Assembly: GCA_051117555.1 (NCBI GenBank)
Contig: JBNPEG010000103.1
Coordinates: forward strand, 1 to 12,816
Origin: Elainellaceae cyanobacterium
GTDB lineage: Bacteria; Cyanobacteriota; Cyanobacteriia; CAZCXK01
Direction of reading: 5' to 3'
DNA: 12,816 bases
Shown here in pieces: positions 1-12,816 of this stretch. Positions within the stretch are counted from its first letter, which is position 1. The number at the start of each line of letters is the position of its first letter. A program made the translations under genes and the position numbers. A model generated the notes under the pieces. The model saw nothing but the letters and a program-made list of their open reading frames with translations, was not told where the DNA came from and searched no databases.

Positions 1-58
1 TCGCCGCGTCCTTCAGGGTTGACTTGACCCTTTCATCCAGTGTCAGCCCAATCCGCAT
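1..58 (-). CDS. N-terminus of ISAzo13-family transposase (partial, runs off left edge)
   Basis: Minus-strand ATG at 58 with a GAGG RBS upstream. It reads MRIGLTLDERVKSTLKDAA, like the recalled N-termini of cyanobacterial ISAzo13 transposases (..VKxTxKDAAxKL..). Only 19 codons are visible and it is absent from the ORF track. Confidence 0.65.
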   Translation of the reverse strand, partial: MRIGLTLDERVKSTLKDAA

Positions 59-124
59 TGCCCAGCCTCTTGAATGTTCACTTGGCTTCCATGATAACTG
101 GTATCTTATTCATGAGCGAGTCCC
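1..124 (-). mobile_element. Left end of ISAzo13-like insertion sequence; candidate terminal inverted repeat ~98-124
   Basis: Transposase start at 58. Upstream on the minus strand is TA-GGGACTCGCTCATGAATAAGATACCAG, resembling the GGG...AATAA.TACC ends I recall for this family. The partner IR lies outside the window. Confidence 0.5.
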
Positions 125-162
125 TAACAACACCGGTTTAAGACTATCTATACTTTTGAAGC

Positions 163-2559
163 TCATTTGTGTTCAAGCATTTTGTAGAGGCTCAGACTAA
201 AAATTGCCGCCAGTCCCAGGGCTAATGCTGAGGGAACTAAAGGCACCCACCATCCTTGAACAAATAACAAAAGGCATACTCCCCACAGCGTCGTTAATCC
301 AACTAACAAACTGATGACTCGCAAATAGGGCGATCGCCACCATCCTACAAAGATTGCTCCCACCATTGCCCATCCTGCAATCCAAAGCATTTCTGCCCAC
401 TCTACCCACCCTGATAATAGAGGACGTTCTCCAAGAGCCGCACTGATGATCGTGCTGGCCATGTGAGCATGCACCACAACTCCAGGCATTCGGTCTGCTG
501 TCTCTCCTCTGCTGTAGGGTGTTAGATGAGTGTCGATTTGCGGATTAACAACTCCAATTAAAACAATGCGATCGCCCACCAGTTCGTTCAGTTGAGAATC
601 TAAGGAACCACTTAAGATTTCTCTTAAATGCACAATTTCTGGACGTTTGACACGGTAGTTGATCAATACTTGATAGCCTCCTACATCTTCTGAAAAAAGC
701 TGATAGCTCCCCGTTCTTTGCTGAAGTCGTTGAAAAATTTGATGGCCCAGCCGAATCTGCTGAGTGTCATCAGAAGGTGTTGTAACCCACTCCATTGACA
801 TATCCGCTTGCTTTTCTAAATAGTCTTGAGCGATGCGGAAGCTAAACGATTCTTCGGTTGGACAAATCTCATCCGGTGGCATTCCCAAAAATTGCCGACG
901 AATCACACCATCTGGATCAAGGGGAATGTTGCTGAATCCTAAATGATTGGTTGGAAAATTCGTCGTGGGTGGCGCAATTCCTGCAAGATTGCTGACGGTG
1001 TTTCTAGCTCGACAAATTGCAATTAAACCCTGATCAGCCAGTTGCGGCTGCAAATCTTGACGAAACGGAAAATCGTGAATGATATCTAATCCAACAACGC
1101 TGGGATGATGGGGCGAAATCTTTTGTAAGAGCTTGAGTAACGCATCATCCGATAACGATCCTTCCATCTCCATCCCTTGACTGCGCTGATACTGAATATC
1201 GTCTTCTGAGACAGCGACAATCAAAATTCGATCATCTGGAGCGTTTTGCCCTAGTCGAATACGAATGAAGTGGTCATAGGCTTTCAGTTCCCAGTTTTGT
1301 AAACCACCAAGCGATCGCACTCCGACGACCAAACTGGATACAAGCACGCTACTAAGCAGAGCCGTTCCATATTTTCTGAACGCCATGCGTCGAGAGTTTG
1401 TTTGACTGGATGCCGCAACAACTGAATCTGCGACAGGCGATAGTTGATTGGCTAACTGATGCTCTGGACTGACTAAATCAGACCACTCTAGGGACAATGC
1501 AGCAGGCTGCTGATAGACAATCGGCAACCAACTTGCACAGGGATAGTTTTTCTCCAATCCCTGCAACCGTTCCCGTGCTTCTCGCTCTGCCAGATGCAAC
1601 GGCTGACCTTGGGCAAAAGCTCTGAGAAAATACTTGAGGAACTGCTGGGCAATTGGGTCAGGGACTGCTTCTCGCATCACAATCATGTGGGGTAGCTGAA
1701 GGTCAGCTAAGTCGCGAGCCAACCCCAAGCCATCGCAGGAATTAAAGATAGCAAGCTGCAGTCCATTGGCGATCGCCCGTCGCATGCCGTATCTGACCTC
1801 ATCCATAGTTAAACAGGTGGTTGAGTTCAGCCGCAAAACTCCCTGCCCCTCTGGCTCTGTTTCACTATGTCCAGCAAAAAACAAAATATCCCAAGACTGC
1901 TCATATAAAGCATCGTTGAATTCGCGATGGGACGGTTCTACCAAAAACTCAATATGAGCTCCAGGGAGCTGGTTTAAGGACTGGCGATCGCTCTCTAAGT
2001 CAATATTTTGGCGATCGCCCAGCACGGCTAGGATATTCACCAGCTTTTGATCTGAAGCTGCTGCGTTACGTTCGTTCAAGCACGGATGCGATCGCATCCC
2101 GCTCAAGGCAATTTCCGCCTTAGGATACTGTTCAACGAAATCCCACAAATGCCATGGAAGCGCCTGAGCCTCGGCACTAGCCGTACGAATCAGCACTTGA
2201 ATCGCATCACTCGGCGTGAGTGCCTGCCGCAAGTGCAGATCTACATCCCGAAACGAGTCCGCCCGCAACCACTGCTGAAACTGCTGAACCAATTGCTGGG
2301 CAGAGTCTATACAGGCGTCTATCGGATTAATCGTGCCGTCGTATTTGATTTTGTAAGGTTTTAAGGCGCGAGTTGGTGTAGAAAGGCGGCGATAGTCGTG
2401 TTGCCATTGAGTGAGATGATTCGACAGAAGCATAGAAGGCGGAAGATAGCCATCAATGCTGGTGCCGGCAGCCACGTCGCTCTGCCCAACATGCAATGTG
2501 ACATAAGATCCTTGATGGTCGAGGTTGCCCTTCAGCTCTAAGACAGCACGTTTATTCAT
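163..2559 (-). CDS. Membrane CHAT (caspase/HetF-like peptidase) + CHASE2 sensor domain protein
   Basis: 798 aa. CHAT motifs: LPWHLWDF, LFFAGHS (His231), IFNSCDG (Cys275), MREAVPD, CASWLP. One TM (~aa 398-420), then CHASE2 motifs (WELKAYD, DDRILIVAVSEDDI, VVGLDI, DPDGVIRRQ, DRIVLIG, MPGVVVHAHM) and three C-terminal TM helices. Confidence 0.92.
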   Translation of the reverse strand: MNKRAVLELKGNLDHQGSYVTLHVGQSDVAAGTSIDGYLPPSMLLSNHLTQWQHDYRRLSTPTRALKPYKIKYDGTINPIDACIDSAQQLVQQFQQWLRADSFRDVDLHLRQALTPSDAIQVLIRTASAEAQALPWHLWDFVEQYPKAEIALSGMRSHPCLNERNAAASDQKLVNILAVLGDRQNIDLESDRQSLNQLPGAHIEFLVEPSHREFNDALYEQSWDILFFAGHSETEPEGQGVLRLNSTTCLTMDEVRYGMRRAIANGLQLAIFNSCDGLGLARDLADLQLPHMIVMREAVPDPIAQQFLKYFLRAFAQGQPLHLAEREARERLQGLEKNYPCASWLPIVYQQPAALSLEWSDLVSPEHQLANQLSPVADSVVAASSQTNSRRMAFRKYGTALLSSVLVSSLVVGVRSLGGLQNWELKAYDHFIRIRLGQNAPDDRILIVAVSEDDIQYQRSQGMEMEGSLSDDALLKLLQKISPHHPSVVGLDIIHDFPFRQDLQPQLADQGLIAICRARNTVSNLAGIAPPTTNFPTNHLGFSNIPLDPDGVIRRQFLGMPPDEICPTEESFSFRIAQDYLEKQADMSMEWVTTPSDDTQQIRLGHQIFQRLQQRTGSYQLFSEDVGGYQVLINYRVKRPEIVHLREILSGSLDSQLNELVGDRIVLIGVVNPQIDTHLTPYSRGETADRMPGVVVHAHMASTIISAALGERPLLSGWVEWAEMLWIAGWAMVGAIFVGWWRSPYLRVISLLVGLTTLWGVCLLLFVQGWWVPLVPSALALGLAAIFSLSLYKMLEHK

Positions 2560-2582
2560 GAGCTTGTGTTAACTCACCATAC

Positions 2583-3569
2583 CTACACCACAAATGATTC
2601 ATCCAGGGTCACATCTCCCAGCTTGATTTGCAACGAAAAGCGATCGCCCGGCACGGCATGAAACCCCAACTCAATCATCCGATTTTCATCTCGCGCTTGC
2701 GCTTGCATCACGGGTTCACCCACCGCATCCAAGACAGCCATTTCCAATCCTGTTGGCAAAAACACTTGCTGAGTTGGAGGTAATATTTTTAAGGCAATGT
2801 CCATTTCTGTGGTTGACTTAGGCATCAGTTCTGCAATCAGTAGAATCGTTTCAATCCCTTGATGAGTGGGTAGTTCTAAGAATTTGCCCCGAGTAATCCG
2901 CGACAATGCTGGCACAACCGATTCAGACTCAACCGATTCAGACTCAGCCGATCGAGTACTTCGCCATTGATAGTTTAATGAAGGTGTCACCAACAGCTCA
3001 TCAAGCGATCGCCAGCCTGCTTCAATCTGACCTTTCATCCAGTGGGTAAACTGGGTGACTGGATGAGGGACAGATTGAGGCTTACATTGATCAATATACA
3101 GAGGGAATTCTGCCATCGGACGAATCTGGCTCAATGCGAGTGTTTCATCTTCAACGTGATGGGTAAATCCAAGAATCAGAGCGTTTGACTGATCGGGCTC
3201 AATCTGCACCACCACATAGGCAAGGCGATCGCTCTGCACGTCAGTCGGAACATAGCATACTGATGTATCTTGCACTGATGGAGACATTGGACGACATTCA
3301 ATCCGTCCTCGTCCGATAACTTCCAAATCAGCAACATTCGTGGTCATCCGCATCAACGGATTCCAGCTATCACAATTCGATGGGTCAGCGGGAATGCCGA
3401 GAATTTTCAAATAGTTATTGACGGCACAAACGGCTAGCGTATTCAGGTGAACCTGCCGTGCTCGTGTTTCATCGGACTGCTGCTGGGCAAATTGACGGGC
3501 AATATATCTCGCCTCTTGCGTAATGAAGACGGGCACCGCTACCTCCTCTGCTCGGATTGGGTCAATCAT
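2583..3569 (-). CDS. DUF1822 family protein
   Basis: 328 aa with the family signatures ARQFAQQQ..RQVHLNTLAVCAVNNYL, DSWNP, ADLEV.G.GRIECRP, DRLAYVVV and a C-terminal beta domain (LPTGL..VLD..GE, GDRFSLQIKLGD..E.FVV). Gaps of 23-25 bp to both neighbours suggest an operon. Confidence 0.88.
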   Translation of the reverse strand: MIDPIRAEEVAVPVFITQEARYIARQFAQQQSDETRARQVHLNTLAVCAVNNYLKILGIPADPSNCDSWNPLMRMTTNVADLEVIGRGRIECRPMSPSVQDTSVCYVPTDVQSDRLAYVVVQIEPDQSNALILGFTHHVEDETLALSQIRPMAEFPLYIDQCKPQSVPHPVTQFTHWMKGQIEAGWRSLDELLVTPSLNYQWRSTRSAESESVESESVVPALSRITRGKFLELPTHQGIETILLIAELMPKSTTEMDIALKILPPTQQVFLPTGLEMAVLDAVGEPVMQAQARDENRMIELGFHAVPGDRFSLQIKLGDVTLDESFVV

Positions 3570-3594
3570 AATGGCTACCGTGTTGAATGAAGTC

Positions 3595-4251
3595 TTATTT
3601 TGGGTTTTCTTCTAAATATCCTTGGGCAATTCCAAACTCTCGCAGGAGGGGCAGACAATTGCGGTTGTAGAATTTGGGTAGGTCTTTCGCTTCTGCTGCA
3701 TTGAGGTCAAACTCATGGGCAATATCCTGCCAGGGGGTTTCAGATGGAAAGCGTTTGAGAAACAGCACTTGAGCGTTGATGTCTGGACGCTTGCGGAAAC
3801 ACGTTGTGCGAAGCTTATCGTCTGGATCATCACGTACCCAACTAAGGGTGGTGTACCAGATCTGCTCGGCTCGATCAATACCAGGATTGGAGGCTAGAGT
3901 GTTGAGGGGATTGAGCATAGTGCCATCCTCCGTTGGCACAGGGTTCACTATTCGATCCTGAGCGCGAATTTGGCGATCGCGCCATTTCTTCAGCGTCCAT
4001 TTTAAGCGGTTATCGATCCAAGTGGTGACAGCGCTGAGCGTCGGGTCATATTCGTCTAAATGGTGGCAGCAATACTCCCACGTTTCTTGAAGAGCGTCCC
4101 CATAATAGGGAGTGGTTTCGTTCCAGAGTTTCCTTGATCCCATGACTAATCGATAAATTTCCTGGATGCACTGCTGACGCTCCACGCTCCGGGAAGGATG
4201 GGTGCAGGCGTCGGCAACCAGTTGCTTCAAGGTGTCGTTTAATGCACTCAT
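3595..4251 (-). CDS. Cyanobacterial sigma-70-family (ECF-like) sigma factor
   Basis: 218 aa. LKQLV.DAC.HP..S.ERQ, YYGDALQETW, YDP....VTTWID..LKW (region 2-like) and C-terminal PWQDIAHEF...LPKFYNRNCLPLLREF (region 4-like HTH). This family is typically found upstream of DUF1822 genes. Confidence 0.8.
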   Translation of the reverse strand: MSALNDTLKQLVADACTHPSRSVERQQCIQEIYRLVMGSRKLWNETTPYYGDALQETWEYCCHHLDEYDPTLSAVTTWIDNRLKWTLKKWRDRQIRAQDRIVNPVPTEDGTMLNPLNTLASNPGIDRAEQIWYTTLSWVRDDPDDKLRTTCFRKRPDINAQVLFLKRFPSETPWQDIAHEFDLNAAEAKDLPKFYNRNCLPLLREFGIAQGYLEENPK

Positions 4252-4370
4252 AGTTTGATTGACCTAGGTGGCGGGGGCATTGAATGCCACATGTCGTCTC
4301 TGCGAGTGGAGTAATGGAATTAGCCGCTGCCTCCACCAGCATTAAACAGTTATATGGACGTGAAAAGACA

Positions 4371-4417
4371 TTTTCGCAAAATGACGCAAAAAACTTTCTT
4401 GACGAATTTTGCGAAAA
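4371..4417. promoter_or_regulatory. Perfect 12-bp inverted repeat in the divergent promoter region
   Basis: TTTTCGCAAAAT (4371-4382), 23-nt spacer, ATTTTGCGAAAA (4406-4417), between the sigma start (4251) and the secreted-protein start (4552). The regulatory role is inferred. Confidence 0.45.
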
Positions 4418-4551
4418 GTGGGTTCGCCATTCCTATAGCTCTATAGATTGGATGCGATGCTTCTGCAATCCGATGGAATAAAAGGTGTTGTGAAAGGATT
4501 GCTTTCATTCGAACTATTTGTCCTTTAGTCCATAAACTTAGAGAGATTCCA

Positions 4552-4902
4552 ATGAAAAAAAAGACACTAAGCTTAATTGTGGGTATGGCTACAACTGCTT
4601 CTTTAGGAATTTTCAGTTCCGCTTTTGCGGGTCCCGTTCCAAGTCCGCCATATGTCAATTTGGGCGGATTAGATCTGGCAGAGTATTGCAAAAGCACCTT
4701 CGGGAATAATTCACAGCCCGTCGTCGTGGAAGAAAATGCCTATGGTTGGCGATGCTTAGTTCCTCTTGGTGGTGGTCGTGTCTCCTATGAAGGAATGAAT
4801 CTCAATCGGGCTTGCCAAGTCCAATACAATGACCGACGTGCAGCATCTGGATATTTGGATTGGGATGATGTTTATTCTTGGATTTGTTGGAGAGGTGAAT
4901 AA
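4552..4902 (+). CDS. Small secreted protein with a duplicated two-Cys motif
   Basis: 116 aa. Sec signal peptide MKKKTLSLIVGMATTASLGIFSSAFA ending in A-F-A. The mature part has two related halves: LDLAEYCKSTF...NAYGWRC and MNLNRACQVQY...DVYSWIC. Confidence 0.85.
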   Translation: MKKKTLSLIVGMATTASLGIFSSAFAGPVPSPPYVNLGGLDLAEYCKSTFGNNSQPVVVEENAYGWRCLVPLGGGRVSYEGMNLNRACQVQYNDRRAASGYLDWDDVYSWICWRGE

Positions 4903-5025
4903 TCAAGTAATTGAGGCATAAGAGTCTCAGTAGATCGAAAAGCCTTGTCAAACCGGGGATGAGAACAAGAAAAGGGGTAAGGTCAGGCTAAGCAAAATTT
5001 CAAACCAGTGCCATGACCTTACGAT

Positions 5026-5109
5026 GTCTGCCTTCTGATTTCTCCCTTCTCCCTTCTGATTTCTCCCTTCTCCCTTCTGATTTCTCCCTTCTCCCCTCTC
5101 TCTTCTACC
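5026..5109 (+). repeat. STRR-type heptamer tandem repeat with 21-bp higher-order period
   Basis: (TTCTGAT TTCTCCC TTCTCCC)x3 at 5033-5095, flanked by degenerate heptamers, directly downstream of the cas6 stop. Confidence 0.9.
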
Positions 5110-5110
5110 T

Positions 5111-6316
5111 TTAATTCTCTTCTTCCCTCAGCGATCGCCTCGCCAGTTTGGAATAGGTTTTTACCGTTTCGTAAGGCATTTCTAAATCCGCAGCAATATC
5201 CTGTAGCGACTCGCCAAACTCCCGTCGCGCCAGGATAGTAGCATGGGTTTCTGCAATCGCCTGAGCGCGATCGCCCCCTTTTCGCTTGCGTTGAGCAATA
5301 AATCGATTCGTTAAGTCTTCGATGCGCTGGGCTAGTAGCTGAGCTGTTTGGGTTGCTGGGTCAAGGGCAAGCTCATCCGTTTTTTCTGGCGATGACCAGC
5401 CTAGTTGGGTTTGACCTAGACCAAACGTTGTTTTGTGACCCGTGCCGCAGTAGGGAGCAAGATGAACAAGCGTATAAGCCAGTTGAACAAATTCAGGGTG
5501 CTTTTGGGCGGATGCAGTCAAGCCAAACTCAATCGCTCCAGTGAAGCCGGTTACTGATCCTCGTTTACCTGCTGCTACTTTGAGCGATCGCAGGTGGTGT
5601 CGCTGAATGATGATATATTCATCGAGCCAGTCTAAGAACTCATCCTGGTCAACCGGGGTTTGACCGGATAAGTCGTTCCACCGCCGTAGGTAGCTATGAA
5701 AGATATTACGCGGAATTGGCAGTGGTAGATGACGCCCTTTGCTGCGAAAGCTGGTTGGTGAGAGAAAGCTCAGAGCAATGCTGAATTTGGTAGGCGGCTG
5801 CAATTTTGCCAGTTGCGCATAGGTCAGTGGCTCATTCGCAATTTCCACCTGAGCAATTTTAAGCGGAGCATCCCGCAGTTCCAAAACCTCTGGCATACTT
5901 TCCAACCATCGCTGGAGCCACTGTACAACAGGCTTTGAAAGAGCGGTCACTGTCCAACGATAGGTCTGATCCTGGGTCAATCTCAGGTGTTGACCACTGG
6001 GCACGAAAGCACCATCAAGCCCCGAAATCGTGAATGCTTTTTCGGAAGAATCATCATGAAGCTGTCGGGATAAAGCGGGGTCAGTCTGGCGAATTTGATC
6101 GAGAAACCAAGCGTGCAGGCCGATGCTGTATTGAGCGTAGAGGTCGCTATTTTGCAGAGCAACTAAATTAAATCTCAACCCAATCAGCTCGGTCTCATCG
6201 CTCCAGGTTGGCGTTGAACGAGATGAAGTGGAACGGTGTGTGCGGCGTCGAGAGCGCTGAGAGGTCGATTTTGACTTGGTTTGGGTGGTAGTTTTACGAG
6301 TTTTGGATACTGGCAT
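5111..6316 (-). CDS. cas6: CRISPR-associated endoribonuclease Cas6 with C-terminal HTH extension
   Basis: 401 aa. GLHAWFLDQ, LHD...KAFTIS, FLSPTSFR, PLPIPRNIFHSYLRRWN, GFTG and the Gly-rich loop YCGTGHKTTFGLG. The extra C-terminal ~85 aa ends in GESLQDIAADLEMPYETVKTY. Confidence 0.95.
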   Translation of the reverse strand: MPVSKTRKTTTQTKSKSTSQRSRRRTHRSTSSRSTPTWSDETELIGLRFNLVALQNSDLYAQYSIGLHAWFLDQIRQTDPALSRQLHDDSSEKAFTISGLDGAFVPSGQHLRLTQDQTYRWTVTALSKPVVQWLQRWLESMPEVLELRDAPLKIAQVEIANEPLTYAQLAKLQPPTKFSIALSFLSPTSFRSKGRHLPLPIPRNIFHSYLRRWNDLSGQTPVDQDEFLDWLDEYIIIQRHHLRSLKVAAGKRGSVTGFTGAIEFGLTASAQKHPEFVQLAYTLVHLAPYCGTGHKTTFGLGQTQLGWSSPEKTDELALDPATQTAQLLAQRIEDLTNRFIAQRKRKGGDRAQAIAETHATILARREFGESLQDIAADLEMPYETVKTYSKLARRSLREEEN

Positions 6317-6366
6317 GAGAGCGATTCTCGTTGTGAACTACGATGCGATCGCATGATTGAACCACA

Positions 6367-6403
6367 CCAATTTAACCATGAGTCCCCGTTTGGGGATAAA
6401 ATT
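6367..6403 (+). other. Solitary degenerate CRISPR-repeat-like hairpin upstream of cas6
   Basis: CCAATTTAACCATGAG-TCCCC-GTTT-GGGGA-TAAAATT resembles cyanobacterial 36-37 nt repeats ending TCCCCGNNNGGGGANNGAAAC. It is a single copy without the exact GAAAC end. Confidence 0.35.
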
Positions 6404-6519
6404 CCATAGTTTTTGTAACAATGATAAGGTAGGGCAGCTAGTGAAAATTGCATCCAATCGCTTGAAGACATCGTTAGGCACAAGTTTAGCCGTCCTTTTG
6501 GGATGTTACTTTGAGGCTC

Positions 6520-6855
6520 ATGCGCTTCCTCTCGACCTCAATCAACCTGAGGATGCAGACGTTCATTGAAAACACGAGGACGTTCATTGAAAACGTGAGG
6601 ACGTTCATTGAAAACACGAGGACGTTCATTGAAAACACGAGGACGTTCATTGAAAACGTGAGGACGTTCATTGAAAACGCGAGGACGTTCATTGAAAATG
6701 TTGCCACGTTCAAAGAAAACGTGAGGGCGTTTATTGAAAACGTCGTCGTGTTCAACGAAACGCTGCTATTTTTGCCGTGCATCTGCGTATCACTCGGTGC
6801 GATCGCACTCTTCTGCCTTGTAAGGGCTTTGCATGCAAAGCCCCTACTGCAATGA
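6520..6855 (+). CDS. Possible heptad-repeat (TFIENxR)n protein with hydrophobic C-terminus
   Basis: The frame stays open across the array, with an ATG at 6520 after GAGG. Several repeat variants are synonymous in this frame (TTC/TTT, AAC/AAT, GTG/GTT/GTC). It may be a by-product of the repeat. Confidence 0.3.
   Translation: MRFLSTSINLRMQTFIENTRTFIENVRTFIENTRTFIENTRTFIENVRTFIENARTFIENVATFKENVRAFIENVVVFNETLLFLPCICVSLGAIALFCLVRALHAKPLLQ
6559..6768 (+). repeat. 21-bp tandem repeat, ~10 units, consensus ACGTTCATTGAAAACRYGAGG
   Basis: Units start at 6559, 6580, 6601, 6622, 6643 and 6664 (near-identical), then 6685, 6706, 6727 and 6748 (progressively degenerate). There are no unique spacers. Confidence 0.95.
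6820..6847. repeat. GTAG-type REP-like palindrome
   Basis: GTAAGGGCTTTGCATGCAAAGCCCCTAC, 28 nt, 11 bp downstream of the stop of the 6859-7143 gene. Its ends match those of the element at 9045-9072. Confidence 0.75.
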
Positions 6856-6858
6856 TTA

Positions 6859-7143
6859 CTACTGCTCGCGCGATCGCCAGCGAATCAAATAACTCATCAC
6901 GTCACCCTCCTCTGGTGTAACTAAGATGCCTGTTTCAGGCACTGTGATCAACTGACTCCATAATCCTTGCTCCACATAGTTGAGCACGTGCAAACGGTTG
7001 ATCGTGTGCCGCACTCCTGCACGGGAACCGAGCAGAATATGACGCAAGGGTTCTCGGCTGGGTTGAGCAGACGGGGATGCAATCAATAGGGGCTCGGTCG
7101 CCTCACTGTGAGAGCGAGGCGAGGATAGATACGGTACTAACAT
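6859..7143 (-). CDS. Small conserved cyanobacterial hypothetical protein (94 aa)
   Basis: ATG at 7143 with GGAGG 8 nt upstream, a better start than 7293 in the track. The motif REPLRHILLGS..GV..TI..LHVLNY.E...WS....GDVMSYLIR matches an uncharacterised cyanobacterial family that I recognise from memory. Confidence 0.8.
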   Translation of the reverse strand: MLVPYLSSPRSHSEATEPLLIASPSAQPSREPLRHILLGSRAGVRHTINRLHVLNYVEQGLWSQLITVPETGILVTPEEGDVMSYLIRWRSREQ

Positions 7144-7231
7144 GAGGGATTCCTCCAACGTAATGGGGTAGGAATCCCAAAAATTTAGCCACCCCAGACA
7201 TGGTGCAGTGCGGGGCGGCCTCAGGTAACAT
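7103..7231 (-). CDS. Candidate 42-aa upstream/leader ORF overlapping the start of the 94-aa gene
   Basis: GGAGG-8nt-ATG(7231), reading MLPEAAPHCTMSGVAKFLGFLPHYVGGIPHVSTVSILASLSQ-stop (TGA 7105-7103). It runs through the RBS hairpin of the downstream gene in a different frame. Confidence 0.45.
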   Translation of the reverse strand: MLPEAAPHCTMSGVAKFLGFLPHYVGGIPHVSTVSILASLSQ

Positions 7232-7237
7232 AGGCAC

Positions 7238-7324
7238 ATCCTCCGCGACAGGGTTCGTCTGTCGTGGGGGTCAGGTATCGGGAGTTGGTGCAAACAGCTC
7301 TCGGTACCGCCTGACTAAATTTTT
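7238..7324 (+). ncRNA. Candidate cis-antisense small RNA (~87 nt, two hairpins plus U-tail)
   Basis: Hairpin 7240-7270 (12 bp, 2 G-U) and hairpin 7274-7308 (14 bp, 3 G-U) pair fully only as + strand RNA. They are followed by TAAATTTTT and preceded by a -10-like TAACAT at 7226-7231. The ends are inferred. Confidence 0.55.
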
Positions 7325-7510
7325 GGGGAAACCAAGCTGCTAGACAAACAGCTATAGCATCCAACGCTATCGGATTTGGGGATGGGAGTCAAGTCAAAAT
7401 GGCTACCAAACCTCAGCCATATCTGGATAGAATCGATGAATGACAGACCTGCACATGTTTGTAATGCAACGCCCAATCTCTGGCTCCTGTGGGGGTCGGG
7501 CGATCGCTCC

Positions 7511-7590
7511 TTGGTTGTCTCTAGTTGTCTCTAGTTCTCTACCTTCCGCTTTCCGCCTTCCGTCTTCCGCCTTTCGCCTTCCGCCTTCCA
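7511..7590 (+). repeat. Short tandem repeats: 10-mer CTAGTTGTCT-like x3, then STRR heptamer TTCCGCC x6-7
   Basis: ttggttgtct ctagttgtct ctagttctct, then ttccgct ttccgcc ttccgtc ttccgcc tttcgcc ttccgcc (7544-7585). Confidence 0.85.
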
Positions 7591-7597
7591 TTTGCAA

Positions 7598-7603
7598 TAT
7601 AAT
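7598..7603 (+). promoter_or_regulatory. Candidate -10 box for the Uma2 gene
   Basis: Perfect TATAAT 70 bp upstream of ATG 7674, which has a GAGGAG RBS. No clear -35. Confidence 0.3.
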
Positions 7604-7673
7604 GACAGCAGTCTTAACAAATACATTCTGATATAGGACGAGCATTCCCAAAGCACCTATTGAGGAGCGTCAA

Positions 7674-8243
7674 ATGACCTCTGTTGCGCTAAACCTCAAA
7701 CCCATTACTCATTTATCTCGTGAGCAGTTTTATGCGCTGTGTCAAGCGAATCCAGACCTCAAGCTTGAACGATCTGCCCAAGGAGACTTGATCATCGTGT
7801 CACCCGTTGGAGGAACTGGAGGAAGCCAAGAAGCCGATTTGCCCATCGACTTAGGGCTCTGGAATCGCCACAACCAGTTGGGAAATGTATTTAGCTCCTC
7901 GACAATCTTCAGCCTGCCTAATGGATCTGACCGCTCTCCTGATGCAGCCTGGGTCAAGGGCGATCGCTGGGATGCCTTGACACCAGAACAACAACAAGGC
8001 TTTCCGCCCCTGTGTCCTGACTTTGTGATTGAATTGCGATCGCCTACCGATCGCCTAAAACTCCTACAAGAAAAGATGCAGGAATATATTGACAATGGGC
8101 TACGCCTTGGCTGGTTGATTGATCCGCAAAACAACCAAGTCGAAATTTATCGCCCCAATCAAGCCGTTGAAATTTTTCCATTCCCTGCTCAACTCTCAGG
8201 AGAAGACGTGCTGCCTGGTTTCTCATTAACCGTCGGAGGATGA
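7674..8243 (+). CDS. Uma2 family (DUF820) PD-(D/E)xK endonuclease
   Basis: 189 aa. QFYALCQANPDLKLERSAQGDLII, FSSSTIFSLPNGSDRSPDAAWV, PLCPDFVIELRSPTD, KMQEYIDNGLRLGWLIDP, LSGEDVLPGF. Confidence 0.95.
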   Translation: MTSVALNLKPITHLSREQFYALCQANPDLKLERSAQGDLIIVSPVGGTGGSQEADLPIDLGLWNRHNQLGNVFSSSTIFSLPNGSDRSPDAAWVKGDRWDALTPEQQQGFPPLCPDFVIELRSPTDRLKLLQEKMQEYIDNGLRLGWLIDPQNNQVEIYRPNQAVEIFPFPAQLSGEDVLPGFSLTVGG

Positions 8244-8304
8244 TTGGATTCTTTAACTATGAAATATTTAATAATTAAGTAATCATCCTTTCGGAGGTCA
8301 ATCG

Positions 8305-8541
8305 ATGCAGTTAACCATTCAGGCCATCTATGAGGAAGGTGTACTCAGACCAACTCACCCCATCGAATTGCCAGACGGCACCCAAGTTTTAATCGTGATT
8401 ACTACCCCTGAACCTATTTCCGTCTCTGATTCGGCAGGAATTTTAGCTGAAATCGCGAGTCTTCCTCAAACATCCCCCACTCAGGAGTTTTCCAACCGTA
8501 ATCATGATGAACAGCTTTATTCTGCTGAGGCAAATCCGTGA
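8305..8541 (+). CDS. DUF104/AF2212-like antitoxin
   Basis: 78 aa. TIQAIYEEGVLRP..PIELPDG..V motif, C-terminal FSNRNHDEQLY, GGAGG RBS and a GTGA overlap with the downstream PIN gene. Confidence 0.85.
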   Translation: MQLTIQAIYEEGVLRPTHPIELPDGTQVLIVITTPEPISVSDSAGILAEIASLPQTSPTQEFSNRNHDEQLYSAEANP

Positions 8542-8935
8542 TTTTTGTCGATACGGGTGCTTGGTTCGCCAGCGCTGTACCCTCTGATTCAGATCATTCA
8601 GCAGCTACACAGTGGCTGAAACAGAATGTCGAACCACTACTGACGACTGACTACATCATTGACGAGACATTGACATTGCTAAGAATGCGGCGGGAACAGC
8701 AGCGGGCGCTGGCGCTGGGGGAAGCCTTTTTCTCCGGACGGCTATCGAGCATCTATTACTTAACAGACGAGGATGTTCGCGCAACCTGGCAAATTTTTCG
8801 TCAGTTCTCCGATAAGAATTGGAGCTTTACCGATTGCGCTAGCAAGGGAGTTATCGAGAAGTTGAATATTTCCCAAGCCTTTGCTTTGATAATCATTTTC
8901 GTCAGTTTGGCTCTGTCAAGGTTGTGCCGGAATAG
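8538..8935 (+). pseudogene. vapC: VapC/PIN-domain toxin with a 1-bp frameshift near the 3' end
   Basis: MIFVDTGAW, TTDYIIDETLTLL, WSFTDCAS. Adding one T to the run at 8885-8887 restores the canonical ending QAFAFDNHFRQFGSVKVVPE-stop (TAG 8933-8935). As given, the frame reads on to 9131. Confidence 0.85.
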
Positions 8936-8960
8936 TTTTCCATGCTTTAGTCATCTAGTA

Positions 8961-8985
8961 GTAGGGTGCATCAATGACGCACCTA
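8961..8985. repeat. GTAG-type REP-like hairpin / possible terminator
   Basis: GTAGGGTGCATCAATGACGCACCTA followed by TTTTT, 25 bp after the restored vapC stop. Confidence 0.55.
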
Positions 8986-9044
8986 TTTTTAACGCAAGAG
9001 GCGATCGTTCTTATAGACATAAGCTGATTCTGGGTATGAACTGG

Positions 9045-9072
9045 GTAAGGGCGTTTGGCCAAACGCCCCTAC
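9045..9072. repeat. GTAG-type REP-like palindrome
   Basis: GTAAGGGCGTTTGGCCAAACGCCCCTAC, 28 nt, between the convergent vapC and WYL genes. Confidence 0.75.
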
Positions 9073-9132
9073 AGCCGTTATCTGCGATCGCCCTTTATTC
9101 TTCTAATGGGCAACGTCGGATTGCGCGGTGAC

Positions 9133-10299
9133 TTAGCCTTTGTAGAGTTGGACAACACCCAGCGCCGCTTTGTAATGACGTTCTGCCAGTTCGGGCGGGG
9201 TCAAGATTTTTGCAGCATTCATAAACCGATAAACCCATCGACAAAACTCATTGAGCGATCGCCCCGGCAATTCCACCGAATAATCAACGTAGGGATTATC
9301 TGGATTGCGCCCTTTGCGAATCACCTGCTTAGGATGACGACGCTCGCCCTCCACGATGAACGGCAGCGCAGGCGGAAAAAACCTCACCACAACATTGGTA
9401 AACTCAAGCGTTCCTGCTTTTTCAGCGGCTTGTTCGTCAGGTTTCCCCAAATAAAGCCCCCATCCTTGAGTCAGCAACTGATGGGCGATCGCCAATCGCT
9501 CCAACTGGGTAGACGTACTTCGCCCTGAGCCATCGAGAACCTTGATGAAATCTCTAAGGCGATCCATTCGCTCGACTTCAAAATGTCCATCATCAACGTA
9601 TTCATAGAGGAGATACCAAGCAATATCTGAATAGATGAGCTGAATGGGGTAGACTGCTAAATGCCCCGTGTTCATTGTGTCATAAGGTTCGCGCTGTCGA
9701 TAAATCTCAATCGGCTGCCCTTCAACAATTGCATCTTCAATGTCTTTTAGCCGATGAAACAAAGACGTGCGATACTGCCCCCGCTGCATCATTTCATCGG
9801 GGTCAGTGTGCACAATGACGCGGTTCAGGTGCGATCGCACGGGATAAAACAACTGCCCGTCGCTCTCCAGATTCAACCCCCGCAGCCGCAGTTCCAACCG
9901 TTCACACACTCGACGCGCTGATGGATCGCCTTGATGACGAGCCTGCGACAAAAGCGCCTGCACTGCTAATTGAAGCTCGTCGTAAGTTAATGCGCCAGTG
10001 CCAAGGTAATATCCCCAGCGATACATGCGCCGATCGAGGATGCCATACTGTCTCAACACTCTCAGATCTTTACGAATCGTCGAGATTGAGTAAGCCGGTA
10101 AGTCAATTCCACAGCGTTTTGCCGTATCTTGCAGGCGATCGCTTACTTCTTGAAGTGCTTGATGATGGTGTCCATCGGATAAATTCTCTGAGTCTGCACT
10201 CCCCACCCCTGGATACTGTATGAATGTGGCAATCAACAGTAGCAACCGCTCAAAAGACTGGCGATCGCTATAGGAATGAAGAATTGGCTTCTTAACCAT
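9133..10299 (-). CDS. CRISPR-associated WYL-domain transcriptional regulator (wHTH-WYL-WCX)
   Basis: 388 aa. FERLLLLI and wHTH YSISTIRKDLRVLRQYGIL..GYYLG; WYL core VYPIQLIYSDIAWYLLYE..ERMDRL; C-terminal HPKQ..EFCRWV.RF...AKILTPPEL. Divergent from cas10. Confidence 0.92.
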   Translation of the reverse strand: MVKKPILHSYSDRQSFERLLLLIATFIQYPGVGSADSENLSDGHHHQALQEVSDRLQDTAKRCGIDLPAYSISTIRKDLRVLRQYGILDRRMYRWGYYLGTGALTYDELQLAVQALLSQARHQGDPSARRVCERLELRLRGLNLESDGQLFYPVRSHLNRVIVHTDPDEMMQRGQYRTSLFHRLKDIEDAIVEGQPIEIYRQREPYDTMNTGHLAVYPIQLIYSDIAWYLLYEYVDDGHFEVERMDRLRDFIKVLDGSGRSTSTQLERLAIAHQLLTQGWGLYLGKPDEQAAEKAGTLEFTNVVVRFFPPALPFIVEGERRHPKQVIRKGRNPDNPYVDYSVELPGRSLNEFCRWVYRFMNAAKILTPPELAERHYKAALGVVQLYKG

Positions 10300-10324
10300 T
10301 TATCATTGATTTGTCAATTAAAAG

Positions 10325-10389
10325 AATCTATTCATGCTCCCTTACTAGAGCCTACAATCTATTCATAGGAATTAGGTTTGAATGATTCT
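10325..10389. promoter_or_regulatory. Candidate WYL operator: repeated AATCTATTCAT boxes
   Basis: Exact 11-bp direct repeat at 10325-10335 and 10356-10366, plus an inverted copy with a 1-nt deletion (TGAATGATTCT, 10379-10389), in the AT-rich WYL/cas10 intergenic region. Confidence 0.5.
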
Positions 10390-10512
10390 GGAGAATTACA
10401 AACAATATTTTCTTTTTAATGACTTTTATTGAGATCCCCTGTTAGATTAATCATCGATCGGACTAAGGTGAAGAGACTTTTGCCATCCATGGCCCTATGG
10501 AAGGAAATCATC

Positions 10513-12753
10513 GTGTCAAACGCATTCTGGCAAGCAAAAATTTGGGGACTACTGCATGACCCTCTGCTCAAGCCTTCTCGTGAAGACGAAGATGAATACC
10601 TCAGACTTTCACAGGGTCAACACTCCTCAGACTGGCTCAAACAGGCAAGCTCTATCGCTTCAGCTAGCGATCGCGCCCTGTTTGACTTAATACCTGGTCA
10701 GCCTGACCCCGATCGTTCGGTTACGGTGAGTCATTTGCTATCTGGTGAATCCTTGCCCCTTAGCTACAACTGGCAGGCTGTGATGCAGTTGCATAGTCAA
10801 ATTGAATCAGCAATCACAGAGCACAGTCCTCTTAAATCTGTTATTCCACCAGAAACATCCCCTGTTAGCGATCTGAAGCAACAATTTTGGTGGCTGTGGC
10901 GATGCTTACCAGAAGTCATTGCTCAAACTGACTCTGCTCAATTACTGACGCCAGCAACCCACATTTTGCCAGATGTTTCAATTTGGAGTCAGGCCAGTCT
11001 TACGGCAGCTATGGCGGGAACCTTGGCTGAGTACAGCGATACGTCAGAGAGCAATAGTGGCGATCGCCCCTACCTGACGGTCTTCAGCTTCACTCCTGTG
11101 CAAGAGCTAATCAAAGCCAGTCGCAAAATGCGCGACTTTTGGGCGGGTTCTTGGGTACTTCATTATCTCTCAGCCAAAGTTTGTTGGAAGTTAGCCCAAC
11201 AGTATGGCCCAGATAGCTTGATATATCCCAGTCTGTTTCAACAGCCATTGATCGATCACTGGGTGCTAGAAGAGTGGGATAGCTTCGGTGAATGGATTAT
11301 GCCCAAAGATCAGCCAAAATCGCTGCGGTATCGCAAACTGCTCACTGCTGGGTTTCCTAATGTAATTGTGCTGCTATTGCCCCAAGGAAAAGTCAAAGCA
11401 GCAATGCAAACCGCTCGCCAAACTCTAAATGAGGAGTGGCTTAGCTTAGGAGAAGAGGTATTTGCAGAATTACATGATCAACAGCAATGGATGCCTAGCC
11501 TTGAAGCGGACAATCGTACCTGGAAAGGCTGGCTGAGGTCTCAGTGGCAGCCCTATTGGACTGCTTTACCCGTCGGTCACTCCGAGACAGATTATTTATC
11601 TATAGAAGCTACAAGTGATGAATTCGAGTCGTGGTTAAACAATCAAAACTTTGCGTGCAATCTTAAAAAAGAAGATCACCAGCTCTTTGCTCAAGAAGAG
11701 AACTCTTTACTTAAAGCAGTTTTGGTCAGTCAGTCCGGTATAGATCAAGGTGGTACTGTTACGGTCAATGCGGGTTCTTGGTGTCCCTATCTTTTTGACC
11801 AACTCCGCTTCAGTCTTAGCTCGGTCAAAAGTGCTCGGGTTTGGAAGTTGCCTACAGCATTTGGTCCCCATTCTACTATCTCAGGATTTGGCCCTGTTGT
11901 ATATCCTCATGACAAGCAGAAGCGAATCACTGAAACCGATGCTAGCCAATTTTGGGGAAATCAGTGGGAAGCAGATCTTAGTGATGCTGCACAGCCACAC
12001 GACCGTGCAGGACTATTTGATGGTCGAGAGCAACTCAATGCCAGCGAAACTCTGAAGAGAGGACTACATAAGATTCTACACCGCAAGAAAGTCCTCAATA
12101 TTGAAGATCGCGACCTTAAGAAAGATGCGATCGCAGCAGCATATCCCGATCTCACTGCTGGCATTGCAGGTTATCTCAAAACCTACAAAGCATTTGAGGA
12201 TCAACAGGAAAATAGTGCACAGGTGCCCCGTAAGCAGCATTTCGTCCAGGTTTGCAACAGAATTGTTGAGACGCATTCTTGGGCTGAAAAAGTAGCCGAG
12301 GAAATGCGAAAGAAATGGGGTATTCCCTGGATAGACGACAATTCTGAACCTAAAAAATACCATTCTCGATTTCTGAACCCTGGTTGGCTGGTAGAGGATG
12401 CCATTACACCCAAACTCACTGAACTTAGGCAATCACTCAAACACGCTATTCTTTCTGAAGACGCAACTCAGATAAAGCATTTTAGGCAGGAAATCACGCG
12501 CCAAAAAGTGGAATATCGCGAAGACATTCGTAGCATCATCGCCGATTACTATCCCAACAACAACCCCGCCGATTGGTATGTTCTAGCCGCCGGAGACGGC
12601 GATGGGATGCGCCGCTGGCTCAAGGGTACACCCCTAGAACACTACAAGGATTACATGCCGTATGATGCAGAGCTGCCTGAGCCAATCCATAGGGAGCACG
12701 TCACTTTCTACGTAAAAAAATACTGGTCAGGAGAGAGGTCGTCATTCAGATAA
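10513..12753 (+). pseudogene. cas10: Type III-B Cas10/Cmr2, interrupted by an IS at ~12691 (5' fragment)
   Basis: Probable GTG start at 10513 after AAGGA. Motifs WQAKIWGLLHDP, IASASDR, FSFTPVQELIKASRKMRDFWAGSWVLHYLS, AGFPN, QLNASETLKR, WYVLAAGDGDGM. There is no GGDD motif, and the last ~20 codons are IS-derived. Confidence 0.92.
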
Positions 12754-12816
12754 GCGCAACGGTGAGCCAAAACTTGTGGAACCCGTTCCGCTTCCCAGGA
12801 AGCCCCGGCGAGCTTG
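12692..12816 (-). mobile_element. Right end of ISKra4-family (IS256-related) insertion sequence
   Basis: Candidate terminal IR GGGAGCACGTCACTTTCT from 12692, abutting the transposase stop codon. Cas10-like sequence ends here. Confidence 0.8.
12708..12816 (-). CDS. C-terminus of ISKra4-family transposase (partial)
   Basis: The minus strand reads KLAGASWEAERVPQVLAHRCAYLNDDLSPDQYFFT-stop, matching the recalled cyanobacterial ISKra4 C-terminal motif K.SGA.W....VPQVL.HRCAYLN. It is absent from the ORF track. Confidence 0.85.
   Translation of the reverse strand, partial: KLAGASWEAERVPQVLAHRCAYLNDDLSPDQYFFT

Follow-up and report, generated by a model that had tools for sequence, protein, structure and literature searches.

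The locus raises the question of whether a membrane-bound sensor, a cysteine protease and a sigma factor encoded side by side could form a single signalling unit, and through which partner the protease would act on transcription. In the window, the 12,816-nucleotide stretch of DNA from an Elainellaceae cyanobacterium analyzed here, ORF calling places three minus-strand genes for a CHAT-CHASE2 sensor-protease, a DUF1822 protein and an ECF-type sigma factor in the same orientation with spacings of 23 and 25 nt, the tight arrangement described in the initial annotation of the locus (Table 1). Type III-B CRISPR-Cas, Uma2 and PIN genes adjoin the operon. The gene set is widespread and has already been noted in print by Kaur, Iyer, Burroughs and Aravind (eLife 2021, PMC8195603), whose section on it describes, on computational grounds only, an EACC2-caspase with a variable sensor together with an ECF sigma and DUF1822. 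The literature yielded no experimental description of a sigma/DUF1822/CHAT-CHASE2 pathway, as the initial annotation had held, to which the computational account in section 9 of that paper has to be added.

Table 1. Coordinates of the genes, domains and predicted elements of the locus within the window
Feature	Position	Strand	Size	Basis or remark
Sensor-protease gene	163..2559	-	798 aa	ORF, Pfam CHAT and CHASE2, TM segments
Periplasmic CHASE2 sensor domain, residues 410-736	352..1332	-		Pfam E 1.1e-55, covering 5-257 of the 257 profile positions
CHAT caspase-like protease domain, residues 188-344	1528..1998	-		Pfam E 3.6e-14
Cys275 codon	1735-1737	-		motif FNSCDG
His231 codon	1867-1869	-		motif FFAGHS
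N-terminal constant domain, residues 1-185	2005..2559	-		position matches "EACC2" of Kaur et al. 2021
DUF1822 gene	2583..3569	-	328 aa	ORF, Pfam, AlphaFold2 model
DUF1822 inter-domain loop between Arg203 and Arg227, candidate for cleavage	2889..2963	-		conservation and model; putative cleavage
Divergent ECF-type sigma factor gene	3595..4251	-	218 aa	ORF, TIGR02937, fold matches
Intergenic region, sigma gene to secreted-protein gene	4252..4551			
Predicted sigma-dependent operon promoter TGCGAAAA-N16-TATAACT	4348..4378	-		126 nt upstream of sigma ATG
Second, divergent motif copy TGCGAAAA-N16-TATAGCT	4410..4440	+		-10-like element ends 111 nt before secreted-protein ATG
Small secreted Cys-containing protein gene	4552..4902	+	116 aa	ORF, signal-peptide-like N terminus

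The preferred reading, to which a probability of roughly 45% is given, is an autoregulated three-gene signalling operon in which CHAT cleaves DUF1822 to alter sigma activity. The operon of this filamentous cyanobacterium, of the class "EACC2-caspase + ECF sigma + DUF1822", would act as an autoregulated signalling unit in which a periplasmic cue detected by the CHASE2 domain of the membrane protein switches on the cytoplasmic CHAT cysteine protease. The protease would cut the cytoplasmic DUF1822 protein in its disordered inter-domain loop, after Arg203 and/or Arg227, and DUF1822, made in step with sigma, would hold or modulate it, with cleavage altering sigma activity. Sigma in turn may transcribe its own operon from the motif upstream and also variable nearby motif-bearing genes, here that of the divergent 116-aa secreted protein.

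A sigma-anchored survey covered 80 related loci. DUF1822 lies directly after the sigma gene in 79 of these, the single miss being a contig of 1100 bp, with a 4-nt start/stop overlap in 26/79 loci and a gap of at most 50 nt in 64/79. A homologue of the protease gene is present within 7 kb in 67/80 loci across many genera; it is directly downstream with all three genes co-oriented in 57/80 and upstream on the opposite strand, 0.35-5 kb away, in 10/80. The neighbourhood survey suggested at the outset thus bears out the three-gene linkage, and genomic context supports the sigma, DUF1822 and protease genes as a conserved functional unit. No protease gene is seen in seven loci that extend 4 kb or more 3' of DUF1822, four of which have ~6-7 kb on both sides, so the sigma-DUF1822 pair can exist without an adjacent protease. 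The contexts of the cassette are variable and island-like and include plasmids; among 10 DUF1822-anchored plasmid loci the upstream gene fits the sigma profile in eight, and the remaining two are from Picosynechococcus, one being annotated as sigma-70 family. One plasmid has an M48 metallopeptidase gene after the sigma-DUF1822 pair.

The sensor-protease is composed of an N-terminal constant domain, CHAT, TM1, the periplasmic CHASE2 domain and three TM helices. Hydropathy places TM1 at approximately residues 399-417 and the C-terminal helices at approximately 722-792, flanking CHASE2, and since the protein ends at residue 798 nothing lies C-terminal to the last TM helix. The His231/Cys275 dyad is intact and invariant in 58/58 aligned homologues. 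Both features agree with the initial annotation, but its further claim that CHAT is the sole cytoplasmic output is not upheld because residues 1-185 form another conserved cytoplasmic domain. This domain is matched by 1155 cluster representatives at E<=1e-3 (568 at E<=1e-10) and is N-terminal in most of the 150 matches listed, with host proteins ranging from 70 to 1752 aa. The N-terminal domain and CHAT are kept where the sensor part is swapped, the alternatives being CHASE2, TPR, a periplasmic binding-protein domain and a cyclase plus CHASE2. The neighbourhoods drawn by Kaur et al. show the same layout, a constant N-terminal domain followed by caspase/CHAT and a variable C terminus that includes TM-bracketed CHASE2, and agree in the neighbour genes, an ECF-like sigma and DUF1822.

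Activation as an autopeptidase is proposed in section 9 of that paper, which gives no promoter, substrate site or experiment. A stimulated CHAT that cuts its own polypeptide in a counter-invader or apoptosis-like conflict system, with sigma as the downstream output and DUF1822 as an adaptor, appears unlikely, although the combination of a constant N-terminal module with a variable sensor is confirmed here and the island-like and plasmid contexts, the CRISPR-Cas, Uma2 and PIN genes next to the window operon and an Atlas-listed fusion of DUF1822 to a TRADD-like N domain would all suit it. Against it, the juxtamembrane linker from CHAT to TM1 (residues 360-398) has no residue conserved among the aligned homologues that could mark a self-cleavage site, the PADLOC defence models match none of the four proteins of the locus, CRISPR adjacency is found in 0/80 loci at E<=1e-3, and the TPR view of DUF1822 taken in the paper is at odds with the structural model.

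The DUF1822 protein matches its Pfam family over residues 15-327 (E 4.7e-58). Its AlphaFold2 model (pLDDT 86.6 overall, below 50 for residues 197-218) has an N-terminal helical plus α/β domain linked through a disordered loop to a β-sandwich at the C terminus. The description as a TPR protein by Kaur et al. fits neither this two-domain model nor the Foldseek results, which against the PDB gave generic Ig-like matches only, for the C-terminal domain. A PDB profile search returned 0 matches, with none to known anti-sigma domains or Csx30. The ends of the loop are conserved (R203 in 74/77, R227 in 74/77 and K229 in 68/77 sequences) and the length between them varies; a 15-nt tandem duplication lies within the loop at 2915-2952. 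The tight coupling to sigma and the disordered loop flanked by conserved Arg203 and Arg227 make it plausible that DUF1822 is a CHAT substrate or an anti-sigma factor, and the conserved arginines could instead be structural rather than cleavage sites. The predicted two-domain model with its arginine-flanked loop is new to this analysis.

Of the systems tested by experiment, type III-E CRISPR with its CHAT/Csx30/sigma axis comes closest. Craspase (Csx29 TPR-CHAT/Csx30/RpoE, CASP-sigma) likewise combines a CHAT protease, a two-domain substrate and an ECF-type sigma; the CHAT of Csx29 cuts Csx30 in the loop that joins its two domains, the N-terminal one of which binds the sigma factor RpoE (PMC9825189). 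DUF1822 shares the domain-loop-domain layout of Csx30 and is encoded beside sigma, but in the PDB profile and Foldseek searches it has no sequence or fold likeness to any solved chain, and the Craspase input is the cytoplasmic RNA-guided gRAMP whereas here a periplasmic CHASE2 is fused to the protease. Craspase cleavage sites are not known to be arginine-based. In Anabaena HetF, also a cyanobacterial membrane-associated CHAT protein, cuts the regulator-sequestering PatU3 after Arg117 (R117/S118; PMC9457339). The sensor-protease is not HetF, scoring 36.9 bits with profile NF045509 against a cut-off of 1200, and HetZ, to which PatU3 binds, does not belong to the sigma factors, unlike the neighbour of DUF1822; in the Atlas, a comparison of language-model features puts "PatU" clusters closest to DUF1822 (score 0.82), which is no more than a lead. 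In Myxococcus xanthus the ECF sigma DdvS is likewise coupled to a membrane protein with CHAT, the anti-sigma DdvA (PMC6061681), in which an extracytoplasmic TPR-CHAT belongs to the anti-sigma protein itself, whereas here CHAT is cytoplasmic and DUF1822 separate. As a further parallel with DdvS/DdvA, type III-B genes occur near the operon in the window, but this CRISPR adjacency is not conserved. The type III-B systems CalpL-CalpT-CalpS and SAVED-CHAT/PCaspase/PCc-sigma (bioRxiv 10.1101/2023.06.23.546230) share the path from a signal-activated protease through a cut sigma partner or sigma to transcription; their inputs are cyclic oligoadenylates via SAVED, and they use unrelated proteins, a Lon-like protease and a CI-2-like inhibitor.

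The sigma label of the initial annotation holds at the level of family and fold, whereas the window protein itself misses the curated thresholds, with no sigma domain matched in a Pfam search and a TIGR02937 score of 19 bits (E 8.6e-4), below the cut-off of 42.9 bits. TIGR02937 is matched by 23/35 relatives (best E 8.6e-9), and the model has two helical domains whose top fold matches are E. coli sigmaE, SigH, AlgU and the SigC sigma2 domain. In the family alignment and model a near-invariant Arg100 opens a low-confidence sigma2-sigma4 linker, so sigma itself could be the CHAT substrate, with DUF1822 serving as a protease inhibitor, chaperone or co-activator. ECF sigma linkers are flexible and basic in general, and a cut in the linker would inactivate sigma and fit poorly with an autoregulated promoter, which makes this alternative improbable. 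It has a precedent in the activated PCaspase, which cuts PCc-sigma and a small inhibitor protein (bioRxiv 10.1101/2023.06.23.546230), but the Craspase sigma RpoE resisted cleavage (PMC9825189).

Slightly more doubtful still is a role for DUF1822 as a latent effector, in which CHAT would free a restriction-endonuclease-like N-terminal domain from the β-sandwich and sigma would be a parallel output. Residues D81 (76/77), E91 (75/77), C92 (77/77) and R93 (74/77) fall on neighbouring strands of the model (81-84 and 88-95), an arrangement which we take to recall the PD-(D/E)xK layout, although the canonical Lys is replaced by Arg. Fold matches in BFVD are to phage proteins of ~160-200 aa (TM by target 0.5-0.6) and the Atlas result is similar, but a single structural neighbour is named, as "Restriction endonuclease". 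Among 37 DUF1822 members no Pfam nuclease family is matched at E<=10, hhalign of DUF1822 with the Uma2 nuclease-fold protein of the window gives a probability of 0.1, and the translational coupling to sigma suggests a stoichiometric partner. Least probable is a protease gene that is merely a frequent neighbour of an independently regulated sigma-DUF1822 pair, which would accommodate the seven sufficiently flanked loci lacking the gene and the ten with it on the other strand, but not readily its retention within 7 kb across many genera, the swapping of sensors while the constant module stays or the same association drawn independently by Kaur et al.

In the preferred reading, with DUF1822 cleaved and sigma acting on its own operon, the output would be directed by a promoter motif. 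The family-specific TGCGAAAA-N16-TATAACT precedes the sigma gene in 64 of the 81 loci of the promoter survey, a count that is partly circular because instances upstream of sigma served to train the PWM. A k-mer count provides unbiased, independent support, with TGCGAAAA in 49/81 upstream regions compared with 0.5 expected; the PWM gives 93 matches in the 81 loci and 1 in shuffled sequence. The second copy in the window has PWM scores of 15.6 and 4.2, the divergent -10 being weak (4.2), and in locus L001, which is 86% identical, the corresponding -10 is poorer still. Back-to-back pairs also occur in Moorena loci and in L037 and L006. The motif and its second copy are new in this analysis, and the two copies in the intergenic region, one facing each gene with identical 16-nt spacing, make it most likely that sigma drives the divergent gene, as first proposed.

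The divergent gene encodes a protein with a signal-peptide-like N terminus (MKKK..., hydrophobic residues 8-26, AFA/G) and 4 Cys. Its homologue is found in 0/80 loci and is missing even from L001, and no sequence relative was found in a large protein set. The suggestion that it is a conserved part of the system or the CHASE2 ligand is not sustained by this distribution; it is probably a strain-specific, local sigma target rather than a conserved component. The Atlas offers one lead, a cyanobacterial cluster of 118 aa with a score of 0.92.

The sensor-protease, DUF1822 and sigma genes are packed on the minus strand with gaps of 23 and 25 nt, bearing out the initial annotation's description of three tightly spaced co-oriented genes. 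In the sensor-protease, residues 1–185 form a separate conserved module, which is N-terminal in most of the 150 matches listed, with host proteins of variable length (70–1752 amino acids). The module is followed directly by a CHAT domain (residues 188–344, Pfam, E 3.6e-14), in which His-231 (FFAGHS) and Cys-275 (FNSCDG) lie at the positions previously assigned to them, and then by CHASE2 (residues 410–736, Pfam, E 1.1e-55). Hydropathy places one transmembrane helix ahead of CHASE2 and three behind it, the layout of CHASE2 transmembrane sensors, with one N-terminal and three C-terminal helices around an extracytoplasmic domain. What is unusual is the N-terminal position of the output domain, with no domain beyond the last helix, as the initial annotation had stated; the polypeptide stops six residues after that helix. 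Basic residues precede the first helix on inspection of the sequence, indicating that the N-terminal half is cytoplasmic. No transmembrane segment is detected by hydropathy in either DUF1822 or the sigma-like protein, and these are therefore placed in the same compartment as CHAT. The sensor-protease scores 36.9 bits against the HetF equivalog model NF045509 (cut-off 1200) with the alignment confined to the CHAT core, and a PDB sequence search with the segment comprising the N-terminal domain and CHAT returned nothing informative.

Positions of the genes, promoter elements and repeats in the window
Feature	Position	Strand	Remarks
Sensor-protease ORF	163-2559	minus	798 aa
DUF1822 ORF	2583-3569	minus	328 aa
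Tandem duplication in DUF1822 loop	2915-2952		15 nt; gives SAESESVESESV
DUF1822 D81, E91, C92, R93	3293-3329		near-invariant
Sigma ORF	3595-4251	minus	218 aa
Operon promoter copy	4348-4378	minus	TGCGAAAA, 16 nt, TATAACT; 126 nt ahead of sigma ATG
Second promoter copy	4410-4417 and 4434-4440	plus	exact TGCGAAAA and TATAGCT; same 16-nt spacing
Secreted-protein ORF	4552-4902	plus	116 aa; beyond 300-nt intergenic region
Tandem repeats	5023-5111		TTCTCCC-based, 7, 14 and 21 nt
Cas6	5111-6316	minus	E 1.6e-21; C-terminal Sigma70_r4_2-like HTH, E 1.7e-4, below cut-off
Tandem repeat	6558-6743		21 nt, 8.9 copies, 85% match
Uma2 putative restriction endonuclease	7674-8243	plus	E 1.2e-46
AF2212-like / PIN pair	8305-8541 / 8538-9131	plus	toxin-antitoxin-like module
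WYL/WCX regulator	9133-10299	minus	beside cassette
Cmr2 (type III-B)	10429-12753	plus	ORF end near window edge

The family is large, with at least 567 sigma relatives in cyanobacterial genomes sampled at one per species and 1155 cluster representatives of the constant domain of the protease at E<=1e-3. The best 80 loci, all labeled cyanobacterial save one contig labeled Gracilibacteria, were analyzed by searching their six-frame ORFs with the window proteins. In all but one of the 80, DUF1822 is found immediately 3' of sigma and co-oriented with it (79 loci), the exception being a contig of 1100 bp, and a gene for the N-terminal domain plus CHAT is present in 67. The linkage is robust in this neighborhood survey across cyanobacteria, a check suggested by the initial annotation. 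The spacing between sigma and DUF1822 is 50 nt or less in 64 of 79 loci, and in 26 of the 79 the sigma stop and the DUF1822 start overlap by 4 nt; this adjacency and overlap make DUF1822 a candidate cognate anti-sigma. The protease gene lies immediately downstream in 57 loci and on the opposite strand and upstream in 10 (the Rivularia/Calothrix/Richelia group). The 13 loci lacking it comprise six with less than 2 kb downstream of DUF1822 and seven with at least 4 kb, four of which have about 6–7 kb on either side.

The same arrangement is reached from DUF1822 independently. Searching plasmids with tblastn gave 23 records, and in all 10 of those examined a gene of 216–250 amino acids lies directly 5' of DUF1822, matching the sigma-family profile in eight (E<=2.3e-16). 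The two upstream genes with no match to the profile are from Picosynechococcus, one of them nonetheless being annotated as sigma-70 family. A gene for the N-terminal domain plus CHAT falls within the examined stretch in 7 of the 10. On a plasmid of Pseudanabaena sp. ABRG5-3 (L082), an M48 metallopeptidase gene (6613-8544) adjoins DUF1822 in the usual place of the CHAT gene, which here lies 4 kb further along, and the metallopeptidase may be a non-homologous protease partner. The contig labeled as a Candidatus Gracilibacteria MAG (L046) carries a cyanobacterial cassette with the protease gene broken into two ORFs; in all probability it is cyanobacterial DNA that was mis-binned and contains a frameshift.

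The cassette belongs to a class already described computationally. In the available text of Kaur, Iyer, Burroughs and Aravind (eLife 2021, PMC8195603), a constant N-terminal α+β domain termed EACC2 is joined to a caspase domain, and the C terminus is variable, "e.g. CHASE2" with transmembrane helices. In the window, CHAT directly follows the constant domain, and an ECF sigma and DUF1822 are neighboring genes, as in that class. The C-terminal sensor is likewise variable, with CHASE2 here and in 56 of the 80 loci, TPR in L027 and L059, a periplasmic Phosphonate-bd domain in L040, L051 and L080, and an adenylate/guanylate cyclase domain (Guanylate_cyc) inserted ahead of CHASE2 in L049 and L054. 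An architecture of a caspase homologue with CHASE2 has been on record for Trichodesmium since 2010 (PMC2853523). The literature searched held no experimental study of any member of the cassette family. To this short computational description the present analysis adds a promoter motif and arginines at which cleavage might occur, as well as carriers amenable to experiment, among them pAQ6 of Picosynechococcus PCC 7002, plasmid C of Trichormus variabilis ATCC 29413 and pNFSY07 of Nostoc flagelliforme.

We accept the third gene as encoding a divergent ECF-type sigma that fails the thresholds of curated sequence families, on the evidence of its family and predicted fold. The window protein scores 19 bits against TIGR02937, under the cut-off of 42.9, and has no Pfam sigma domain. 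PDB sequence searches with the protein and its family profile returned no sigma factor. The TKTI1, integrase and designed-protein matches obtained across these searches and those with the DUF1822 profile and the sensor-protease segment are due to chance. Many of the 96 relatives retrieved are named "sigma-70 family" by NCBI. TIGR02937 is matched at E<=0.1 by 23 of 35 aligned relatives (best 8.6e-9), and Pfam Sigma70_r2 by only two of the 35. The AlphaFold2 model (pLDDT 85.7) is composed of helical domains at residues 1–100 and 123–209 separated by a 22-residue low-confidence linker, corresponding to the σ2 and σ4 domains with a short linker that define ECF group 4. The closest PDB structures found with Foldseek are Escherichia coli σE (1or7_A, E 0.023, probability 0.97), SigH, AlgU and the σ2 domain of SigC (2o7g_A, TM by target 0.71), with no match at E<=1e-3. 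Standard models capture the family poorly, so that it is probably under-counted in sigma censuses. The main text of the ECF reclassification paper mentions neither caspase nor CHASE2. Across the 35 relatives Cys-61 and Cys-199 are invariant and Cys-62 is near-invariant (the YCC motif), and these cysteines could form a redox or metal site, unusual for ECF sigmas.

DUF1822 is matched over its full length by the Pfam family (E 4.7e-58), and in the 37 DUF1822 proteins searched at lax thresholds Pfam and NCBIfam find DUF1822 and nothing else. No anti-sigma family is matched in Pfam or NCBIfam, tested for class I ASD and zf-HC2, or in the PDB; a single structural zf-HC2 match in the Atlas covers the C-terminal part at TM 0.33/0.40. 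The AlphaFold2 model, built from 37 sequences with a pLDDT of 86.6, shows helices at residues 18–56 followed by a mixed α/β region up to about residue 178, a stretch at 197–218 with pLDDT below 50 and an all-β C-terminal domain at 225–327, and on this model DUF1822 is not a TPR protein. Foldseek against the PDB returns only generic Ig-like sandwiches for the C-terminal domain, and the DUF1822 profile has no informative PDB match. Among 77 aligned DUF1822 proteins with a linked sigma, Arg-203 (L-A-F-R) and Arg-227 are each kept in 74 and Lys-229 in 68, and the stretch between the two arginines differs from protein to protein in both sequence and length. A tandem duplication in the window makes the loop longer than that of the closest homologue, P0100, showing that the loop tolerates changes in length. 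The conserved arginine pair around a predicted disordered inter-domain loop would fit an arginine-directed caspase-like protease.

The reading we prefer, to which we assign a probability of roughly 0.45, is that the sensor-protease controls the sigma-DUF1822 pair, with DUF1822 the likely protease substrate and sigma partner. Cleavage of DUF1822 as an anti-sigma is plausible and has concrete candidate sites in the loop arginines. Precedents exist among other CHAT proteases: HetF cuts PatU3 after R117 (PMC9457339), and Csx29 cuts the loop joining the two domains of Csx30, the N-terminal domain of which holds the sigma factor RpoE (PMC9825189). In the Atlas, "PatU" clusters are the nearest to DUF1822 by features (score 0.82, rated a lead). 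The type III-E Craspase module (TPR-CHAT, gRAMP/Cas7-11, Csx30, Csx31) differs from the cassette: the window protein has no TPR and the window no Cas7-11, and the CRISPR genes present (Cmr2_N, Cas6) are of type III-B. A more far-reaching version, in which DUF1822 would represent a new class of cytoplasmic anti-sigma with a nuclease-like N-terminal domain, an arginine-flanked cleavable loop and an Ig-like C-terminal domain, cut directly by the caspase-like domain of one periplasm-sensing membrane protein and common among filamentous cyanobacteria, with sensors that can be exchanged and regulons that differ between strains, is doubtful. If true, a single protein would connect the periplasm to an ECF-type sigma without the usual cascade of site-1 and site-2 proteases. 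If the cleavage model holds, it would give DUF1822 a function and add to bacterial signal transduction a proteolytic switch acting directly from periplasm to sigma.

Kaur et al. (PMC8195603) proposed that a stimulus triggers an autopeptidase, with the sigma as transcriptional output. Such autoproteolysis inside a conflict system is unlikely for the window; the linker between CHAT and the first transmembrane helix (residues 360–398) has no conserved position, and PADLOC defense models match none of the four proteins. Cleavage of the sigma itself, by analogy with PCaspase and PCc-sigma, is distinctly unlikely. DUF1822 could instead be a latent nuclease-like effector, since Asp-81, Glu-91, Cys-92 and Arg-93 lie on adjacent predicted strands of the N-terminal domain, and this domain, which may have a nuclease-like fold in the model, resembles BFVD phage proteins of about 160–200 amino acids, one of them named "Restriction endonuclease"; however, hhalign of DUF1822 against the Uma2 protein of the window gives a probability of 0.1 and the lax Pfam searches point to no other family, and we consider this very improbable. 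We consider it less probable still that the protease gene is a mere neighbor.

A family-specific promoter is a new observation of this work. An unbiased k-mer count over the 300 nt upstream of sigma in 81 sequences, with shuffles as control, shows TGCGAAAA in 49 of the 81 compared with 0.5 expected. The aligned instances define a bipartite element, TGCGAAAA(A)-N16/17-(C)GTnTAACT(A), and with a position-weight matrix of it the motif is located on the same strand, no more than 520 nt ahead of sigma, for 64 of 81 loci. The matrix gives 93 matches in the real loci and 1 in shuffled loci; as it was trained on the sigma-upstream copies, the 29 matches elsewhere are the independent ones. We infer that the motif is used by this sigma, and a conserved -35/-10 element upstream of its own gene is as in autoregulated ECF group 4 sigmas. 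The genes behind the extra copies vary by lineage. A LuxR-type regulator is found in Moorena and, downstream of DUF1822, a 150–174-amino acid HTH_23/28/32/33 protein in the Rivularia/Calothrix group (L023, L024, L026, L029, L033, L034, L045 and L058); others encode an RTX-repeat protein, a DUF4388 protein and a 149-amino acid secreted protein. The sigma thus probably controls its own expression together with a local regulon that differs from strain to strain. In L024 and L033 genes for giant TPS-domain exoproteins adjoin the HTH-protein gene on the opposite strand. In L029 (6218, minus strand) and L030 (6639, minus strand), which have the protease gene upstream on the opposite strand, a divergent motif copy stands in front of a gene for a membrane protein, with a Fer4_5 domain in L029, and this gene is oriented toward that of the protease. 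Sigma control of the protease may therefore persist in these loci.

The second motif copy in the window faces the 116-amino acid gene, supporting the initial proposal that this divergent gene is a sigma target. Its -10-like element ends 111 nt short of the ATG and scores weakly (4.2 in the matrix), and three of the copies upstream of sigma (L013, L037 and L066) carry this A-to-G change as well. The exact -35 box occurs just twice in the window, both times within 4252-4551; back-to-back pairs with 34–37 nt between the -35 boxes are also found in five Moorena loci, L037 and L006. The 116-amino acid protein has a signal-peptide-like N terminus and four cysteines. Its suggested role as a conserved component of the cassette is rejected, with no homologue in the 80 related loci and no relative in a word-indexed set of 5.8 billion proteins. 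In the closest locus, from an Elainellaceae MAG (L001), 86% identity to the window extends over 125-4455 only, covering the cassette and both -35 boxes, and beyond it the corresponding side carries a gene for a 90-amino acid Transgly_assoc membrane protein in place of the secreted protein. A feature-based Atlas lead for the latter is a 118-amino acid cyanobacterial cluster (score 0.92).

None of the surrounding genes is conserved beside the cassette. At E<=1e-3 none of the 80 loci has a homologue of Cas6, Cmr2 or the WYL regulator, a single Cas6 match standing at E 0.004, and as the -35 box is also confined to the sigma-secreted protein intergenic region, the cassette is rejected as a general regulator of the adjoining type III-B CRISPR-Cas genes. 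DdvS/DdvA is described as controlling a type III-B system, and since the adjacency is not conserved this parallel is only a thought for the present strain. The PIN match is below cut-off and covers the first ~100 of 197 residues only, so this ORF may be extended or damaged. The 21-nt tandem repeat, which is not CRISPR-like, gives rise to long repetitive ORFs on both strands, and the TTCTCCC-based repeats are placed between the secreted-protein gene and the end of the Cas6 gene.

Follow-up and report, generated by a model that had tools for sequence, protein, structure and literature searches.

In Escherichia coli, tisB/istR-1 and zorO/orzO are controlled by antisense RNAs that pair far upstream of a ribosome site locked within the mRNA itself. 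The antitoxin RNAs are divergently encoded and share only short complementarity with their targets, and the toxins are membrane peptides of ~29 aa. SymE is a larger soluble toxin. In CopA/CopT and RNAI/RNAII, loop-specified antisense pairing controls plasmid copy number. To our knowledge, type I toxin-antitoxin (TA) loci are hardly known in Cyanobacteria. A 2025 paper claims the first cyanobacterial type I TA candidate, MsoT1/MsoA1 of Microcystis aeruginosa; as described there, a two-hairpin cis antitoxin RNA of 56 or 83 nt overlaps the 3′ end of the gene for MsoT1, a basic protein of 63 aa with two membrane helices (PMC12390103). The T1TAdb account of type I TA loci names Shine-Dalgarno (SD)/anti-SD stem-loops, 5′ stem-loops and long-distance pairing as hallmarks of the mRNAs, and describes the usual toxins as having 20–60 residues and being mostly hydrophobic or membrane-active (PMC8594479). 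In Clostridioides difficile, type I TA modules are reported to adjoin CRISPR arrays (PMC5961336).

The locus analyzed here lies in a window of 12,816 nucleotides (the whole stretch of DNA studied, from an Elainellaceae cyanobacterium) and is built around a gene for a 94-aa protein (Table 1). We propose with moderate confidence that it is a self-contained unit in which a locked leader and a cis-antisense RNA exert type I TA-like control. By analogy, tisB/istR-1 or zorO/orzO would come closest to the unit, whose protein, larger and soluble, is atypical. As in those systems, the predicted target lies in the leader upstream of a closed ribosome site, control would act at a distance, and the units are small and stand alone. 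Since the antisense RNA would target the leader far from the locked ribosome site, its logic would be that of tisB/istR-1 and zorO/orzO and not that of hok/mok/sok. However, the cis overlap is complete here, over about 88 nt, the product is a soluble 94-aa member of an unnamed family, and we propose a relay through a GGG shared by helices P5 and P1 where the E. coli systems use a standby site.

The locus also resembles hok/mok/sok, ldr/rdl and symE/symR, whose antisense RNA is likewise encoded in cis and forms stem-loops and whose mRNA has an SD/anti-SD stem and long-range pairing, and it resembles the LDR elements as a multicopy repeat of about 0.5 kb. It has no sequence or Rfam match to any of the three, and SymR overlaps the ribosome site and start codon, whereas the RNA proposed here does not. 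The soluble 94-aa product also lies outside the size and hydrophobicity range of the usual type I toxins. MsoT1/MsoA1, as its paper presents it, is likewise a cyanobacterial candidate with a cis-encoded two-hairpin RNA; our locus differs in its soluble, near-neutral protein, its 5′ leader target and its about 23 copies per genome. The C. difficile modules, as reported, offer a precedent for antisense-controlled small genes in CRISPR-cas loci, but only one of the about 23 copies here is found at a cas locus, the window holds no CRISPR array, and the proteins bear no relation to each other in size or character. With CopA/CopT and RNAI/RNAII the unit shares stable hairpins whose loops are proposed as the first contact, but there is no replicon here and the loop-loop contact is proposed from loop hypervariability alone. 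We found no homology to a described toxin or antitoxin family in Rfam, Pfam, NCBIfam, PADLOC or PHROGs.

Table 1 Features of the repeated unit and its two predicted RNAs (positions in the window).
Feature	Position	Strand	Remarks
Whole repeated unit	6796..7479	-	Extent shared with the closest paralog, on contig C20, at 92% identity (blastn)
Core shared with more distant copies	6856-7409	-	From blastn comparisons of the unit, in gene orientation, with the other copies and of the window with L031
Palindromic hairpin without U-run	6820..6847	-	12 nt past the stop codon; inverted repeat I2, 14 nt, 93%
Gene for the 94-aa protein	6859..7143	-	ORF; ATG 7143-7141, stop 6861-6859
P1, SD-sequestering hairpin	7146..7178	-	Inverted repeat I5, 100%
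P1 SD arm	7154-7146	-	AGGAAUCCC
P1 anti-SD arm	7178-7170	-	GGGAUUCCU
P5 3′ arm (mRNA)	7176..7188	-	CUAAAUUUUUGGG; inverted repeat I1; compensatory changes, minus-strand wobbles
P2, leader hairpin	7188..7219	-	Arms 7188-7195/7212-7219; wobble pair works on the minus (mRNA) strand alone
-10-like box of the antisense RNA	7226..7231	+	TAACAT; TAGAAT, TACAAT, TAAAAT or TATAAT in other copies
Proposed cis-antisense RNA, about 85-90 nt	7238..7325	+	Start inferred from the -10 box, end from the U-run at 7320-7324
P3, antisense hairpin	7240-7251/7259-7270	+	
P4, antisense hairpin	7274-7287/7295-7308	+	GUCA/UGAC (7270-7273/7312-7315) can extend the stem
P5 5′ arm (mRNA)	7316..7328	-	CCCAAAAAUUUAG; beneath the 3′ tail of the proposed antisense RNA
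P6, small hairpin	7335..7353	-	AGCUG/CAGCU; at the inferred mRNA 5′ end
Promoter-like elements of the mRNA	7364..7392	-	TTGACT 7392-7387, 17 nt, TAGCGT 7369-7364
Terminator-like hairpin	7399..7420	-	Just 5′ of the -35 element; in the closest copies only

The case for the antisense RNA comes from the strand on which its helices pair. An earlier sequence-only reading had placed two hairpins at 7240–7270 and 7274–7308, with five G-U pairs that form only on the plus strand, a TAACAT ahead of them and a U-tract behind; all of these are present, the G-U pairs as two in the first hairpin and three in the second, and the U-tract as TTTTT. It had also suggested examining related leaders for covariation and strand bias, and this comparison revealed compensatory changes and plus-strand wobbles in both P3 and P4. 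Across 13 leaders, 49 alignment cells in the two helices form G-U pairs on the plus strand only, compared with 2 on the minus strand only. Of the cells in P3 and P4, 92.6% are paired on the plus strand versus 78.0% on the minus strand. The RNA spanning 7238–7326 folds at −46.9 kcal/mol, while its complement reaches −27.1 kcal/mol, and the folding z-scores of the region 7130–7340 are −5.4 on the plus and −2.5 on the minus strand. In a 28-sequence alignment that had been fitted to the covariance model, 93.6% of the cells are paired, 20 of the 26 pairs have changed on both sides, and the covariation score was reached by none of 500 shuffles.

A −10-like hexamer ends 8–9 nt ahead of P3 in all 32 antisense matches (22 strict TAnnnT, 10 with one deviation). 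The proposed RNA of about 88 nt is complementary to the leader over its full length and stays at least 82 nt away from the SD (7151–7156) and the ATG (7143). The element has no canonical terminator: its U-run begins 11 nt past P4, or 4 nt past the extended stem; the C248 clade has TTCTT instead, and a 78-aa paralog subfamily has no more than UUU. Neither this U-run nor the GGAGG within P3 can be assigned to one RNA, because the other strand constrains both too. Among four copies, the loops of P3 and P4 are 45% identical and the stems 96–98% identical. The element has no match in Rfam at E ≤ 1, riboswitches included. We took a type I antisense RNA to be one of 60–200 nt that has its own promoter and pairs with the toxin mRNA; the in silico counterparts found here are the plus-strand hairpins, the −10-like box and the full complementarity to the leader. 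Together, these comparisons support a plus-strand RNA element, made up of a −10-like box and two hairpins, that is predicted to be antisense to the leader of the 94-aa gene.

On the minus strand, the SD GGAGGA at 7156–7151 lies six bases ahead of the ATG. The perfect 9-bp stem that had been noted over this ribosome site (7146–7154/7170–7178) is present and covers AGGA of the GGAGGA. Its arms are unchanged in 9 of 13 related leaders and carry single mismatches in the remaining 4, while the loop varies. P1 has an energy of −16.3 kcal/mol, or −6.8 kcal/mol without the outer GGG/CCC. The last GGG of the P5 3′ arm (7178–7176) is at the same time the first GGG of the P1 anti-SD arm. P5 appears in the sense-strand RNAalifold consensus with a duplex energy of −14.5 kcal/mol and, with the diverged L019 row left out, has four G-U cells on the minus strand only versus one on the plus strand only. 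P2 is also recovered by RNAalifold; over the 13 leaders it shows 11 G-U cells on the minus strand only versus 1 on the plus strand only, and two compensatory positions. P6 is kept in all 12 leaders long enough to include it, with two wobbles that work on the minus strand only. The predicted leader therefore carries the mRNA features listed for type I TA systems, namely SD sequestration (P1), a 5′ stem-loop (P6) and long-distance pairing (P5).

The second hexamer of the mRNA promoter-like elements conforms to TAnnnT in 12 of the 12 leaders that reach this far (TAGCGT, TACATT, TAGATT, TAAATT, TATGAT), and the mRNA would start near 7357, giving a leader of about 215 nt. A consensus promoter scan of 6700–7700 called no sigma-70-type site, neither for the mRNA nor for the antisense RNA. 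Leader identity is 73% at a synonymous divergence of 0.94, and conservation at such high divergence would speak for selection on the leader.

How might the two RNAs interact? We infer that both are made, with ends close to those given above. In the mRNA, the ribosome site of the soluble protein would be locked in P1, and the long-range helix P5 would close the upstream part of the leader and have three G residues in common with P1's anti-SD arm. The cis-antisense RNA, transcribed from its own −10 box, would present two stable hairpins with hypervariable loops, and its target would be the leader at least 82 nt upstream of the ribosome site, one P5 arm included. The loops may first contact the weakly folded sense region, after which the two strands would zip up. 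Pairing would thereby remove P5, allow the full P1 to form and keep translation off, and the long antisense-leader duplex could become a substrate for a double-strand RNase. In our modelling, the mean unpaired probability of the SD falls from 0.22 for the free leader to 0.10 once the antisense target is blocked; blocking lowers it in 11 of 12 leaders and leaves it equal in one. The shift is a modest one, and in either state most of the SD pairing persists.

The gene unit, about 0.55–0.68 kb in size, is one of about 23 copies in the genome of this filamentous cyanobacterium. A covariance model search identified 23 copies of the antisense element in the genome, 22 of which lie antisense to and 75–253 nt upstream of an ORF of the same family; the 23rd is truncated by a contig end. 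The in silico data establish both sets of structures with their strand assignment and promoter-like boxes, and a one-to-one association of the element with the protein gene. Homology between copies runs from the promoter to the stop codon or the 3′ hairpin, protein identity among them is 41–93%, and the neighboring genes differ. Since the unit is self-contained, its overall layout, type I TA-like and under the control of an antisense RNA, is borne out in silico. This part of the sequence-only reading, the antisense RNA over a locked leader, thus stands, whereas the uORF coupling of the hok/mok type that came with it does not. The reading had also taken the unit for a part of the cas locus, possibly an addiction module. 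We abandon this idea: the unit recurs 23 times in the genome, a scan of 23 neighboring ORFs around five other copies turned up no cas gene, and a CRISPR-specific addiction module is rejected because the neighbors vary between copies.

Two further hairpins lie near the borders of the unit. The terminator-like one at 7399..7420 possibly insulates it, and the palindromic one at 6820..6847, which is also found in the C20 copy and in L019, is a possible 3′ end or stabilizer of the mRNA. A plus-strand ORF at 7200–7343 was considered for a coding role and rejected, its frame being broken by indels between copies.

The 94-aa protein has a variable, Pro/Ser-rich N-terminus and a conserved C-terminal domain of ~65 residues (LRHILLGS...LHVL.Y.E..WS). 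It shows no membrane character (GRAVY −0.23, pI 6.9). Family members are 78–140 aa long, mostly 80–95 residues in this genome, and the cyanobacterial family comprises 376 cluster representatives at E ≤ 0.001. The dN/dS ratio is 0.11–0.32 in five of six compared paralog pairs, dS being saturated in the sixth, which indicates purifying selection on the family. Its description as an uncharacterized family is borne out: none of 115 members matches Pfam, and the protein and its relatives have no match in NCBIfam, PADLOC or PHROGs. A PDB profile search with the protein gave a best E of only 1.2. The AF2 model (pLDDT 74) predicts a strand-helix-strand arrangement with no membrane helix, and searches for similar folds with this model stayed at noise level (Foldseek, with a best E of 0.35, and VIA, with a best Z of 4.0); with a query of pLDDT 74, SymE-like (AbrB-type) chains were absent among the fold matches. 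ESM Atlas matches are solely “hypothetical protein” clusters of Cyanobacteriota. We put the chance that the protein inhibits growth at about one in three.

In the 78-aa paralog subfamily the layout is the same and the stems are spelled differently, including the SD stem in the same place: there is a long-range stem that overlaps the anti-SD arm, a hairpin over the SD, and a pair of hairpins on the antisense strand. The consensus folds at −50.0 on the antisense and at −32.7 on the sense strand. Members of the protein family from other genera have different, shorter leaders. When 28 loci from such genera were searched with the covariance model, 16 matches at E ≤ 1 came up (best 0.025), none of them positioned like the element, and therefore the protein does not always need the antisense RNA. 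The RNA element thus appears confined, in the loci searched, to the Elainellaceae/Leptolyngbya-like group.

Several other explanations could account for parts of these data. One is the hok/mok/sok logic itself, in which translation of the 94-aa protein depends on an overlapping uORF whose ribosome site is blocked by the antisense RNA; we consider this very improbable. A 42-codon uORF with its own GGAGG running through the P1 stem had been described, and in this copy it is real: GGAGG at 7243–7239 precedes a GTG at 7237 and an ATG at 7231, the frame crosses P1 to the stop at 7103 (44 or 42 codons), and the GGAGG lies beneath the antisense RNA. However, an ORF occupies this place in only 4 of 13 leaders (C21, C20, L017 and L018, all at least 92% identical) and is absent from the other 9. 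The uORF is thus no more than a chance occurrence in four near-identical copies. In C248 and C116 the GGAGG has become GAAGG, the ATG is missing and there is a 5-nt deletion. The uORF owes its ATG to the reverse complement of TAACAT, one variant of the −10 box, and loses it wherever the box reads TAGAAT, TACAAT or TAAAAT. The ATG is thus a by-product of the box, and the analogy with hok/mok fails; without a conserved uORF, the locus lacks coupling of the mok type. Another alternative dispenses with the antisense RNA and places all helices in the mRNA leader, which would act in cis, for example as an RNA thermometer or by sensing a ligand or binding a protein. P1, P2, P5 and P6 clearly belong to the mRNA strand and the SD is indeed sequestered, as this explanation would have it, but it is improbable given P3 and P4, with their 49-to-2 wobble bias and a fold 20 kcal/mol better on the plus strand, the −10-like box at a fixed distance in all 32 copies, and the empty Rfam riboswitch search.

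The dispersal of about 23 copies among variable neighbors, together with an inverted repeat of 13–16 nt at 7176–7191/7312–7327, could also suggest a small mobile element (MITE-like or IS-derived) whose hairpins are DNA or transposition signals. We give this hardly any credence: the promoter on one side and the stop codon or 3′ hairpin on the other mark the borders of the unit, no terminal inverted repeats were found at the unit ends when copies were compared, the inverted repeat is internal and co-varies as an RNA stem, the ORF is under purifying selection, and the copies have diverged at the protein level instead of being near-identical. A more serious competitor, though still an unlikely one, keeps the same RNA layout and changes the protein, which would be a small regulator or partner, possibly an inhibitor or controller of a Uma2-type nuclease, with the antisense RNA merely tuning its level. 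The protein is soluble and its family-wide conservation pattern is structural rather than catalytic. A Pfam scan placed a Uma2 gene within 1.5 kb in 7 of 13 loci of other genera, and a home-made HMM placed one within that distance in 19 of 42 loci (13 of the 19 from one genus), while the 54–72 Uma2 copies per genome would yield roughly a 4% chance per locus. In L043, L054 and L056 the small gene lies 130–210 nt 5′ of Uma2 on the same strand, and in the window a Uma2 gene (7674–8243, plus strand) is the divergent neighbor of the 94-aa gene. However, Uma2 lies within about 1 kb of only 2 of the about 22 copies in this genome, and the orientation of the two genes differs between loci. The neighboring Uma2 proteins of other genera are just 20–29% identical to that of the window, which itself is 66–80% identical to 119 others among the matches listed, some of them from genera such as Gloeothece and Moorena; Uma2 and the small protein thus have no fixed pairing.

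We return to the model of a locked leader under cis-antisense, type I TA-like control. Using comparative sequence alone, two overlapping RNAs could be told apart according to which strand allows their wobble pairs, and both predicted RNAs go together one-to-one with a protein family that has no name and numbers 376 cluster representatives. The model comes with a defined covariance model, promoter boxes and switch residues and is therefore readily testable. It is tempting to speculate that each genome holds 20–30 private “locked genes”, encoding growth-arresting soluble proteins of a new fold, each with copy-specific loop keys and a P5/P1 switch, which would form a new and first large cyanobacterial type I TA family; this extended picture is tentative and, in our judgement, rather unlikely as a whole. 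If it is true, the copy-specific loops would keep paralogs from silencing one another. Since both partners are read from the same DNA, a loop change alters both at once and can give private specificities, and loop hypervariability is a natural experiment for asking how cross-talk is avoided between paralogous antisense pairs. Should the protein prove toxic, it would represent a new family of toxins, unusual in being soluble. Otherwise, the unit would still be a widespread antisense-plus-leader control device absent from Rfam, and may also point to what the Uma2 nucleases, very abundant and unexplained, do.

The leader of the 94-aa gene carries the elements that the sequence-only reading had reported: a perfect 9-bp stem locking part of the ribosome-binding site, and two hairpins with five G-U pairs (two and three) that form on the + strand only, behind a TAACAT box and followed by a run of five T. 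Folding of the region 7130-7340 gives -91.4 kcal/mol on the + strand (z -5.4, 0/200 shuffles as good) and -71.1 kcal/mol on the - strand (z -2.5, 3/200 shuffles as good). That observation is largely right, and the comparative data strengthen it.

Features of the unit and its surroundings (P1, SD hairpin; P3 and P4, hairpins of the proposed antisense RNA; P5, long-range stem)
Feature	Position	Strand	Remark
Genes for CHAT-CHASE2 (798 aa), DUF1822 (328 aa) and an unnamed 218-aa protein, in a row	163-4251	-	downstream of cas6, same strand
Heptamer repeat TTCTCCC x10	5023-5111		intergenic tandem repeat
Cas6 gene	5111-6316	-	Pfam; on one side of the unit
21-bp tandem repeat GACGTTCATTGAAAACGTGAG	6558-6743		8.9 copies, 85% matches; between unit 3' end and cas6 start
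94-aa ORF	ATG 7143 to stop 6859	-	SD GGAGGA 7156-7151 ahead
P1, perfect 9-bp stem	7146-7154/7170-7178	-	inverted-repeat search
uORF	GTG 7237 or ATG 7231 to 7103	-	ORF scan
P5	7176-7188/7316-7328	-	3' arm ends in GGG (7178-7176), the start of the P1 anti-SD arm
-10-like TAACAT	7226-7231	+	read from sequence
P3	7240-7251/7259-7270	+	2 G-U pairs, would be A-C mismatches on -
P4	7274-7287/7295-7308	+	3 G-U pairs, would be A-C mismatches on -
T5 run	7320-7324	+	read from sequence
mRNA boxes TTGACT and TAGCGT	7392-7387 and 7369-7364	-	17 nt apart; conserved, read from leader alignment
Terminator-like hairpin	7420-7399		just upstream of mRNA boxes; promoter scan
Heptamer repeat CCTTCCG x7	7542-7589		intergenic tandem repeat
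Uma2 nuclease gene	7674-8243	+	Pfam PF05685; on other side of the unit
AF2212-like small-protein gene overlapping PIN-domain gene	8305-9131	+	VapBC-like pair
WYL/WCX regulator	9133-10299	-	adjoins Cmr2
Cmr2 gene	10429-12753	+	Pfam

To assign each helix to a strand, we aligned 13 leaders (six from this genome and seven from other assemblies) and counted the cells that pair solely as G-U on one strand. P3 and P4 together have 49 such cells on the + strand versus 2 on the - strand, while the counts are reversed for the leader hairpin P2 (1 versus 11), P5 (1 versus 4, with row L019 dropped since its contig diverges after P4), the 5'-end hairpin P6 (0 versus 2) and P1 (3 versus 5, with two rows visibly misaligned). 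On these counts, the mRNA forms P1, P2, P5 and P6, whereas P3 and P4 are helices of an RNA from the other strand. Across the same 12 sequences, 92.6% of the P3 and P4 cells are paired on the + strand versus 78.0% on the - strand, and eight pairs versus one are changed on a single side yet still paired.

With a first covariance model of the antisense element (R1), this genome yielded six strong copies and eight weaker ones, and six loci of other genomes also carried copies; every one was opposite to the gene strand. A filter-free search of 33 sources gave 32 antisense hits of 24-107 bits and 11 weaker, shifted sense-strand hits of 16-28 bits. In an alignment of the 28 best hits, which was fitted to the model and so favours the structure in all these figures, 93.6% of cells are paired, 20 of 26 pairs show changes on both sides, and the covariation score is 0.59 versus 0.23 in shuffles (0/500 reach it). 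With the refined model (R2), the four genomes searched gave 23, 29, 8 and 4 hits. Of the 23 in this genome, 22 are antisense to a family ORF and located 75-253 nt upstream of it; the remaining one is cut by a contig end. Five family-ORF rows are without an RNA hit: two are second fragments of genes on contigs C20 and C168 that have one, and three (C86, C23 and C118) are truncated or weak.

The consensus fold of the sense strand reads, from 5' to 3', P6, then P5, which encloses the sense-strand counterparts of P4 and P3, both weak, together with P2, and then P1. The complete P1 contributes -16.3 kcal/mol, or -6.8 if its GGG/CCC pairs are left out; P5 contributes -14.5. For the antisense RNA the folding energy is -46.9 kcal/mol and for its target region only -27.1, so the target is comparatively open. 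When the target is blocked in a partition-function model, the mean probability of an unpaired SD falls from 0.22 to 0.10; of the 12 leaders, 11 show a decrease and one no change. On this folding model, we infer that the antisense RNA would bind the leader target and remove P5, that P1 would then close fully, and that the binding would give a long duplex open to RNase attack. A second, remoter subfamily of 78-aa proteins, with its own conserved leader of ~230 nt (14 copies examined), has the same layout with every stem spelled differently. Its long-range stem GCGCUCAAAC/GUUUGAGCGC has a GCGC in common with the SD hairpin GCGCUCCUU/AAGGAGUGU, a P2-like hairpin shows sense-strand wobble, and two antisense hairpins stand behind a -10-like box; in the consensus fold, the antisense strand reaches -50.0 and the sense strand -32.7. 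In two copies of this subfamily (C95 and C219; L075, L078), a ~95-nt insertion with AAGGCA-type short repeats lies between leader and ribosome site.

A -10-like hexamer ends 8-9 nt before P3 in 32/32 antisense hits, as strict TAnnnT in 22 (TAACAT, TAGAAT, TACAAT, TAAAAT, TATAAT, TACCAT) and with one deviation in 10. In each of the 12 leaders long enough to include it, the second mRNA hexamer fits TAnnnT, and the conserved boxes place the mRNA start near 7357, with P6 at the 5' end. A strict consensus promoter scan called neither the antisense nor the mRNA promoter. The 42-codon uORF proposed to run through the P1 stem does exist as an ORF and is found at the homologous place in 4/13 leaders, all within a group at least 92% identical. 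The CAT of TAACAT, read in reverse complement, supplies its ATG, which is gone where the box is TAGAAT, TACAAT or TAAAAT, and the GGAGG ahead of the ATG is one arm of P3. A mok-like coupling was therefore rejected.

In tisB/istR-1 and zorO/orzO, the antisense target lies far upstream of a closed ribosome site. The unit has the same geometry, and not that of hok/mok/sok or symE/symR. According to PMC8594479, toxin-antitoxin (TA) modules of type I have antisense RNAs 60-200 nt long, an anti-SD stem-loop and a 5' one, long-distance pairing and toxins of 20-60 aa. The predicted RNA side of the unit fits that account, whereas the 94-aa protein is outside its toxin range. The one other cyanobacterial type I TA candidate that we found in print, MsoT1/MsoA1, is described as a 63-aa membrane protein with an RNA overlapping the 3' end (PMC12390103). 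The reading as an antisense-RNA-gated, type I TA-like unit is probably right in outline, with the antisense element and the locked SD retained, and wrong on two points, the uORF coupling and a cas-linked role.

The latter role, an addiction module for the cas locus, is contradicted by the other copies. Leader DNA recurs on contigs C20 (94%), C248 (74%), C116 (72%) and C168 (77%, partial), and protein matches (E<=10) at 23 places in the genome. Homology extends over 6796-7479 with C20 and 6856-7409 with C248 and C116, so that the shared block runs from promoter through stop codon and nothing beyond. Two copies look decayed: C168:17723-18121 has lost the LRHILLGS motif, and C86:57728-58045 is without the N-terminal half and the RNA element. 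The neighbours at five other copies vary (LysR regulator, glycogen phosphorylase, TPR, PIN, caspase-FGE, reverse transcriptase, CHAT, DUF4258, AAA/subtilase, glycosyltransferases) and none of the 23 ORFs scanned there is a cas gene, so the unit is not tied to CRISPR. Type I TA units stand beside CRISPR arrays in C. difficile, according to PMC5961336; here, in contrast, the cas context is that of one of ~23 copies.

The contig, C21 (12.8 kb), is the entire window and part of a 6.06-Mb cyanobacterial assembly. Beyond Uma2 follow the AF2212-like/PIN pair, the WYL/WCX regulator and Cmr2 (Pfam), so that toxin-antitoxin-like genes are interleaved with the cas locus. The window holds no CRISPR array, its tandem repeats being the 21-bp and heptamer arrays. 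The 21-bp repeat, outside the repeated unit, recurs next to the orthologous unit of a sister assembly (L017/L037, 86% identity); it may serve as an operator array ahead of cas6. Residues ~356-398 at the C-terminus of Cas6 (401 aa) give a weak, below-threshold match to sigma-70 region 4 (E 1.7e-4, 21.6 bits versus a cut-off of 25.7), and this stretch may be a DNA-binding tail.

The 94-aa ORF is a real gene, as five of the six paralog pairs have a dN/dS of 0.11-0.32 (dS is saturated in the sixth). The leader is also under purifying selection, since those of C21 and C248 are 73% identical despite a synonymous divergence of 0.94. The protein is computed to be soluble (GRAVY -0.23, pI 6.9). Out of 1.84 billion representatives, a profile search picked 376 at E<=0.001; the named relatives among the 120 listed are all ‘hypothetical protein’ from filamentous cyanobacteria, and Elainellaceae is the named source of close ones. 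The family occurs in 51/401 sampled genomes of the phylum and 24/155 genera, often in several copies. Pfam, NCBIfam, PADLOC and PHROGs gave no match to it. The AF2 model (pLDDT 74.2, pTM 0.60) has a disordered N-terminus, then a strand, a helix and a final strand, and neither fold matching nor a PDB profile search gave anything above noise. Leaders of other genera differ from this one and are shorter, and at the 28 loci searched there the RNA model found no antisense element; the protein family is thus wider than the RNA device. In one genus (L039-L053), a terminator-like hairpin GACAGCA...TGCTGTC followed by TTTTCTT lies ~100 nt upstream of the family gene, and in another group (L055, L058-L065) two GCGATCGC sites form a hairpin in a ~100-nt leader.

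The leading alternative for the protein is that it may work with the Uma2 nuclease. At 7/13 loci of other genera (L043, L054, L055, L056, L058, L063, L027), Uma2 (PF05685) and the family gene are no more than 1.5 kb apart, and a purpose-built HMM finds Uma2 that close at 19/42 loci, 13 of them from one genus. With 54-72 Uma2 matches per genome, we estimate a chance of ~4% per locus, and the proximity is far commoner than copy number predicts. However, the orientation of the two genes varies, the Uma2 proteins at other-genera loci are only 20-29% identical to that of the window and belong to different subfamilies, and in this genome Uma2 is near only 2 of ~22 copies.

For the antisense RNA, the four closest copies are 96-100% identical in stems and tails and 45% identical in the P3 and P4 loops. 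The P4 loop GTGCAAA of C21 (7288-7294) is the exact reverse complement of TTTGCAC in the 92%-identical C20 copy (L002), and the pair resembles a hairpin-loop inversion. The variation of the loops could alternatively reflect relaxed constraint. Both RNAs come from one stretch of DNA, so a loop change keeps the cis pair matched and parts it from its paralogs, and the pattern fits loop-first recognition, in which the loops of each copy would serve as its own key.
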